64,000 bases of DNA, taken from an uncultured bacterium. GTDB lineage: Bacteria > Acidobacteriota > Aminicenantia > Aminicenantales > Saccharicenantaceae. Numbering within the stretch: the stretch's first letter is position 1; the number at the start of each line of letters is the position of its first letter. This document shows positions 1 to 64,000 of the stretch, piece by piece. The position numbers and the translations under genes were made by a program. Under the pieces are notes generated by a model. It had not been told where the DNA came from and searched no databases. It saw only the letters and a list, made by a program, of their open reading frames with translations. The DNA lies in assembly GCA_963827635.1 (NCBI GenBank), contig CAWHBV010000009.1, positions 204,573 through 268,572 on the forward strand. The letters are read 5' to 3'.

Positions 1-535
1 TGTGCGCGGCCAGCCGCTCCTCGCACTCCTTGATCTTCTCCTGGGCGGCCTTGGCCTGGTCGCTGGCCGGGAAGTCGGTGATGACCTTCCGGAACTCGGC
101 CAGGGCCTGGATCGTCTTCGACGGGTCGCGCCCGATCTTCAGCTTTTTCTTGTAGAAGGTCATGGCGATCTGGTACTGGGCGTAGGCGGCCGACGGGGAA
201 TAGGGATAGGTCCGGATGAATTCCCGGTATTCGGCCGCGGCCATGATCATGTTGGTCTCGTCGCCCTTCTGGAAATAGGCGTCGGCGATGAGCAGCTTGG
301 CCCGCTGGGCGTAGAAGCTCTTGGGGAACGAGTCGATGACCTGGCGGAGGTAGAGGATGGATTTTTCCGTGTCCTTCTTCATGCCCGCCTCGCCCAGCTT
401 GTAGAGGGCCTCGTCGGAGGAGGACAGGTCGGGCGCGATCTCGACCGTTTTCTTGCGGCAGGCCGGCGCGAGGCCCAGGATCAGGAGGCAGGGCAGCAGG
501 ACGGCGAGCGTTCTTGTCCGGTGGGGGTTCTTCAT
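1..535 (-). CDS. bamD: Outer membrane protein assembly factor BamD (YfiO), lipoprotein. The C-terminus runs off the window edge.
   Basis: This minus-strand ORF is absent from the ORF track because it has no stop codon in the window. Its ATG at 535-533 overlaps the rpe stop (ATGA). The translation MKNPHRTRTLAVLLPCLLILGLAPAC... has a lipobox, followed by TPR-like BamD motifs (FYAQRAKLLIADAYFQKGD, AAEYREFIRTYPYSPSAAYAQYQIAMTFY). Confidence 0.8.
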   Translation of the reverse strand, partial: MKNPHRTRTLAVLLPCLLILGLAPACRKKTVEIAPDLSSSDEALYKLGEAGMKKDTEKSILYLRQVIDSFPKSFYAQRAKLLIADAYFQKGDETNMIMAAAEYREFIRTYPYSPSAAYAQYQIAMTFYKKKLKIGRDPSKTIQALAEFRKVITDFPASDQAKAAQEKIKECEERLAAH

Positions 536-1194
536 GGGAGTTTCCTCGCGATGTCTTTCATGGCCCGGATGACGGCCGCCGGGTCGGGGGCGTCGTAGAC
601 GGCCGAACCGGCCACGACGATCTCCATTCCGGCCCGGAGGATGTCTGCGACGTTGTCGAGCTTGATCCCGCCGTCGACCTCGATGGGGACGGTCAGGCGG
701 GCGGCCCGGATGCGGTCCCGGAGCCTGCGGATCTTGTCCCGGCAGGAGGGGATGAAGGACTGTCCGCCCCAGCCGGGGTTGACCGACATGATCAGGACGA
801 AGTCGAGCTCCGTCAGGACTTCGTCGATCGATTCGAGGGGGGTCGCCGGATTGAGGGCGACGCCGGCCTTGCGGCCGAGGCCCCGGATCATGGTCAGGTC
901 CTTGTGGAGGTGGGCCGTCGCTTCGACGTGGATGGAGATCCAGTCGGCCCCGGCCTCGTGGAAGAGCGGGACGAAGGCGCGGGGGTTCTCGACCATGAGG
1001 TGGACGTCGATGGGCAGGCGCGTCTCGCGGCGGATGGCCGCGACGAGCCGGGGCCCCAGGGTCAGGTTGGGCACGAAGTGCCCGTCCATGATGTCGACGT
1101 GGATGAGATCGGCCCCGGCGTCCTCGGCCAGCTTGACCGCCTCGCCGAGCCGGGAGAAGTCCGCGGACAGGATGGACGGGGCGATGAGGACCAT
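532..1194 (-). CDS. rpe: Ribulose-phosphate 3-epimerase
   Basis: A 220-aa intact reading frame beginning MVLIAPSILSADFSRLGE...DIMDGHFVPNLT...MSVNPGWGGQ. The ATG at 1194 overlaps the upstream gene's stop (ATGA). Confidence 0.95.
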   Translation of the reverse strand: MVLIAPSILSADFSRLGEAVKLAEDAGADLIHVDIMDGHFVPNLTLGPRLVAAIRRETRLPIDVHLMVENPRAFVPLFHEAGADWISIHVEATAHLHKDLTMIRGLGRKAGVALNPATPLESIDEVLTELDFVLIMSVNPGWGGQSFIPSCRDKIRRLRDRIRAARLTVPIEVDGGIKLDNVADILRAGMEIVVAGSAVYDAPDPAAVIRAMKDIARKLP

Positions 1195-1911
1195 CAGCGG
1201 CTGACCTCGATCGAAATGCGGCTGCGCTTCTGGACGCGGAAACCGTTCGGAGGGTCCTGCTTGACGACGAGGCCGGCCGGGGCGCCGGGATAGTAGACGT
1301 AGCGGACGTCGGCGACCTTGAAGCCCCGGCTGTCGAGACGGCCGATGACGCTGTCGGCCCGCCGGCCGATGAGGTCGGGCATGACGTAGCGTTCTTCGAG
1401 GCCGCCCTGGCTGAGAAGGAGGCCGACGGGGAAGCTCCGCTCCACGACCGAGCCCGGCTCCGGCTTCTGGGCCAGGATCCGGCCCGCGGGGACGCGGGGC
1501 GTGTGGACCTGGGTCAGCCGCCCCCGGGTCAGGCCGGCCGCCTGGAGCAGGGTCAGGGCTTCGTCGAGGCTCTTCGACGCCAGGTCGGGGACGGTGACCG
1601 TGCCGCTGCCCGAGCTGGTGAAGATCTGGATGACCGTGGCGCTGCGGACCCGCGAGCCCGGAGCCGGTTCCTGCCGGGCGATGAGCCCCTTCTCGATGCG
1701 GTCGCTCGTCTCGGTGCCCCGCTGGGCGAGGGACAGGTCCTTCTTCTGGAGCTCCTCCCGGGCCTGGACGATGCGTCTTGCCGACGAGGTCGGGGAGGGT
1801 GACCACTTCGCTCTTGAGCAGGACCTGGGAGAAGATGATGGCGCTCAGGAAGAAAAGGATGAAGAAGAGCAGCGAGAAGACGCCGGCCTTGAAGAGGAAG
1901 TTGTTCGCCAT
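1194..1911 (-). CDS. Membrane-anchored PASTA-domain protein with three PASTA repeats; frameshifted as read near 1770.
   Basis: The N-terminal TM segment MANNFLFKAGVFSLLFFILFFLSAIIF and the first PASTA start (VVTLPDLVGKT) lie in one frame. The remainder (IVQAREEL...TVTVPDLASKSLDEA...YVMPDLIGRRADSV...ISIEVSR) lies in a second frame. Length is 1 mod 3, consistent with one inserted base. Confidence 0.75.
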
Positions 1912-2035
1912 GTCCGGTGATCGCTTATCCGAATTCGGATTCCATTATTATCATATAACCCGAACTTAGTAAACGGCGGGACGGTTGCCCGCGGCCCGGG
2001 TTTTCCAATATAATGGCCGTTCCGGAGGAACGCAC

Positions 2036-3073
2036 ATGACCATCACCTATTCCGATTTTCGCAGCGATACGGTCACGAGGCCGACGGAGAAGATGCGGCG
2101 GGCCATGGCCGAGGCCGAGGTCGGCGACGACGTCCTCGGCGACGATCCGACCGTCCTCGAGCTCGAGGCGGCGGCCGCCGCGACCATGGGCAAGGAGGCG
2201 GCGCTCTTCTGCCCGTCCGGGACCATGGCCAACTCGATCGCCGTCAAGATGTGGACGAACGTCCTCGAGGAGGTCATCGTCGAGGAGCGCTCCCACATCT
2301 ACAACATGGAATCGACCCACATGACCTTCATCTCGGGGGTGACCCCGCGGCCGGTGCGGTCCGTGCGGGGCGCCATGGACCCGGCGGACGTGGCCGCCGC
2401 CGTCCGCAAGCCCAACGTCCACACGCCCCAGACGACGCTCGTCTGCCTGGAGAACACCCACAACAACTGGGGCGGGTCCGTCGTGCCCCTCGACAACTTC
2501 AAGGGCATCCGGAAAGTGGCCGACGAGAACGGGTTGAAGGTCCACCTCGACGGGGCCCGGATCTTCAACGCCAGCGTCGCCGCGGGCGTCCCGGTCCGGG
2601 AGTTCGCCGATCAGGTCGATTCGCTGCAGTTCTGCCTGTCCAAGGGCCTGTCGGCCCCCGTCGGCTCGATGCTCGCGGGGCCGCGGGAGCGCATCGAATT
2701 CGGCCGCCGGCTGAGGAAGGCCCTGGGCGGCGGCATGCGCCAGGTCGGCGTCCTGGCCGCGCCCGGTCTCATCGCCCTGACCGAGATGGTCGACCGGCTC
2801 GCGGACGACCACGCCCGGGCCAAGGCCCTGGCCCGGGGGATCAGCGGCTTCCCGGGCGTCCGGCTCGATCCGGGATCCGTCGAGACCGACATCGTCATCT
2901 TCGGCTTCGAACACCCGACGATCACGGTCCCGGACATGATCGGCCGCATGAAGGAGAAGGGCATCCTGGCCCTGGCCGTCAGCGGCGGCATCCGCATGGT
3001 CACCCACAAGGACGTCGGCGACGAGGACGTCGAGCGGGCGATCGCGGCGTTCAAAGCCATCCTGGCCGGATAA
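2036..3073 (+). CDS. ltaE: Low-specificity L-threonine aldolase (PLP-dependent)
   Basis: MTITYSDFRSDTVTRPTEKMRRAMAEAEVGDDVLGDDPTV...CLSKGLSAPVGS. A GGAGGA RBS precedes the ATG at 2036. The frame is intact. Confidence 0.9.
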   Translation: MTITYSDFRSDTVTRPTEKMRRAMAEAEVGDDVLGDDPTVLELEAAAAATMGKEAALFCPSGTMANSIAVKMWTNVLEEVIVEERSHIYNMESTHMTFISGVTPRPVRSVRGAMDPADVAAAVRKPNVHTPQTTLVCLENTHNNWGGSVVPLDNFKGIRKVADENGLKVHLDGARIFNASVAAGVPVREFADQVDSLQFCLSKGLSAPVGSMLAGPRERIEFGRRLRKALGGGMRQVGVLAAPGLIALTEMVDRLADDHARAKALARGISGFPGVRLDPGSVETDIVIFGFEHPTITVPDMIGRMKEKGILALAVSGGIRMVTHKDVGDEDVERAIAAFKAILAG

Positions 3074-3151
3074 ACCCGGGCCGAGGCCCGCCAGGGGCTC
3101 GTCACCGCCTATGAGAAGCTGGAGAAGGCCAAGACCGGCGTGAAGTGACCT

Positions 3152-5171
3152 CTACAGCCTCTCGGCGACGATCTGGGCGATGTCCTTGACCGGATGTCGC
3201 CGCGGCCCTTGTCCTTGAGGCCGTCGCGGAGCATCGTCAGGCAGAAGGGACAGGCCGCGGCCACCAGCGGCGCGCCCGACGCGATGATCTCGTCGGTCCG
3301 CAGGTGGTTGATCCGCGTGCCGAGCGACTCCTCCGTCCACATCAGCCCGCCGCCCGCGCCGCAGCAGAAGCTGTCGTCGCCGTGCCGGTCGAGCTCGTTC
3401 GGACCGCCGACCGAGGACCGCAAGCAGGACCGTCCGCGGCTCTTCGGTCAAGCCGTTGTGCCGGCCGAGATAGCAGGGATCGTGGAATGTGTAGCGTCTG
3501 CCGGTTCCGGCCGTCTGCAGACGTCGATCCGGCGTCGCCCCGCTGAGGCTCGTCGATGAGCTCGACGTGGGAGACGACCTCGATCGCCTCGAGACGCGCC
3601 TTGTCCTCGTCCGTCAAACCGGGAATAAGGCCCAGGAGCTTCGGATATTCGTGCTTGAGGGTGTTGTAGCCGTGCGGGCAGATCGTGACGATCTTCCGGA
3701 CGCCGTATTTCGCGAACAGGGCGATATTCTCCTGGGCCAGGCTCTGGTAGAGGTATTCGTTGCCCGAGGCGGCGGGCCGAATCGCCGCAGCACTTCTCCT
3801 CGGCCCGAGCGTCCCGAACGCGACGCCGGCGGCGCGCAGGATCTTGACCATCGCCGCGGCGATCCCCTTGCCCGCGTCGTCGTAGGCGCCCATGCAGCCG
3901 ACCCAGAGAAGATATTCGGCGCCGGGGACGTCCTTGAAGTGCGCGACGTCGAGCGCCTCGCCCCAGTCGGCCCGCTTGGAGAAACCGATGCCCCACGGAT
4001 TGGAGTTCGTCTCCAGGTTGCGGAAGAAGGCGTTGAGCTCGGCGGGGAACTTGCTCTGCATCAGGACCTGGCTCCGCCGGGCCCCGACGATCTTGCGGAT
4101 GTGCTCGATCTCGACCGGGCAGACCTTCTGACAGGCGCCGCAGGTCGTGCAGGTCCAGATCTCGCCCTCGCTGAACGTCCCGGGCACGAGCTCCGGGAGG
4201 TCGTCGCGCTTCTTCCCGGCCAGCGCCTTATCGCCGGCGAGCAGGGCCTTCTCCATGTTGACCAGGATCATTTTCGGGGAGAGGGGCTTGTCCGAGGCGA
4301 AGGCCGGGCAGGCGTCCTGGCAGCGGCCGCATTCCATGCAGGCGAAGGCGTCGAGGTTGTCCTTCCAGGTGAAGTCCGGGAGCTTCTCGACGCCGAAGAC
4401 CTCGGACTTTTCGAGGTCGAGGGCCGGGAGCTCGCCGCTCGGCGCGGACCGCCGGAAGAACACGTTGACCGGTCCGGCGAACATGTGGAGGTACTTGGAG
4501 TGGGGGACGTAGGCGATGAAGCCGTAGACGGCGACGACGTGGGCCCACCAGGCGATCTTGAAGTGGGCGGCCACGGCCGCCGCGCTCATCCCCGACCCGG
4601 TGACCAGGCCGGCGAGCCAGGGGCCGAGGAACGACCAGCGGGCCGTCCCGGGATGGTGGGCGATGGAGAAGGCCTCGAAATAGAGATAGGTCGCCGTGGC
4701 CAGCGTGATCAGCAGGTAGATGAGGGCCGAATCGCCCGGCGTCGTGGCGTAGGCCTTGGGCCGGACGACGAAGCGGCGGAAGGCGAGGAAGACGACGCCG
4801 GCCATGACCGCGATCGCGGCGGCGTCGACCATGAAGGAGAAGACGAGGCCGAGACCGGACTTCCCGAAAAGATAGAATCCGTCGATGAAGCCTTCGAGCG
4901 TGTGACTGACCGTCATCGTGTCGAAGGTCAGGGCCCCGTAGAAGATGCCGACGTGCATCAGGCCGGTGAAGACGCGCTCGCGGCGCAGGGTGCAGCGCTG
5001 GAAGAGGACCTTGCCGACGGCGTGGAGGAACCGCTTGCCCAGGTCGCCGAACCGGTCCTCGGGCGCCCCCGCCAGGACGATCCGGACGCGGCGGACGATG
5101 GGGACGAGGAACGCCGCCGCGGTCGCGACGATCAGCGCGGCGAACACCAGCTTTTCGGGCGTCGTCAGCAT
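3152..5171 (-). CDS. Membrane-bound Fe-S oxidoreductase: an N-terminal multi-TM NarI/DsrM-like domain fused to an HdrD/DsrK-like domain (2x[4Fe-4S] plus CCG). There are at least 4 frame disruptions as read.
   Basis: The N-terminus has about 6 hydrophobic helices. The ferredoxin motifs are [12 protein letters not shown] and [12 protein letters not shown]. The CCG motifs ([13 protein letters not shown] and FCCGAGGG) and the C-terminal end ([12 protein letters not shown]) are found only in alternate frames (ORFs 3448..3996, 3109..3423, 3152..3451). Confidence 0.8.
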
Positions 5172-5213
5172 CGGCAGGTCTCCTTCTCGGCTTCGCGGCC
5201 CCTTTTTACCGAT

Positions 5214-5243
5214 TTGTCACGAACCTGTCAAATGTGCTATTTA
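5214..5243 (+). promoter_or_regulatory. Putative sigma70-type promoter for cstA: TTGTCA, 18 nt, TGcTATTTA (extended -10). It also carries TGTCA direct repeats 11 bp apart.
   Basis: Read directly: TTGTCAcgaaccTGTCAaatgTGcTATTTA, lying 45 nt upstream of the cstA ATG in the divergent intergenic region. Confidence 0.35.
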
Positions 5244-5287
5244 ATTTCGTTCGGCCGGGGCCGGCGCCCCGCAGAGGAGAGAGATCC

Positions 5288-7027
5288 ATGAACGTCCTGG
5301 TCGTCCTGATCGCCGCCGCGGCCGTCTTCGTCCTGGCCGGCCGGTTCTATTCCCGATACATCGCCCGGAGCCTCGGCGAGGATCCCGGCCACGCGACCCC
5401 CGCCGTGACCTGCTGCGACGGCCGCGACTACGTCCCGACGAAGACGTACGTCGTCTTCGCCCACCACTTCTCGGCCATCGCCGGGGCGGGGCCCATCCTC
5501 GGGCCGACCATGGCCATCCTCTACGGCTTCGTCCCGGCCTGGCTGTGGGTCGTGTTCGGCGGCGTCTTCATCGGCGCCGTCCACGACTACACGACGCTCT
5601 TCGTCAGCATGCGCGAGGGCGGCAAGTCCATGGCCGAGGTCGCCCGCAAGACCCTGGGCAACTCCGGCTTCAGGCTGTTCATCGCCTTCACCATCGTCAT
5701 GATCGTCCTCGTGACCTCGTCCTTCCTGAGCGCGACCTCGATCTCGCTGACCTCGCTCTGGCCCCTGGCCAAGATCGGGGTCCGGGAGGGGGAGACCTTC
5801 CTCAAGACGGTCGTCCGGGACGGCGTGGTCATGGGCCGCATCGGCGGCATCGCCTCGACCTCGGTCATCTTCATCACGCTCTGCTCGCCCTTCCTCGGGT
5901 TCCTCCTCTACAAGAAGAACCTGAAGACCGCCGCCGCTTACCTCCTGGCCGCCGCGATCTGCGTCGGCTCCGTCTTCTTGGGCATCGCCTTCCCCGTGAC
6001 CCTGGCCCCGACGACCTGGATGATCGTCATCTCGGTCTACGTCCTCATCGCCGCGGGCGTGCCCGTCTGGCTCATCCTCCAGCCGCGCGACTTCATCAAC
6101 GTCCAGATCCTCTACGCCGGCATCGGCCTGATGATCGTTTCGCTCTTCAGCTGCGGCTTTCAGGGCATGACGGTGACCATGCCCAAATTCAACCTGGCCG
6201 AAGGGACCCTGAATCTCGGCTTCATCTGGCCGATGATGTTCATCACCATCGCCTGCGGCGCGATCTCGGGGTTCCACTGCCTCGTCGCCGGCGGCACGAC
6301 GGGCAAGCAGCTGGCCAAGGAGACCGCCGCCCGGCACGTCGGCTACAACGCCATGCTCCTCGAATCGCTCCTGTCGGTCTGCGTCCTCCTGGCCCTGGGC
6401 GCGGTCATGGCCTTCTCCGACTACAAGGCCATCGTCTGGCCGGCCGACCCGGCCGTGAAATCCAACCCCATCCTCGGCTTCTCGCTGGCCGCCGGCCGGC
6501 TCTTCCATGAAGGCCTGGGCATCCCGGTCGCGCTGGGCACCGTCTTCGGCATCCTGCTCGTGGAAGGCTTCGTCATCACCACGCTCGACGCGGCCGTTCG
6601 GCTCAACCGCTACCTCTTCGAGGAGCTGTGGACGATCCTCTTCAAGAAGGTGCCCCGCCTCCTCAAGCATTACTGGTTCAACTCGGGCGTGGCGGTCGCG
6701 CTGATGTGGGTCCTGGCTTTTTCCAACGCGTTCAACGCCCTCTGGCCGATCTTCGGCACGGCCAACCAGCTGCTCGCGGCGATGGCCCTGCTGACGGTCT
6801 CGGCCTGGCTGCTGCTGCGCAAGCGGCGGAACTGGTTCACGCTCGTCCCGGCGGTGTTCATGGTCGCGACGACCCTCGTCTCGCTGGGCATCCTGCTCTC
6901 GGGCTATATCCGGAAGGGGAACTACATCCTCATCGCGGCCGACCTGCTTCTCTTCGCGCTTTCGGCGGGCGTCGTCGCCCTGTCCGTGAAGACGTTCGTG
7001 AGACGGCGGGGAGCGCTCCCGTCATGA
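5288..7027 (+). CDS. cstA: Carbon starvation protein A (peptide/pyruvate transporter family)
   Basis: A 579-aa intact polytopic membrane protein: MNVLVVLIAAAAVFVLAGRFYSRYIA...FAHHFSAIAGAGPILGP...FGTANQLLA. A GAGGAGAG RBS precedes the ATG. Confidence 0.93.
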   Translation: MNVLVVLIAAAAVFVLAGRFYSRYIARSLGEDPGHATPAVTCCDGRDYVPTKTYVVFAHHFSAIAGAGPILGPTMAILYGFVPAWLWVVFGGVFIGAVHDYTTLFVSMREGGKSMAEVARKTLGNSGFRLFIAFTIVMIVLVTSSFLSATSISLTSLWPLAKIGVREGETFLKTVVRDGVVMGRIGGIASTSVIFITLCSPFLGFLLYKKNLKTAAAYLLAAAICVGSVFLGIAFPVTLAPTTWMIVISVYVLIAAGVPVWLILQPRDFINVQILYAGIGLMIVSLFSCGFQGMTVTMPKFNLAEGTLNLGFIWPMMFITIACGAISGFHCLVAGGTTGKQLAKETAARHVGYNAMLLESLLSVCVLLALGAVMAFSDYKAIVWPADPAVKSNPILGFSLAAGRLFHEGLGIPVALGTVFGILLVEGFVITTLDAAVRLNRYLFEELWTILFKKVPRLLKHYWFNSGVAVALMWVLAFSNAFNALWPIFGTANQLLAAMALLTVSAWLLLRKRRNWFTLVPAVFMVATTLVSLGILLSGYIRKGNYILIAADLLLFALSAGVVALSVKTFVRRRGALPS

Positions 7028-7085
7028 CCGCGCCGGCGGAGCCTGCGCGCAGGCCTGAATAACGACCGGATCGAAAGGAACGGAC

Positions 7086-8487
7086 ATGGCCGAAAAAAGA
7101 GACATCGTCATCATCGGGGGCGGTCCCGGCGGCTATCTCGCCGCGATGCGGGCGGCCCAGCTCAAGAAGACGGTCACGCTCGTCGACAGGGACCGCGTCG
7201 GCGGCACCTGCATCAATTACGGCTGCATCCCGACGAAATACCTCCTGCACCAGACGAAGGTGCTCAAGGAGCTGGCCGGGGCGAAGAACCTCGAGGGACC
7301 GGCCGGAGACGTGAAGCTGAACTGGGCCAAGGTCCAGCAGGGGCGGCAGGCGGTCGTCGACCAGCTGGTCAAAGGGCTCGTCTTCCTGCTCGAGAAGGGC
7401 AGGGTCGAGATCGTCAAGGCGCCGGCCCGTCTGCGGGCGGACAGGTCCGTCGTCGTGCGGACCGCGGACGGGGAGAGGGTCTACGAAGCGGACAACGTCG
7501 TCGTGGCCACGGGAAGCGTCGCGGCCGGTCTGCCGTTCCTGAAAGCCGACGGGAAGACCGTCATCACGAGCACGGAAGCGCTCGCGCTCTCCGAGGTCCC
7601 GAAGAGCCTGCTCGTCGTCGGCGCCGGGGCCATCGGGCTCGAAATGGGCTCGATCTACAGGCGCCTCGGCACGGACGTGACGGTCCTCGAGATCCTGCCC
7701 CAGATCCTGCCCGGCTCCGACAAGGAAGCGGTGACGCGGCTCGAGCGGGCGCTCAAGAAGCAGGGCCTGAAGATCTTCACGGAGATGAGGATCGAGGCGG
7801 CCGTCGTCGAGGACGGGTCCGTGACGCTCAAGGGGCTATCCCTCAAGACCAACGCGCCGTTCGAATACAAGGCCGAGAAGGTCCTTCTCTCGGCCGGCCG
7901 GAAGCCCGAAACGGCCGACCTCTTCGACGGCGAGCCGTTCCTGGCCATGGACCGGGGCTTCATCAAGGTCGATGCGGCGCTCCGGACGAACGTGCCGGGC
8001 ATCTACGCCATCGGCGACGTCATCGGCGGCAAGCTCCTGGCCCACAAGGCCTATCACGACGCCATCGTCGCCGTCGAGAACGCCTGCGGGATGAGCCGGA
8101 CCGTCGATTACGCGCGCGCTCCCCGCGGCCGTCTTCACCGAGCCCGAGTTCGCCTCGGTCGGACTGACGCAGGAAGAAGCCGCGGCCAAAGGACTCAAGG
8201 TCAAGGCCGGCGTCTTCCCTCTCCAGGCGAGCGGCCGGGCCATGACCATGGAAGCGACCGACGGCCTGGTCAAGGTGCTGGCCGACGAGAGCGACAAGGT
8301 CGTCGGCGCCCACATCGTCGCCCCCGGCGCTTCGGACATGATCCCGGTGCTGACCATGGCCGTGGCCAAAGGCCTGACGCTCGACGAGCTCGACGGCATC
8401 ATCTATATCCACCCGACGCTGTCCGAGACGATCGGGGAGGCGGCCCTCAAGGCCGAGAACAGGGCGCTGCACATCCTGAACACCTGA
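7086..8487 (+). CDS. lpdA: Dihydrolipoyl dehydrogenase (E3); frameshifted as read near 8112.
   Basis: MAEKRDIVIIGGGPGGYLAAMRAAQL...GGTCINYGCIPTK is in the first frame. The C-terminal dimerisation part (PAAVFTEPEFASVGLTQEEA...HPTLSETIGEAALKA) is in a second frame (ORF 8242..8487). Length is 1 mod 3. Confidence 0.9.
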
Positions 8488-8505
8488 AGAACGGGAACAC
8501 GTGCG

Positions 8506-8534
8506 TTGAAAATTCCCGGGCGATTCTATACAAT
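8506..8534 (+). promoter_or_regulatory. Putative promoter of the nuo operon (TTGAAA, 17 nt, TACAAT)
   Basis: Read directly in the 68-nt lpdA-nuoA spacer. The -10 element ends 21 nt before the nuoA ATG. Confidence 0.45.
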
Positions 8535-8555
8535 CGGGACGTTTTCCGGGGAAAC

Positions 8556-8900
8556 ATGCAGGAACTCGCCATCGCCTTCGCCGTCTTCGGGATCATGTCG
8601 GCCGTCATGATCCTCGTGAATTACCTCCTCGGGCCCCGGCGGCCCAACCCGGCCCGCGAGAAGCCGTTCGAGTGCGGCAGCCCGCCGCTCCAGGCTTCGA
8701 TCGGCCCGGTCAACCTCCCGTTCTTCCTCGTCGCGCTGCTCTTCCTCCTCCTCGACGTCGAGGTCGTCTTCTTCTATCCGCTGGCGGTCGCCTTCCGGGG
8801 CCGGGGTCTCGCCGGGTTCGCCGCCCTCGGCGTCTTCGTCCTCGTCCTCGCCCTGGGCTTCGTCTACGCCTGGAAGAAAGGGATCTTCCGCTGGTCATGA
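8556..8900 (+). CDS. nuoA: NADH-quinone oxidoreductase subunit A
   Basis: [41 protein letters not shown]...[15 protein letters not shown]. It sits inside the artefactual 7086..8900 ORF. Confidence 0.9.
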
Positions 8901-9373
8901 GCGGCTTCGATTACCTCACGACGCGCCTCGAGACGGCCATCGGCTGGGGCCGGAAGTTCTCGCTCTTCCAGTACCCGTTCATCACCGCCTGCTGCGGCAT
9001 GGAGTACATGTCGGCGGCCTGCGCCCACTTCGACATGGACCGTTTCGGGGCCGGCCTGACCCGGTTCTCGCCGCGGCAGGCCGACCTGCTCCTCGTCGTC
9101 GGCACCGTCACCCACAAGCTCGCGCCCGTCCTGCGGACGGTCTACGACCAGATGATCGAGCCCAAGTGGGTCATCGCCTTCGGCGCCTGCGCCGTGAGCG
9201 GGGGCATCTATCAGAATTACGCGGTCGTCCAGGGCATCGACCGGATCGTCCCCGTCGACGTCTACATCCCCGGCTGCCCGCCGCGGCCGGAAACGGTCCT
9301 CGACGGCCTGATGAAGCTCCAGGACAAGATCCAGGAACAACCGCAGGATTGGCGATGGGGAAAGAAACCCTGA
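8897..9373 (+). CDS. nuoB: NADH-quinone oxidoreductase subunit B
   Basis: ACCGMEYM...GACAVSGG...IPGCPPRPE cluster N2 motifs. ATGA overlap with nuoA. Confidence 0.95.
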
Positions 9374-9840
9374 TCGGGGAGATCCGGACGGCGCTCGGCG
9401 ACGCGGTCGAGTCCGTCTCGGATTCCCACGGCGATCCGGTGATCGCGATCAAGGCGGATTCCGTCCGCCCCGTCCTGGCCGCGCTCCGCGAGGCGCCCTT
9501 CGACTACGCCGTCCTCCTCGATCTGACCTGCGTCGATTTCGCGGCGGGGGAGGGGCGGTTCGAGCTCGTCTATCATCTCTATTCGCTCTCGCGGAACGTC
9601 CGCCTGCGGATCAAAGCATCGGTCCCGGCCGCCGACCCGGCCGTCGCGAGCCTGGTCGGACTCTGGAAGAACGCCGACTGGCTCGAGCGCGAGGTCTTCG
9701 ACATGTTCGGCGTCCGCTTCGACGGCCATCCGTATCTCCGCCGGCTCCTGACCTACGAGGGCTTCGAGGGCCACCCCCTGCGCAAGTCCTATCCCTGGCG
9801 CCTGGCCCAGCCGCGCATCCCCCTGAAGGACGACGTGTAG
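9355..9840 (+). CDS. nuoC: NADH-quinone oxidoreductase subunit C
   Basis: DLTCVDF...ELVYHLYS...[21 protein letters not shown]. Confidence 0.92.
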
Positions 9841-9841
9841 C

Positions 9842-11169
9842 ATGGAACCGATGACGCGGCTCCAGCGGGACGCCCGGCCGGAGAGCATGCTCCTCAACAT
9901 GGGCCCGTCCCACCCGGCCATGCACGGGACGATCCGCATCATGCTCGAGCTCGACGCCGAGAGGATCCTCAACGCCGAGGTCGAGGTCGGCTACCTGCAC
10001 CGCGGCTTCGAGAAGACCTGCGAGAACAAGACCTGGTTCAACCTGCTGCCCTACACCGACCGCCTCAACTACGTCTCGCCCCTGATCAACAACCTCGGCT
10101 ACGCCATGACCATGGAGAAGATGCTCGGCCTGACCGTCCCCGAGCGGGCCCAGCTCATCCGCGTCCTCATGGGCGAGATGTCGCGTGTCTCGGACCACCT
10201 GACCTGTCTCGCCGCCATGGCCATGGAGTGCGGCGCGTTCACCGTCTTCCTCTACATGATGAAGGCCCGCGAGTTCCTCTGGGAGGCGATCGAGTTCACG
10301 GCCGGGGCCCGGATGACGACCTCCTACATCCGCATCGGCGGCGTCCGGGCGGACCTCCATCCCGGCTGGCGCGGCGCCGTCGCCACGGCGGTGAAGGAGA
10401 CCCGCAAGGTCCTCAAGGACGTCTCGGGGCTTCTCGACGCGAACAGCATTTTCCTGGGCCGGACCCGGGACGTCGGGATCCTCTCGAAGGAGGACGCCCT
10501 GTCCTACGGCTGGACCGGGCCGTGCCTCCGTTCGACGGGCATCGCCTACGACGTGCGCAAGGCCCATCCCTATCTCGTCTACGACCGGCTCGACTTCGAG
10601 GTCCCGGTCGGCGACCGCGGCGACAACTACGACCGCTACATCGTCCGGATGCGGGAGATGGAGCAGAGCCTGCGGCTCCTCGAACAGATCTCCGCGCTCA
10701 TTCCCGACACGGCGCCCCTGGCCGGGGGACCGGCGGTCGAGCCGGCCGAGGCCATCCGGCGGTCGAGGCGGCAGCGGGTCGAAGACCCCGTCGCCCTTTC
10801 TCCCAACCTCGAGGGCTCGGAGAGGGACCGCCTCGCGGCCTGATGAGCGCGGGCGGCGTCGGCGTGCCGCCCAAGGAGTCGACCTACACGACGATGGAGG
10901 GGCTCATCAGCCACTTCCTCTTCTTCATGGACGGCAAGGGCATCCGGCCGCCCAAGGGCGACGTCTATTTTTCGGTCGAGGGCGGCAACGGCGAGGTCGG
11001 ATTCTACATCGTCTCCGACGGGACGGACCGGCCCTACCGCCTGCACCTCCGGGCGCCCTGCTTCCACATCGTCGCCGCGCTCGAACAGCTCGTCCGCGGC
11101 CGGCTCGTCGCCGACGTCATCCCGACCTTCGGCTCGATGAACATGATCGGCGGGGAGCTCGACCGATGA
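9842..11169 (+). CDS. nuoD: NADH-quinone oxidoreductase subunit D. The frame is broken by tandem TGA TGA near 10841-10846, and there is an apparent 40-aa extra segment.
   Basis: LLNMGPSHPAMHGTIRI...EVGYLHRGFEK at the N-terminus. The C-terminal part PPKESTYTTMEGLISHF...VRGRLVADVIPTFGSMNMIGGELDR is in another frame (ORF 10228..11169). Confidence 0.9.
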
Positions 11170-11649
11170 GCTACGCCCCTTCCGCCGCGGCCCTCGAACG
11201 GATCGAGCGGGCGATCGCCCTGTACCCCGAGCCGGCGGGCGGCCCTGCTCCCGGTCCTCCAGGCGATCCAGGCCGAGACGGGCTTCGTCCCGGCCGAAGC
11301 GGAGGTCTGGGCGGCCGAAAAGCTCGGCCTCGAGCCGATCCGCGTCCGCGAGGTCCTCTCCTTTTATAGTATGTTCCGCCGCAAGCCGGCCGGCCGGACC
11401 GTGATCCAGGTCTGCCGGAACCTGAGCTGCACCCTGGCCGGGGCCGAAAACATCATCGGCTTCCTCCGGGACAGGCTGGGCCTGGGGCCCGGGAACGACA
11501 CGACGTCCGACGGCCGGATCACCCTGGTCGCCGTCGAGTGCCTGGGCAACTGCGACAACGCGCCGTGCCTCCAGGTCGACGGCGTCGACCGTGGCCGGGT
11601 GACGAGGGAATCGGCCGAAGCCCTGCTCCGGGAGCTCGAGGCGAAATGA
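11166..11649 (+). CDS. nuoE: NADH-quinone oxidoreductase subunit E; frameshifted as read near 11240.
   Basis: MSYAPSAAALERIERAIALYPE is followed, in a second frame, by LLPVLQAIQAETGFV...VCRNLSCTLAG...VECLGNCDNAP (2Fe-2S motif). ATGA overlaps at both ends. Length is 1 mod 3. Confidence 0.88.
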
Positions 11650-12894
11650 GCGGACAGGCCTTCCGTTCCCTTCCCCCGGACGACGCTTCGTGGCGCCTCG
11701 AGGCCTACCTGGCCAGAGGCGGATACGAGGCGGCGCGCCGGGCCGTGACGTCCATGGCCCCCGCCGATGTCGTCGCCGAGGTCCGCAAGGCCGGGCTCCG
11801 GGGCAGGGGAGGCGCGGGCTTCCCGGCCGGGCTGAAGTGGTCGTTCGTCCCTCAGGACCGGCCGGGCCCGCGGTATCTCTGCGTCAACGCCGACGAAGGC
11901 GAGCCGGGGACGTTCAAGGACCGGGCCATCCTGGTCCGGGACCCGCACCGCCTCCTCGAGGGCATGATCATCGCCGCGTTCGCGGTGGGCATCGGCACCG
12001 CCGTCGTCTACGTCCGCGGCGAATACGAGCGCATCGCCGGGCGCCTGCGCGACGCCGTCGCCGAAGCGGAGGCCGCGGGCTTCCTGGGCCGGGGGATCTG
12101 CGGCACGGCCTTCGGGCTCGACGTCATCGTCCATTTCGGGGCCGGGGCCTACATCTGCGGCGAAGAGACGGCCCTGCTCGAATCGGTCGAAGGCCGCCGC
12201 GGCCAGCCCCGGCTCAAGCCGCCGTTCCCCGCCGTCGTCGGGCTGTTCGGGGCTCCCACCGTCATCAACAACGTCGAGACCCTGGCCAGCGTGCCCGCGA
12301 TCATCGGCCGCGGCGCCGACTGGTTCACCCGGCTCGGCCAGCCCAAGGACTGCGGCACCCGGCTGTTCGGCGTCAGCGGGGCGGTCCGGCGTCCCGGCCT
12401 CTACGAGCTGCCGACGGGCACGCCCCTGCGGACGATCATCGAGGAACACGCCGGCGGCCCGCCCGACGGGGTCGCCATCAAGGCGGTCATCCCGGGCGGA
12501 CTGTCCGCCCCGTTGCTCAGGGCCGACGAGCTCGAGACGCCCATGGACTTCGACTCTCTGGCCAAGGTCTGTTCCATGATCGGCTCGGCCGGGATCATCG
12601 TCATCGGCGACCGGACGCCCATCCTCGACGTCCTCGCGGTCACGGCCCGCTTCTACGCCCACGAATCGTGCGGCCAGTGCACGCCCTGCCGGATCGGGAC
12701 GTCCTGGATCCACAAGACCGTGACCCGGATCGCGGCGGGCCGGGGGCGGAGCTCCGACCTCGATCTCATCCTCGAGCTGGCCGACGGGCATGAAGGGGCG
12801 GACGCTCTGCCCGATGGGCGACGCCGCGGCGCTGCCGATCCAGGCCATGGTCGCGAAGTTCCGCGACGAGCTCGAGCAGGCGGTGGGACGGTGA
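11646..12894 (+). CDS. nuoF: NADH-quinone oxidoreductase subunit F; frameshifted as read near 12786.
   Basis: GLRGRGGAGFPAGLKW, NADEGEPGTFKDR and ESCGQCTPCR motifs. The tail MKGRTLCPMGDAAALPIQAMVAKFRDELEQAVGR is in the next frame. The stop overlaps the GTG of nuoG (GTGA). Confidence 0.92.
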
Positions 12895-14398
12895 GCGAGG
12901 TCAAGACGGTCGCCCTGACCATCGACGGACGGTCCGTCCGCGCCGTCGAGGGCACGAACGTGCTGCGGGCCGCGGCCGCGGCCGGGATCGACATCCCCCA
13001 TTTCTGTTCCCATCCCGCCTTCGAGTCCGAGGGCAGCTGCCGCATGTGTCTCGTCGAGATCGAAGGCCTGCCCAAGCTCGAGCTCGCCTGCTCGACCGCC
13101 GTCCGCGAGGGCCTGGTCGTGCGCACGGCGACCGACCGCGTCCGCGAGGCCCGGCGGGCCGTCCTCGAGTTCCTGCTGGCCGAGCACCCCCTGGACTGCC
13201 CGATCTGCGACAAGGCCGGCGAGTGCAAGCTGCAGGACTACTACGACGCCCACGGCCGCTTCCCGGGGCGGTTCGTCGAGCCCAGGGAGAAGCGGGAGAA
13301 GCTCGTCGCGATCGGCCGGGGCCTCGTCCTCGACCGCGAGCGCTGCATCCTCTGCACCCGCTGCGTCCGTTTCCTGCGCAAGGTCACGCGGACGGGCGAG
13401 CTGGGCGTCTTCGAGCGCGGCGTTCGCGCCGAGATCGGGACCTACGGGGACGCCCTCGTCGACAACGATTACGCCGGCAACCTCGTCGACATCTGCCCCG
13501 TCGGGGCCATCACCGACACGGACTTCCGGTTCAAGACGCGGGCCTGGTTCCTGGAGAGGCGTCCGTCGGTCTGCCCGCACTGCGCCCGCGGGTGCGCCGT
13601 CGTCGTCGAGTCCGTGACCGGATATCCCCTCGGGCCCGGCGAGCGCCGGGTCTTCCGCATCCGGGCGGGGGAGAATCCCGCGGTCAACGGGCATTGGATC
13701 TGCGATCTCGGACGGGCCGGCCGCCGCGACATCGACGAGGGCCGGTTGACGGCCGTGACGGACAGGGCCGCGACGGGCGGGACCGTTCCCTGGCAGAAGG
13801 CCGTCGCAGACCTCGCGGCGCGCATCCGGGCCGTTCCCGGTACCGGAGCGTCCCGCCCGGATCGCCGTCGTGCTCAACAGCTTCATGACGTGCGAAGAGC
13901 TGGCCCTGGCGCGCCGGATCTTCACGGAGGGGCTGGGCCTCGGCGGCGTCTTCGTCGCCGACCCGCCGCCCGGACCGGGGGACGGCTTCCTGCTCACCGC
14001 GGAGCGCGTGCCCAACTGCGCGCGGCGTCCTGGAGGCCGGCTTCGCGCCGCGGCTCCCGGACCTCGAGGCGCTCGCGCGATCGACCGGGGTCCTCATCGT
14101 CTTCGGCCCGTACCTGGCCGGGAATTTCCCCGCCGGGACGGCCGCCCGGGCCCTGTCGCCTATCGCCGTGAAATACCTCTTCACGAGCCGGGCCGTTCCC
14201 GACGACCGGCTGGCCGATGTCGCCGTCCCCGTCGCCGTTCCGGCCGAGCGATCGGGGACCTACATCAACGTCGACGGCCTCCGCCAGACCTTCCGGCAGG
14301 CCGTCGCTCCGCCGCGCGGCGTCCCTTCGGAGCGCGAGGTCCTCGTCGGCCTGGCCCACGGACTCGGCTTGAGCGTCGGAGAGCCCGATGCTCGCTGA
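12891..14398 (+). CDS. nuoG: NADH-quinone oxidoreductase subunit G, short form of about 502 aa; two frameshifts as read (near 13848 and 14022).
   Basis: The N-terminal part has 2Fe-2S and 4Fe-4S motifs (CSHPAFESEGSCRMC, HPLDCPICDKAGEC, CILCTRCVRF, CPVGAITD). The continuation lies in ORFs 13870..14430 and 14168..14398. Length is 2 mod 3. Confidence 0.85.
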
Positions 14399-15468
14399 CG
14401 TGCTCATCGTCCTCGTCAAGGTCGTCCTGACCATGACCTGGACCCTGCTCCTGGCCCTCTTTCTGACCTGGGTCGAGCGGAAGGAGAGCGCCGTCATGCA
14501 GGACCGCATCGGGGCCAACCGGGCGTCGGTCTTCGGCCTGCGCCTCTTCGGGCTCTTCCAGCCCTTCGCCGACGCCATCAAGATGTTCTTCAAGGAGGAT
14601 TTCGATCCCGAAGTTCTCCCAGCGGGTCCTCCACTGGCTGGCGCCGACGGTGTCCTTCTTCTGCGTCGCCGTGACCATGGTCGCGGTGCCCTTCGGGGAC
14701 ACGGTCCGCCTGTTCGGGCGGTCCATTCCCCTCCAGGTCGTCGACCTCGACGCCGCCCTGCTCTTCATCCTGGCCATGCTCAGCCTCGGCATCTACGGCA
14801 TCCTCATCAGCGGTTGGGCCTCGGCCAACCGGTTCGCCCTGATCGGCAGCCTCCGCGGCGCGGCCCAGCTCATCTCCTACGAGGTCGCGCTGGGACTCTC
14901 GCTCGTCGGGCTCGTGATGGTCTTCCCCTCGCTCCGCCTCTCGGCGCTCGTCGAGTACCAGGGGGGGCTCCTCTTCGGCTTCCTGCCCCGCTGGGGCATC
15001 TTCCTCCAACCCCTCGGCTTCGCCGCCTTCTTCCTGGCCGGCATGGCCGAGACGAAGCGGGTGCCCTTCGACATGCCGGAGGGCGAATCGGAGATCATCG
15101 GCTTCTACACCGAGTACGGCGGCCTCAAGTTCGGCCTGTTCATGTTCACCGACTTCCTCGAGGTCATCGTCCTCGCCTCGCTCGCGACGACCCTGTTCTT
15201 CGGCGGCTGGCAGGTGCCCTGGCTCGGCGACGGCGGCTTCGTCTTCCCCGGGGGCGGACGATGGTCCCTCGCGCCCTGGGCCGTCACGGTCCTCCGGGTC
15301 CTGTCCTTCAACCTCAAGGTCTTCTTCTTCTGCTGGCTCCAGATCCTGGCCCGCTGGACCTATCCGCGTTTCCGCTACGACCAGGTCATGGACTTCGGCT
15401 GGAAGGTCCTCGTTCCCCTCGGCGTCGTCAACATCCTGGCCACGGGGCTCATCCTGGCGGTGAGGTAG
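14388..15468 (+). CDS. nuoH: NADH-quinone oxidoreductase subunit H; frameshifted as read near 14607.
   Basis: WVERKESAVMQDRIGANR is in the first frame. SGWASANRFALIGSLRGAAQLISYEV...AETKRVPFDMPEGESEI is in the second frame (ORF 14650..15468). Confidence 0.9.
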
Positions 15469-15475
15469 GACGACC

Positions 15476-15944
15476 ATGCCGCACGCCGGACGCGTCCTGA
15501 GGGAGATCCTGAGAGGGATCGGGATCACCGCCCGCCATTTCTTCGTCAACATGACCTTCCACACCCTGAGGCTTTTCGGGATCCGGACGAAGAGGCGGGG
15601 AGCGGTGACGGTCCAGTATCCCGAGGAGCGCAAGGCGCTCTCGCCCCGCCACCGCAGCCTCCACCGTCTCCGGCCGCGCCCGGACGGACAGCCGAGCTGC
15701 GTCGCCTGCATGCTCTGCGTCACCGTCTGCCCCTCCGAGTGCATTTCCGTCGAGGCGGCCGCGGAGGACGATCCCGAGGTCCAGAAGCACCCGGCCCGCT
15801 TCGTCGTCGACCTCAACCGCTGCTGCTTCTGCGGCTTCTGTGTCGAGGCCTGCCCCGTCGACGCCATCCGCATGGACACGGGCGAGATCCGCCTGGCCGT
15901 CGACGACCCGGGCGGGGCTCGTCAGGAAGCTGGATACGGAATGA
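15476..15944 (+). CDS. nuoI: NADH-quinone oxidoreductase subunit I. It reads as a fusion with the downstream MBL gene; a frameshift near 15910 is inferred.
   Basis: Two 4Fe-4S motifs (CVACMLCVTVCP, CCFCGFCVEACP). Shifting frame after AVDD gives ...RAGLVRKLDTE and a TGA at 15942-15944 that overlaps the ATG at 15941. This is the same ATGA junction used elsewhere in the operon. Length is 1 mod 3. Confidence 0.78.
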
Positions 15945-16813
15945 TCGCCGCCGCGGACCGCATCCGGTTCGGCGACGTCGAGATCGTCCGCCTGCTCGAC
16001 GGCACCTTCCGCGTCGACGGCGGGGCCATGTTCGGCGTCGTCCCCCGGACGCTCTGGGCCAGGCGGGCGGTCCCCGACGCCGAGAACCGGATCACGCTGG
16101 CCCTCAATTGTTATCTCGTCCGGACGCCGGCCGCGACGGTCCTCCTCGACACGGGGATCGGACCGGACGTCTCCCGCCGCCACGCCGACTTCTACTCCGT
16201 CGAGCGCGGCCCGGGACTCTTCGGCCGGCTCGCGGAGCTCGGCCTCGCGCCCGCCGACATCGACGTCGTCGTCAACAGCCATCTCCACTTCGACCACTGC
16301 GGCGGCAACACCGTCCGGACTCCCGAGGGGGAGTGGACCCCGGCGTTCCCGAAGGCCCGTTACGTCGTCCAGAAAGGGGAGTGGGAGCAGGCCCTCCATC
16401 CGGTCGAGCGGGACAGGCCGAGCTACATCCCGGCGCGTCTGAAGCCGCTCGCGGGTTCGGACCGGCTCGTTCTGCTCGAGGGGGACGGGCCCGTCGCGGC
16501 CGGCGTCGAGGCGGTCCTCGTCGCCGGCCACACCGCCCGCCACATGGGGATCAAGGTCTCCTCCGCCGGAAAGACCTTCTTCTACCTCGCCGACGCGGTC
16601 CCCACGGCGGCCCACATCGACCTGCCCTATATCATGAGCTACGATCTCTATCCCGTGGAGACCTTCGACAACAAGAAAGCGCTCCTCGAACGGGCCGCCG
16701 CAGAGGGCTGGATATTGGGCTTCAGCCACGAGCTCCGGGACCCGTTCGGGTCCCTCCGCCGGTCCGGACGGACGGTCGTCTTCGTCCCCTCGTCCGGGCC
16801 CGAAAACGATTGA
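15941..16813 (+). CDS. MBL-fold metallo-hydrolase
   Basis: VVNSHLHFDHCGGN metal-binding motif. The 290-aa frame starts MIAAADRIRFGDVEIVRLLDG. Confidence 0.8.
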   Translation: MIAAADRIRFGDVEIVRLLDGTFRVDGGAMFGVVPRTLWARRAVPDAENRITLALNCYLVRTPAATVLLDTGIGPDVSRRHADFYSVERGPGLFGRLAELGLAPADIDVVVNSHLHFDHCGGNTVRTPEGEWTPAFPKARYVVQKGEWEQALHPVERDRPSYIPARLKPLAGSDRLVLLEGDGPVAAGVEAVLVAGHTARHMGIKVSSAGKTFFYLADAVPTAAHIDLPYIMSYDLYPVETFDNKKALLERAAAEGWILGFSHELRDPFGSLRRSGRTVVFVPSSGPEND

Positions 16814-16868
16814 CTTTTCCCCCCCGCGTCTTTATGATGAGGCTTCCAATTTTCGAGGAGGTTCGTTC

Positions 16869-18219
16869 ATGAAGAAGGTCACCGTCGAAGAGCTGCTGGC
16901 CAAGGCCCACCAGCCGTCCCTGGACGCCCCGAGGCTCCACAGTTTCTACAAGGGCAAGATGGGCACCGCCCTGAAGTGCCGGGTCCGCGATTTCAACGAT
17001 TTCGCCATCTGGTACACGCCCGGCGTCGCCGCGGTCTGCAAGGAGATCGCCGCCGACAAGCAGAAAGCCTACGAGTACACCAACAAGTGGAACTCCGTGG
17101 CCGTCATCAGCGACGGCACGCGCGTGCTCGGGCTCGGCGACATCGGCCCCGAGGCCGGCCTGCCGGTCATGGAAGGCAAGGGGATCCTCTACAAGTACCT
17201 GGGCGGCGTCGACGCCTTCCCCATCTGCCTCGACGAAAAGGACCCCGACAAGATCATCGAGATCGGCCGGGCCCTCCAGCCGTCCTTCGGCGGCTTCAAC
17301 CTCGAGGACATCAGTCAGCCCAAGTGCTTCAGGATCCTCTACGAATTGCGCGAAAAGTGCGAGATCCCGGTCTGGCACGACGACCAGCAGGGCACGGCCT
17401 GCGTCACGGTGGCCGGGCTGATCAACGCGCTCAAGATCGTCAAGAAGAACATCGCCGAGGTCAAGATCACGGTCGTCGGGGCCGGCGCCTCGGGCATCAA
17501 CATCGCCCACCAGATCATGCTGGCCGGGGCCAACGGGGACAACATGCTCTCCGTCGACTCGAAGGGCATCCTGTCCCGCGACCGGGCCGACCGGGACAAC
17601 CTCCAGAAGAACTTCAAGGAAAAGTGGGACATCTGCCTGCGGACCAACCCCAAGGGCAAGCAGGGCTCGCATCGCCGACGCCCTCCAGGGCGCCGACGTC
17701 CTCATCAGCGCGTCGACGCCCGGGCCCGGCACCATCAAGCCGGAATGGGTCGCCACCATGGCCAAGGACGCCATCGTCTTCGCCGAGGCCAATCCCATCC
17801 CCGAGATCTGGCCCTGGGAAGCCAAGGAAGCCGGCGCCCGGATCGTCGCGACGGGCCGGTCCGACTTCCCGAACCAGGTCAACAACTCCCTCGGCTTCCC
17901 CGGCATCTTCCGGGGCGCCCTCGACGTCAGGGCCAAGACGATCACCGACGGCATGTGCATCGCGGCCGCCCGCGAGCTGGCCAAGGTCGCCGAGGACAAG
18001 GGCATCCACGAGGAATACATCATCCCGAACATGGACGAGTGGGAGGTCTTCCCCCGCGAGGCCGTGGCCGTCGGCACCAAGGCCATCGAGGAGGGTGTCG
18101 CCCGGTTCGATTTCCCGGCCGACGTCCGCTTCAAGATGGCCGAGGACATCATCCGCGCCTCCCGCGAGGACGTCCAGAAGAAGATGAGGGAAGGCGTCAT
18201 CGTCGACCCGGACAAGTGA
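16869..18219 (+). CDS. NAD(P)-dependent malic enzyme, short form; frameshifted as read near 17669.
   Basis: WYTPGVAAVC, VISDGTRVLGLGDIGP..GLPVMEGK, FGGFNLEDI and VVGAGASG motifs. The C-terminal half (ADALQGADVLISAS...NNSLGFPGIFRGALD) is in ORF 17758..18219. Confidence 0.9.
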
Positions 18220-18249
18220 TCCCGGGTCCCGAGAGAGAACGGAACGAGA

Positions 18250-18302
18250 GGGGAGGACGAGGGGACCATGAAGCTTCCGCTCGTCCTCCCCATATTTTTA
18301 TT
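18250..18302 (+). terminator. Rho-independent terminator after the malic enzyme gene
   Basis: A perfect 12-bp stem GGGGAGGACGAG (18250-18261) / CTCGTCCTCCCC (18280-18291) is followed by ATATTTTTATTT. Confidence 0.6.
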
Positions 18303-18331
18303 TGACAACGGTACTCCTCCTGTGGTATTAA
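18302..18331 (+). promoter_or_regulatory. Putative strong promoter (TTGACA, 18 nt, TATTAA) with a leader of about 110 nt
   Basis: Read directly in the AT-rich spacer. It is followed by an AAAAGGAGG RBS 6 nt before the ATG at 18445. Confidence 0.5.
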
Positions 18332-18444
18332 TATCGGTCGTAAGGTATTTGTCTATCGCCTAGCCCGAGAAGAACAACTAAACCCCCAAATGTCGTTGCC
18401 TATCTCACGTTCATCATAAAAGATACCTAAAAGGAGGTAAGATC

Positions 18445-19038
18445 ATGAAGAACATCGTGAAAGGCCTGACCCTGGCGCTCATCGTCGTGTTCGCGTTCAC
18501 GAGCTGCGCCAAGCAACCCACCCAGCTGATGGATGCCGCCAAGGCCGCCATCCAGGGTGTCATCGACGCCAAGGGCGGCGTCTACGCGAAGGACGAGCTG
18601 AACAAGCTGCAAGGCGACCTGCAGGCCGCCCTCGACACGATCACGGCTCAGTCCAAGAAATTCTTCAAGAAGTACGGCCCGGCCAAGGAAATGCTGACCA
18701 AGCTCGTCGCCGACGCCGACGCCGTCAAGGCCCTCATCCCCGGACGGATCGCCGAGGCCAAGGCCGGCGCCGAGACCGCCATCGGTGAGGCCAAGACCGT
18801 GTTCGAAGAGGCCAAGGCTCTCCTCGAGAAGGCTCCCAAGGGCAAGGGCACCAAGGCCGACATCGAGGCCATGAAGGCCGACCTGGCCGGCATCGAGACC
18901 GCCATGGCCGACGTCGACGCCGCCCTGGCCGCCGAGGACTTCTTCGGCGCCAAGGACAAGGCCGTCGTCATCAAGGAAAAGGCCGCCGCGATCGTCGAGC
19001 AGATCAACGCCGCCATCGCCAAGGTCAAGGGACGCTAA
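18445..19038 (+). CDS. Ala/Lys-rich alpha-helical lipoprotein, possibly a DUF4398-like or Lpp-like tether
   Basis: Signal peptide plus lipobox (LIVVFAFTSC). The remaining ~175 aa is low-complexity helical sequence (AKAGAETAIGEAKTVFEEAKALLEKA...) ending AKVKGR. The frame is intact. Confidence 0.8.
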   Translation: MKNIVKGLTLALIVVFAFTSCAKQPTQLMDAAKAAIQGVIDAKGGVYAKDELNKLQGDLQAALDTITAQSKKFFKKYGPAKEMLTKLVADADAVKALIPGRIAEAKAGAETAIGEAKTVFEEAKALLEKAPKGKGTKADIEAMKADLAGIETAMADVDAALAAEDFFGAKDKAVVIKEKAAAIVEQINAAIAKVKGR

Positions 19039-19049
19039 GTCTCCGGACC

Positions 19050-20139
19050 TTGAGCCTTCGCAGAACAGCCGTCATCTGTACTGGCTGTTTTGCTCTTCGG
19101 TTGTCGAACCGCGCCGGTCCCGCCGGATGTTCTCGAAGCCGATCTTCAGGAACAGGACCTCCGGGGGGCCGGTGCTTCTCTTTTCGCCGCCCAGGAGCAC
19201 TCAGCCTACCTCGGTGCGCTGAAATCCGCCCGGGAAACCCTCCGCCGCGAAAACCTCAAGCTGGGCTGGTTCAGGGACTACGGACGCGTACGCCGGGATT
19301 TCGCCGCCGTCATCCGGGCCGGGAACACGCTGAGGTCGACCGTCCGGTCGGTCGTCGCCCGCCGGTCCGCGGCGGTCGCCGAGGCGGCCGAGACCGTCCG
19401 GCGGCGGCTCCGGACCCTCGACGGCCTGACCCTGTCCATCGTCGAGAGGGGAGAGGCGCGCAAGAAGCTGTCCCGGGCCGCCCTGGCCCTGGCCGAGGCC
19501 GATGCGCTCGTCGCCGGCAGGGACTTCGAGGCCGCCTCCGCCAAGATCAAGTCCGCATCGGCCCTGGCCGCCGAAGCCGAGCGGGTCGTCGTCTCCCACA
19601 TCTCCCGGTACCTCGACCCCGATCAGGTCAGGTCCTGGAAGCAGGCGGCCGAGGAGACGATCGCCGAGTCGAGGCGCCGGGGCAGCACGGCGATCATCGT
19701 CAGCAAGCTCGAGCGGCGCCTGTCGGTCTACAAGAGCGGCAACCTCTACCGGACCTACGAGGTCGGGCTGGGCTTCAACGGCCTGGCCGACAAGCGCTAC
19801 GCCGGGGACAACGCCACCCCCGAGGGCCGCTACACCGTCGTCCGCAAGATCCCGTCCAGCCTGTACTACAAGGCCCTGCTGATCAACTACCCCAACGACG
19901 AGGACCGGAGATGGTTCGCCCGGGAGAAGGCCCGGGGCACGATCCCGCGGTCCGCGTCGATCGGGGGGGACGTCGAGATCCACGGCGGGGGCCAGGACAG
20001 CCTGACCCGCGGCTGTGTCTCTCTCGACAACGGCAAGATGGACGAGCTCTTCGCCCTGGCCGCGGTCGGCACGCCGGTCACGATCATCGGGACGATGGAG
20101 CTCGAGAACTACGTCATCAAAGCGATCAGGGACAACTGA
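19050..20139 (+). CDS. L,D-transpeptidase (YkuD domain) lipoprotein; frameshifted inside the signal peptide near 19075.
   Basis: TTG at 19050 gives MSLRRTAVI, and the next frame gives VLAVLLFGC (lipobox). The C-terminal catalytic domain is ATPEGRYTV...IGGDVEIHGGGQDSLTRGCVSL. Length is 1 mod 3. Confidence 0.85.
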
Positions 20140-20140
20140 C

Positions 20141-20791
20141 ATGACCATCAAGCGCATCCTCATCGCCGCGGCGGCCCTCCTCTGGCTCGGCTTCCTCTCG
20201 GTCGTCGGCGCGGCCTATTACATCGGCCTCAAACAGGCCGCGGGGTGGCCGGGGGACGGCCGGGACCAGCCCGTCGCGGAGAAGGACGTGGCCAAGACCG
20301 AGAAGAACGTCCAGCAGCTGGAAAAGAAGATGAGCGGGCTGCTGCCCCGGGGACCCTACATCGTCATCGATACGGCCCAGAACCGGCTCTTCCTCAAGAA
20401 CGGGAGCCAGGTCGTCCGCGAAGCGGTCGTCTCCTGCGGCAGCGGCGTCGTCCTCGAGGAGCCGGGCGGCAAGAAGCGGAGCTGGGTCTTCGACACGCCG
20501 CGGGGGGAGTTCAGCGTCAAGTCCAAGATCACGAACCCGTATTGGGTCAAGCCGGATTGGGCCTTCATCGAGGAGGGGGAGACGATCCCCAAGGGGATGG
20601 AGGACCGGATCGAGGCCGGGACGCTCGGCGATTACGCCCTCGGGTTCGGGCAGGGCTTCTTCATCCACGGGACGCTCTACACCCGGCTCCTGGGCCGGAA
20701 CGTCACCCACGGCTGCGTCCGGGTCGGGGACGAGGACCTCAAGGCGATCTTCAAGGCCGTGCCCGTGGGCGCGAAGATCTACATCTATTGA
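20141..20791 (+). CDS. L,D-transpeptidase (YkuD domain), membrane-anchored
   Basis: N-terminal TM segment, then IVIDTAQNRLFLKNG...FFIHGTLYTRLLGRNVTHGCVRV. The frame is intact and starts 1 nt after the previous stop. Confidence 0.88.
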   Translation: MTIKRILIAAAALLWLGFLSVVGAAYYIGLKQAAGWPGDGRDQPVAEKDVAKTEKNVQQLEKKMSGLLPRGPYIVIDTAQNRLFLKNGSQVVREAVVSCGSGVVLEEPGGKKRSWVFDTPRGEFSVKSKITNPYWVKPDWAFIEEGETIPKGMEDRIEAGTLGDYALGFGQGFFIHGTLYTRLLGRNVTHGCVRVGDEDLKAIFKAVPVGAKIYIY

Positions 20792-20792
20792 G

Positions 20793-21493
20793 ATGAACAC
20801 CATGAGAAAGCTCATTGCGATCGCGGCGTTGGCGGTGGTGGGATTCGCGGCCATGGGCAGCGGCGGCCGGGCCGGACCGGGCGGCCCTGGCCAAGAAACA
20901 GAGCTCGCTTTCGTCCGAATACAGCCTGGCCAAGGATTCGAACTTCTATTTCGTGTTCGACGTGCCTCGGCCGGAAGCTCGAGCTCAGGGTCCGCGGCAT
21001 GGTCCTCAGGACCTGGCCCCTGCAGGCGATGAGGTTCTGGGGACGGCCCGATCTCGCGGGATCGGTCGCGCTCGTCCGAAAAACGACGCTCAAGGCCCCC
21101 GAGCGGATCGTCATCAAGCCGGGAGAAGAAGAGGAGGCCGTTCCGGCGCCGGCGCCCCGGCCGCGAAGCCCGCAGCGTCGGCCGCAGCCCCGGCGACCGC
21201 CGCGGATTTCGATCTCGAAGCCCTCGAGCTGAGGGACATGCCCAAGAGGTTCAGCTTCGACTTCGACAACGGCCTCCACGTCACGATCAAAGCCAAGAAC
21301 GCCGGCGAGCGGGGGTTCGCGGGGACTTTGACGGACGCCTGGCGCTGGTACGTCGATCTGCCCCTGAGGAACCTCTTCGGCTCGCGGGAAGGGAAGGCGA
21401 TTTCCGAGCTGGAGCTGACGTTCGACGAGGAGAAGGACGCCCAAGTCCATCTACTGGCATTTCTTCGACGGGATCAAGGGCATAATTCTCTAG
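20793..21493 (+). CDS. Secreted LDT-like (non-catalytic) hypothetical protein; four frame changes as read.
   Basis: The signal peptide is MNTMRKLIAIAALAVVGFAAMG. The segments ALAKKQSSLSSEYSLAKDSNFYFVFDV / RKLELRVRGMVLRTWPLQAMRFWG...IKPGEEEE / AAKPAASAAAPATAADFDLEALELRDMPKRFSFDFDNGLHVTIKAKN...ELELTFDEEKDAQ / IYWHFFDGIKGIIL lie in alternating frames. Confidence 0.55.
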
Positions 21494-21548
21494 AACCTCT
21501 TGAAAATAAAGGTTTATATAGAACATCGGAAAAACTTGTGATTAATAC

Positions 21549-21577
21549 TTGACAACAGATCACTAAGATTTTATAAT
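21549..21577 (+). promoter_or_regulatory. Consensus sigma70 promoter of the dnaK operon (TTGACA, 17 nt, TATAAT)
   Basis: A perfect -35 (21549-21554) and -10 (21572-21577) with a 17-nt spacer in an AT-rich spacer. The RBS AGGAGG is at 21602-21607. Confidence 0.65.
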
Positions 21578-21590
21578 ATCAACTTACTAA

Positions 21591-23561
<1,971 letters not shown>

Positions 23562-23626
23562 GCCCGGCGGCCTCTGACGGATAGAATGGGGTCCGAACGG
23601 GCCCCGCGGCTGTCCGAGGTGCGGTC

Positions 23627-24756
23627 ATGGCGAAAGATTACTATCAGATCCTGGGTGTCGCCAAGGGGGCGGCCCTCGCCGACATCAAGAAGGCCTACCG
23701 GAAGCTCGCCCGCAAATATCATCCGGACCTCAATCCCGGGGACAAGACCGCCGAAGCGCGGTTCAAAGAGATCCAGGAGGCTTATGCGGTCCTCAGCGAC
23801 ACGAAGAAGCGCGCCCAGTACGACCAGTTCGGCGACCTCGGCGGGACCGCGGGGGGACCGGGACCGGGCGGGCCGGGCGGACCCGGGGGCCCGGGCTTCG
23901 AGGGCTTCGATTTCTCGGACTACGGCTCTTCGACCTTCCGGGATTTCTTCGAGAACATCTTCCGGGGGGGCGGGGTCCAGGGGGCCCAGGCCGCGGCCGG
24001 AGGGCCGGAGCGCGGCGAAGACCTCCAATACTCGATGCAGCTCGGCTTCGAGGACGCCATCCACGGCGTCCAATCCCGCATCCGGATCAACCGGCTCGGG
24101 GCGTGCGACGCCTGCGGCGCGCACGGCCACGTCTCCGGCGGCCGGAGGAGGCCCTGCCCGAGCTGCGGCGGAAGCGGCCGGGGCACCGTCCAGCGCGGCT
24201 TCATGAGGTTCGCGGGCGCCTGTCCGGCCTGCGGCGGAACGGGCCAGACCCCGGGGGAGGCCTGCCGGGCCTGCGGCGGGCAGGGCACGGCCCCGAAGTC
24301 CGACCTCATCAACGTCCGCATCCCGGCCGGGGTCGACAACGGTTCGAAGGTGCGGGTGCCGGGCCGGGGCAACGCCGGGCGCAACGGCGGCCCTCCGGGC
24401 GACCTCTTCATCGTCATCGAAGTCGCCCCGCACGCCTATTTTCCGCACGGGAGGGGGCCGACATCTCGGTCAAGGTGCCGATCACGGTGCCCGAGGCCAC
24501 GCTCGGGGCGAAGGTCGAGGTGCCGACCCTCTGGGGCCGGACCACCATCCGCATCCCGCCGGGGACGAAGTCGGGCCAGAAGTTCCGGATCAAGCAGCAG
24601 GGCGCGCCCGCCGCCGGCGGCAGGGGCCGCGGCGACGAGTTCGCCGAGGTGACGATCGTTCCGCCCCCGCACGACGACGAGCGGGTCCGGGAGCTGATGA
24701 AGGAATTGCAGAAGGTCTCGGGCCCGAACCCGAGGGAGACGACGGGGATGAACTGA
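23627..24756 (+). CDS. dnaJ: DnaJ-family co-chaperone with four CxxCxGxG zinc-finger repeats; frameshifted as read near 24448.
   Basis: J domain (DYYQILGV...YHPDLNPGD), a Gly-rich linker, and [32 protein letters not shown] repeats. The C-terminal part is in ORF 24103..24756. Confidence 0.88.
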
Positions 24757-24757
24757 G

Positions 24758-25171
24758 ATGAAAAAGCCGCGTCCGGAAAAGAAGAAGGGCCCCAGCAAGT
24801 ACTACCACATCTCCAGCGTCTCCGAGATGTACAGCATCCACCCGCAGACCCTCCGGCTCTACGAGCGGGAAGGCCTGCTCACGCCCTCCCGGAGCGAGGG
24901 CAACACCCGGCTCTACTCGGCCGAGGACCTCAAGAGGCTCGAGCTCATCCTCAACCTGATCCGGGAGCTCGGGGTGAACCTGGCCGGCGTCGAGGTCATC
25001 CTCAACATGCGGGCCAAGATCGAGCGCATCGAGGGCGAGGTCAACGAGTTCCTCGAGTACGTCCAGCGCGAGTTCTTCGTGGGCAAAGAGCAGGAGTTCG
25101 AGGCCCGGAAGAGGGCCCTGGTCAGCGTCCGGCCGGGCGGCGTGGTCAAGGTCCGGTCCGGCGACGAGTGA
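24758..25171 (+). CDS. hspR: MerR-family heat-shock regulator (HspR/CbpM-like)
   Basis: YHISSVSEMYSIHPQTLRLYEREGLLTPSRSEGNTRLYS is a MerR helix-turn-helix. Its position directly after dnaK-dnaJ fits this call. Confidence 0.8.
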   Translation: MKKPRPEKKKGPSKYYHISSVSEMYSIHPQTLRLYEREGLLTPSRSEGNTRLYSAEDLKRLELILNLIRELGVNLAGVEVILNMRAKIERIEGEVNEFLEYVQREFFVGKEQEFEARKRALVSVRPGGVVKVRSGDE

Positions 25172-25174
25172 GGC

Positions 25175-26018
25175 ATGGATCCCAGGGATTTCGTCGATTC
25201 GAGGAATCTCAGGCATTACCTGGAGGAGATCTCCAAGTTCCCGGCCCTGACCGACGAGGAGGAGAAAAGGCTCGGCGAGAGGATCCGCGCGGGGGACATG
25301 GACGCCGTCCAGGCCCTGGTCAAGTCCAACCTCAAGTTCGTCGTCTCCTACGTCAAGAAGTACCGGGGCATGGGTCTGGGACTGCTCGACCTCATCGACG
25401 AGGGCAACGTCGGGCTGATCGAGGCGGCCAAGCGCTTCGACCCGACGAGGGGCGTCCGCTTCGTCTCCTACGCCGTCTGGTGGATCCGCCAGGCCATCAT
25501 CCACGCCCTGACGCTCTATTCCCGCGCCTACGCCATCCCCCAGAAGCTGGCCGACCAGATCTCGCTCATGAGACGGAAGACCGCCGAGCTCAAGAGCGCC
25601 CTGGGCCGCGATCCCAACCGGGAGGAGATCGGCCGGGCCATGGGCATCTCCGAGACCGACGTCGAGGACCTCGAGATCCTGGCCGAGAGGAACCTGTCCC
25701 TGAGCGACAGGGTCAACGACGACGACTCTCGAGGTCGAGGACAGGATCAGCGACGCCGCGACGCCCTCGATCGAATATCAGATCATCAAGGCCTCCGTTC
25801 AGGCGCAGATCAGGGGGATCCTCGGGGAATTGGATGAAAAAGAGGCACTTGTGCTAAAATTGAGGTTCGGGCTGGACGACGACAGGCCCCGGACCCTCCA
25901 GGAGATCGGGGCCCAGCTCAAGCTGACCCGGGAGAGGATCCGCCAGATCGAACAGAAGGCCATGAGGAAGCTCAGCCGGTCGACGAAGCTCCAACATCTC
26001 AAGGGATACCTGAATTGA
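25175..26018 (+). CDS. RNA polymerase sigma factor, sigma-70 family (group 2/3-like, about 280 aa); frameshifted as read near 25727.
   Basis: Region 2 (LVKSNLKFVVSYVKKYRGMGLGLLDLIDEGNVGLIEAAKRFD...FVSYAVWWIRQAI) and region 4 (LQEIGAQLKLTRERIRQIEQKAMRKL) lie in two frames. No RpoH box was seen. Confidence 0.85.
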
Positions 26019-26762
26019 GCGACAAAGACGGTCTGCGGCAGGTGCCAGGGGACGGGCTGGCTCCTCGAGGACGCCGGCGGCTCCCAGGTGGCCAAGAGGT
26101 GCGCCTGTTTCGGCGAGCGCTGCAAGCAGGCCCTGTTCGACCAGGCCAACATCCCGCGCCGCTACCAGGTCTGCAGCCTGGACAACTTCGAGGTCCACAA
26201 CGACTCCCACCGGGACGCGCTCAAGATCTCGCGCCAGTTCGTCAAGAACTTCCCGGCCCAGGACGTCGGTCTCGTCTTCATCGGCCCCTGCGGGGTGGGG
26301 AAGACCCACCTGGCCGTGGCCATCCTCCAGGAGCTCATCCGGACCAAGGACGCCTCCTGCATCTTCTACGATTTCCGGGACCTCATCCGGGAGATCCAGA
26401 GCACCTTCACCCCCGAGTCCACCCTTTCGGAGTCGGACATCCTCGCCCCGGTCTTCTCGTCCGAGGTCCTGGTCCTCGACGAGCTCGGGGCCAAGAGGAC
26501 GACGGCCTGGGTCGAGGAAACCGTCTTCTACATCATCAACCACCGCTACAACCACAAGAAGCTGACCATCTTTACGACGAACTATCCGGACATCGACGAG
26601 GAAGAGGACAAAAGGGACTCGTTCTACAAGAAGGGCGGGGACAACCTGATCGACCGCATCGGCGTCCGGCTCCGCTCGCGCATCTACGAGATGTGCAAGG
26701 TCGTCGAGATCGGCGGCGACGACTACCGCAAGATGGCCAAGCAGGCCAGCTACCGGTTTTAA
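26015..26762 (+). CDS. DnaC/DnaI-like AAA+ helicase-loader-type ATPase with an N-terminal Cys-rich zinc ribbon; frameshifted as read near 26029.
   Basis: TTG at 26015 overlaps the sigma factor stop. The sequence has VCGRCQGTGW...KRCACFGERC, then ANIPRRY..SLDNF, Walker A GPCGVGKTHLA and Walker B VLVLDELG. Confidence 0.75.
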
Positions 26763-26791
26763 TCCTACTTCGCTCGGGTGGCGTTCCCCAT

Positions 26792-26819
26792 TTGCCTTTT
26801 GAGTCCCTCGTGCTAAATT
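26792..26819 (+). promoter_or_regulatory. Possible tRNA promoter (TTGCCT, 16 nt, TAAATT)
   Basis: Read directly, 13 nt upstream of the tRNA 5' end. Confidence 0.3.
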
Positions 26820-26831
26820 ATTGCGGCCTGC

Positions 26832-27089
26832 TCCTCGGTAGCTCAATCGGCAGAGCGGGTGGCTGTTCGCGGAAGCGGAGAAAGGTAATCCTGAGCCAAG
26901 CCTCATCCCGGCGGGATGAGGAAGGTGCAGAGACTAGAGCATCGCTCGTACCGCGGCCCGTGGCCGCGGGAAGCGCCCGGCACCCTCAGCCCTAATTCGG
27001 GACGGGTGAAGAGATAGTCCAAGCCCAGAAGAAATTTTGGGGCACTTGTAACCACTAGGTTGCAGGTTCGAGTCCTGCCCGAGGAGCCA
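26832..27089 (+). tRNA. tRNA-Asn(GUU) gene interrupted in the anticodon loop by a 182-nt intron (exons 26832-26866 and 27049-27089, CCA encoded)
   Basis: Cloverleaf folded by hand: acceptor UCCUCGG/CCGAGGA, U8, D arm GCUC-AAUCGGCA-GAGC, anticodon stem GGUGG/CCACU, loop CUGU|UAA, variable AGGUU, T arm GCAGG-UUCGAGU-CCUGC, G73, CCA. It closely resembles E. coli tRNA-Asn. Confidence 0.85.
26867..27048 (+). ncRNA. Group I intron, related to the IC3 tRNA-Leu/tRNA-Ile intron family, with an atypically short 5' domain
   Basis: Core strings GGUAAUCCUGAGCCAAGCC (26884-26902), GGUGCAGAGACUAGA (26924-26938) and AAGAGAUAGUCC (27009-27020). P7 pairs GACUA with UAGUC. The P6 hairpin spans 26901-26921 and a GAAA-capped P9 spans 27024-27041. 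A U precedes the 5' splice site and a terminal G is at 27048. Confidence 0.72.
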
Positions 27090-27173
27090 TTTTCGATCCG
27101 CTTCGCTATTCCCTTGCATTCCCCGAGGTCCTTCCTGTAGCATAAGCTCAATTCGATCGAGGGGGAGACGCCC

Positions 27174-28238
27174 ATGGTCTTTCATCGCCGGCTCGACTTC
27201 GTCATCATGGCTGCTGTGGGACTGATCGTCCTGTCGGGACTTTCCGGCTGCGGGGCGAAGGAAGAGCCCGAGGACACGACGCCCGATATCTACACCTGTG
27301 CGGGCGCCCCGGCGAGCTGCCTGCGGATCGCTTCCGGCTGGACCCTCGAAGGCACGGTCCTGAGCCAGGGCCAGACCGGCAACGGCGGCCCGGACCCGTT
27401 CATCGTGCGGCTCGACGACGGCCGCTACAGGCTCTATTATGCCGTCTCCGACGTCCCGGCGGATCCCGACTGGTGGGGCATGGTCAGCTGGATCTCCGAC
27501 GACGGGCTTCATTTCACCAAAGAAGCGGGCTACCGGTACGAAGATTACACCCTGTTCCAGCACTGTATCGTCCGCAACACCGACGGGACCTGGCGGATGT
27601 ACTGGCTCGACCAGAAACAGGGCCAGGTCAACGGGCGGGGATACAAGGCCATCCGGAGCGCCCTGTCGACCGACGGCGGCGCAACGTTCACGGCCGAGGC
27701 CGGTGAGCGGCTGACCTTTACGGGAACCGGCTACGAGCTGAACGGGATCGGATCGGGAAGGGCCATCCGGCTCGCAAGCGGCGAGATCCGGCTGTACTAT
27801 GCGGGCATCGGCTCTGATCACGGCCGGACCCTGAGCGCGATCTCCCCGAACGGCCTGGATTTCACGCGGGAGGACGGCGTCCGCCTGGATATCCTCTGCC
27901 CGCCGGAGGCCGGCCTCAACGGCGTTTCGCCCGTGATCGACGCGACGGGAACGTTCCGTATCTTCCTGTGGGGGACACGGTGTACGGGCAATTACGTCAA
28001 CTCCAAGGACGGGATCTTCGACGGCACGACCCCGGAGGGCCTGACGATCACGATCTCGAATTCCCCCCTCATCCAGGGCTATTCCAAGGACGGGACGATG
28101 AATACGTGGATCCATCCCGAGGATTTCACCGTCGTCCAGACGCCCCAGGGACTCAGGCTCTATTTCATCCTCTACGGACCGAACGGGCCGGTGACCGAGA
28201 CGGCGCTCTACAGCGTCATCAACACGTCGATCAAGTGA
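27174..28238 (+). CDS. Secreted beta-propeller lipoprotein (glycoside-hydrolase/sialidase-like fold), function unknown
   Basis: Lipobox LSGLSGC. Repeated blade-like motifs (DDGRYRLYY, SDDGLHFTKE, TDGTWRMYW, STDGGATFTAE Asp-box, SGEIRLYY, SPNGLDFTRE). The frame is intact. Confidence 0.75.
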   Translation: MVFHRRLDFVIMAAVGLIVLSGLSGCGAKEEPEDTTPDIYTCAGAPASCLRIASGWTLEGTVLSQGQTGNGGPDPFIVRLDDGRYRLYYAVSDVPADPDWWGMVSWISDDGLHFTKEAGYRYEDYTLFQHCIVRNTDGTWRMYWLDQKQGQVNGRGYKAIRSALSTDGGATFTAEAGERLTFTGTGYELNGIGSGRAIRLASGEIRLYYAGIGSDHGRTLSAISPNGLDFTREDGVRLDILCPPEAGLNGVSPVIDATGTFRIFLWGTRCTGNYVNSKDGIFDGTTPEGLTITISNSPLIQGYSKDGTMNTWIHPEDFTVVQTPQGLRLYFILYGPNGPVTETALYSVINTSIK

Positions 28239-28293
28239 GGACGGATCCCCGGCCGCCCGGGGGCTTTGTCGCGTTAACGCAAATTTGTCCCAA

Positions 28294-28310
28294 CCTTAAT
28301 CGTTCCTTAA
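28294..28310 (+). promoter_or_regulatory. Candidate Pho-box-like direct repeat (CCTTAA, 5 nt, CCTTAA; 11-bp period) upstream of the porin gene
   Basis: Read directly. A TATCAT -10-like hexamer lies at 28322-28327, 11 nt downstream. The context is the Pho regulon. Confidence 0.3.
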
Positions 28311-28362
28311 CCCGGTCTCCCTATCATGCGGGTGTACGAAACCTCTATAAGGAGACCGGAGA

Positions 28363-29532
28363 ATGCGCAAAATCCTGAAGAAAGCCACCGACATCGCCCT
28401 GGGCATCCTGATGCTGCCCATGGTCAGCGTCATGAGCCTGATGGCCCAGACGACCACGCCCCCGCCGCAGACCTTTTCCGCCACCGTCTATTTCGATTAC
28501 AGGGCTTTCCTGACGAACGACGGTCCCCTCACCCTCAAGCCGGCTGCCGACACCTCCGCCTACAAGAGCAACGCCTTCCTGTTCCGCCGGGCCTACTTCA
28601 CCTACGAGAACAAGATCAACGACAACCTCAAGTTCCGCTTCCGCATCGACGCCGACAACACCTCCAACGTCACCGGCGTCACCACGACGGGCTCGCCCGT
28701 GACCGGCGTCACCACGAGCACCGACGGCAAGCTGCGGCCCTTCATGAAGCACCTCTACCTCGAGTACTCGAACTTCCTCGTCCCCAAGATGGTCCTCAAC
28801 GTCGGCATGATCGAGACCCTGACCTTCAAGCCGGCCGAGGAGCGCTGGGGCTACCGCAGCGTCGCCAAGACACTGCTCGACGGCTACCGGGACATCACCA
28901 AGAAGGACATCCTGACGACGAGCGCCGACATCGGCGTCACCCTCAAGTATTCCTTCACCAAGTTCTTCCGCGTGGCCGCGGGCCTCTACAACGGCTCCCA
29001 CTACAGCAAGGAGGAGACCGACCAGTTCAAGGAGATCGAGCTCCAGGCCCAGTTCACGCCCATCGCCGGCGTTTCGATCGTCGGCTACATGGACCACGAA
29101 CGGAAGCTCCCCGTGGCTTCCCTGCCCGACGAGACCAAGCCTGCCCAGTCCATCTACAAGGTCGACGCCTTCTTCGAACGGATCAAGGACCTCGTCCTCG
29201 GCTTCGAATGGTTCACCTTCAAGAACGACCTCTACCAGACGGCCGGGGAGAAGTACGACGTCGGCGGCTGGTCCGCGTTCGGCCGCTACACGATCGAGCC
29301 GGACAAGATGGCCCTCTTCGCCCGCTACGACGACTACATGCCGAACAGCCTCGACCGGGACCTCGATATGAGCCTGGTCATCGTCGGCCTCGACTGGGCC
29401 CCCTACAACAAGAGCTGGAAGCTCCAGCCGAACGTCTGGTTCACCAGCTATCAGGACGGCACCCGCTATAACGCCTCCGCCGCGAAGAACAGCGACGTCA
29501 CGTTCAACCTGACGTTCTTCCTGTCCTTCTGA
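28363..29532 (+). CDS. Outer-membrane porin, probably phosphate-selective (OprO/OprP-like)
   Basis: Signal peptide, alternating beta-strand pattern and C-terminal ...NLTFFLSF. It lies immediately upstream of pstS. The frame is intact. Confidence 0.78.
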   Translation: MRKILKKATDIALGILMLPMVSVMSLMAQTTTPPPQTFSATVYFDYRAFLTNDGPLTLKPAADTSAYKSNAFLFRRAYFTYENKINDNLKFRFRIDADNTSNVTGVTTTGSPVTGVTTSTDGKLRPFMKHLYLEYSNFLVPKMVLNVGMIETLTFKPAEERWGYRSVAKTLLDGYRDITKKDILTTSADIGVTLKYSFTKFFRVAAGLYNGSHYSKEETDQFKEIELQAQFTPIAGVSIVGYMDHERKLPVASLPDETKPAQSIYKVDAFFERIKDLVLGFEWFTFKNDLYQTAGEKYDVGGWSAFGRYTIEPDKMALFARYDDYMPNSLDRDLDMSLVIVGLDWAPYNKSWKLQPNVWFTSYQDGTRYNASAAKNSDVTFNLTFFLSF

Positions 29533-29585
29533 CGCGGCCCGGACGCGCTTCGACGGATATCACGATAACGCAAAGGAGATATGAG

Positions 29586-30488
29586 ATGAAAAGAACGAAG
29601 ATCCTCACCGCCCTGGCCCTGGCCGTGCTCGGGCTGGCCGGCCTCGCCGCCGCCCAGCGGGCCAAGATGATCCAGATCAAGGGCTCCGACACCATGGTCA
29701 ACCTCGTCCAGATCCTGGCCGAGGAGTACATGGGCAAGAACCCCGGCGCGGCCATCGCCGTCCTCGGCGGCGGTTCCGGCACCGGCATCACCGGCCTGAT
29801 CAACCAGACCTGCGACATCGCCAACAGCTCCCGCGAATGGAAGCCCAAGGAGATCGACCAGGCCTGGGACAAGGGCGTCACGCCCCGTCCCTTCGTCGTC
29901 GCCGTCGACGGCCTGAGCATCATCGTCAACGAGAAGAACCCCATCGCCCGGCTGACGGTGGCCCAGGTCGGGGCCCTCTACCGCGGCGAGATCAAGAATT
30001 GGAAGGCGGTCGGCGAATTCGCCAAGCCCGTCTCCCTCTACGGCCGGCAGTCCAATTCCGGCACCTACGTCTTCATGCAGGAGTTCGTTCTCGGCAACAA
30101 GAACTACTCGACCGACATGAAGGAGATGAACGGGAACGCCCAGATCATCGAGGGCGTCATCCAGGACGAGGGGGCCGTGGGTTACGTCGGCGTCGGCTAC
30201 CTCTTCGACGAGAAGGGCCAGGTCCGCAAGGGCCTCAAGATCCTCGAGATCTCCAAGGAACCCGGCGGGCCGGCCTACCTGCCGACCGACAAGGCCGCCG
30301 TCGACTCCGGCGATTACCCGATCGCCCGGCCCCTCTACATGGCCACCAACGGCAAGCCCAAGGGCGACGCGGCCAAGCTCCTGGCCTGGATCGTCGGCCC
30401 CGAGGGCCAGGCCATCGTCGCGCGCGAGGGTTTCTTCACGGTCGGCGAAGGCAAGTACAAGGCCGCCAACGACAAGAACTTCAAGTGA
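29586..30488 (+). CDS. pstS: Phosphate ABC transporter substrate-binding protein
   Basis: IKGSDTMVNLVQ...GGGSGTGI...SNSGTY motifs plus a signal peptide. Confidence 0.93.
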   Translation: MKRTKILTALALAVLGLAGLAAAQRAKMIQIKGSDTMVNLVQILAEEYMGKNPGAAIAVLGGGSGTGITGLINQTCDIANSSREWKPKEIDQAWDKGVTPRPFVVAVDGLSIIVNEKNPIARLTVAQVGALYRGEIKNWKAVGEFAKPVSLYGRQSNSGTYVFMQEFVLGNKNYSTDMKEMNGNAQIIEGVIQDEGAVGYVGVGYLFDEKGQVRKGLKILEISKEPGGPAYLPTDKAAVDSGDYPIARPLYMATNGKPKGDAAKLLAWIVGPEGQAIVAREGFFTVGEGKYKAANDKNFK

Positions 30489-30547
30489 GTTGACGACCCG
30501 GCCCGGATAACATACAGTCCGCAAAAGAAGAAGGCTTTGATCGAGCG

Positions 30548-31441
30548 ATGCGAAGCAAGAAGCGCCGAGATATCAAAGAGGCCGCGATCAAGGCCTTCTT
30601 CTTCACCTGCGGCATCCTGGCCGTCCTCGTCCTGGCCGGCATCTTCCTGACCCTCCTCGCCACGGCCGTCCCGGCCTTCCGGGAGATCCGGCTCTCCGAG
30701 TTCCTGGGGAATACCCGGTGGGACCCCACCTCTCCCGAAAAGGCCGAGTACGGCCTGCTGTCCATGATCGCGAGCACGCTTCTGGTCACCGTCGGATCCC
30801 TGCTCCTGGCCGTCCCCATCGGCATCGGCGTCGCGGCCTACCTCTCGGACGTCGCCCATTGGCGGGTCCGGGAGGTCCTCAAACCTATCGTCGAGATCCT
30901 GGCCGGCATCCCCTCCGTCGTCGTCGGCTTCCTGGGCATCGTCCTCTTCGGGCCGTTCCTGGCCAGGTTCTTCCATACCGGCAACGGCCTGAACGCCCTC
31001 AACGGCAGCATCCTCCTGGCCATCATGGCCCTGCCGACGATCATCAGCATCTCCGAGGATTCCCTCAACGCCGTGCCCCGCACCTACGCCGAGGCCTCGC
31101 TGGCCCTCGGCGCCTCCCGCTGGCAGACCCTCGTCCGGGTCAAGCTGCCCGCCGCCCTGTCCGGCATCGTCGCCGCGACCATGCTCGGCATGGGCCGGGC
31201 CATCGGCGAGACCATGACCGTTCTCATGGCGACGGGGAACGCCCGGTCGTTCCCGCACGGGCTCCTCGACTCGGTCCGGACCATGACGGCGAACATCGCC
31301 ATCGAGCTCGGCGAGGTGCCCTATTACACGACCCACTACTACGCGCTCTTCGCCATCGGCCTGGTCCTGTTCATCATGACCTTCGCCGTCAACCTCGTCG
31401 CCGACGTCGTCCTCCGGAAATACCAGGAGAGGGAGCAATGA
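30548..31441 (+). CDS. pstC: Phosphate ABC transporter permease PstC
   Basis: A polytopic permease with an EAA-like loop ([20 protein letters not shown]). Confidence 0.93.
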
Positions 31442-32298
31442 AGCGCGCCACCCGCAAGTCGATCGTCCAGGCGATCGGGTTCCTGGCCTTGCGGGCGGCC
31501 CTGGCCCTCGTCCTGGCGGTGCTCCTGCTCTTCCTCTACGACATCGGCAAGAAGGGCGGCGGGGCCATCAGCTGGGAGTTCCTGTCCCAGGCGCCGCGCA
31601 AGGGCATGACCGAAGGCGGCATCTTCCCGGCCCTCTTCGGGACGTTCCTCGTGACGCTCATCACCGGCGTCCTGGCCGTCCCGCTCGGCATGGGCGCCGC
31701 GATCTACCTCAACGAATACGCCCGGCAGTCCCGCCTGACGAGGCTCATCCGGCTGTCCATCCGCAACCTCTCCGGCGTCCCGTCGATCGTCTACGGGCTC
31801 TTCGGCGTCATCCTCTTCGTCAACGTCATGAAGTTCGGCACCTCCGTCCTCTCGGCCGGACTGACCCTGGGCCTCATGACCCTGCCCTGGACGATCACGG
31901 CCAGCGAGGAGGCCCTGAAGACCATCCCCAATTCCTACCGCGAGGGCGCCCTGGCCCTCGGGGCGACCAAGTGGCAGGCGATCCGGACCAACGTCCTGCC
32001 CTACGCCGTCCCCGGCATGCTGACGGGGACGGTGCTCGGCCTGGCCCGGGCGGCCGGGGAGACCGCGCCGATCCTGTTCACCGGCGCGGCCTTCTACCTG
32101 CCGTTCCTGCCGAAGTCGCTCGGCGACCAGTTCATGGCCCTGCCGTACCACCTCTACATCATGGCCACCCAGCACCACGCCACCCTCCAGGTCCGGCCCC
32201 TGGCCTATGGCACCGCCCTGGTCCTGATCGTCTTCGTCCTGGGCCTGAACATGACCGCCGTCGTCGTCCGCTACCGGCTGAGAAGGAAGCAGAGATGA
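31438..32298 (+). CDS. pstA: Phosphate ABC transporter permease PstA
   Basis: [30 protein letters not shown] overlap with pstC. Confidence 0.93.
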
Positions 32299-33065
32299 GC
32301 ACCGAATCCTGTAACGCCAAGATCCAGGCCAGGAACCTCGATTTCTACTACGGGCCCGTCCGGGCCCTGAAGAACGTCACCATCGACTGTTACGACCGCA
32401 AGGTCACGGCCATCATCGGGCCCTCGGGCTGCGGCAAATCGACCTTCATCCGGACCCTCAACCGCATGAACGACGTCATCCCCGGGGCCCGGGTCGAAGG
32501 GAAGATCCTCATCGACGGGAGCGACATCCACGCCCCCGACGTCGACGTCGTCGAGCTGAGGCGCCGGGTGGGCATGGTCTTCCAGAAGCCGAACCCGTTC
32601 CCCAAGTCGATCTTCGACAACATCGCCTACGGCCTGCGGATCAACGGCCTGAAGGACAGGCGGACGCTCGAGGAGACGGTCGAGCGGAGCCTGCGCGGCG
32701 CCGCCCTCTGGGACGAGGTCAAGGACCGGCTCGACGCGAACGCCTTCGCCCTGTCCGGAGGCCAGCAGCAGCGCCTCTGCATCGCCCGGGCCCTGGCCGT
32801 CGAGCCCGAGGTCATCCTCTTCGACGAGCCCTGCTCGGCCATCGACCCCATCGCCACGGCCAAGGTCGAGGACTTGATTGAGAAGCTCAAGACACGGTAC
32901 ACTGTCGTCATCGTGACCCACAACATGCAGCAGGCGGCCCGCGTGTCCGACTACACCGCCTTCATGATGCTCGGGGAGTTGGTCGAGTTCGACGTCACGG
33001 AGAAGATCTTCACCAACCCGGCCAACAAGCTCACCGAGGACTACATCACGGGGCGGTTCGGATAG
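32295..33065 (+). CDS. pstB: Phosphate ABC transporter ATP-binding protein
   Basis: Walker [10 protein letters not shown], signature [14 protein letters not shown], Walker B ILFDEP. ATGA overlap with pstA. Confidence 0.96.
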
Positions 33066-33093
33066 GGCCGGGCCCGGGACCGGAGGAGAAGCC

Positions 33094-33792
33094 ATGTCCA
33101 AGATGGAACGCCCGTTCGACGAAGAACTGAAGCTGCTCAAGGAGAAGCTCCTGGAGATGGCCGCCCGGTCCGAAGAGCAGATCGCCCTGGCCGTCCGCGG
33201 CCTCAAGGACCGGGAAGAGAAGCTGGCCTGCCAGGTCCTCGAGCGGGAAGAGGCCATCAACCGGCTCGACATCGAGATCGACGAGATGGCCATGCGCCTC
33301 CTGGCCCTGCGCCAGCCCATGGCGACCGACCTGCGCTTCATCACCTCGGCCATGAAGATCGGCAGCGACCTCGAGCGCATCGGCGACCTGGCCGTCAACA
33401 TCGCCGAGCGGACGATGGACCTGCTCAAGGCCCCCCAGCTCAAGCCGCTCATCGACATCCCCCGGATGGCCCTGATGGCCCAGGAGATGGTCCGGGACGC
33501 CCTGAAGGCCTTCATCGACGGCGACGACAAGCTGGCCAAGGACGTCTGCGAGCGCGACGACCGCGTCGACGGGCTCAACGACCAGGTCTTCCGGGAGCTC
33601 CTGACGTACATGATGCAGGACGCCGGGACCATCTCGCGGGCCGTCGATCTCATCCTCGTCGGACGCCACCTCGAGCGCATCGCCGACCACGCGACGAACA
33701 TCGCCGAGGACGTGATCTACATGGTCCGGGGCAAGACCATCAAGCACCACGTCGAGGAGGCCCGGCCGAAGACCTGCGCCGGAGGGGAATGA
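33094..33792 (+). CDS. phoU: Phosphate signalling complex protein PhoU
   Basis: Duplicated PhoU repeats (DLERIGDLAVNIAE and HLERIADHATNIAED). Confidence 0.95.
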   Translation: MSKMERPFDEELKLLKEKLLEMAARSEEQIALAVRGLKDREEKLACQVLEREEAINRLDIEIDEMAMRLLALRQPMATDLRFITSAMKIGSDLERIGDLAVNIAERTMDLLKAPQLKPLIDIPRMALMAQEMVRDALKAFIDGDDKLAKDVCERDDRVDGLNDQVFRELLTYMMQDAGTISRAVDLILVGRHLERIADHATNIAEDVIYMVRGKTIKHHVEEARPKTCAGGE

Positions 33793-33813
33793 CGCCCCGT
33801 CGCGGGGGCTAGC

Positions 33814-34545
33814 TCAGCTTCCGGATCCGGACCTCGATCCCTTTTTCGTGATGAGGAGCTTCGCCAGCCGCGAGGTGTCCGTGTCCCCGAAATGGTAAGG
33901 ATAGAGGACCTTGGGCCGGAAGGCCCGGGCCGCGTCGGCGACCATCTCGGGCGTCATGGTGTAGGGAAGGTTCATCGGCAGGAAGGCCACGTCGATGCCC
34001 TTCAGGGCCTTCATCTCCGGCGTGTTCTCGGTGTCGCCGGCGATGTAGACCCGCTTGTCGCCGAACGCGACGACATAGCCGTTGCCCGCTCCCTTGGGGT
34101 GGAACGGATTCCCCTTGGACCGCTCGTGGACGATGTTGTAGGCCGGCACGGCTTCGATGGCGAGACCGAGGACCGTCCGGGACTCGCCGTTGGCCAGGAT
34201 GACGGCTCCGGGGAGCTTGGCCGCGCAGGCCTTCGCCGCGACGATCGTCGTGTCCGGCTTGAGGATGGCCTTGAGGGCCGCCGGGTCGAGGTGGTCGGAG
34301 TGTTCGTGGGTGACGAGGACGAGGTCGGCCTTGGGGAGCGCGCCGTAATCGGCGACGGCGCCGTAGGGATCGATGTGAATGGTCTTGCCGCCGAAGGTCA
34401 TCATCAGCGTGCCGTGGCCGAGGAAGGTGATCTCCAGGTCGCCCTGCGATGTGGCGATGACGTCCTTTTCGTACTTCGACGGGGCGGCGGCGAAGCCGGC
34501 CAGGCCGAAGGCGAGGATGCAGACCGTCCAGACGAGCTTGTCCAT
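33814..34545 (-). CDS. Secreted MBL-fold metal-dependent hydrolase
   Basis: Signal peptide MDKLVWTVCILAFGLAGFAAA and a THEHSDHLD motif. A GAGGAGG RBS precedes the ATG at 34545. Confidence 0.85.
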   Translation of the reverse strand: MDKLVWTVCILAFGLAGFAAAPSKYEKDVIATSQGDLEITFLGHGTLMMTFGGKTIHIDPYGAVADYGALPKADLVLVTHEHSDHLDPAALKAILKPDTTIVAAKACAAKLPGAVILANGESRTVLGLAIEAVPAYNIVHERSKGNPFHPKGAGNGYVVAFGDKRVYIAGDTENTPEMKALKGIDVAFLPMNLPYTMTPEMVADAARAFRPKVLYPYHFGDTDTSRLAKLLITKKGSRSGSGS

Positions 34546-34629
34546 GGTGACCTCCTCGGAGTGTTTCGAGGTCATTATAGGCCCGTGACGGGCCGGCGCA
34601 ACGGAGAGGGGATGCCTTGGCCGCTGGTG

Positions 34630-34809
34630 TCAGAAAGCGAAAAGAGCCCGCAAAGCGAACAGGGCCGCCGTCGCGGCGGCGGCGAAGCCGAGCGAAGGAA
34701 GCCAGGGAAAGCCCGGGGCCCTGCGGTATCCGAGCACGATGCCCCGGAAGCTCCAGACGGACAAGGCCAGGGAGGCGAGGAATGAGAGGCCGGCGGCCAC
34801 GCTTGTCAT
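34630..34809 (-). CDS. Possible small (59 aa) two-TM membrane protein
   Basis: Hand-translated MTSVAAGLSFLASLALSVWSFRGIVLGYRRAPGFPWLPSLGFAAAATAALFALRALFAF. A GAGGA lies 9 nt upstream. It is below the ORF-track length cut-off. Confidence 0.3.
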   Translation of the reverse strand: MTSVAAGLSFLASLALSVWSFRGIVLGYRRAPGFPWLPSLGFAAAATAALFALRALFAF

Positions 34810-34929
34810 GGAGATCTGTCCTCAGGCCTCATTTCAGCAGGGGATTGTTAAGAAATGATAAAAAAACGGTGCCCAACGGAAATTATTTTTGATTATAATA
34901 CCGCATCATGACAGGCGCGAGGTGAGGTC

Positions 34930-35608
34930 ATGGCTCCGCGTGATCGCCGCTCTCGACGACGAGGCCGACATCCTCGAGCTCCTGAAGGTCACCCTGGAGA
35001 AGGCCGGCTACCGGTTCGAAGGCTTCCAGGAGGCGGACGGCCTGTTCCGCTACCTCGGCCGCGAGACGCCGGCCCTGCTCCTACTCGACCTGATGCTCCC
35101 GGAGACGGACGGGCTCGAGGTCTGCCGGCAGATCCGGAGGTCCGAGCGCCTGGCCGGGATCCCGGTCATCATGCTGACCGCGAAAGGGGACGAGTCCGAC
35201 AAGGTCGTCGGGCTCGAGCTCGGCGCCGACGATTACGTGACCAAGCCCTTCTCGGTCAAGGAGCTCGTCGCCCGGATCCACGCCGTCCTCCGCCGGCCGG
35301 CCGGGGGAGAGGCCGCCCGGCGGATCGCCCTGGGGACGCTGGTCGTCGATCTCGACAAGTTCGAGGTGGCCGTCGAGGGGGCGAAGGTCGAGCTGACCGC
35401 GACGGAATTCAAGATCCTGCAGCTGCTGGCGTCGAAGCCGGGGCGCGTCTTCACCCGCGACCAGATCCTCGACCACCTCTGGGGCGACGAGAAGGCCGTC
35501 GTCGACAGGACCGTCGACGTCCACATCCGGAACCTGAGGGAAAAGCTGGGCCCGGCGGCCTCCCTGATCAAGAACATCCGCGGCGTGGGGTACAAGGTCG
35601 AAGAATGA
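34930..35608 (+). CDS. OmpR/PhoB-family response regulator; a probable 1-nt frameshift lies right after the start codon.
   Basis: DDEADILELL...LLLLDLMLPETDG...TAKGDE receiver domain plus a winged-helix output (LTATEFKILQLL...RTVDVHIRNLREKL..IKNIRGVGYK). The ATG at 34930 has a GAGG RBS but lies one base out of frame with the body. In-frame alternatives are GTG at 34922 and 34940. Confidence 0.88.
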
Positions 35609-37335
35609 AGAAAACACTGTTCCTCAGGATCCTCATCGGTTACGCGTCCGTGATCGCCCTGCTCGCCCTGGCGGTGACGCTGTTCGCCCCGCCGTTGATG
35701 CGGAAGCACCACATCGCGGAGCGGGCCTCCAACCTGGAACGCATGGCCCTGCTCCTCGAGGGCCAGGTCGCGCCCTTTCTGATGACGGGAGACGCGGCCG
35801 GGGACCTCGAGGGCCTCGTGACCTCGTACGGCCGCAGGACGGGAACGAGGATCACGGTCATCGACGCCGACGGGATCGTCCTCGCCGACTCGGAGAAAGA
35901 GCCGCGGGACATGGAGAACCATCTCTTCCGCCCGGAGATCCAGGCCTCCCTCCGGGGCGAGAAGCAGATGTCGATCCGGGCCAGCTCGACGCTCAAGACC
36001 GACATGATGTACATGAGCATCCCCGTCGCCGTCGACGGCCGAGTCGAGGGCGCCCTGCGCCTGAGCTATTTCATGAAGGATTTCGAGGCGCTCATGGACT
36101 CCTTGCGCGGCGATCTGCTCAAGATCGTCGGGCTGGTCACGCTCCTGGCCCTCGTCCTGGCCATCTTCCTGACCCGGTCCGTGACCGGCCCGCTGCGCGA
36201 GGTCATCGACGCGTCGTCGAAGGTCGCGGCGGGCGATTTCGACGTCACCGTCTCGACCCGGCGGAGCGGCGAGTTCCGGGGGCTGGCCCGGAGCTTCAAC
36301 GCCATGACCGGAAAGCTCAAGGACATGTTCGGCGAGATCCGCCTTCAGAACGAGGAGATCGGGAGCATCCTGGCCTCCATCCGCGAGGGGCTCTGCGTCC
36401 TCGACGGGGACGCCCGGATCGTCCTCTGCAACGCCGGCTTCCGCCGCATCGCCGGGAACGACGCGCCCGAGGGCCGGCACTTCTGGGAGGTCGTCCGGAG
36501 CTCGGCGGCCGCCGAGGTCGTGCGCAAGGTCCGCGAAACGGGGACCGAGGCGGCTGCGGAGGCCGCGATCGGCGACCGGGCCTACCATTGCAGCGCCGCG
36601 CGCCTGGCCGCGGGCGACCGCATCGTCGTGACGCTCTACGACGTCACGGAATTCCGGGCCCTCGAGAAGACCAAGCGGGACTTCGCCGTCAACGTCTCCC
36701 ACGAGCTCAAAACGCCGCTGACGGCGATCAAGGGCTTCGTCGAAACGATGGAGCCCCGGGCGGAGGAGGAGAACAAGCCCTACCTCGAGATCATCCGCCG
36801 GAACACCGACCGGCTGATCGCCATCGTCGAGGACCTGCTCGTCCTGTCCCAGCTCGAGGACCGCGGACAGAAGCTCGAAAAGAGCGAGGTCCCCGTGAAA
36901 CCGCTGGCCGAGAACATCCTCAAGGTCTTCGAAAAGAGGGCGCGGGAAAAGGGCCTGACCCTGTCCCTCGAGGCGGCCCCGGACCTGCCCTCCGTCAAGG
37001 CCGATCCCCTCCAGGTCGAAGGCCTCCTGCTCAACCTCGTCGACAACGCCGTGAAATACACGGAGAAGGGGACGGTGACCGTCCGCCTGGCTTCCCGGCA
37101 GGGCCGCTTCGTCATCGAGGTCGCGGACACGGGCATCGGCATCGATGCCGAGCATCTGCCCCACATCTTCGAGCGGTTCTACGTCGCCGACAAGTCCCGC
37201 TCCAAGAAGCTCGGCGGCACGGGGCTCGGCCTGTCCATCGTCAAGCACATCGTCCTGGCCCACGACGGGACCGTCTCGGTCGCCAGCCGCCTCGGCGAGG
37301 GGACGACGTTCACGGTCGGCCTGCCGCTCGGCTGA
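35605..37335 (+). CDS. Sensor histidine kinase (PhoR-like: 2 TM, HAMP, PAS, HisKA, HATPase)
   Basis: H-box FAVNVSHELKTPLTAI, N box LLNLVDNAVKYT, G boxes DTGIGI and GGTGLGLSIV. ATGA overlap with the regulator gene. The frame is intact. Confidence 0.9.
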   Translation: MKKTLFLRILIGYASVIALLALAVTLFAPPLMRKHHIAERASNLERMALLLEGQVAPFLMTGDAAGDLEGLVTSYGRRTGTRITVIDADGIVLADSEKEPRDMENHLFRPEIQASLRGEKQMSIRASSTLKTDMMYMSIPVAVDGRVEGALRLSYFMKDFEALMDSLRGDLLKIVGLVTLLALVLAIFLTRSVTGPLREVIDASSKVAAGDFDVTVSTRRSGEFRGLARSFNAMTGKLKDMFGEIRLQNEEIGSILASIREGLCVLDGDARIVLCNAGFRRIAGNDAPEGRHFWEVVRSSAAAEVVRKVRETGTEAAAEAAIGDRAYHCSAARLAAGDRIVVTLYDVTEFRALEKTKRDFAVNVSHELKTPLTAIKGFVETMEPRAEEENKPYLEIIRRNTDRLIAIVEDLLVLSQLEDRGQKLEKSEVPVKPLAENILKVFEKRAREKGLTLSLEAAPDLPSVKADPLQVEGLLLNLVDNAVKYTEKGTVTVRLASRQGRFVIEVADTGIGIDAEHLPHIFERFYVADKSRSKKLGGTGLGLSIVKHIVLAHDGTVSVASRLGEGTTFTVGLPLG

Positions 37336-37356
37336 GACGGTTCCCCCCCGGGCGCT

Positions 37357-37384
37357 TTGCCCGCGGGCGCCCCTCTGCTATAAT
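37357..37384 (+). promoter_or_regulatory. Possible promoter (TTGCCC, 16 nt, TATAAT) ahead of the dsrM-like gene
   Basis: Read directly in the 80-nt spacer after the kinase gene. Confidence 0.35.
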
Positions 37385-37415
37385 GTCCCACTTCGGCCCG
37401 GCCGAAAAACCGACC

Positions 37416-38108
37416 ATGAGCGACTTCCTGAAGATCCTCGAGAACGAGGTCCAGATCGCGGCCCTGTCCTTCATGGCCGTCGTCTACATCCTCCGTCTGG
37501 CCTGGATCTTCCGCTTCCGGACGCGCCGCGACAGGACTTTCGCCGCGGGGCGCGGGTCGGCCGGGGCCGGCTATTCGCTCCTGAACATCGCCATGCCCCG
37601 GGCCATGGAATCGACGCGGAAAAGGCCCGGATTCTACGCCCAGTTCGTCGTCTTCCACATCGGCGTCGCGGCGGCCATCGCCGGGACCCTCATCATCCCT
37701 TACGCGCCGGGATTGTTCGAACGCCGAACGGTCGTCCTGCTGTTCCAGGGACTCATCGCGGCCGCCTTCGCCGTGGGGATCGCCCGGCTCGTCCGGCGCC
37801 TGAACAACCCGGTGCTCCGGAGCGTCAGCTCGCCCGACGATTACTTCTCCCTCGTCCTCCTCGTCGTCTGGTTCGCCGCGGCCGTGCTGGCCGTCCCCAA
37901 CCGGCCGGAAAGAGGGGAGTGGCCCCTCATCGCCTACTTCGGCCTGACGGCTTTCTTCCTGGTCTACGTGCCGTTCTCGAAGATCTGCCACTACCTCTAC
38001 TATCCCTTCACCCGATACTACCTGGGCCGCTCTCTCGGGCACAGGGGGGCCTTTCCGCCGGAGCAAGCCGGACGGGCCGGCAGGGCCCAAGGAAAGGAGC
38101 GGGCATGA
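37416..38108 (+). CDS. NarI/DsrM-family integral membrane cytochrome b-like protein
   Basis: A 230-aa protein with about 5-6 TM helices and conserved His (FVVFHIGV, KICHYLYYPF). It is translationally coupled (ATGA) to the DsrK-like gene. Confidence 0.78.
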   Translation: MSDFLKILENEVQIAALSFMAVVYILRLAWIFRFRTRRDRTFAAGRGSAGAGYSLLNIAMPRAMESTRKRPGFYAQFVVFHIGVAAAIAGTLIIPYAPGLFERRTVVLLFQGLIAAAFAVGIARLVRRLNNPVLRSVSSPDDYFSLVLLVVWFAAAVLAVPNRPERGEWPLIAYFGLTAFFLVYVPFSKICHYLYYPFTRYYLGRSLGHRGAFPPEQAGRAGRAQGKERA

Positions 38109-39533
38109 AGCGCCGGAAGACGGGACCCTCGGGAGTCGTCGAGGCCCCGCTCGATCCCCGGACGCAGGCCCGGGCCAAAGAAGAGGGATTGGCCTCGGTC
38201 CAGGCTGGCCGGCTCCGGACCTACGAACCCGGCGACAACACGCGCCGGTTCCTCGATCTGCTCGGCAGCCGCGTCTCCCGTCCGCTGGCGGTCTCGCTGA
38301 CGGCCTGCGTCCACTGCGGCCTCTGCGCCGAATCCTGCCACTATTTCCTGGCCCGCCCGGACGATCCGACCATGACGCCCGTCTGGAAAGCCGACCAGAT
38401 CCGCAAGATCTTCAAGCGCCACGTCGACTGGACCGGCCGGGTCGCCCCCTGGTGGGTCAAGGCCGGGTCGCCCCGCGACGACGAGGACCTCAACCGCCTC
38501 AAGAACATCGTCTTCGGCACCTGCAGCGCCTGCCGCCGCTGCACCTACAACTGCCCGATGGGGGTCGACACGGGGCTCCTGGTCCGGTTCGCGCGGGGCC
38601 TCCTGACCGAGCTCGGCGTCGTCCCCGAGGGCGTCTTCAACGTCAGCCGCGACCAGTGGGAGACGGGCAACCAGATGGCCGTCTCCGAGCAGGACTATCT
38701 GGAGACCTTGGAGTGGATGCGCGACGACGTCCGGACGGAGCTCGGCGACGATTCGGTCGAGATCCCCGTCGACAAAGAAGGATGCGACATCCTCTACACG
38801 ATCAATCCCCGGGAGATCAAATTCGATCCCCGCTCCATCGCCCAAGCCGCCAAGATCTTCCATCTGGCCGGGGAGTCCTGGACCATGCCGAAATGGGGCT
38901 GGGACCAGACCAACTTCGGCCTCTTCTCGGGCGACGACGAGCTGGGCGCCTTCGTCGCCCGCAACGTCTACGAAGCCGCCGAAAGGCTCCGGGCGAAAAG
39001 GATCGTCATCTCCGAGTGCGGCCACGGCTACCGCTCGACGCGGTGGGAGGGCTACACCTGGGCCGGCTTCGACCAGAAGCGGCCGACGGAGTCGGTCGTC
39101 GTCACTCTCAAGCGCTACATCGAAGCGGGCCGGATCGCGGTCGATCCGTCGAAGAACCCCGACGCCGTCACCTTCCACGACTCCTGCAACATCGCCCGCT
39201 CCGGCGATCTCGTCGAGGAGCCCCGGGACGTCCTGCGCCGCGTTTGCGCCGATTTCCGGGAGATGTATCCCAACCGCCGGGAGAACTTCTGCTGCACCGG
39301 CGGGGGCGGCCTGCTGTCCATGGCCGAATACCGGCCCCTGCGCCTCGAGGTCGGCAAGATCAAGGCCGACCAGCTCCGGGCGACCGGGGCCAAGCTCGTC
39401 TGCACGATGTGCCACAACTGCATCGACGGACTGAACGACGTGATCAAGCACTACAAGCTGCCCATGCGGGTCGTCCAGGTCCTGGAGCTCGTCTCCAACG
39501 CCCTGGTCCTGCCCGGCAAAAAGAGCGAAATAG
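38105..39533 (+). CDS. DsrK/HdrD-like Fe-S protein (CCG domain). As read, the ORF runs on to 39673; the true stop is probably TAG at 39531-39533, after an indel in the A-run at 39518-39522.
   Basis: CVHCGLCAESCH and CSACRRCTYNCP ferredoxin motifs, plus ECGHGY and FCCTGGGG CCG motifs. An AGGGAG RBS for the next gene follows the proposed stop. Length to 39533 is 1 mod 3. Confidence 0.82.
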
Positions 39534-39543
39534 GGAGTCCCTC

Positions 39544-39866
39544 ATGCCCATCCTGGAAGTCGAAGGCAGGACGGTCGAGGTCAACGAGGAGGGCTTTCTC
39601 GCCCATCCCGAGGAGTGGACCGAGGAGACGGCCAGGCTCCTGGCCAAGGCCGAGGAAGGCCTGGACGAGCTGACCGCCGAACACTGGGCGGTCGTCAAGT
39701 TCATCCGCGGAGTATTATCTGGAGAAGAGCCTGGCCCCCATGGTCCGCAAGATGTGCCAGGCCACGGGATTTCCCCTGATGAAGATCTACGATCTCTTCC
39801 CCTCGGGCCCGGCCAAGGGCGCCTGCAAGGTCGCCGGGCCTGCCCAAGCCCGACGGCTGCGTCTGA
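39544..39866 (+). CDS. dsrC: DsrC/TusE-family sulfur-carrier protein with both C-terminal cysteines; two +1 frameshifts as read (near 39709 and 39838).
   Basis: MPILEVEGRTVEVNEEGFLAHPEEWTEE...EHWAVVKFIR / EYYLEKSLAPMVRKMCQATGFPLMKIYDLFPSGPAKGACKVAG / LPKPDGCV lie across three frames. This gives a C-x10-C motif at the C-terminus. Confidence 0.85.
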
Positions 39867-39872
39867 GGCGCT

Positions 39873-41039
39873 TCAGCGCTTTTTCACCGGCAGGGCGGCG
39901 ATCTTCCCGACGGCGTCGACCGCCGCCCGGACGTGCTCTTCCGTGTTGAACGGCCCGATGCCGAAGCGCACCGCGCCGTGGATCCTGTCGGTCCCCATCT
40001 GTTCGTGGACGAGCGGGGCGCAGTGCAGCCCGGTCCGGCAGGCGATGCCGAAGTCGACGTCGAGCATGGTCCCGACGTCGGCCGCGTCCAGGCCCTCGAT
40101 GTTGAAGGCCAGAACGGCGATGTGGTTCTCGAGGCTGTCGAGGCAGTAGGTGACGACGCGGGGGATGGCCCGGAGGCCGTCGAGCAGGATCCCGGCGAGG
40201 CGCATTTCCTCGCGGTGGATGGCCTCGACGCCCTTGGCGTTGACCCAGGTCACCCCGGCCTTGAGGCCGGCGATGCCCATGACGTTGGGCGTGCCGTATT
40301 CGAGACGGTAGGGGTACTCGTCGAGGTGGGCCTTGACGGCCGAACGCACGCCCGTGCCGCCGGCCCGGGTGTGCCGGATCTCGACGCCCTCCCGGACATA
40401 GAGCCCGCCGATGCCCGTGGGGCCGAGGAGGGACTTGTGGCCGGTGAAGGCCACGACGTCGAGGCACTGGGCTTCCATGTCGATGGGCACCTTGCCCGCC
40501 GATTGGGACGCGTCGATGGCGAAGGGGATGCCCGCCTCGCGGCAGAGGCGGCCGATCGCGGCGATCGGCTGGACCGTGCCGATGACGTTCGAGGCGTGGT
40601 TGACGACGACCAGCCGCGTGTTGGGGCGGAACTTCCTGCGGATCTCCTCCGGGTCGACGAAGCCGGCCCCGTCGAAAGGCACGAAGTCGACCTCGACGCC
40701 GTCGCGGCGCAGGTGGTAGAGAGGCCGGAGGACGGAATTGTGCTCGATCGTCGTCGAGATCGCGTGGTCACCGGGCCGGAGCATGCCCGAGATGATGAGG
40801 TTGAGGGCGTCGGTCGAGTTGTAGCCGAAGCAGAGGCGGTTCGGATCGGTCCCGTGGAAGAACTGGGTCAGCAGCTTGCGGGTCTCCTCGACGACGAGCC
40901 CGGCCTCCATGCACAGGTCGTAGCCGGAGCGTCCGGGATTGACGCCGAAGTTGCGGTAGAAGTGGTCCATGTACGTGTAGACCTCTTCGGGCTTGGGAAA
41001 GGACGTCGCCCCGTTGTCGAGGAAGATCAGCTTGCTCAT
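39873..41039 (-). CDS. Cysteine desulfurase-family class V aminotransferase
   Basis: IFLDNGATSFPKP..., HASNVIGT, FTGHKSLLGPTGIGGL (PLP lysine) and GIACRTGLHCAP (active-site Cys loop). The frame is intact. Confidence 0.9.
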   Translation of the reverse strand: MSKLIFLDNGATSFPKPEEVYTYMDHFYRNFGVNPGRSGYDLCMEAGLVVEETRKLLTQFFHGTDPNRLCFGYNSTDALNLIISGMLRPGDHAISTTIEHNSVLRPLYHLRRDGVEVDFVPFDGAGFVDPEEIRRKFRPNTRLVVVNHASNVIGTVQPIAAIGRLCREAGIPFAIDASQSAGKVPIDMEAQCLDVVAFTGHKSLLGPTGIGGLYVREGVEIRHTRAGGTGVRSAVKAHLDEYPYRLEYGTPNVMGIAGLKAGVTWVNAKGVEAIHREEMRLAGILLDGLRAIPRVVTYCLDSLENHIAVLAFNIEGLDAADVGTMLDVDFGIACRTGLHCAPLVHEQMGTDRIHGAVRFGIGPFNTEEHVRAAVDAVGKIAALPVKKR

Positions 41040-41110
41040 GCTCTCGCTCCGCCGCGGATTGCCGGGACGGCCGTCCCGGGAGGAGGTATACTAAACAAAG
41101 CCCGTCCGAA

Positions 41111-41140
41111 TTGCAACCGGGCGCGGGGATTGCTTACAAT
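41111..41140 (+). promoter_or_regulatory. Possible folK promoter (TTGCAA, 18 nt, TACAAT)
   Basis: Read directly, 20 nt upstream of the folK ATG. The RBS is GAGAGGAG. Confidence 0.3.
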
Positions 41141-41160
41141 GGAAGAGAGGAGACGGACAC

Positions 41161-41652
41161 ATGGTGTATTTCCTGGGACTCGGCAGCAATCTGGGCCGGC
41201 GGTCCGCGAACCTGTCCCGGGCCCGCAGGCTCCTCGAAAAGGGCGGGCTCGAGGTCGTCAAGGCCTCGTCGGTCTATGAGACCGAGCCGGTCGATCTCCC
41301 CGACCAGCCGCTCTTCCTGAACCAGGTCCTCGAGGTCCGCACCGCGCTCGATCCGCCGGCGCTGCTGCGGCTCGCGAGATCCGTCGAGGCGGCCTTGAAG
41401 CGCGTGCCGACGGTGGCCAAGGGGCCGCGGACGATCGACGTCGACATCCTGCTCGCCGGGGACACGGTCCTCGAAACGCCGGACCTGGTCGTGCCTCACC
41501 CGCGCCTCCACCTGCGGAATTTCGTGCTCGTGCCCCTGGCCGAGATCGCGGCGGAGGCCCGGCACCCGGTGCTGGGGAAGACGGTCCGGGAGCTCGCCGC
41601 GGCGTCGCCCGACCGGGCCCGGGTCGTGAAGCTCGGACGGCGCCGCCGTTGA
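41161..41652 (+). CDS. folK: 2-amino-4-hydroxy-6-hydroxymethyldihydropteridine diphosphokinase
   Basis: VYFLGLGSNLG...YETEPV...FLNQV...GPRTIDVDILL...VPHPRLHLRNFVL. Confidence 0.93.
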   Translation: MVYFLGLGSNLGRRSANLSRARRLLEKGGLEVVKASSVYETEPVDLPDQPLFLNQVLEVRTALDPPALLRLARSVEAALKRVPTVAKGPRTIDVDILLAGDTVLETPDLVVPHPRLHLRNFVLVPLAEIAAEARHPVLGKTVRELAAASPDRARVVKLGRRRR

Positions 41653-41721
41653 CCGCCGGAGTCCCATCGGCGGCGGAAGAAAGACAGCCGTCCTGCGTCA
41701 AAATCGATGAAGGTGAATTCC

Positions 41722-43924
41722 ATGCGTTTCAAGCCGTCGCTCGCGGCTCTTTCGCTCCTCCTGCTTTTCGCCGCGGCCGCCGGGGCCGCGGAGGTCCGGG
41801 GCAAGGTGATGAGCACGGGGCTGAATCCGGTCGCCGGGGCGGTCGTCCTCCATCGCCCGAGCGGGATCAAGACGGAGACCGGGGCCGACGGCGGATTCGT
41901 CCTCGACCTGCCGGACGCCGACAGATACGAACTCGAGGTCATCCATCCCGACTTCTACGAACGGGCGTTCCTCGTCGGACGGAGGAAGCCGGGCCAAACC
42001 CTCGTTCTCGTCGCTCGTCCCGCTCATCAAGCAGAGCGAGGAGGTCGTGGTCACGGCCCTGCGCTATCCCGAGTCCTCGATCGACGTCCCGGCGGCGAGC
42101 TCCATCGTCTCCGGCGAGACGCTCTCCGAAAAGCTCGCCCCGAACATCAACGAGGCCCTCCAGGACGTCCCGGGCGTGGGCGCGCTCGGCTCGGCGGGCT
42201 TCGCCCTCGTCCCGTCCATCCGGGGCCTGGCCCGGCGCCGCGTGCTCTACCTCGTCGACGGCGCCCGGCTCGAAAGCGACCGTCGGACGGGTCCCAACGC
42301 GTCCTTCGTCAATCCCGAGGACATCGAGCGGATCGAGGTGTTGAGGAGCGCGTCGTCGGTCTTCTACGGGTCCGACGCGATCGGGGGCGTCATCCACCTC
42401 CTGACCCGCGTCCCCCGGTTCGACGGCGGCCTGCACGGCCGTGTCCAGACCGGGTACGCCACGGCCAACGGGGAGAAACGGATCGGGCTGGGCCTCGAGG
42501 GATCGGCCGGGACTTGGGCGTTCCTGCTCTCGTTCCAATACGCCGACGCGGACCGATACCGGATCCCGGGCGGGACGAAGGTCCTGCAGTCCCAGTACAC
42601 CCAGGGGAGCTTCCTGGCCAAGGCGGCCCACCGCACGAATGATCGGGAGATCGACCTGAGCCTGCTCGCCGCCCGCGGCACGGACATCGGCAAGCCGAGC
42701 ACGAACGCGGCGACCAAGCCGACCTGGTACCCCCGGGAGAACCAGAACCTCGTCCAGATCCACTGGAAGGAAAAGAACGTCGGGAAAGACGGCGAGGTCC
42801 TCTTCCACGCTTTCGTCAATCCCAATTTCCTCGAGACGCTGACCGACACCTATGACGGTTTCCTGACCAAAGAATCCTACGCCAAGACCGACAGCACCGA
42901 ATACGGCGCCCAGATCGCCTATTCGAAGAAGCTCGCGCCGTCGTTCCGCCTCGAGGGCGGCGTCGATTACTTCGGCCGGGCCGGGGCCGACGCCTTCAAC
43001 ACCTACACCTCCTACGACGGGTTCGGGGCCGTGACGGAGGTCGTCGAGGAGCGGCCTTACGCCGGCGGCCGCCGCGGCGATCTCGGGCTCTTCGTGTCGG
43101 CCGATTACGCCGGCATCCCGCGCCTGGACATCCTCGGCGGCGCCCGCTACGACTTTCTCCGCATGAAGGCCCTGCCGCTCGACGCCGCCGGCGCGGTCCG
43201 GACGACGGACGGGCAGCCGAACGGGTTCCTGGCCGTGTCCTACAAGCTGGCGCAGGCCCTCACCGCCTTCCTCAACGTGTCGCGCGCCTACCGGATGCCC
43301 AGCATCAACGAGCTGTACTACACGGGCATCTCCGGCCGCGGCTTCATCATCGGTCAGCCGGACCTGAGGTCGGAATCGAGCTTCAATCTCGACGGCGGGC
43401 TCAAGCTCCTCGGCCGCCGTTCCTTTTTCGCCCTGTACGTCTTCCGCACCCGCATCGACGACATGATCGAGCGCTACAAGCTCGATGCGACGACCTACAC
43501 CTACGGGAACATCGAGAGGGGACTCCTGCGGGGGATCGAGTTCGAGGCCGAGGCCTTCCTGCGGCCCGGCTGGAAGGTCTTCGGCAACCTGGCCCTGATC
43601 CGCGGCCGGAGCCTGGCCACGGACGAGCCGCTCAACGACGTCCCGCCGCTGCGCTTCTTCACCGGCACGCGGTACTGGAAGGGCAAGTTCTCGGCGGAGG
43701 TCAACGCGACCTTCAGCCTGGTCAAGGACGATCCGGGTCCGGCCGAGATCGCCGTCGCCCCGTCGGAACTCGTCAACCTCAAGGCGACTTACCTCTGGCG
43801 CGGCCTGAATCTCTACGTCTCGCTGGGGAACGTCTTCAACGCGGCCTACGTCGCCCGGGCCGACTCGGATGCCCAGATCGAGCCGGGCCGGAACCTGAGG
43901 GTCGGCGTCTCCTACGCGTTCTGA
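41722..43924 (+). CDS. TonB-dependent receptor with an N-terminal carboxypeptidase-regulatory-like domain; frameshifted as read near 42005.
   Basis: Signal peptide, a CarboxypepD_reg-like segment (VRGKV...GADGGFVL), a plug ([26 protein letters not shown]) and a beta-barrel ending VGVSYAF. Confidence 0.88.
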
Positions 43925-43928
43925 AGAT

Positions 43929-44303
43929 TCAGAACGCGTCGACGAAGTGCTCGAGACGGCAGTCGTCCGGGCCGCGGAGCAGGATGGCGACGACGTCGAA
44001 GCGGCAGGGGACTTCGCCCAGGGAGTTCTTGAGGAGGTAGCCCTGGGCGATCCTCCGGATCTGGCGCTGCTTCCCCGGGGTGACGGATTCCTCGGGCCGG
44101 CCGTGGGATTCGTCGGCCCGGGTCTTGACCTCCACGAAGACGAGCGTGCCGCCGTCGCGGGCGACGACGTCGATCTCGCCGCGGAACAGCCGGAAGCCCC
44201 TCTCGACGATCTCGTAGCCCTTTTTGCGGAGATGCTCGCAGGCGATGTCCTCGCCGGTCCGGCCCAGCTCCCGGGTCCTGTTCGGGACGGGGAGAGGGGG
44301 CAT
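43929..44303 (-). CDS. yraN: YraN-family (UPF0102) endonuclease-like protein
   Basis: [46 protein letters not shown]. Confidence 0.85.
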
Positions 44304-44325
44304 GATCTCGGGCGCTCCCGCGGAC

Positions 44326-45790
44326 TCAGGCCTTCGGAGGGCCGGCCTTTTTCCAGCGGACCCCGTCCTTGGTGTCCTCGAGGACGATGCCGGCTTCGAG
44401 GAGCTCGTCGCGGATCGCGTCGGCGCGCTGGAAGTCCCGGTCGGCCCGGGCCTTCTGCCGGGCCTCGATCTTGGCCAGGATCTCGGCTTCCATGACGGTC
44501 CCCGCACCCGATAGATCGGATGTCGCGCTGATCTTCCCGGATTCTGAAACGACCGGGGACGGTCTGACGCCGAGGACCTTGTCCGCTTCGGCCATGAAGT
44601 CGGAGATGAGCGAGGCGTCCGTCTTCGTCATCTCGCTCCGGGTGAGCAGGGGATAGGCGCCCTTGATGAGAGTGAAGACGGCGGCCAGGGCCTCGGAGAT
44701 GTTGAGGTCGTCCTCGAGCCCGGCGACGAATCCGGCCCGGGCCTCCTCGACCATCCGGACGACGGCCGGGTCCGACGGACCGTCCTTCGTCGCGGCCCGG
44801 AGCTCGCCCAGGAAATTCCCGATCCGCCCGCGGGCGGTCCGGGCCTGGTCCAGGGCTTCGAAGGTGAAGTTGAGCATCTTGCGGTAGTGCGTGGCGAGCG
44901 AGCAGATAGCGGACGTCGAGGGGATCGTATCCCCGGGCCAGGATGTCCGTCAGCGTGTAGAAATTGCCTTTCGACTTGGACATCTTCTCGCCGTCGACGA
45001 CCAGATGATGGCCGTGGATCCAGTAGTTGACGAACTTGACGCCGTTGGCCGCCTCGGACTGGGCGATCTCGTTCTCGTGGTGGGGGAAGATGTTGTCGAC
45101 GCCGCCGCAGTGGATGTCGAAGGTCCGGCCGAGGTACTTGGAGCTCATGGCCGAGCATTCGATGTGCCAGCCCGGCCGGCCCGGACCGATCCGGGTCTCC
45201 CAGACGGGCTCGCCCTCCTTCGGCGCCTTCCAGAGGGCGAAGTCGTGGACGCTCTCCTTCGCGTATTCGTCGGCGTCGGCGTGGCTGCCGGGCCGGAGGT
45301 CCTCCAGGTTGATCTTGGACAGGCGCCCGTACGCGGGGAACTTGTCGATGGCGAAGTAGATCGAGCCGTCCTTCCGGTAGGCGAATCCCTTTTCCAGGAG
45401 GATTTCGATGAGCCCGACCATCTCCTCGATGTGCGCCGTCGCCCGGGGATAGACGTCGGCCGGCAGGATGGCGAGGACTTCGCGGTCCCGGGCGAAAGCC
45501 TCGATGAACGGCTTCGTGTAGTCCTCGAGCCCGACGCCCTTCGCGTTGGCCCCGCGGATCGTCTTGTCGTCGACGTCCGTGATGTTCATGACGTGGAGGA
45601 CCTTGAATCCCCGGTACAGGAACAGCCGCTTGAGCAGGTCCTCGAAGACGTAGGACCGCCAGTTGCCGATATGGGGGAAATCGTAGACCGTCGGGCCGCA
45701 CGTGTAGAGCTTGACGGACCCGGATTCGATCGGGACGAACTCCTCGACCCGGCCGCTGAGAGTGTTGTGGAGGCGGATCATCGCCGCCAT
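44326..45790 (-). CDS. cysS: Cysteine--tRNA ligase; frameshifted as read near 44887.
   Basis: [14 protein letters not shown] (HIGH), GWHIECSAM and KMSKSKGN (KMSKS) motifs. The C-terminal domain is in ORF 44326..44877. Confidence 0.93.
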
Positions 45791-45896
45791 ATTAGCCGTT
45801 CCTCCCCCCGCCCGTCAACCCTCCCGGCGGAGTTGAACGGGGGGGATGGTTGTGACATAATTGGTCTTCATCATACCATCCGAAAAGGCACTCATC

Positions 45897-47211
45897 ATGA
45901 ACATCAAGATCGGCATCCGCAGAGAGGACATCAACAAGTGGGAGAAGCGGGTCCCGCTGATCCCGTCCCACGCCCGGGAGCTCGCCGACCGGTTCCCGAT
46001 GGAGTTCCGGGTCCAGCCGTCGGCCATCCGGATCTTCAACGACGCGGATTACCGCCTGGCCGGGATCCCCGTCGAGGAGAGCCTGTCCCCCTGCCCCGTC
46101 GTCCTGGCCCTCAAGGAGATCCCCGTCGAGCTCATCGAGAAGGGCAAGACCTACCTGTTCTTCTCGCACACGGCCAAGGGCCAGAGCCAGAACATGCCCA
46201 TGCTCCGGCGGATGATGGAGCTCGGCTGCACCGTCATCGACTACGAGAAGATGGTCGACGAGAAGGGACGGCGCGTGCTCTATTTCGGCAATTACGCCGG
46301 ACACGCGGGCATCATCGACACGATCTGGGCCCTCGGCCGCCGTCTCGAGACCGAGGGGATCGCGAACCCGTTCTCGATGCTCCGCCCGGCGCACGCCTAC
46401 TCCAGCCTGGTCGAGGCCCGGGAGGCGGTCGGCAAGCTGGCCGCGAAGATCGTCAAGGACGGCCTGCCCGACGCGCTCGACCCCGTCGTCTTCGGCTTCT
46501 TCGGCTACGGCCACGTCTCCCAGGGGGCCCAGGAGACGTTCGATCTCCTGCCCGTCGAGACCGTCCCGCCGGCCGATGTCCCCGCCCTCTTCGCCCGCGG
46601 CGCGAAGGCCGGCCGGCGCCTCTACAAGACCGTGCTCCACGAGGAGGACATGGTCCGGCCCGTCGATCCGGCCAAGCGCTTCGACCTCCAGGACTATTAC
46701 GACCACCCGGAGGGATACCGGGCGGTGACCGAGGAGCTCGTGCCCTATCTCACGGCCGTGGTCAACGGGATCTACTGGACGCCGAAATTCCCGAAGTACA
46801 TCACCAAGCCCTTCCTGAAGAAGCTCTACGCCGGCGGCACCCAGCCCAGGCTCCGCGTCGTCGGCGACATCACCTGCGACATCAACGGCTCCATCGAATG
46901 CACGGTCATGCCCACGGACTCCGAGAATCCCGGTGTACGTCTACGATCCGGCCCGGGACGAGGCCCTGCCGGGATTCGCCGGCCAAGGCCCGGCCGTCCT
47001 GGCCGTCTACAACCTGCCGGCGGAGCTGCCTCTCGAATCGTCGACCTATTTCAGCGGCAAGCTGAAGGAACACATGCCGGCCGTCGCCGCGGCGCGTTTC
47101 GACCGGCCCTTCGCCGAGTGCGGGCTGCCGGACGTGCTGCGCCGGGCCGTCATCGTCTACCGCGGGGCGCTCGCCCCCGATTTCGCCTATCTCGGCAAGT
47201 TCCTCGGCTGA
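45897..47211 (+). CDS. Lysine-ketoglutarate reductase-like protein (AlaDH/PNT-fold, LOR/SDH N-terminal type); frameshifted as read near 46930.
   Basis: IGIRREDINKWEKRVPLIPSH..., GKTYLFFSHTAKGQ and VVGDITCDINGSIE motifs. The tail is in ORF 46933..47211. Confidence 0.78.
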
Positions 47212-47237
47212 CCGAAGTTCTGGCGGGGGAGAAGGTC

Positions 47238-48561
47238 ATGAAAAAAGTTCTCGTCCTCGGCGCCGGCCTCGTGGCCAGGCCGCTCGTCGATTACCTCCTC
47301 GGTCTCGAGGATTTCTCCGTCGTCGTCGCCGACGTGGAGTTCGCCCGGGCCGAAAAGCTCGTCGCCGGGCATCCGCGCGGCCGGGCGGAGCACATCGACA
47401 TCTCCAAGCGCGAGGCCCTGGCCGCGGCCATCGGCCGGGCCGACCTGGTCGTCAGCATGGTCCCGTACACGTTCCACCCGCTCGTCGCGGAGCTGGCGAT
47501 CGAACAGGGCCGGCACATGGTCACGGCCTCGTACGTCAGCCCGGCCATGCGCGAGTACGATGCCCGGGCCCGGGAGAAGGGCGTCCTGCTGCTCAACGAG
47601 CTCGGGCTCGACCCGGGGATCGACCACATGGAGGCCATGCGCGTCATCCACGAGGTCCACGACGCGGGCGGCCGCGTCCTCGGCTTCACCTCCTGGTGCG
47701 GCGGGCTGCCGGCCCCCGAGGCCAACACGAACCCCTTCGGATACAAGTTCTCCTGGAGCCCGCGGGGCGTCCTGCTGGCCTCGAAGAACTCGGCCAAATA
47801 CCTCAAGGACGGCCGCGTCGTGTCCATCCCGGCCGCCGACCTGTTCGCGGGCCCGGAGATCATCCGCGTGCCCGGCCTCGGGGAATTCGAGGGCTACCCC
47901 AACCGCGACTCGGTCTCCTACCGCGAGACCTACGGCATCCCCGAGGCCCTGACCGTTTTCCGGGGGACGCTCCGCTTCCCCGGCTGGTGCGAGACCCTGC
48001 GCAAAATGGTCGAGCTGGGCCTCCTCGACGACGCCCCGAAGGACCGTTCCGGGGCGACCTTCCTCGACCTCATGCGGGAGCTCTCCCAGGCCGGCCCGGG
48101 CGACGACGTCCGGCGCGCGGTCGCCGCCCGGCTCGGGCTCGCGTCCGGTTCGGCCGTCCTGTCCGCGATGGACTGGCTGGGGCTGTTCGAGGCCCGGCCG
48201 CTTCGCCGCGGCCAAGGGATCCTCCCTCGACAACCTCTCCGCCCTCATGGTCGAGCGGCTCGCCTACGCGCCGGGGGAGAGGGACATGGTCGTCCTCCAG
48301 CACGAGTTCCTGACCGCGACGGCTTCGGGGCGGACCGAGCGGATCGTCTCGACGCTCGTCGATTACGGCATCCCGAACGGCGATTCGTCCATGTCCCGGA
48401 CGGTCGGCCTGCCGGCGGCGATCGGCGCCCGCCTCGTCCTCGAGGGGAAGATCGCCCTGACGGGCGTCCAGGTCCCGGTCCGGCCCGAGATCTACGTCCC
48501 CATCCTCGAGGAGCTCGAAGCCCGCGGCGTGCGCTTCACGGAGAAACGCCAGGTCCTATGA
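47238..48561 (+). CDS. Saccharopine dehydrogenase (glutamate-forming type); frameshifted as read near 48213.
   Basis: KKVLVLGAGLVARPLVDYL, NELGLDPGIDHM, FSWSPRGVL and YPNRDS motifs. The tail is in ORF 48247..48561. Confidence 0.85.
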
Positions 48562-49365
48562 AACGGAAGGCCTACGTCGCGGGTCAGTTCTATCCGGGGG
48601 ACGGCGCCCGGCTGCGCGAGGCGATCGCCGATCTCACCGCTCCGGAGCGGCCGAAGAAAAAGGCGATCGCGGTCGTATCGCCCCACGCCGGCTACATCTA
48701 CTCCGGGCCCGTCGCCGGAGAGGTCTTCGCCACGACCGTGATGCCTCCCGTCTTCGTCATCCTCGGCCCGGCCCACCGGGAGATCGGACCGCTGTTCGCC
48801 ATCCAATCCCGGGGGAGCTGGGAGACGCCGCTCGGAGAGACCCCGATCGACGCCGCCCTGGCCGCCCTCATCGCCGCCGGCTGCCCGCAGGTCGTCGAGG
48901 ACGGGCGGGCGCACGCCTTCGAGCATTCCCTGGAGGTCCAGCTGCCGTTCATCCAGTATTTCCGGCCGGACGCGGCGATCGTCCCCATCTGCGTCTCCGC
49001 GGCGGCCGGTTTCGACTCGCTCGAATCGCTGGGCCGGGCCCTGGCCGGGGCCGTCCGGACCGACGGCCGGGAGATCCTCATCGTCGCGAGCACCGACATG
49101 AGCCACTACGTCAGCCGGAAAACGGCCGAGACGAAGGACATGATGGCCGTCCGCAAGGTGCTCGACCTCGACCCGCGCGGCCTCTTCGACACCGTCACGG
49201 CGGAGGATATCACCATGTGCGGCTTCCAGCCGACGACCGCCGCGCTCGTGGCCGCGATCGGCCTGGGCGCGTCGGGGGCCGAGCTCGTCCGCTATCGGCA
49301 CCTCGGGCGAGACCTCGGGAGACTACGATCAAGTCGTCGGATACGCCGGCCTGAGGATCACTTGA
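48558..49365 (+). CDS. Memo-like protein (AmmeMemoRadiSam system protein B family); frameshifted as read near 49303.
   Basis: AGQFYPGD..., VSPHAGYIYSG, EHSLEVQLPF and STDMSHY motifs. The shifted tail is TSGETSGDYDQVVGYAGLRIT. Confidence 0.85.
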
Positions 49366-49389
49366 ATCCCGCCGGCCGGGGAGACCGCG

Positions 49390-49873
49390 ATGCCGCTTCT
49401 GGACCATTACAGGGAACAGGCCGATAAGCTCGTCTGGGCCGCGGGGGCCAACGCGTCCCTGGCCTACAAGCCGATCCTGGACCAAAATCCCCATATCACT
49501 TCGTTCGGCTCGGAGAAATGGGAATTCACCCTGACGGTCGCCGGGGTCTACGCCGCGATCATCCAGCTCGTCCACGAACGGCCGCTCAAAGAAGCGGAAA
49601 CGGAAGAGGTCCTGGACATCGTCGGGAAGTCCCTGGACGCGAAGTACGCCGACGGCACGGCCGCGCTCGAGGAGTGCCGGACGATGGTCGATTACAGCTT
49701 CGCGGAGGCTCCGGCCGAACAGGGGGAGGAGGCCGCATTCGCGCTGTCCGACCGTCATCGGCGCGTGGATCCTGTACAAGCTCAACGGCCCCAAAGAGGT
49801 CAAGGAAGGGGGCCGGCTGATCCGCAGCCTGGGCCTGGCCGTGACCTCGACGTTCTCGAACTGGTGGACGTGA
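49390..49873 (+). CDS. Hypothetical protein; frameshifted as read near 49752.
   Basis: The ORF has a plausible continuation (VIGAWILYKLNGPKEVKEGGRLIRSLGLAVTSTFSNWWT) in the next frame. No family was recognised. Confidence 0.45.
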
Positions 49874-49910
49874 AGTCGGGTTTAATGCTATAAAAAGCGC
49901 TCGAGGAAGG

Positions 49911-50970
49911 ATGTCTAAGTCTGTACTGCGCGACAAGGATAAGAAGGTCCTGGGACTCGTCGTCGAGAGCTTCGTCCGGAACGGCCGGCCGGTGAGCTCG
50001 GGGGCGCTCTGCCAGACCCGGAGGATCTCCGCGTCGCCGGCGACCCTGCGCAACATCATGGTCAAGCTCGAGGCCATGGGCTTCCTGTCGCAGCCCCACA
50101 CATCCGCCGGACGGCTGCCGACCGACAAGGGATTGCGCCATTACGTCGGCGGCCTCCTCGCCGACAAGGCCCTCCCGGAGGAGCGGGTCCCGCTCATCCA
50201 GGAGGAATTCGTCCGCCGCACGGCCGATCTCGATTCCCTGCTCATCCAGGCCTGCCGGATCCTGGCCGATTCCTCGGACAACCTCGGATTCGTCATCTCG
50301 CCCCACATCTTCCGGCTCCCGTTCGAGCACCTCCGGTTCGTCAAGATCTCCGACCGGCGCATCCTGGTCATCCTGGTGACGCCCTTCCACATGGTCCTCA
50401 CCGAGACCCTCGAATCGCCCCTGCCGCTGAGCCAGGCCGAGCTCGACCGGGCCGCCCAGTACGTCAACCAGAGCTTCCGGGGCAAGACCATCCTGGCCGT
50501 TCGCGACGCCCTGATCCGCGATCTCCCCAAGTACCGGGTCAAGTACGAGGACACGCTCGACAAGCTGCTCGACCTGCTCAAGACCTCGGTCGACGGGGAA
50601 CAGGGGGAGAACCGGATCTTCCTCCAGGGGACCGCCCGGCTCCTCGGCAAGGGCGGGCTGTCCGACGTGGGCAAGCTCCGGACCCTCTTCCAGAAGTTCG
50701 AGGAGAAGGCGGCGCTCGTCCGGCTGCTCTCGGATTTCATCAGCCTGGACAGGGTCAAGGTCCTGATCGGCTCCGAGGCCAACCTGCCCAACGTCGAGGA
50801 CTGTTCCCTGGTCCTCTCGCACTACGGCTACAGCAACCAGGTCCTGGGCACTCTGGGCATCATCGGGCCCAAGCGCATCCCCTACGAAAGGATCATCCCG
50901 CTCGTCGACCGCATGGCCAAGACGGGTCAGCCTGGCCATCACGGTCTTCGGCAGAGAGGTCAGCTTATGA
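49911..50970 (+). CDS. hrcA: Heat-inducible transcription repressor HrcA; frameshifted as read near 50926.
   Basis: ASPATLRNIMVKLEAMGFLSQPHTSAGRLPTDKGLRHYV... and GTLGIIGPKRIPYERIIPLVD. The shifted tail VSLAITVFGREVSL ends in a TGA overlapping the grpE ATG. Confidence 0.9.
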
Positions 50971-51603
50971 CGGACGAAAAAGACAAGCCCGGCGACGAGA
51001 TCGAGTTCATCCCCGAGGCGCCGCCCGAAGGCGGGGAACCGGCTCCGGACCCCCCGGCCCCCGAGAGGAAGGAGCCGGAGGGAGAAGGCCGCCCCGGCCG
51101 AGGGATCGCGCCACCTCAAGGAGAAGCTCAAGAAGAAGGAGGCCGAGGCCAAGGAGCTCCGCAAGGAGCTCGACGAGCTCAAGGAGACGAACCTGCGGCG
51201 CCTGGCCGACATGGAGAACCTGCGCAAGCGCTTCGACCGGGAGAAGACCGAGTTCCAGCAATACGCCCTGAGCGGACTCCTGCTCGAGCTGCTGGGCATC
51301 GGCGACAACTTCGAGCGGGCCCTCCAGAGCGCCGCCGCGGACCCCGAGGGGAAGTCCTTCCGGGAGGGCGTCGAGCTCATCCTCCGCATGTTCCAGGGGC
51401 TGCTGGCCAAGAACGGCGTCCGGCCGATCGAGCTGAAGGACCGGGCCTTCGATCCGAACTTCCACCACGCCATGGTCGTGGAGGAATCCGAAAACGTCGA
51501 GGAACCCGAGGTCGTCGAGGAGCTGCAGAAAGGCTATCTGCACCACGACCGGCTCCTGCGCCCGACCCTGGTCAAGGTCGTCGTTCCGAAGAAAGGACAA
51601 TAG
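50967..51603 (+). CDS. grpE: Nucleotide exchange factor GrpE; frameshifted as read near 51092.
   Basis: LRRLADMENLRKRFDREK...DNFERAL...FDPNFHHAM...GYLHHDRLLRPTLVKV. Confidence 0.9.
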
Positions 51604-51607
51604 CCCC

Positions 51608-53191
51608 ATGGGACGCGTCATCGGCATCGACCTCGGCACCACGTACTCCTGCATCGCCTGCCTCGAAGGAGGCCGGCCGGTGGTCATCCCCAATCTCGAG
51701 GGACTGCCGACGACCCCGTCGGTCGTGTCCTTCACGAAATCCGGCGAGCTCCTGGTCGGGACCCTGGCCATGCGCCAGGCGGTCACCAATCCGGAGAACA
51801 CCTTCTTCGCGGTCAAGCGGCTGATCGGCCAGAAGTTCCGTTCGCCCCAGGTCCAGGAGGCCATGGCCCGGCTGCCGTACCAGCTGAAGGAGGCCGCCAA
51901 CGGCGACGTGGCCCTCGTGCAGGGCCAGCGGACCCTCAGCCCCCCCGAGATCTCGTCGCTCGTCCTGGGCCATCTCAAGGCCTGCGCCGAGGCCTTCTTC
52001 AACGAGCCCGTGACCGAGGCCGTCATCACGGTGCCGGCCCACTTCAACGACGCCCAGCGCCAGGCGACCAAGGACGCGGCCGTGATCGCCGGCCTGACGG
52101 TCGAGCGGGTCATCAACGAGCCGACCGCCGCCGGGCTGGCCTACGGGCTCGAGACGAAGAAGAACGGCCTGGCCGCCGTCTACGACCTCGGCGGCGGGAC
52201 CTTCGACATCACCATCCTCGAGTTCAGCGACGGCGTCTTCAACGTCCTGGCCACGAACGGCGATTCCTACCTCGGCGGCGAGGACTTCGACAACCGCATC
52301 CTCGAATGGCTCGGCGCGAGCTTCCGGGCCGAGAACGGGATCGACATCGCCGAGGACAAGCTCGCGCTCCAGCGGGTGAAAGAGGCCGCGGAGAAGGCCA
52401 AGCGGGAGCTGTCCTTCACGGCGGAGACGGAGATCAACCTGCCCTTCATCGCCTCCGACAAGGCGAGCTCCAAGCATCTCCGCAAGACGCTCAGCCGGTC
52501 GACCTTCGAAGCCATGACCGCGGACCTCGTCGAGCGGACCGTGCCCCGCATCGAGCAGGCGCTGGCCGACGCCCGGCTGAGCCCCGACCGGATCGACCAC
52601 GTCATCCTGGTCGGCGGCCAGACCCGGATGCCCCTCGTCAAGGAGCGGGTGACCAAGTTCTTCGGCCGGGCCCCGGAGGAGAAGGTCGACCCCGACCAGA
52701 TCGTCGCCGTGGGCGCGGCCATCCAGTCGGGCGTCCTCGACGGCCAGGTCCGCGACCTCGTCCTCCTGCTCGACGTCACGCCGTTCGCCCTGGGGATCGA
52801 AACGGAGAACGACGGCTACGAGATGATCATCGAAAGGAACACGACCATCCCGACCCGCAAGGTCAAGGCCTTCACGACCGTGGAGCACAACCAGAGGCGG
52901 GTCCGGATCCACGTCCTCCAGGGCGAGGGCTTTCTCGCCTCGCTGAACAAGTCGCTGGCCGTCTTCGAGCTGGTCGGGATCGAACCGGCCCCGGCCGGCG
53001 TGCCCCAGATCGACGTCACCTTCGAGATCACGGCCGACGGCCTGGCCCAGGTCACGGCCAAGGACAAGGAGACGGGCCTGGAGCAGAGGATCGAGGTCCG
53101 GCCGTCCTCCGGGCTCTCGACCAAGGAAGTGGAGGAGATGCGGAAGAGGCAGACGGGATTGGACGTCGCCAAGCTGGGAGCCCATGGCTAA
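51608..53191 (+). CDS. Hsp70/DnaK paralog lacking the C-terminal helical lid (527 aa)
   Basis: [21 protein letters not shown] and [10 protein letters not shown] motifs. The substrate-binding beta domain is present. The frame ends ...[28 protein letters not shown], 8 nt inside the next gene. The frame is intact. Confidence 0.9.
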
Positions 53192-54317
53192 GAAGGATTA
53201 CTATCAGGTCCTGGGTGTCTCCCGGGACGCCGCGCCCGAACAGATCAAGAAAGCGTACCGTCAGCTCGCCCTGAAACACCATCCCGACCGCAATCCCGGG
53301 AGCAAGGAGGCCGAGGAGAGGTTCAAGGAGGCCGCCGAGGCCTACAGCGTCCTGGCCGACGCCGAGAAGAGGTCCGTCTACGACCGCTTCGGGCACGACG
53401 GGCTGCGGGGCGAGGGCTATCAGGGCTTCTCCGGATTCGATTCGTCCGTCTTCGAGGATTTCGAGGACATCCTGGGGAACCTGTTCGGTTTCAGCTTCGG
53501 CGATCTCTTCGGCGGGCGGGAGCGCGGCCGGGGAAGCCGGCGCAGCCGCGGCCGGGACCTGGCGCTGGAGGTCGAGATCGGCCTCGAGGAGGCGGCGGCC
53601 GGCGTCGAGCGGGAGATCAAGCTCAGCCGGGCCGAGACCTGTCCGGCCTGCAAGGGCTCGAAGCGGAAGCCCGGGACCACGGCGGCCTCGTGCCCGACCT
53701 GCGGCGGGCGGGGCCAGGTCCGCTACCAGCAGGGCTTTTTCACCATGGCCAGGACCTGCCCGCAGTGCCAGGGCGGCGGCGAGATCAACGCCTCGCCCTG
53801 CGAATCGTGCCAGGGCAAAGGCCACGTCAAAGAGAAGAGGGCCCTCAAGGTCCGCATCCCGGCCGGCGTCGACGACGGGTCGCGGCTGCGGCTGGTCGGG
53901 GAAGGGGAGGCCGGCGACCAGGGCATGCCCGCGGGCGACCTCTACGTCGTCACCCGCGTCCGCAAGCACCCCTTTTTCGAGCGCGAGGGCAACGACCTCG
54001 CCTGCGAGATCACGCTGTCCTTCACCCAGGCCGCCCTGGGCGCCCGGATCGAGATCCCGACGCTCGAGGGCAACGAGGTCCTCAAGGTCGCGGCCGGCAC
54101 CCAGCCCGGCGAGATCATCCGCCTCAAGGGCAAGGGCGTCCAGGACGTCGCCGGGCGCCGCAAGGGCGACCTCTTCGTCAAGGTCCTGGTCAAGACGCCC
54201 GAGAACCTCTCCAAGGAACAGAAAGCCCTGCTCGGCAAGCTGGCCGAGCTCCGCGGCGAAGACATCGAATCGGTCGACAAGAGCGTCGTCCACAGGCTGA
54301 AGAACATCTTCCAGTGA
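53184..54317 (+). CDS. dnaJ: Molecular chaperone DnaJ (type I)
   Basis: J domain with HPD, a G/F region, four Cys repeats ([32 protein letters not shown]) and C-terminal domains. The frame is intact. Confidence 0.95.
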
Positions 54318-54330
54318 GCCCCCGAGAAGC

Positions 54331-55057
54331 GTGACCGCGAACCAGTTCTTCGTCCCCCGCCTCGCCGAGGGAGTCTCCCGCATCGTTCTCGAGGGCGAGG
54401 AGCACCGTCACCTGGCCAAGGCGGCCCGGGTCCGCCCGGGAGAGACGGTCTGGCTCTTCGACGGGAGCGGCCGGCGCTTTCTCGCCCGGGTCGAAACGGT
54501 GGGGGAGGAACGGACGTCGCTGGCGGTCCTGAAGGCGGAGGAGCCGGAGACGCCGCGGACCAGGGTCGATGCTCGCCGCCTGCCTCGTCGAAGCCAAGAA
54601 ATTCGACGCCATCCTCGAAAAGGCCTCCGAGCTCGGCTGTTCCGACGTCCTGCCGGTCGAGAGCGCCCGTTCGCTCAAGGCCCCGGGGGAGAGGGCGGAG
54701 AAGAAGCTCGAGCGCTGGAAGAGGATCTCCCGCGAGGCGGCCAAGCAGTGCAAGAGCCGCTTCGTGACCGAGGTCCATCCGCCGCGGCCGCTCCGGGACC
54801 TGCTCCGGGAGCCGCCGGCGGAGCGCCGGATCTTTCTGAGCGAGCACGGCGGACGCCCGCTCAGGGACCTGGTGGCGGGCCCGGCCCCGGACGCGGTCGT
54901 CCTGCTCGTCGGTCCCACGGGAGGCTGGACCGAAGGCGAGGAGAGGGACATCCGCCGGGCCGGCTTCGAAGCGGCGTCGCTCGGGCGCCGCATCCTCAAG
55001 TCGGAGACGGCCGCGCTGGCCGGGACTTTCCTGATCGTCCATCACTGGAGCGACTGA
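54331..55057 (+). CDS. rsmE: 16S rRNA (uracil1498-N3)-methyltransferase; frameshifted as read near 54568.
   Basis: FFVPRL...GEEHRHLAKAARVRPGE..., then in a second frame LLVGPTGGWTEGEE...GRRILKSETAAL. Confidence 0.88.
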
Positions 55058-55058
55058 G

Positions 55059-55997
55059 ATGTTCCTCCAAGGCCAGAAGGTCGGGAAGTACGAGATCATC
55101 CGGTCCCTCGGCAGCGGCGGCTTCGGCTCCGTCTACCTGGCCAAGGACACCTGGCTCGACATCAAGGTGGCCATCAAGGTCCCCCACAAGCAGTCGGCCG
55201 AGCTCTACAAGCTCCTCAAGGAGCCCCGGCTCCAGGCCGCGCTCAGCCATCCCAACATCGTCCGGATGCTGGCGGCCGAGAAGGAGAAGAACGTCTTCTT
55301 CATGGTCATGGAATACATCAAGGGCCCGACCCTGGAGAAGATCCTGGAGAAGGAGCGCGTCCTCGGCGCGGAGCAGGCGCTCGACTACATCAAGCAGATC
55401 GCCTACGGCGTCGACCACGCCCACAAGGCCAAGATCATCCACCGCGACCTGCGGCCCTCGAACATCATCGTCTCCGAGGACGGCACGGCCAAGATCACCG
55501 ACTTCGGGACCTCGGCCTGGCTGAACGCCGTGCCCTACGCCTCGACGCGGATCGGCTCGCCGCCCTACATGGCCCCCGAGCAGTTCATGGGCAAGGCCAG
55601 CTACGCCTCCGACCTCTATTCCATCGGCTGCATCTTCTACGAGATGGTCATCGGCCGGCCGCCGATCTTCGATCCGGACCCGTTCAAGATCCTGGAGCGG
55701 GCCCAGCAGGGCCAGATCACGCCGCCGCGGATCAAGAACAGCCGCATCCCGCGCGAGGTCGACGCCGTCATCATGCGGGCCCTGGCCCCGAAGGTCGAGG
55801 ACCGCTACCAGAGCGCTTCGGAGATCATCCGCGACCTGTCCCTCTACAAGGGCCGGACGCCGAAGACCTCGGAGATCGACGACATCATGCTCCGCATCAA
55901 GGCCCGCGAACAGAAGACGGCCGCCTTCTGCGCCAACTGCCGCCGGCCCCTTCCGCCCCGGTCGCGGTCCTGCCCGCACTGCGGCGAAACCCTCTGA
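55059..55997 (+). CDS. Hanks-type Ser/Thr protein kinase with a C-terminal CxxC...CxxC zinc ribbon
   Basis: GSGGFGSVYLAK, VAIK, IIHRDLRPSNI, DFG and APE motifs. The C-terminus is CANCRRPLPPRSRSCPHCG. Confidence 0.9.
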   Translation: MFLQGQKVGKYEIIRSLGSGGFGSVYLAKDTWLDIKVAIKVPHKQSAELYKLLKEPRLQAALSHPNIVRMLAAEKEKNVFFMVMEYIKGPTLEKILEKERVLGAEQALDYIKQIAYGVDHAHKAKIIHRDLRPSNIIVSEDGTAKITDFGTSAWLNAVPYASTRIGSPPYMAPEQFMGKASYASDLYSIGCIFYEMVIGRPPIFDPDPFKILERAQQGQITPPRIKNSRIPREVDAVIMRALAPKVEDRYQSASEIIRDLSLYKGRTPKTSEIDDIMLRIKAREQKTAAFCANCRRPLPPRSRSCPHCGETL

Positions 55998-56091
55998 TTT
56001 CCCCCCGAGAGGCGATTGACTTCGCCGCCGGGGATGAGATACGATGGGCCCTCGGGAACGTCCGCGTCACGATGTTTTGTGAGGAGCGCCC

Positions 56092-57015
56092 ATGAGCCCA
56101 TTCAGCGAGACCGGCATCGTCTGGAAGAACGGCCGGCTCATTCCCTGGAAAGACGCCACGATCCACCTCGCCTCCCACGTCGTCCATTACGGCAGCTGCC
56201 TCTTCGAGGGACTGCGGGCCTACGACACGCCCAAGGGGACGGCGATCTTCCGGCTCGAGGACCACACCCGGCGCCTCTACAACTCCTGCAAGATCTACCG
56301 GATGGACGTCCCCTACACCCGGGACGAGTTCAACAAGGGCGTCGTCGACTGCGTCCGGGCCAACGGGCTCAAGGCCTGCTACGTCCGGCCCATCATCTAC
56401 CGGGGCTACGCCATGCTCGGCGTCAATCCCTTCCCCAACCCGGTCGACTGCGCCGTCCTGGTCTGGGAATGGGGCAAGTACCTCGGCCCGGAGGCCATGG
56501 AGAACGGCGTCGACGTCTGCATCTCGTCCTGGCAGCGCATGGCGCCGAACACCTTCCCGGCCCTGGCCAAGGCGGGCGCCAATTACATGAATTCCCAGCT
56601 CATCAAGATGGAAGCCATGCTCGACGGCTACGAGGAAGGCATCGCCCTCAACATCCGCGGCCACGTCAGCGAGGGGAGCGGCGAGAACCTCTTCCTCGTC
56701 ATGGACGGCACCGTGCTGACCCCGCCGCTCTCGTCCTCGGTCCTGCCGGGGATCACCCGGAACACGGTCATGACCCTGTTCCGCGAGATGGGCGTCAAGG
56801 TCGTCGAGGAGACCATCCCCCGGGAGATGCTCTACGTCGCCGACGAGGTCTTCTTCACCGGCTCCGCCGCCGAGATCACGCCCATCCGGTCGATCGACAA
56901 GATCGTCATCGGGACCGGGAAGAGGGGCCCGCTGACCGAGAGGGTCCAGAAGGCCTTCTTCGACGTCATCGACGGGAAAGCTCCGGACGCCCACGGCTGG
57001 CTGACGTTCGTCTGA
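56092..57015 (+). CDS. ilvE: Branched-chain-amino-acid aminotransferase
   Basis: HYGSCLFEGLRAY, AKAGANYMNS, EGSGENLF and GITR motifs. The frame is intact. Confidence 0.95.
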   Translation: MSPFSETGIVWKNGRLIPWKDATIHLASHVVHYGSCLFEGLRAYDTPKGTAIFRLEDHTRRLYNSCKIYRMDVPYTRDEFNKGVVDCVRANGLKACYVRPIIYRGYAMLGVNPFPNPVDCAVLVWEWGKYLGPEAMENGVDVCISSWQRMAPNTFPALAKAGANYMNSQLIKMEAMLDGYEEGIALNIRGHVSEGSGENLFLVMDGTVLTPPLSSSVLPGITRNTVMTLFREMGVKVVEETIPREMLYVADEVFFTGSAAEITPIRSIDKIVIGTGKRGPLTERVQKAFFDVIDGKAPDAHGWLTFV

Positions 57016-57037
57016 CATCCGATTCGAGGAGGAACGC

Positions 57038-58195
57038 ATGGTCATCGATGAATTCCTGAAGATCGCGATCGAACGGGACGCTTCGGACCTCCACTTCAAG
57101 GCCGGCAACAATCCCATGATCCGCGTCCACGGGACGCTGACGCCCCTGACCGGATATCCCCGGCTGACCGCCTCGGACTGCGAGGAGCTCTCGAACCAGA
57201 TGATGACCGAGTTCCAGCGGAAGCGGCTGGAAGAGGACCTCGACATCGACCTGGCCTACAGCCTGCCGGGCTTCGGCCGGTTCCGCGGCAGCATCTACCA
57301 CCAGCGGGGCTCCCTGGCCATCGCCCTGCGCATCATCCCGCTCGAGGTCAAGACCATCCGCCAGCTGCTCCTGCCCGAGGTCCTGGAGAAGGTCGCCTTC
57401 TTCCAGCGCGGCCTCGTCCTGGTCACCGGGACGACCGGAAGCGGCAAGACGACGAGCCTCGCGGCCATGATCGACTACATCAACACCTTCCGCCGCGAGA
57501 ACATCATCACCATCGAGGACCCGATCGAGTACCTCCACAAGGACAAGAAGAGCACGATCAGCCAGCGCGAGGTCGGCATGGACGTCACCAGCTTCGCCCG
57601 GGGCCTGCGCGGCTGCCTGCGCGAGGACCCCGACGTCATCCTGGTCGGCGAGATGCGGGACCTGGACACGATCGACACGGCCCTGCTGGCCGCCGAGACC
57701 GGCCACCTGGTCCTGAGCACGCTCCACACCCTCGACGCCCCCGAGAGCATCAACCGCATCATCTCCGTCTTCGCCCCGCACCACCAGCGCCAGGTCCGGC
57801 TCCAGCTGGCCTCGATCCTCAAGGCCATCATCTCCATGCGCCTCATCCCGCGGATGGACGGCCAGGGCCGCGTCCCGGCCGTCGAGGTCATGATCGCCAC
57901 GCCCTACATCCAGGAGTGCATCGCCGAGAAGGACAAGACCGGGCTCATCCGCGACGCCATCACGGCGGGCGTCTCCCAGTACGGCATGCAGACCTTCGAC
58001 CAGTCGATCTACCAGCTCTACCGCGACGGCTACATCTCCTTCGAGCAGGGCATGAAGTACTCCTCCAACCCCGACAACTTCAAGCTCCGGATCATGGGCA
58101 TCCAGTCGACCCTCGACATCGCCACCGAGGAGATGGAGAAGGGCATGAGCAAGGTCGAGCGGGCCGAGGGAGGGCCGGAAGAAGACGGCAAATGA
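57038..58195 (+). CDS. pilT: Type IV pilus retraction ATPase PilT
   Basis: [35 protein letters not shown] and [13 protein letters not shown] motifs. Confidence 0.95.
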
Positions 58196-60857
58196 AGGCC
58201 CAGCGCGTTCGCGAGACCTTCCTCCAGTACTTCGCCGACCGGGGCCACCGGATCGTGCGGAGCTCGCCGCTCCTGCCCAAGGACGACCCGACCATCCTGT
58301 TCACCAACGCCGGGATGAACCAGTTCAAGAACGTCTTCCTGGGCCTGGAGAAGCGGGGCTACAACCGGGCGGCCACGGTCCAGAAGTGCATGCGGGTCAG
58401 CGGCAAGCACAACGACCTCGAGACCGTCGGCCGGACGGCCAAGCACCACACCTTCTTCGAGATGCTCGGCAACTTCTCCTTCGGCGACTATTTCAAGAAG
58501 GAGGCCGTCGCCTACGCCTGGGACCTCGTCACCCGCGTCTTCGGCCTGCCCGCGGAGCGGCTCTACGCGACGGTCTACCTCGACGACGACGAGGCCTACC
58601 GGCTCTGGGCCGGCGAAGTGGGCGTTCCGAAGGACAGGATCTTCCGCTACGGCAAGAAGGACAACTTCTGGGCCATGGGCGACACCGGGCCCTGCGGCCC
58701 GTGCTCCGAGCTCCACTACGACCTCGGCGCCGCGATCGAGCCGGGCGATCCGTTCTCGCTGATCGAGAAGGGGAGCGACCGGTTCGTCGAGCTCTGGAAC
58801 CTCGTCTTCATGGAGTTCGACCAGGGCGAGGACGGCGTCATGCGCCCGCTGCCGTCCCCGTCGATCGACACCGGCATGGGCCTCGAGCGCATGACCGCGG
58901 TCGTCCAGGGCAAACGAAGCAACTACGACACCGACCTGTTCCTGCCCCTGATCGAGAGCGCCGCCGGGATGGCCCGGCGCGAGTACCCCGCCGGCGACGA
59001 GGGCGACGTCTCGCTCCGGATCATCGCCGACCACGTCCGGGCCGCGACCTTCCTCATCGGCGACGGCGTCTCCCCGGCCAACGACGGGCGGGGCTACGTG
59101 CTGCGGCGGCTCATCCGCCGGGCCTTCCGGCAGGGCAACCTCGTCGGCATCGACCGGCCGTTCCTGTTCGAGCTCGTCGGCCGCGTGGCCGACATCATGA
59201 AGGACGCCTACCCCGAGCTCCTGACCTCGGCCGCCTACATCTCCAAGGTCTGTCTGGCCGAGGAGGAGCGGTTCGCCTACACGCTGGCCTCGGGCCTGCG
59301 GTATTTCGACCAGGTCGTCCGGGAGACCCGCGAGAAGGGGGACACGGTCCTGCCGGGCGGGCAGATCTTCAGGCTCTACGACACCTTCGGCTTCCCGCTC
59401 GACCTGTCGCAGGAGCTGGCCCGGGAGAAGGCCCTCGTCGGTCGACGAGGCCGGTTTCGCCCGGGAGCTCGAGGAGCAGAAGCAGCGGGCCCGCCTGTCG
59501 TGGAAGGGCGAGGCCAAGCGGAAAGAGAAGCAGATCTACGACGAGTTCAAGGACCTCAAGGTCCGGACCCGGGTCCACGAAGCCGCCGAGCTCGCGGACG
59601 TGCTCGTCCTCGGGCTCCTCAAGGACGGGCGCCGGACGGCGGTCCTCGCTGCGGACGAATCCGGCGAGATCATCCTCGAGGAGACGCCCTTTTACGCCGA
59701 AGCCGGCGGCCAGGTCGGGGACACGGGCACGCTCAAGGGCCCGAAGTTCTCCGCGCTGGTCGGGAACACGTCGTACGCCACTCCCGACGTCGTCGTCCAC
59801 GCCGTCAAGGTCCTGGCCGGCGAGGTCCGCGAAGGCGACCGCGTCGACGCCGTGCCCGATCTCGTCCGGCGGCAGGCGACGTCGAACAATCACACCGCGA
59901 CCCACCTCCTCCACGCGGCCCTGCGCCAGGTGCTGGGCGACCACGTCAAGCAGTCCGGCTCTCTCGTCTCGCCGTCCCGCCTGCGGTTCGATTTCACCCA
60001 CTTCGCCCCCCTGACCCGCGAGGAGCTCCGGCGCGTCGAGGAGATCGTCAACGACCGGATCCGGGCCGACATGCCTCTCGCGACCCGGGTGACGACGCTC
60101 GAGGAGGGCATCCGCGAGGGGGCCACGGCCATCTTCGAGGAGAAGTACGGGGAGACCGTCCGGGTCGTCGGCATCGGCGACTTCAGCAAGGAGCTCTGCG
60201 GCGGCGTCCACGTCCACGCCACGGGCGAGCTGGGCCTGTTCAAGATCGTCTCCGAGGCGAGCGTCGCCGCGGGCATGCGCCGCATCGAGGCCGTGACCGG
60301 CGAAGGGGCCACCCGCTACGTCCGTGAGCTCGAGGACGAGCTCGCCGGGTTGGAGAAGAGCCTGGGCGTCGCGCGCAGGGACCTCCCGGCCCGCATCGAC
60401 AAGCTCCAGGCCCGCATCCACGAGCTCGAGAAGGAGAACCGGGAGCTGCGAAAGAAGATCGTTTCGGGCGCAGGCTCCATCGATCGCGCGGTCCTCGGTC
60501 GAAGGGAAGGGTACCGTCATCAAGGAGATCAAGGGGATCTCCGTCGAGGTCCGTCGCCTCGACGGCCTGACGATGGCCGAGCTGAGAGAAAAGGCCGACG
60601 ACCTGAAGAGCAAGCTCCAAAGCGGCATCGTCGTCATCGGTTCCGCGGCCGAGGGCAAGGCCTTCATCGTCGCCTCGGTGACGAGGGACCTCACCGGCCG
60701 CATCCAGGCCGGGGCCATCATCAAAGAGTTGGCCCCCGTCATCGGGGGCGGGGGAGGGGGGCGGCCCGATTTCGCCCAGTCCGGCGGCCCCGGCACCGCG
60801 GAGCTCGACCGGGCCCTGGGCCTCGTCCCGGAACTCGTCGAACGGCTGGCCGGCTGA
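58192..60857 (+). CDS. alaS: Alanine--tRNA ligase; two frameshifts as read (near 59440 and 60490).
   Basis: [29 protein letters not shown] and the editing-domain motifs HTATHLLH and CGGVHV. The C-terminal DHHA1 [11 protein letters not shown] is in a third frame. ATGA overlap with pilT. Confidence 0.93.
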
Positions 60858-60909
60858 CCCCCGGAATCACCCCCGGCGGGGATTGCCAAGCGGAACGGTT
60901 TTTGTCAAG

Positions 60910-61476
60910 ATGAGGACGAAGCCGATGGTGCACTTCAAGAGGATCCTCGCGGCCGGCGCCCTTTTCGCCCTCGTCCCGTATCTCGCGGGGATGGGGGCGG
61001 CGGACCTGCGCAAGCTCTACCATCCCCTCATCAAGAAGGCCGCCGAGAAGCACCGCATCGACACCGATCTCATCCACGTCGTCATCCGGGCCGAGTCGAA
61101 CTACGACGCCTTCGCCATCTCCTCGGCCGGGGCCATGGGGCTGATGCAGCTGATGCCGGCGACGGCCAGGCAGTACGGCGTCGGCAACGTTTTCGATCCC
61201 GCGCAGAACATCGAGGGCGGCGTCCGTTACCTCAAGGACCTCGTCCGGCTCTACAACGGGCAGACCAAGCTGGTCCTGGCCGCCTACAACGCCGGGCAGG
61301 AAGCGGTCCGGAGGTACAAGGGCATCCCGCCCTACCCGGAGACGAAGAGCTACATCGCCGGGATCATGAAGAGCTACAAGAAGCCCACGGTCTCGACGAA
61401 GAACCCCACCTACATGGTCAAGGACGCCACGGGCCGCACGGTCCTGGTGAACGATCCGGAGACGGCCAAGAAATAG
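60910..61476 (+). CDS. Lytic transglycosylase (SLT domain)
   Basis: VIRAESNYDAFAISSAGAMGLMQLMPATA...AYNAG. Confidence 0.88.
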   Translation: MRTKPMVHFKRILAAGALFALVPYLAGMGAADLRKLYHPLIKKAAEKHRIDTDLIHVVIRAESNYDAFAISSAGAMGLMQLMPATARQYGVGNVFDPAQNIEGGVRYLKDLVRLYNGQTKLVLAAYNAGQEAVRRYKGIPPYPETKSYIAGIMKSYKKPTVSTKNPTYMVKDATGRTVLVNDPETAKK

Positions 61477-61491
61477 GGCCTTCGCCCCGGT

Positions 61492-62433
61492 TCAGCGGGT
61501 CGGCAGGAAGCCCTTGATGAGCAGGTTGCGGGGGACGATCTCGAAGGTCGCGGGCAGGCGGCCGAGCTGATCGCCGTCGAGCTCGAGCAGGACATCCTCC
61601 CCGTCGTCGGCCCAGGCCTCGATCCTCCGGCCGCGGACGACCGACACCTTGGGGTGGGTGACGTGACTGCCGTTCATGAGCTTCCAGCCGTGCCGGCAGA
61701 ACTCCAGGAAACGGAATCCCCGGATGAGCACGGCGTCGAAGAGGCCGTCGTCGAGACGGGCGTCGGGCGCCACTTTCATCCCTTTGCCGAAGATCCTGCC
61801 GTTGGCGATGGCGCCGATGAGATACTCCCCGTCGGGCAGGTTCTCGCCGTCGACGCGGATGCGGACCCGCTTGTTCTTGTAGCGGGCCATCGTCGTGACC
61901 AGGCAGCGGACATAGGACGAGGCCTTGCGCTGGAGCCGGCGTTCGGTCACTTCGCGGACGACTTCGCCGCCCAGCCCGAAATCGGCGATGTTGAGGAAGA
62001 AACGGTCGTCCTCGAGGCCTTCGTTCGTCCGGTAACGGACCCGGCCCACGTCCATGCGCACGGACGGGGCGTCGGTGATGACCTGGAGCGCGCCCTTCAG
62101 CCCGGCGGGGATGCTCAGGCTCTTGATCAGGTCGCAGCCCGTGCCCGAGGGGACCAGGCCCAGGGTGGCCTCCGGGTTGATCATCCGGCGGTCTTCGTAG
62201 AAGCCGTTGGCGATCTCGTTCATCGTTCCGTCGCCGCCGACGCCGATGACGAGCTCGGTGCCGTCCTTGATGGCCTGCCTGGCCAGGTCGGTGGCGTGGA
62301 GGGGCTTCTCCGTGAAATCGTACTTGAACTCGCGGACGAAGTGCCTCAGGCCTTCGCGGATCTCGCCCCAACGCTTCCGGGTCCGGCCCCGGTTCGATTC
62401 GGGATTGACGATGACCCGGGTCTTAAGCCGCAT
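61492..62433 (-). CDS. Diacylglycerol/lipid kinase family protein (YegS/BmrU-like)
   Basis: GVGGDGTMNEIANG and GLVPSGTGCD motifs. The frame is intact. Confidence 0.9.
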   Translation of the reverse strand: MRLKTRVIVNPESNRGRTRKRWGEIREGLRHFVREFKYDFTEKPLHATDLARQAIKDGTELVIGVGGDGTMNEIANGFYEDRRMINPEATLGLVPSGTGCDLIKSLSIPAGLKGALQVITDAPSVRMDVGRVRYRTNEGLEDDRFFLNIADFGLGGEVVREVTERRLQRKASSYVRCLVTTMARYKNKRVRIRVDGENLPDGEYLIGAIANGRIFGKGMKVAPDARLDDGLFDAVLIRGFRFLEFCRHGWKLMNGSHVTHPKVSVVRGRRIEAWADDGEDVLLELDGDQLGRLPATFEIVPRNLLIKGFLPTR

Positions 62434-62963
62434 CGGTGGGTCCGGGGGGCGTCGAGGGGGGGATGGCGGGCGGGGGAGGCGGAGGCACGGCCCGGGCGGG
62501 CTTCTTGACGAAGAGCGATACGCCGACGATGCCGCCCAGGGCGCCGAAGACGGCGAAGATGGCGGAAGTCATGAACAGGCCCAGGAGGAACCAGCCCGGC
62601 GAAAAGGCGCCCGCGGCGCCCTGGATCAAGCCGTCCAGACCGGCCGGCATATCGCCGCCCATCTCGGATGCCGTGTCCATGAACTTCTGGGCCAATCCCA
62701 GATTGAAGGACCTCAGGGGGATGGCGATGAGCGTATCGACGACGGCGGCGACGATGCCCGTCAGCGTCCCGACGATGGCCCCGTCGCCCGAGGTCAGGGC
62801 CGCCGGCGTCTCCTTCGCCAGGAGTTTCACTGCCGCCGCGGCGCCCCCGACGATCCAAAGGCAGCAGAGGCAGTTGGGAGCGAGACGGCAGGCCCGACAG
62901 AATTCCGGCGACGGCGCCGGCCATGAGGGCGGGCTTGAAGTATTCGGGCTTCCGCTGGTCCAT
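62423..62963 (-). CDS. Hypothetical multi-TM membrane protein with a Pro-rich tail; frameshifted as read near 62880.
   Basis: MDQRKPEYFKPALMAGAVAGILSGLP in one frame joins ...LAKETPAALTSGDGAIVGTLTGIVAAVVDTLI...GALGGIVGVSLFVKK...PPPPPPAIPP in ORF 62423..62830. Confidence 0.55.
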
Positions 62964-62991
62964 GTCTCCTCCTGGTTCGCCGGGCTCTATT

Positions 62992-63516
62992 CTATGTTTT
63001 TCCGGGCCCGTTTGACAAGTTCCGGGCGGCCCGCCGCTCTTTTCCCTTGGCCAGGGCGTCCGAAACGCCCCCGATGAAAAAGAACGGCAGGAGCGCCCCC
63101 CAGACGAAACCGGTCGCGGCCCGAACGCCGATAGAAGTGTTCCACACGCCCAAGACGCCGGCCAGTCCGTCGACGGCCAGGGGCAGGGTGACGAGAAGGA
63201 AGGCCCGCGCGGACGGCAGGGCCGGCCGGTCGAAGCCGCGAACGATACGATAGAGGACGAGGCCCGCCGCGAATCCCAGGTAGATGCCCAGGCAACGTCC
63301 GCAGACGGCCAGGGGCTGGCCGTGGAGCGAGAAGCAACGGCCGGGGATCTGGTGGCAAACGGGCGAGAAAACGGCGTAGACCAGCCGGGCCGCGCCGGTC
63401 GAGCCGCGTCCGGCCAGCCACGGGGCCAGGACGATAAGGGTGAGCCAGACGGCCGTTCCGGCCGCGGTCACGAGCCAGACCGTGCGGACGATGCGGCGGC
63501 CTTCATCGGCGGACAT
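62992..63516 (-). CDS. DUF2085-like membrane protein
   Basis: SPVCHQIPGRCFSLHGQPLAVCGRCLGIY motif flanked by TM helices. Confidence 0.72.
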   Translation of the reverse strand: MSADEGRRIVRTVWLVTAAGTAVWLTLIVLAPWLAGRGSTGAARLVYAVFSPVCHQIPGRCFSLHGQPLAVCGRCLGIYLGFAAGLVLYRIVRGFDRPALPSARAFLLVTLPLAVDGLAGVLGVWNTSIGVRAATGFVWGALLPFFFIGGVSDALAKGKERRAARNLSNGPGKT

Positions 63517-63573
63517 GCGCGGTATTGTAGCCCTTCGTGCCACCGTTGTCATCGTCCTCGCCCGATTTCCCGA

Positions 63574-63602
63574 TTGACAGGAACGTAACGACTTGGTTAA
63601 AT
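63574..63602 (+). promoter_or_regulatory. Possible promoter (TTGACA, 17 nt, TTAAAT) for the protease gene
   Basis: Read directly, 45 nt upstream of the ATG at 63647. The RBS is GAGAGGAGGA. Confidence 0.4.
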
Positions 63603-63646
63603 TAGAGATGGTGATACCTTTAGCCCATGACCGAGAGGAGGACGCG

Positions 63647-64000
63647 ATGCCGCGATTCCGAAAAATTTCCCTGATCCTGATCGGATCGATCATCCTGACG
63701 GCGTCCTGGGCCGCGGCCCAGACGGAGGAGGCCAACAACCTCCTCGGACAGGCCGGCGCGGGCGTCATCTCCGTCATCGGCTACGGCGCCGACAAGGCCG
63801 AGATCATGAAGGGTTCGGCCCTGGCCCTGGCCGAAGACGTCGTCGTCACGGCCTACCATGTCGTCTCCCAGGCCTACGACGTCGAGGGCCTGAACATCAA
63901 GGGGAAAAAGGTCAAGATCGAAGGCCTCCTCGGGCTCGATCCGGCCAACGACATCGCCCTGCTCAAGCTCAAGGGAAAAGTCCAGGCCCTGCCCATCGGC
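63647..64000 (+). CDS. Trypsin-like serine protease (HtrA/DegP family); N-terminal part only, truncated by the window end.
   Basis: Hand-translated MPRFRKISLILIGSIILTASWAAAQ (signal peptide) ...DVVVTAYHVVSQA (catalytic His) ...ANDIALLKL (catalytic Asp). Confidence 0.8.
   Translation, partial: MPRFRKISLILIGSIILTASWAAAQTEEANNLLGQAGAGVISVIGYGADKAEIMKGSALALAEDVVVTAYHVVSQAYDVEGLNIKGKKVKIEGLLGLDPANDIALLKLKGKVQALPIG

Follow-up and report, generated by a model that had tools for sequence, protein, structure and literature searches.

The chromosomal tRNA-Asn(GUU) gene of a Candidatus Aminicenantes bacterium is interrupted, in the 64-kb stretch of DNA analyzed here (hereafter, the window), by 182 nt that derive from a group I intron like those residing in the anticodon loops of bacterial tRNAs. 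This insert is not a complete intron but the 3' three-quarters of a 246-247-nt intron; a genuine group I intron of tRNA-Asn is represented here by a copy that is either defective or mis-assembled. Comparison of public genome sequences indicates that the Asn host is widespread, and it appears to be undescribed in the literature searched.

The gene is composed of two exons, located on the + strand like all the features described below. Exon 1 (26832..26866) corresponds to tRNA positions 1-35 and ends at the anticodon nucleotides G34 and U35; exon 2 (27049..27089) corresponds to positions 36-76 and includes an encoded CCA, so that the insertion splits the anticodon between positions 35 and 36 (GU/U). 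As had been proposed in the initial annotation, the two pieces join into a 76-nt tRNA-Asn(GUU), called cleanly by ARAGORN, with the acceptor stem UCCUCGG/CCGAGGA, G73 as discriminator and the CCA encoded. Removal of the insert leaves a cloverleaf with a GUU anticodon, and in alignments both exons are 100% identical to the uninterrupted tRNA-Asn(GUU) genes found at the syntenic locus in relatives (L002-4, L007-9 and L134), whose sequence is that of the joined exons of the window. Two of these intronless genes (L002 and L007) score 69.9 bits with the Rfam tRNA model, RF00005. The unspliced gene is not seen by ARAGORN or by this model: ARAGORN called no tRNA of any kind in the whole 64-kb window, nothing in the region was matched by Rfam at gathering thresholds, and exon 2 gave only a partial RF00005 match to its T arm. 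In its intron-aware mode, ARAGORN reported a tRNA-Thr(UGU) with a 182-nt intron at position 33; this call was rejected because such an intron would end in U and not in G, and it is also countered by the intronless alleles, which read CUGUUAAC, that is, Asn. Most of the "Thr" calls obtained in other genomes are the same mis-split, and the tRNAs concerned bear the tRNA-Asn acceptor stem (UCC...GGA).

The gene order around the tRNA (dnaK, dnaJ, an hspR-like gene, a sigma factor gene, a dnaC-like gene, the tRNA, a lipoprotein gene, a porin gene and pstS) is common to the relatives. The gene immediately upstream codes for a DnaC/IstB-like ATPase (26015/26088-26762) whose homologues are 80-93% identical, and those that bear a name are labelled Candidatus Aminicenantes. 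A block with the sequence TTGCCT-17 nt-(TG)CTAAATT (26792..26820), which is conserved across relatives in the upstream alignments, is a possible sigma-70 promoter of the tRNA gene; it matches at 8/12 positions and was not called by a promoter consensus scan.

Both intron-containing and intronless alleles are present among the close relatives. A full-length intron of 243-247 nt occupies the same position, between CUGU and UAAC and with G as its last base, in L001, L005/6, L133 and L137, and a genome scan recovered further full-length copies in L021, L033, L042, L044, L061, L105 and L118 (244-248 nt where both ends are present); 12 Aminicenantes/Acidobacteriota loci carry a 243-248-nt intron at the insertion site of the window, and the scored ones among them reach 73-90 bits with the Rfam group I intron model. 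The introns of L005 and L001 match positions 1-253 of the Rfam group I intron model, RF00028, with 87.8 and 86.3 bits, and those of L133 and L137 score 87.9 and 88.5 bits. The full-length Aminicenantes introns (L133, L005/L006, L001, L137, L033, L105 and L021) have gene, syntenic locus and insertion site in common with the window, and they share with it P6, P7, the P7.1/7.2-like hairpins, P8 and P9. They differ in having 64 more bases at their 5' end and in matching RF00028 end to end, with about 86-88.5 bits.

The insert of the window (26867..27048) corresponds to nt 65-246 of the full-length intron in L133, the nearest relative. It reached 41.1 bits (E = 3.7e-9) in a sensitive RF00028 scan of the region and 46.2 bits (E = 4.6e-11) when the insert was scanned alone. 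The comparison with RF00028 that the initial annotation had suggested as a check is therefore significant by E-value but remains, at 41-46 bits, below the gathering score of 50 bits for the whole model. Only model positions 74/81-253 are covered, positions 1-73/80 being unmatched, and the alignments flag the P3, P4 and P5 pairs as lacking their 5' partners.

What remains of the intron begins, after the junction GGCUGU followed by UCGCGGAAGCGG, with a remnant of the P5a hairpin (UCGC-GGAA-GCGG-AG, 26867..26880), which folds on itself and aligns to CUUCGC-GGAA-GCGGAG inside the full-length introns. It is followed by the orphan 3' strands of P5 (AAAGG) and P4 (CCUGAG), separated by J5/4 (UAAU), at 26881..26895, which are marked as truncated in the RF00028 alignment and whose 5' partners are missing; only 17 nt of the insert precede the J5/4-P4' string GGUAAUCCUGAG. 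P6 (CC/GG) and the P6a hairpin (26901-26909 with 26913-26921) are intact in the Rfam alignment (26896..26925), with compensatory changes at 9/9 P6a pairs. J6/7 (UGCAGA) and the 5' strand of P7 (GACUA), at 26926..26936, are invariant in 36/36 aligned sequences and fit the RF00028 consensus. Two extra hairpins lie between P7 and P3' (26937..26969), one P7.1-like (26937-26947) and one P7.2-like (26951-26958/26962-26969); they are an insertion relative to RF00028, yet they are conserved and covary in tRNA-Asn introns. The 3' strand of P3 (CGCCCGG, 26974..26980) is again an orphan, its 5' partner CCGGGUG being missing. P8 (CACCC/GGGUG with an inner CCC/GGG, 26981..27008) is intact according to the Rfam alignment and to covariation, and J8/7 (AAGAGA) with the 3' strand of P7 (UAGUC), at 27009..27019, is invariant or nearly so in tRNA-Asn introns and fits the RF00028 consensus. 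The insert ends (27020..27048) with a P9.0-like helix (CAAG 27020-23 with CUUG 27045-48) that encloses a P9 with a GAAA loop (27024-27041), both supported by covariation, and its terminal base, at 27048, is a G in 36/36 aligned sequences. P7 (GACUA 26932-36 with UAGUC 27015-19), J6/7, J8/7, P6, P8 and P9 are consequently all found in the window. The signature strings quoted in the initial annotation were located where it had placed them, and the elements that it had recognized (the P6 hairpin at 26901-26921, P7, the GAAA-capped P9 and the terminal G) match the RF00028 consensus. Over the retained part, the window is 98.7% identical to L133 and 97.4% identical to L005. L133 and the window differ at 3 of the 226 nt that they share (the 182 nt and exon 2): one difference turns a C-G pair into U.G and the other two fall in a loop. 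No pair is broken, and the retained 182 nt are undecayed.

In alignments, the insert corresponds to a full-length intron from which the first 64 nt, GUUAUCGCAGCUUCCACGAGAGAUCGUGGUUGAAAAACCGGGUGAAUUCAGGGAAGCCUUCCCU, are absent. Measured from end to end of the tRNA, the gene of the window is 258 nt long, against 322 nt for that of L133 and 323 nt for that of L005, in which a hairpin loop contains one more base. The missing segment contains a GUUA able to pair with the first bases of exon 2, UAAC (P10), the guide GCAGCU, whose partner is GGCUGU at the end of the exon (P1, with a U.G at the splice site), the whole of P2 (CCACGA-GAGA-UCGUGG), the 5' strands of P3 (CCGGGUG) and P4 (UUCAGG), and the 5' strands of P5 and of part of P5a. 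Two probes for this module (GUUAUCGCAGCU...CCGGGUGAAUUCAGGGAAGCC), allowing up to 3 mismatches, found no copy elsewhere in the 64-kb window.

The reality of the lost helices was supported by an alignment of 35 full-length tRNA-Asn introns plus the window, onto which an explicit P1-P9 structure was projected. Standard pairs occupy 91.1% of the cells, versus 74.5% in shuffled alignments, and the covariation score is 0.45, versus 0.16 in shuffles and 0.06-0.13 when the partners are slid by 1-3 columns; none of 500 shuffles reached the observed value on any measure. Among the 35 introns, 100% of the cells are paired in P2 and in P3, where 6/6 and 5/7 pairs, respectively, show compensatory changes; P4, which is almost invariant, has its 3' strand paired to UUCAGG in 100% of the cells. 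The splice-site U.G is present in all 35 full-length introns; P6a, P8 and P9 covary in the homologues and P7 is invariant. In the intact members of the family, the guide GCAGC(U), situated shortly after the start of the intron, pairs with GGCUGU at the 5' exon end to form P1 with its U.G wobble; P2, P3, P4 and P5/P5a come next, and P6, P7, P8 and P9 complete the core up to the final G.

In the window, P1 with its U.G is lost together with the guide GCAGC(U), which belongs to the missing 64 nt, and P3 and P4 are represented by their 3' strands only (that of P4 at 26890-26895), CCGGGUG and UUCAGG being absent from the whole window. P1, P3 and P4 belong to the core in all group I ribozymes, and for this reason the window RNA is inferred to be unable to select a 5' splice site or to fold the core. 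As written, it would achieve neither 5' splice-site choice nor folding of the P3-P7 and P4-P6 domains of the core, its transcript would be a tRNA whose anticodon loop contained 182 additional bases, and, judging from the sequence, this copy should not self-splice. Two substitute partners spotted by eye were discarded. A CUCAG in the internal loop of P8 (26985-89) could face CUGAG of P4', although with the wrong topology, and it is unconserved outside Aminicenantes; a CGGGUG in the exon (26856-61) could face CGCCCG of P3', still leaving P4 without a replacement.

The initial annotation had presented the 182 nt as a group I intron splitting tRNA-Asn. This stands in that group I sequence does occupy the anticodon loop, but the intron is incomplete, devoid of the guide, of P2 and of the 5' strands of P3, P4 and P5. 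Its P1, formed by U26866 and a G of GCGG (26875-78), had to be abandoned, given that GCGG is the 3' strand of P5a (CUUCGC-GGAA-GCGGAG) and that the true guide lies in the missing segment; in local folding, UCGC and GCGG pair mutually and not with the exon, no better than in shuffles. It is, accordingly, very unlikely that the window harbors a complete, small self-splicing intron of 182 nt with a P1 made of CUGU (26863-66) and GCGG (26875-78). In favor of such an intron, nothing is missing from P6, P7, P8, P9, J6/7, J8/7 or the terminal G, and CUGU formally pairs with GCGG through two G.U wobbles. Nevertheless, the 3' strands of P3 (26974-80) and P4 (26890-95), helices belonging to the core of all group I ribozymes, have no partner in the intron or in the whole window, RF00028 stays below gathering with its first 73/80 positions unmatched, and GCGG is homologous to a P5a strand that already pairs with UCGC. 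Furthermore, in the other resolved copies among the genome matches listed, the J5/4 string never lies closer than 65 nt to the splice site.

This distance was established with a 17-mer, GGTAATCCTGAGCCAAG, present in truncated and full-length forms alike, that was searched in representative genomes and matched at least 120 stretches. The intron core lies downstream in 94 of the matches listed, and the 5' strand of P4 lies upstream in all 94. About 27-29 of the 121 genome matches listed lack the intron core; these are 17-mers matched by chance, of which roughly 70 are expected in the whole collection. The 5' splice site is separated from the core string by 65-413 nt in every resolved copy among the matches listed, versus 17 nt in the window, and 19 tRNA-Asn introns from many phyla match RF00028 over positions 1-253 with 72.6-105.8 bits. 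A 20-mer spanning the junction, searched in 241 million metagenome records, was found in 3 contigs, all by chance, with no tRNA or intron around. A comparable truncation was seen in none of the 94 real intron copies among the matches listed and in no metagenome contig.

A truncated gene could still work if the 64-nt module were supplied in trans, by a separate transcript or by a sibling full-length intron, and base-paired to exon 1 as well as to the orphan strands P3', P4' and P5', which would make it a natural bipartite group I ribozyme. The Tetrahymena and Azoarcus ribozymes, also of group I, can be put together in vitro from separate fragments, and in the window no conserved base or pair has been lost from the retained part of the core, with the orphan strands unmutated. 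However, the probes found no copy of the module in the 64-kb window at up to 3 mismatches, no other genome among the matches listed displays a split arrangement, and the lack of decay would be equally explained by an artefact or by a recent deletion. This reading is very unlikely.

A real deletion of 64 nt, either illegitimate or due to the incomplete repair of a loop in a heteroduplex formed by intron-plus and intron-minus alleles, would have left a dead intron and a tRNA-Asn pseudogene, with a second tRNA-Asn(GUU) gene located elsewhere. This is what the sequence as given shows. Natural internal deletions are known in Asn introns (L058, L104 and L108 keep only remnants of the intron ORF, with the ribozyme parts intact), which also counts against an artefact, and tRNA-Asn genes are duplicated in at least one genome (a tandem pair in L070). 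Several facts argue in the opposite direction. No similar truncation exists in the other 94 copies among the matches listed or in any metagenome contig, and the exons, the promoter-like block and the retained intron are undecayed, so that the event would have to be very recent. The deletion begins within 1 nt of the exon-intron boundary, a coincidence with the splice junction that is unlikely for a random deletion, and the junction offers only 1 nt of microhomology; slippage between two TCGC repeats was considered as the cause and dismissed, since it would leave GUUA, which is absent, after the exon. There is no second tRNA gene of any kind within the 64 kb, and tRNA-Asn(GUU) is the sole decoder of AAC/AAU, so the loss of a single-copy gene would be lethal. 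A real deletion is, on balance, a serious although somewhat doubtful possibility.

The quality of the surrounding consensus bears on this question. Three insertions are found in no relative, one of 2 nt in dnaJ (near 24444) and two of a single base, which affect the sigma factor gene (near 25727) and the beginning of dnaC (near 26023); they frameshift the three genes, and the two ends of dnaK are also out of frame. As a viable cell could not have all of these essential genes disrupted, the consensus of the window contains errors. Several other overlapping open frames on the same strand are distributed across the window and suggest that there are more errors of this kind. Exact-protein look-ups of four window proteins found the strain in no other assembly, and there is consequently no independent sequence of the same organism.

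The assembly is prone to indels, the population probably mixes intron-containing and intronless alleles, both of which exist among the close relatives, and one stretch of the consensus would have followed intronless reads while the rest followed intron-containing reads. The real gene would then carry a full intron of about 246 nt, and a minority of the cells would carry none. A consensus of mixed alleles that drops the segment at the boundary would explain at the same time why the loss coincides with the boundary, why the retained part is undecayed and why the truncation is unique. The errors demonstrable nearby are 1-2-nt insertions and the loss of 64 nt is an error of another kind, a difference that counts against an artefact and in favor of a real deletion. 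Taking both sides together, we give an even chance to the truncation being an assembly artefact in a population polymorphic for the intron, with the chimeric consensus as a putative mechanism, and we prefer this reading to that of a real deletion.

The cyanobacterial and plastid tRNA-Leu(UAA) intron (that of Anabaena, for example) is likewise an anticodon-loop intron inserted after a U, although in a different host tRNA and at another site (U34/A35 in Leu, U35/U36 in Asn). The strings CCUGAGCCAAG, GGUGCAGAGACU and AAGAGA-AGUC are, we presume, common to the window and to the tRNA-Leu(UAA) intron, whose P7 is GACUC instead of the GACUA of the window, and tRNA-Leu(UAA) introns with the same 17-mer were recovered in five loci (L015, L032, L090, L121 and L131). 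Unlike the tRNA-Leu(UAA) intron, the Asn introns have two extra hairpins between P7 and P3', and the window copy is, in addition, truncated. The core strings of the window presumably resemble those of the tRNA-Leu and Azoarcus introns, which raises the question of membership in subgroup IC3, for which the criterion used was a P2, a short P5, no P7.1/P7.2, and P9.0/P9. We know of no IC3 intron with two hairpins between P7 and P3', which covary in the Asn introns.

In the mobile group I homing cycle, precise intron loss takes place and the ribozyme remains functional until that loss. The Asn introns recall this cycle in having intron-plus and intron-minus alleles at one locus and, in some members, an HNH-like ORF or, in others, only its remnants; when the ORFs of the long introns were scanned with Pfam, HNH scored 17.9 bits, below the cutoff of 21.4. 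The window departs from the homing cycle in that the ribozyme itself is cut.

Group I introns were described in the tRNA-Ile(CAU) of Azoarcus and the tRNA-Arg(CCU) of Agrobacterium (Reinhold-Hurek and Shub 1992), and they resemble the Asn introns in being small, devoid of an ORF, located in the anticodon loop and sporadically distributed. They differ in their host tRNAs and in being inserted after anticodon position 36, as was seen for the Arg(CCU) introns recovered with the same core string (L057, L119 and L127).

The classical list of hosts given in the initial annotation (Leu, fMet/Ile and Arg) agrees with the literature searched, in which the bacterial tRNA hosts mentioned are limited to Leu, fMet, Ile and Arg; no description of an Asn(GUU) host was found in this literature, which was drawn from outside the subscription journals. 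The same annotation had regarded an Asn host as unusual, a view contradicted by the genomes, since, among the matches listed, introns of this type occur more often in tRNA-Asn(GUU) than in any other host. At least 53 strictly defined copies among the 120 matches listed interrupt tRNA-Asn(GUU), in at least 15 phylum-level groups, mostly uncultivated. According to the record titles, they include WWE3, Saccharibacteria, Woesebacteria, Beckwithbacteria, Magasanikbacteria, Aminicenantes/Acidobacteriota, "Deltaproteobacteria"/Desulfobacteraceae, Gammaproteobacteria, Omnitrophota, Elusimicrobia, Chloroflexi, Planctomycetes, Clostridia, Stahlbacteria/WOR-3, Cloacimonadota, Binatia, Ratteibacteria, Bacteroidota (Cyclobacteriaceae), Cyanobacteria and Vecturithrix.

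What could be taken for a new tRNA host with the smallest of all group I introns is a copy that lacks part of the intron and comes from an error-prone assembly; this copy is unsuitable as an example of a minimal ribozyme unless it is confirmed at the level of the reads. Genes with an Asn intron are missed by the standard tRNA finders or mis-split by them as tRNA-Thr, and the genomes that carry them seem to be without tRNA-Asn, an apparent absence that affects completeness checks of metagenome-assembled genomes. Should the missing module act in trans, the locus would represent a natural bipartite group I ribozyme that splices a bacterial tRNA. If the truncation is real, it would offer a rare snapshot of a deletion that kills the ribozyme of a tRNA intron.

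The part of the group I intron that is retained in the window's tRNA-Asn(GUU) gene is 97-99% identical to the corresponding part of the full-length introns in three Aminicenantes relatives (L001, L005 and L133), whereas the genes on either side share only about 84-85% identity. This greater likeness suggests that the intron either is strongly constrained or has recently moved horizontally among Aminicenantes lineages. In alignment A1 (35 full-length tRNA-Asn introns plus the window copy), the family presents two additional covarying hairpins, similar to P7.1/P7.2, between the 5' strand of P7 and the 3' strand of P3. They lie at 26937-26969 in the window and in the same columns of A1, a stretch that the Rfam group I intron model RF00028 handles as an insertion. 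Such hairpins are not known from the classical tRNA-Leu or Azoarcus introns.

Among the matches listed, the long tRNA-Asn introns (540-592 nt; L013, L023, L035, L060, L064, L066, L072, L076, L078, L085, L086, L088, L113 and L114) contain an ORF (about 115-170 codons) that lies immediately 5' of the guide sequence and has a CxxC...FHH...CxNCH...H motif. A Pfam scan of this ORF gave HNH at only 17.9 bits, below the 21.4 cutoff. The introns of L058, L104 and L108 (329-365 nt) conserve only a C-terminal remnant of it, and this combination of full ORFs and remnants looks like a cycle of homing-endonuclease gain and decay. In L070 (Ca. Vecturithrix, 4779-5398), two tRNA-Asn(GUU) genes are found in tandem, 353 nt apart, each split by its own group I intron of about 250 nt. 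A large serine recombinase gene is located directly 3' of the intronless tRNA-Asn gene in the relatives L008 (3338-4936) and L009 (3372-4970), suggesting that the 3' end of this tRNA gene could serve there as an integration site for mobile elements.

The same intron core string was also placed by ARAGORN, with putative splice boundaries, inside tRNA-Gln (CUG; L017, L034 and L129), tRNA-Tyr (GUA; L020 and L074), tRNA-Phe (GAA; L087) and tRNA-Lys (CUU; L125) genes among the matches listed. Like tRNA-Asn, these putative hosts are beyond the classical list.

The window assembly appears to be indel-prone. Insertions of 1-2 nt, absent from all relatives compared, frameshift essential genes at about 21600-26030: dnaK, dnaJ (at about 24444), a sigma factor gene (about 25727) and dnaC (about 26023). 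Further overlapping open frames on the same strand (e.g., 19054-20788, 50971-54314 and 59225-61473) suggest similar insertions elsewhere in the window.

The intron-split tRNA-Asn genes among the matches listed are missed altogether by standard tRNA finders, and intron-aware ARAGORN mis-splits many of them as tRNA-Thr(UGU/CGU/GGU) (e.g., L025, L054, L055, L083, L084 and L128), because GU/UGU repeats are present at both junctions. Therefore, genomes carrying such genes may falsely seem to be devoid of tRNA-Asn.

Follow-up and report, generated by a model that had tools for sequence, protein, structure and literature searches.

A group I intron lacking its first 64 nucleotides in the tRNA-Asn(GUU) gene of an Aminicenantes contig

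The interrupted tRNA-Asn gene and its full-length orthologues

The 64-kb stretch of contig analyzed here (the window) carries a tRNA-Asn(GUU) gene split by a 182-nt insert between U35 and U36, with a U before the insert and a G as its last nucleotide (Table 1). Joining of the two exons gave a clean 76-nt tRNA-Asn(GUU) with a perfect cloverleaf in ARAGORN. In the unspliced 64-kb window ARAGORN at default settings reported zero tRNAs of any kind and, with introns allowed, misread the gene in the wrong register as a tRNA-Thr(tgt), so that the tRNA-Asn was obtained only by manual splicing. A search of the window against Rfam at gathering thresholds also returned zero matches (the cut-off for Intron_gpI, RF00028, being 50 bits). 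At relaxed thresholds Intron_gpI was found at 41.1 bits in a 5′-truncated alignment covering model positions 74–253, which spans the 3′ strands of P5 and P4, P6, P7, the 3′ strand of P3, P8, J8/7 and P9. The introns at the orthologous locus of L305, L317 and L449 scored 88.3, 87.9 and 87.8 bits, respectively, over model positions 1–253; these full-length relatives are thus clear members of RF00028 (88 bits), whereas the window gives a sub-threshold, truncated match only.

Three pattern scans, covering one genome for each bacterial and archaeal species, yielded 313 loci, and 245 matches were placed inside split tRNA genes by ARAGORN with introns allowed. The split genes were most commonly those for tRNA-Leu(UAA) (64) and tRNA-Asn(GUU) (59), the others including those for Met/Ile(CAU), Gln, Thr, Ser, Arg, Phe and Tyr. 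The intron type found in the window is widespread, occupying the anticodon loop of tRNA-Asn(GUU) in many Aminicenantes and in other bacteria. The window copy stands apart in the distance from the intron start to GAGCCAAG (the P4 3′ strand and P6), which is 26 nt as compared with at least 74 nt in the 245 tRNA-embedded introns. Its overall shortness, remarked on in the initial annotation because the insert falls below 205 nt, is not special in itself: predicted full-length tRNA introns of 188–193 nt exist, and one of them (L081, 188 nt) matches the Rfam model from end to end at 82.5 bits.

The closest relatives of the insert were identified by BLAST of the window pre-tRNA against the collected loci, giving first L305, from an Aminicenantes metagenome-assembled genome (MAG), at 96% identity and then loci from further Aminicenantes MAGs (L312, L309, L212, L296, L287, L218, L257, L266 and L284). 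A metagenome scan added ten relatives, including L317 at 98.7% identity and L318, which is interrupted by its contig end. Look-ups of three window ORFs as exact proteins, aimed at the same strain in other assemblies, returned no record. Near relatives were then reached by a homology search with the ORF lying directly downstream of the tRNA gene (27174–28238), including L449, which is located on a 699-kb contig, is about 95% identical to the window on both sides and carries a full 247-nt intron. In all 19 close orthologues examined (nine from genomes, nine from metagenomes and L449) the intron is 245–250 nt long and occupies the same site in tRNA-Asn, the nearest being canonical group I introns of 246–247 nt. 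In L305, L317 and L449 the exons flanking the intron are identical to those of the window, as is the insertion site. Synteny extends well beyond the tRNA gene, with dnaK, dnaJ, merR, sigma-70 and a dnaC/IstB-like gene preceding tRNA-Asn in L305, L317, L449, L309, L257, L212, L296 and others, and with an upstream block that is collinear and 83–96% identical across the relatives (94–96% in the nearest three).

When aligned to these relatives, the window matches along the 5′ exon to 26866, after which 64 nt of the relatives have no counterpart before the match continues. The gap opens within 1 nt of the 5′ splice site and closes 4 nt short of loop L5. The 226 nt aligned beyond the junction, reaching into the 3′ exon, were 98.7% identical to L317 and 96% to L305. 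The three substitutions separating the window from L317 are one U-G to C-G change in P6a and two changes in the GC-hairpin loop. At the 256 columns that do not vary among the 18 closest relatives, the window has no substitution and the gap is its only departure. Judged by these alignments, the element in the window is the orthologous canonical group I intron with the leading 64 nt gone. The junction itself was sought as the exon end followed within at most 30 nt by GGTAATCCTGAGCCAAG, with 0 matches in 241 million metagenome records. A related pattern (CTGTT followed by GAGCCAAG) run against 185,579 reference genomes matched only internally to full-length introns, with no truncated copy. Across the sequences compared and searched, the deletion is private to the window sequence.

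The conserved fold and the strands missing from the window copy

A fold alignment was built from 61 tRNA-Asn introns and the window (62 sequences), with the structure written out from L317. In L317 the pairings are P1 (GGCUGU of the exon with GCAGCU), P3 (CCGGGUG/CGCCCGG), P4 (UUCAGGG/UCCUGAG) and P7 (GACUA/UAGUC), together with P2, P5/P5a, P6/P6a, two hairpins between P7 and the P3 3′ strand, P8/P8a and P9. This canonical fold paired 91.1% of cells and showed compensatory changes in 53 of 79 pairs, a result matched by none of 500 shuffles, and sliding the 3′ partners by 1–3 columns lowered pairing to 34–48%. Covariation was found in four of the seven P3 pairs (one position, for example, being U-A in 28 sequences, C-G in 25 and G-C in 4) and in eight of the ten P5/P5a pairs in the tRNA-Asn intron alignment, and P4, although nearly invariant, was 99.8% paired in the relatives. 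The guide GCAGCU, at intron positions 7–12 in the relatives, was 96.7% paired. In the full-length form, the 5′ exon pairs with this guide to form P1, followed by the standard P2–P9 fold.

Table 1. Features of the tRNA-Asn locus in the window, with their positions and the evidence for each.
Feature	Position	Strand	Evidence and state in the window
Error-rich flank with about ten window-specific single-base insertions	20960–26030	+	Frameshifted 387-aa gene, dnaK, dnaJ, sigma-70 and dnaC/IstB-like gene; Pfam matches
tRNA-Asn(GUU) 5′ exon (tRNA positions 1–35, ending in anticodon U35)	26832–26866	+	Fold after joining exons; identical in L305, L317 and L449
5′-truncated group I intron, 182 nt (positions 65–246 of the 246-nt orthologous intron)	26867–27048	+	BLAST and alignment against L305, L317, L312 and L449; Rfam scores
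P5a tip, hairpin UCGC-GGAA-GCGG (mini-hairpin of the initial annotation)	26867–26878	+	Aligns to distal P5a of full-length relatives
P5 3′ strand AAGG, partner deleted	26882–26885	+	All four P5 pairs lost
P4 3′ strand UCCUGAG, partner UUCAGGG deleted	26889–26895	+	99.8% paired in relatives; 7/7 pairs lost
P6 (26896–97/26924–25) and P6a hairpin (26901–09/26913–21)	26896–26925	+	Both intact
P7 5′ strand GACUA, partner 27015–27019	26932–26936	+	Invariant in 62/62 sequences; within R and S conserved elements of Rfam alignment
P7.1-like hairpin GAGC-AUC-GCUC	26937–26947	+	Compensatory changes in 3/4 pairs; GNRA loops in some relatives
P7.2-like GC hairpin, 8 bp and CGU loop	26951–26969	+	In Aminicenantes orthologues and most of the wider family; 8/8 pairs covary
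P3 3′ strand CGCCCGG, partner CCGGGUG deleted	26974–26980	+	97.9% paired in relatives, 4/7 covarying; 7/7 pairs lost
P8/P8a hairpin CACCC...GGGUG, with CUCAG (26985–89) partly in internal loop	26981–27008	+	Rfam alignment; family alignment
J8/7 AAGAGA and P7 3′ strand UAGUC	27009–27019	+	Rfam alignment; family alignment
P9 hairpin (27024–30/27035–41, GAAA loop) and 3′ tail with omega-G at 27048	27024–27048	+	6/7 P9 pairs covary
tRNA-Asn 3′ exon with encoded CCA	27049–27089	+	Fold after joining exons

Absent from the window are intron positions 1–64, which carry the P1 guide and all of P2 together with the 5′ strands of P3, P4 and P5 and two nucleotides at the start of the P5a 5′ strand. This agrees with the earlier reading of the insert as having no 5′ strands for P3, P4 and P5, to which the P1 guide and P2 can now be added, and with the observation that only 17 nt (UCGCGGAAGCGGAGAAA, 26867–26883) precede GGUAAUCCUGAG, leaving the 3′ strands of P4 and P3 without an upstream partner. 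In total 31 pairs are lost (all of P1–P5 and one of P5a), and the remaining 48 are intact. Compared with the features expected of a group I intron, P1 is absent (six of six pairs, the guide being deleted), its only substitute in the window being a fortuitous 4-bp CUGU/GCGG pairing. The P3–P7 pseudoknot is broken, with P7 intact and the P3 3′ strand partnerless (seven of seven P3 pairs gone), as is the P4–P5–P6 domain, in which P6 and P6a are intact and P4 (seven of seven pairs) and P5 (four of four) have no 5′ strands. The conserved R and S elements and J8/7 are retained, GGUGCAGAGACUAGA and AAGAGAUAGUCC aligning to the Intron_gpI model, as is the omega-G at 27048, followed by UAACC of the 3′ exon. 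A complete length with the 5′ domain would be about 245–250 nt, of which the first 64 nt are gone in the 182-nt window copy. The copy falls short in P1, P3, P4 and the gathering score only because one block is missing.

The 8-bp GC hairpin (26951–58/26962–69) and the CACCC...GGGUG hairpin containing CUCAG (26981–27008) are both present as first described. The former had been taken as an extra element; it is found in all close full-length relatives, where it is conserved and covaries (for example CCGCGGCC/GGCCGCGG as compared with CUCCGGAGG/CCUCCGGGG, or CCCCGAGCC/GGCUCGGGG). Its proposed extension by 26943–46/26972–75 is poorly supported, with 68.5% of cells paired as compared with 67.3% in shuffles; the family instead supports a small GAGC/GCUC hairpin at 26937–40/26944–47 and assigns CGCCCGG (26974–80) to the 3′ side of P3. 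Both the GC hairpin and the small hairpin before it are normal P7.1/P7.2-like peripheral helices and are unrelated to the truncation. The insert had been read as having a non-canonical core, a view that comes close to being overturned, as covariation backs the standard fold and a normal 5′ domain is present in every relative.

One way to retain function without the missing block would be a rearranged minimal ribozyme acting in cis, in which P4 would be formed by 26891–95 with CUCAG at 26985–89 and a 4-bp pseudo-P1 by exon CUGU with GCGG at 26875–78. The complementary segments are present, and GCGG and CUGU could pair with a U-G wobble at the junction. However, the alternative pairings put forward in the initial annotation (26891–95/26985–89 together with 26884–86/26990–93) showed 0 compensatory changes, and 74.9% of cells were paired as compared with 74.7% after shuffling, which is the pairing expected by chance. 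Moreover, CUCAG and GCGG are inherited unchanged from the full-length introns, where they lie in the P8 internal loop and the P5a 3′ strand, respectively, the partnerless P3 3′ strand makes the P3–P7 pseudoknot impossible, and the truncation is accompanied by no sequence change that could be read as adaptive relative to the full-length orthologues. The suggestion of a rearranged or pseudoknotted minimal ribozyme is thus unsupported, and we regard its probability as close to negligible.

In group I introns the guide sequence, P3 and P4 are indispensable in cis. Because P1, the P3–P7 pseudoknot and P4 cannot form without positions 1–64, the RNA as written should not self-splice, a conclusion drawn from what is established about how group I introns are built and work. 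Since the window has no substitution at the invariant columns and only three differences from L317, the deletion is either extremely recent or not biological; an evolutionarily re-engineered ribozyme or an old relic should not look so unchanged.

Contig quality, intron polymorphism and the origin of the deletion

The tRNA-Asn gene lies at the downstream edge of an error-rich patch of the contig. Within the 6 kb upstream of the gene, single-base (+1) insertions found only in the window occur at about 20964, 21444, 21618, 21744, 23340, 24438, 24447, 25727 and 26024. When the proteins of L309 were aligned to the window, the matching frame changed along each gene (dnaK, 3, 2, 3; dnaJ, 2, 1; sigma-70, 2, 3; the dnaC-like gene, 2, 3; the 387-aa gene, 3, 1, 2), with amino-acid identity remaining at about 55%–95% despite the frameshifts and reaching 95% in the main dnaK segment. 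No comparable private frameshifts were seen in the matching stretch of L305, L449 or L309. Because essential, strongly conserved genes are broken only by +1 insertions, these point to consensus errors and not to pseudogenes.

The remaining suggestions of the initial annotation, a degenerate relic or a deletion artefact of the assembly, both fit an orthologous intron minus 64 nt in a frameshifted contig. We consider the insert to be a non-functional truncation and an assembly or consensus artefact to be its most likely cause; two observations favor this origin, namely the local concentration of errors in the contig and the intron polymorphism of the locus. Speculatively, where intron-plus and intron-minus strains coexist, the assembler might receive reads with a gap starting exactly at the exon–intron boundary, and a windowed consensus step might then keep only part of the gap, leaving a deletion that begins at the 5′ splice site. 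Against such an origin, a 64-nt deletion is an unusual type of error for any sequencing platform, the other errors here being single-base insertions; there are no window-specific indels at 28.3–29.6 kb, so that poor quality is local and not general; and the deletion ends show neither microhomology nor a bridging hairpin to explain a slip of biological or technical nature.

Close Aminicenantes strains differ at this locus in whether the tRNA-Asn gene carries a full-length intron or none. Loci L444–L447, about 94% identical to the window downstream, have a precisely intronless tRNA-Asn gene of a slightly different tRNA allele, and a more distant Aminicenantes MAG (L397) is intronless at the orthologous locus. 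Altogether, intronless tRNA-Asn genes were found in Aminicenantes at L329, L376, L384, L397 and L444–447. Such intronless genes were also considered as backup copies; where the flanks are informative, most (L384, L397 and L444–L447) lie at or next to the orthologous locus and are thus alleles and not second copies.

The main alternative to an artefact is a real and very recent deletion, which would leave this tRNA-Asn as an unspliceable pseudogene, with Asn decoded through another tRNA-Asn(GUU) gene. The sequence does contain the deletion, intron gain and loss are ongoing among close relatives, a natural intron fragment is present in another Aminicenantes genome (L376), and the absence of decay fits a very recent event. 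On the other hand, tRNA-Asn(GUU) is the sole Asn isoacceptor, so that its loss would be fatal unless a second copy exists, and the 64-kb window contains no second tRNA gene of any kind. The junction occurs in no other assembly searched, and the frameshifts in essential, conserved genes nearby are very unlikely to be biological. A real deletion is a credible explanation that we hold to be less probable than an artefact.

Three specific routes to the deletion were examined and rejected. Slippage between CUGUU repeats (in the anticodon loop and in the P5 of other lineages) does not apply, since P5 is here GCCUUCCCU and the deletion ends share one T only. A DNA hairpin joining the deletion ends was not recovered either, the DNA fold of the full-length region keeping them apart. 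A third route, in which RNA spliced at a cryptic 3′ site was reverse transcribed, was discarded because the guanosine-binding site requires a G and the deleted segment ends in U or C.

Relation to known introns and significance

The closest known systems are the tRNA-Asn(GUU) introns of other Aminicenantes (L305, JBGSUG010000247; L317, Ga0316616_100028861; L449, ERZ25039597 contig_11001), located at the same locus and U35/U36 site. They share with the window the P5a tip, P6, P6a, P7, P7.1, P7.2, P8, P9 and the omega-G, and differ from it in having the first 64 nt, with the P1 guide and P2, the 5′ strands of P3–P5 and the 5′ start of P5a.

The intron of the Azoarcus sp. BH72 tRNA-Ile(CAU) gene (IC3, 205 nt), a model small self-splicing intron, also lies in a tRNA anticodon loop. 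Its core is highly similar to that of the window (GGYAA-N7-GAGCCAAG and GGUGYAGAGACUAGA) and its structure similarly compact, the Azoarcus sequence being taken in part from the comparison made in the initial annotation. The Azoarcus intron has a complete 5′ domain and neither of the hairpins that here separate P7 from the P3 3′ strand. In comparison with it, the window copy is shorter through truncation and not through compaction. The core sequence in the window resembles those of the classical bacterial tRNA introns, in a family where a pair of covarying hairpins follows P7 and precedes the P3 3′ strand, a position for hairpins that is typical of subgroup IA. The tRNA-Asn intron family combines P7.1/P7.2-like hairpins with an otherwise IC3-like core. 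Anticodon-loop group I introns are documented for many bacterial tRNAs (Williams 2020, bioRxiv 10.1101/2020.01.27.920355): the four classical classes all belong to IC3 in GISSD, and the number of tRNA/position classes has since grown to 21.

The position of the deletion also recalls the Azoarcus W/X/Y/Z system, in which non-covalent complexes of fragments are catalytic in vitro (Draper, Hayden and Lehman 2008, PMC2241849). The 64 nt absent here are an almost exact counterpart of Azoarcus W (63 nt, ending in L5), and the remainder in the window is that of X-Y-Z (PMC2241849). The intron could accordingly be imagined as split, a 64-nt module supplied from another locus assembling non-covalently with the 182-nt part and forming P1 in trans so that the tRNA is spliced. 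By analogy with Azoarcus, and with the position of the break as what suggests it, a W-like RNA could restore P1 (on the 5′ exon), P3, P4 and P5 and allow splicing at the present junction. The deletion starts within 1 nt of the 5′ splice site and ends 4 nt before L5, close to the break that defines the W fragment active non-covalently in vitro (PMC2241849), and all retained helices are intact. The Azoarcus system is, however, an engineered in vitro one, whose fragment complexes require high Mg2+ and 48 °C (PMC2241849), and no W-like RNA gene was found in the 64-kb window: two probes of 21–23 nt for the deleted segment gave no match at up to 3 mismatches, and a 58-position nhmmer profile gave a best E-value of 2.8 as compared with about 1e-19 for positive controls. 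No relative is so arranged and the error-rich context offers a simpler explanation, making a split intron very improbable.

For sequence analysis in general, a truncated Rfam match flanked by intact exons should be compared with its orthologous loci before any new architecture is put forward, and the contig around 21–27 kb is unfit for gene-level inference unless the reads are checked. A genuine non-canonical core would represent a self-splicing ribozyme of a new minimal or bipartite kind, relevant to ribozyme structure and RNA-world models, and a true trans arrangement would be a natural bipartite group I intron, broken almost at L5 as in the engineered Azoarcus W + XYZ. The evidence points in the opposite direction, to a known and widespread intron that has lost 64 nt in this sequence alone, within a part of the contig that is rich in errors.

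Presence, absence and remnants of the tRNA-Asn intron

The tRNA-Asn intron was polymorphic among strains approximately 94–95% identical to the window at the locus orthologous to window 26832–27089, with L449, a near relative, carrying a full intron of 247 nt whereas L444–L447 were precisely intronless. The tRNA allele of the intronless loci was also slightly different, with base changes that compensate for each other in both the acceptor stem and the anticodon stem. In the locus from Candidatus Saccharicenans subterraneus (L376), an intact tRNA-Asn without intron was found approximately 2.9 kb from an intron remnant, in which ~60 nt from the intron's 3′ end, comprising the P7 3′ strand, P9 and omega-G, are fused to a complete 3′ exon. 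This arrangement resembles either an att-site-type duplication or the relic of an intron-bearing allele. Separately, a deltaproteobacterial MAG (L358, 3276–3997) contained seven tandem copies of a tRNA-Asn 5′ half pattern with a spacing of 114 nt.

Hairpins of the intron family and short introns predicted to be complete

The tRNA-Asn intron family showed two covarying P7.1/P7.2-like hairpins that follow the P7 5′ strand and precede the P3 3′ strand, a position typical of subgroup IA, although the rest of the core is like that of IC3. In other sub-lineages, a different conserved insert occupied this site (UGAGG...CCAAUAAGC). Among the other loci collected, four predicted complete tRNA group I introns (L081, L094, L130 and L017) were all shorter than the 205-nt Azoarcus intron. 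The intron at L081 (locus coordinates 6233–6431, minus strand) lies in a tRNA-Arg(UCG) of an Omnitrophota MAG; it is 188 nt long and matched Rfam with 82.5 bits over the full model; the other three measured 190 nt (one) and 193 nt (two), and at Rfam gathering thresholds L081 was the only one of the four to give a match.

Sequence flanking the tRNA-Asn gene

Compared with relatives, window 20960–26030 contained approximately 10 single-base insertions private to the window, which frameshifted the five genes tabulated below. Since these genes retained high protein identity to relatives, the consensus seems to be locally erroneous in this stretch. A second region akin to the dnaK-containing upstream block, at about 51600–53400, sits ~30 kb downstream of the frameshifted block; it has ~69% nucleotide identity to the relatives' sequence and is probably a dnaK paralogue.

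Positions of the features discussed, in window coordinates unless another locus is named
Feature	Position	Remark
Intact tRNA-Asn and intron remnant	L376, about 1344–1420 (minus strand); 4329–4404	
387-aa gene	within 20960–26030	frameshifted by window-only insertion(s)
dnaK	21591–23558	frameshifted by window-only insertion(s)
dnaJ	23603–24753	frameshifted by window-only insertion(s)
sigma-70 gene	25172–25838	frameshifted by window-only insertion(s)
dnaC/IstB-like gene	25844–26759	frameshifted by window-only insertion(s)
P7.1/P7.2-like hairpins	26937–26969	columns 319–379 of alignment A1 (61 tRNA-Asn introns and the window)
354-aa ORF	27174–28238	directly 3′ of tRNA; weak BNR-repeat match

The 354-aa ORF was found in L305, L449 and L444–448, sharing 74–96% aa identity in the four loci compared at the protein level (L305 and L444–L446), and was missing from L317, another near relative with a full-length intron. 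The segment that it occupies is a variable one adjoining the tRNA gene.
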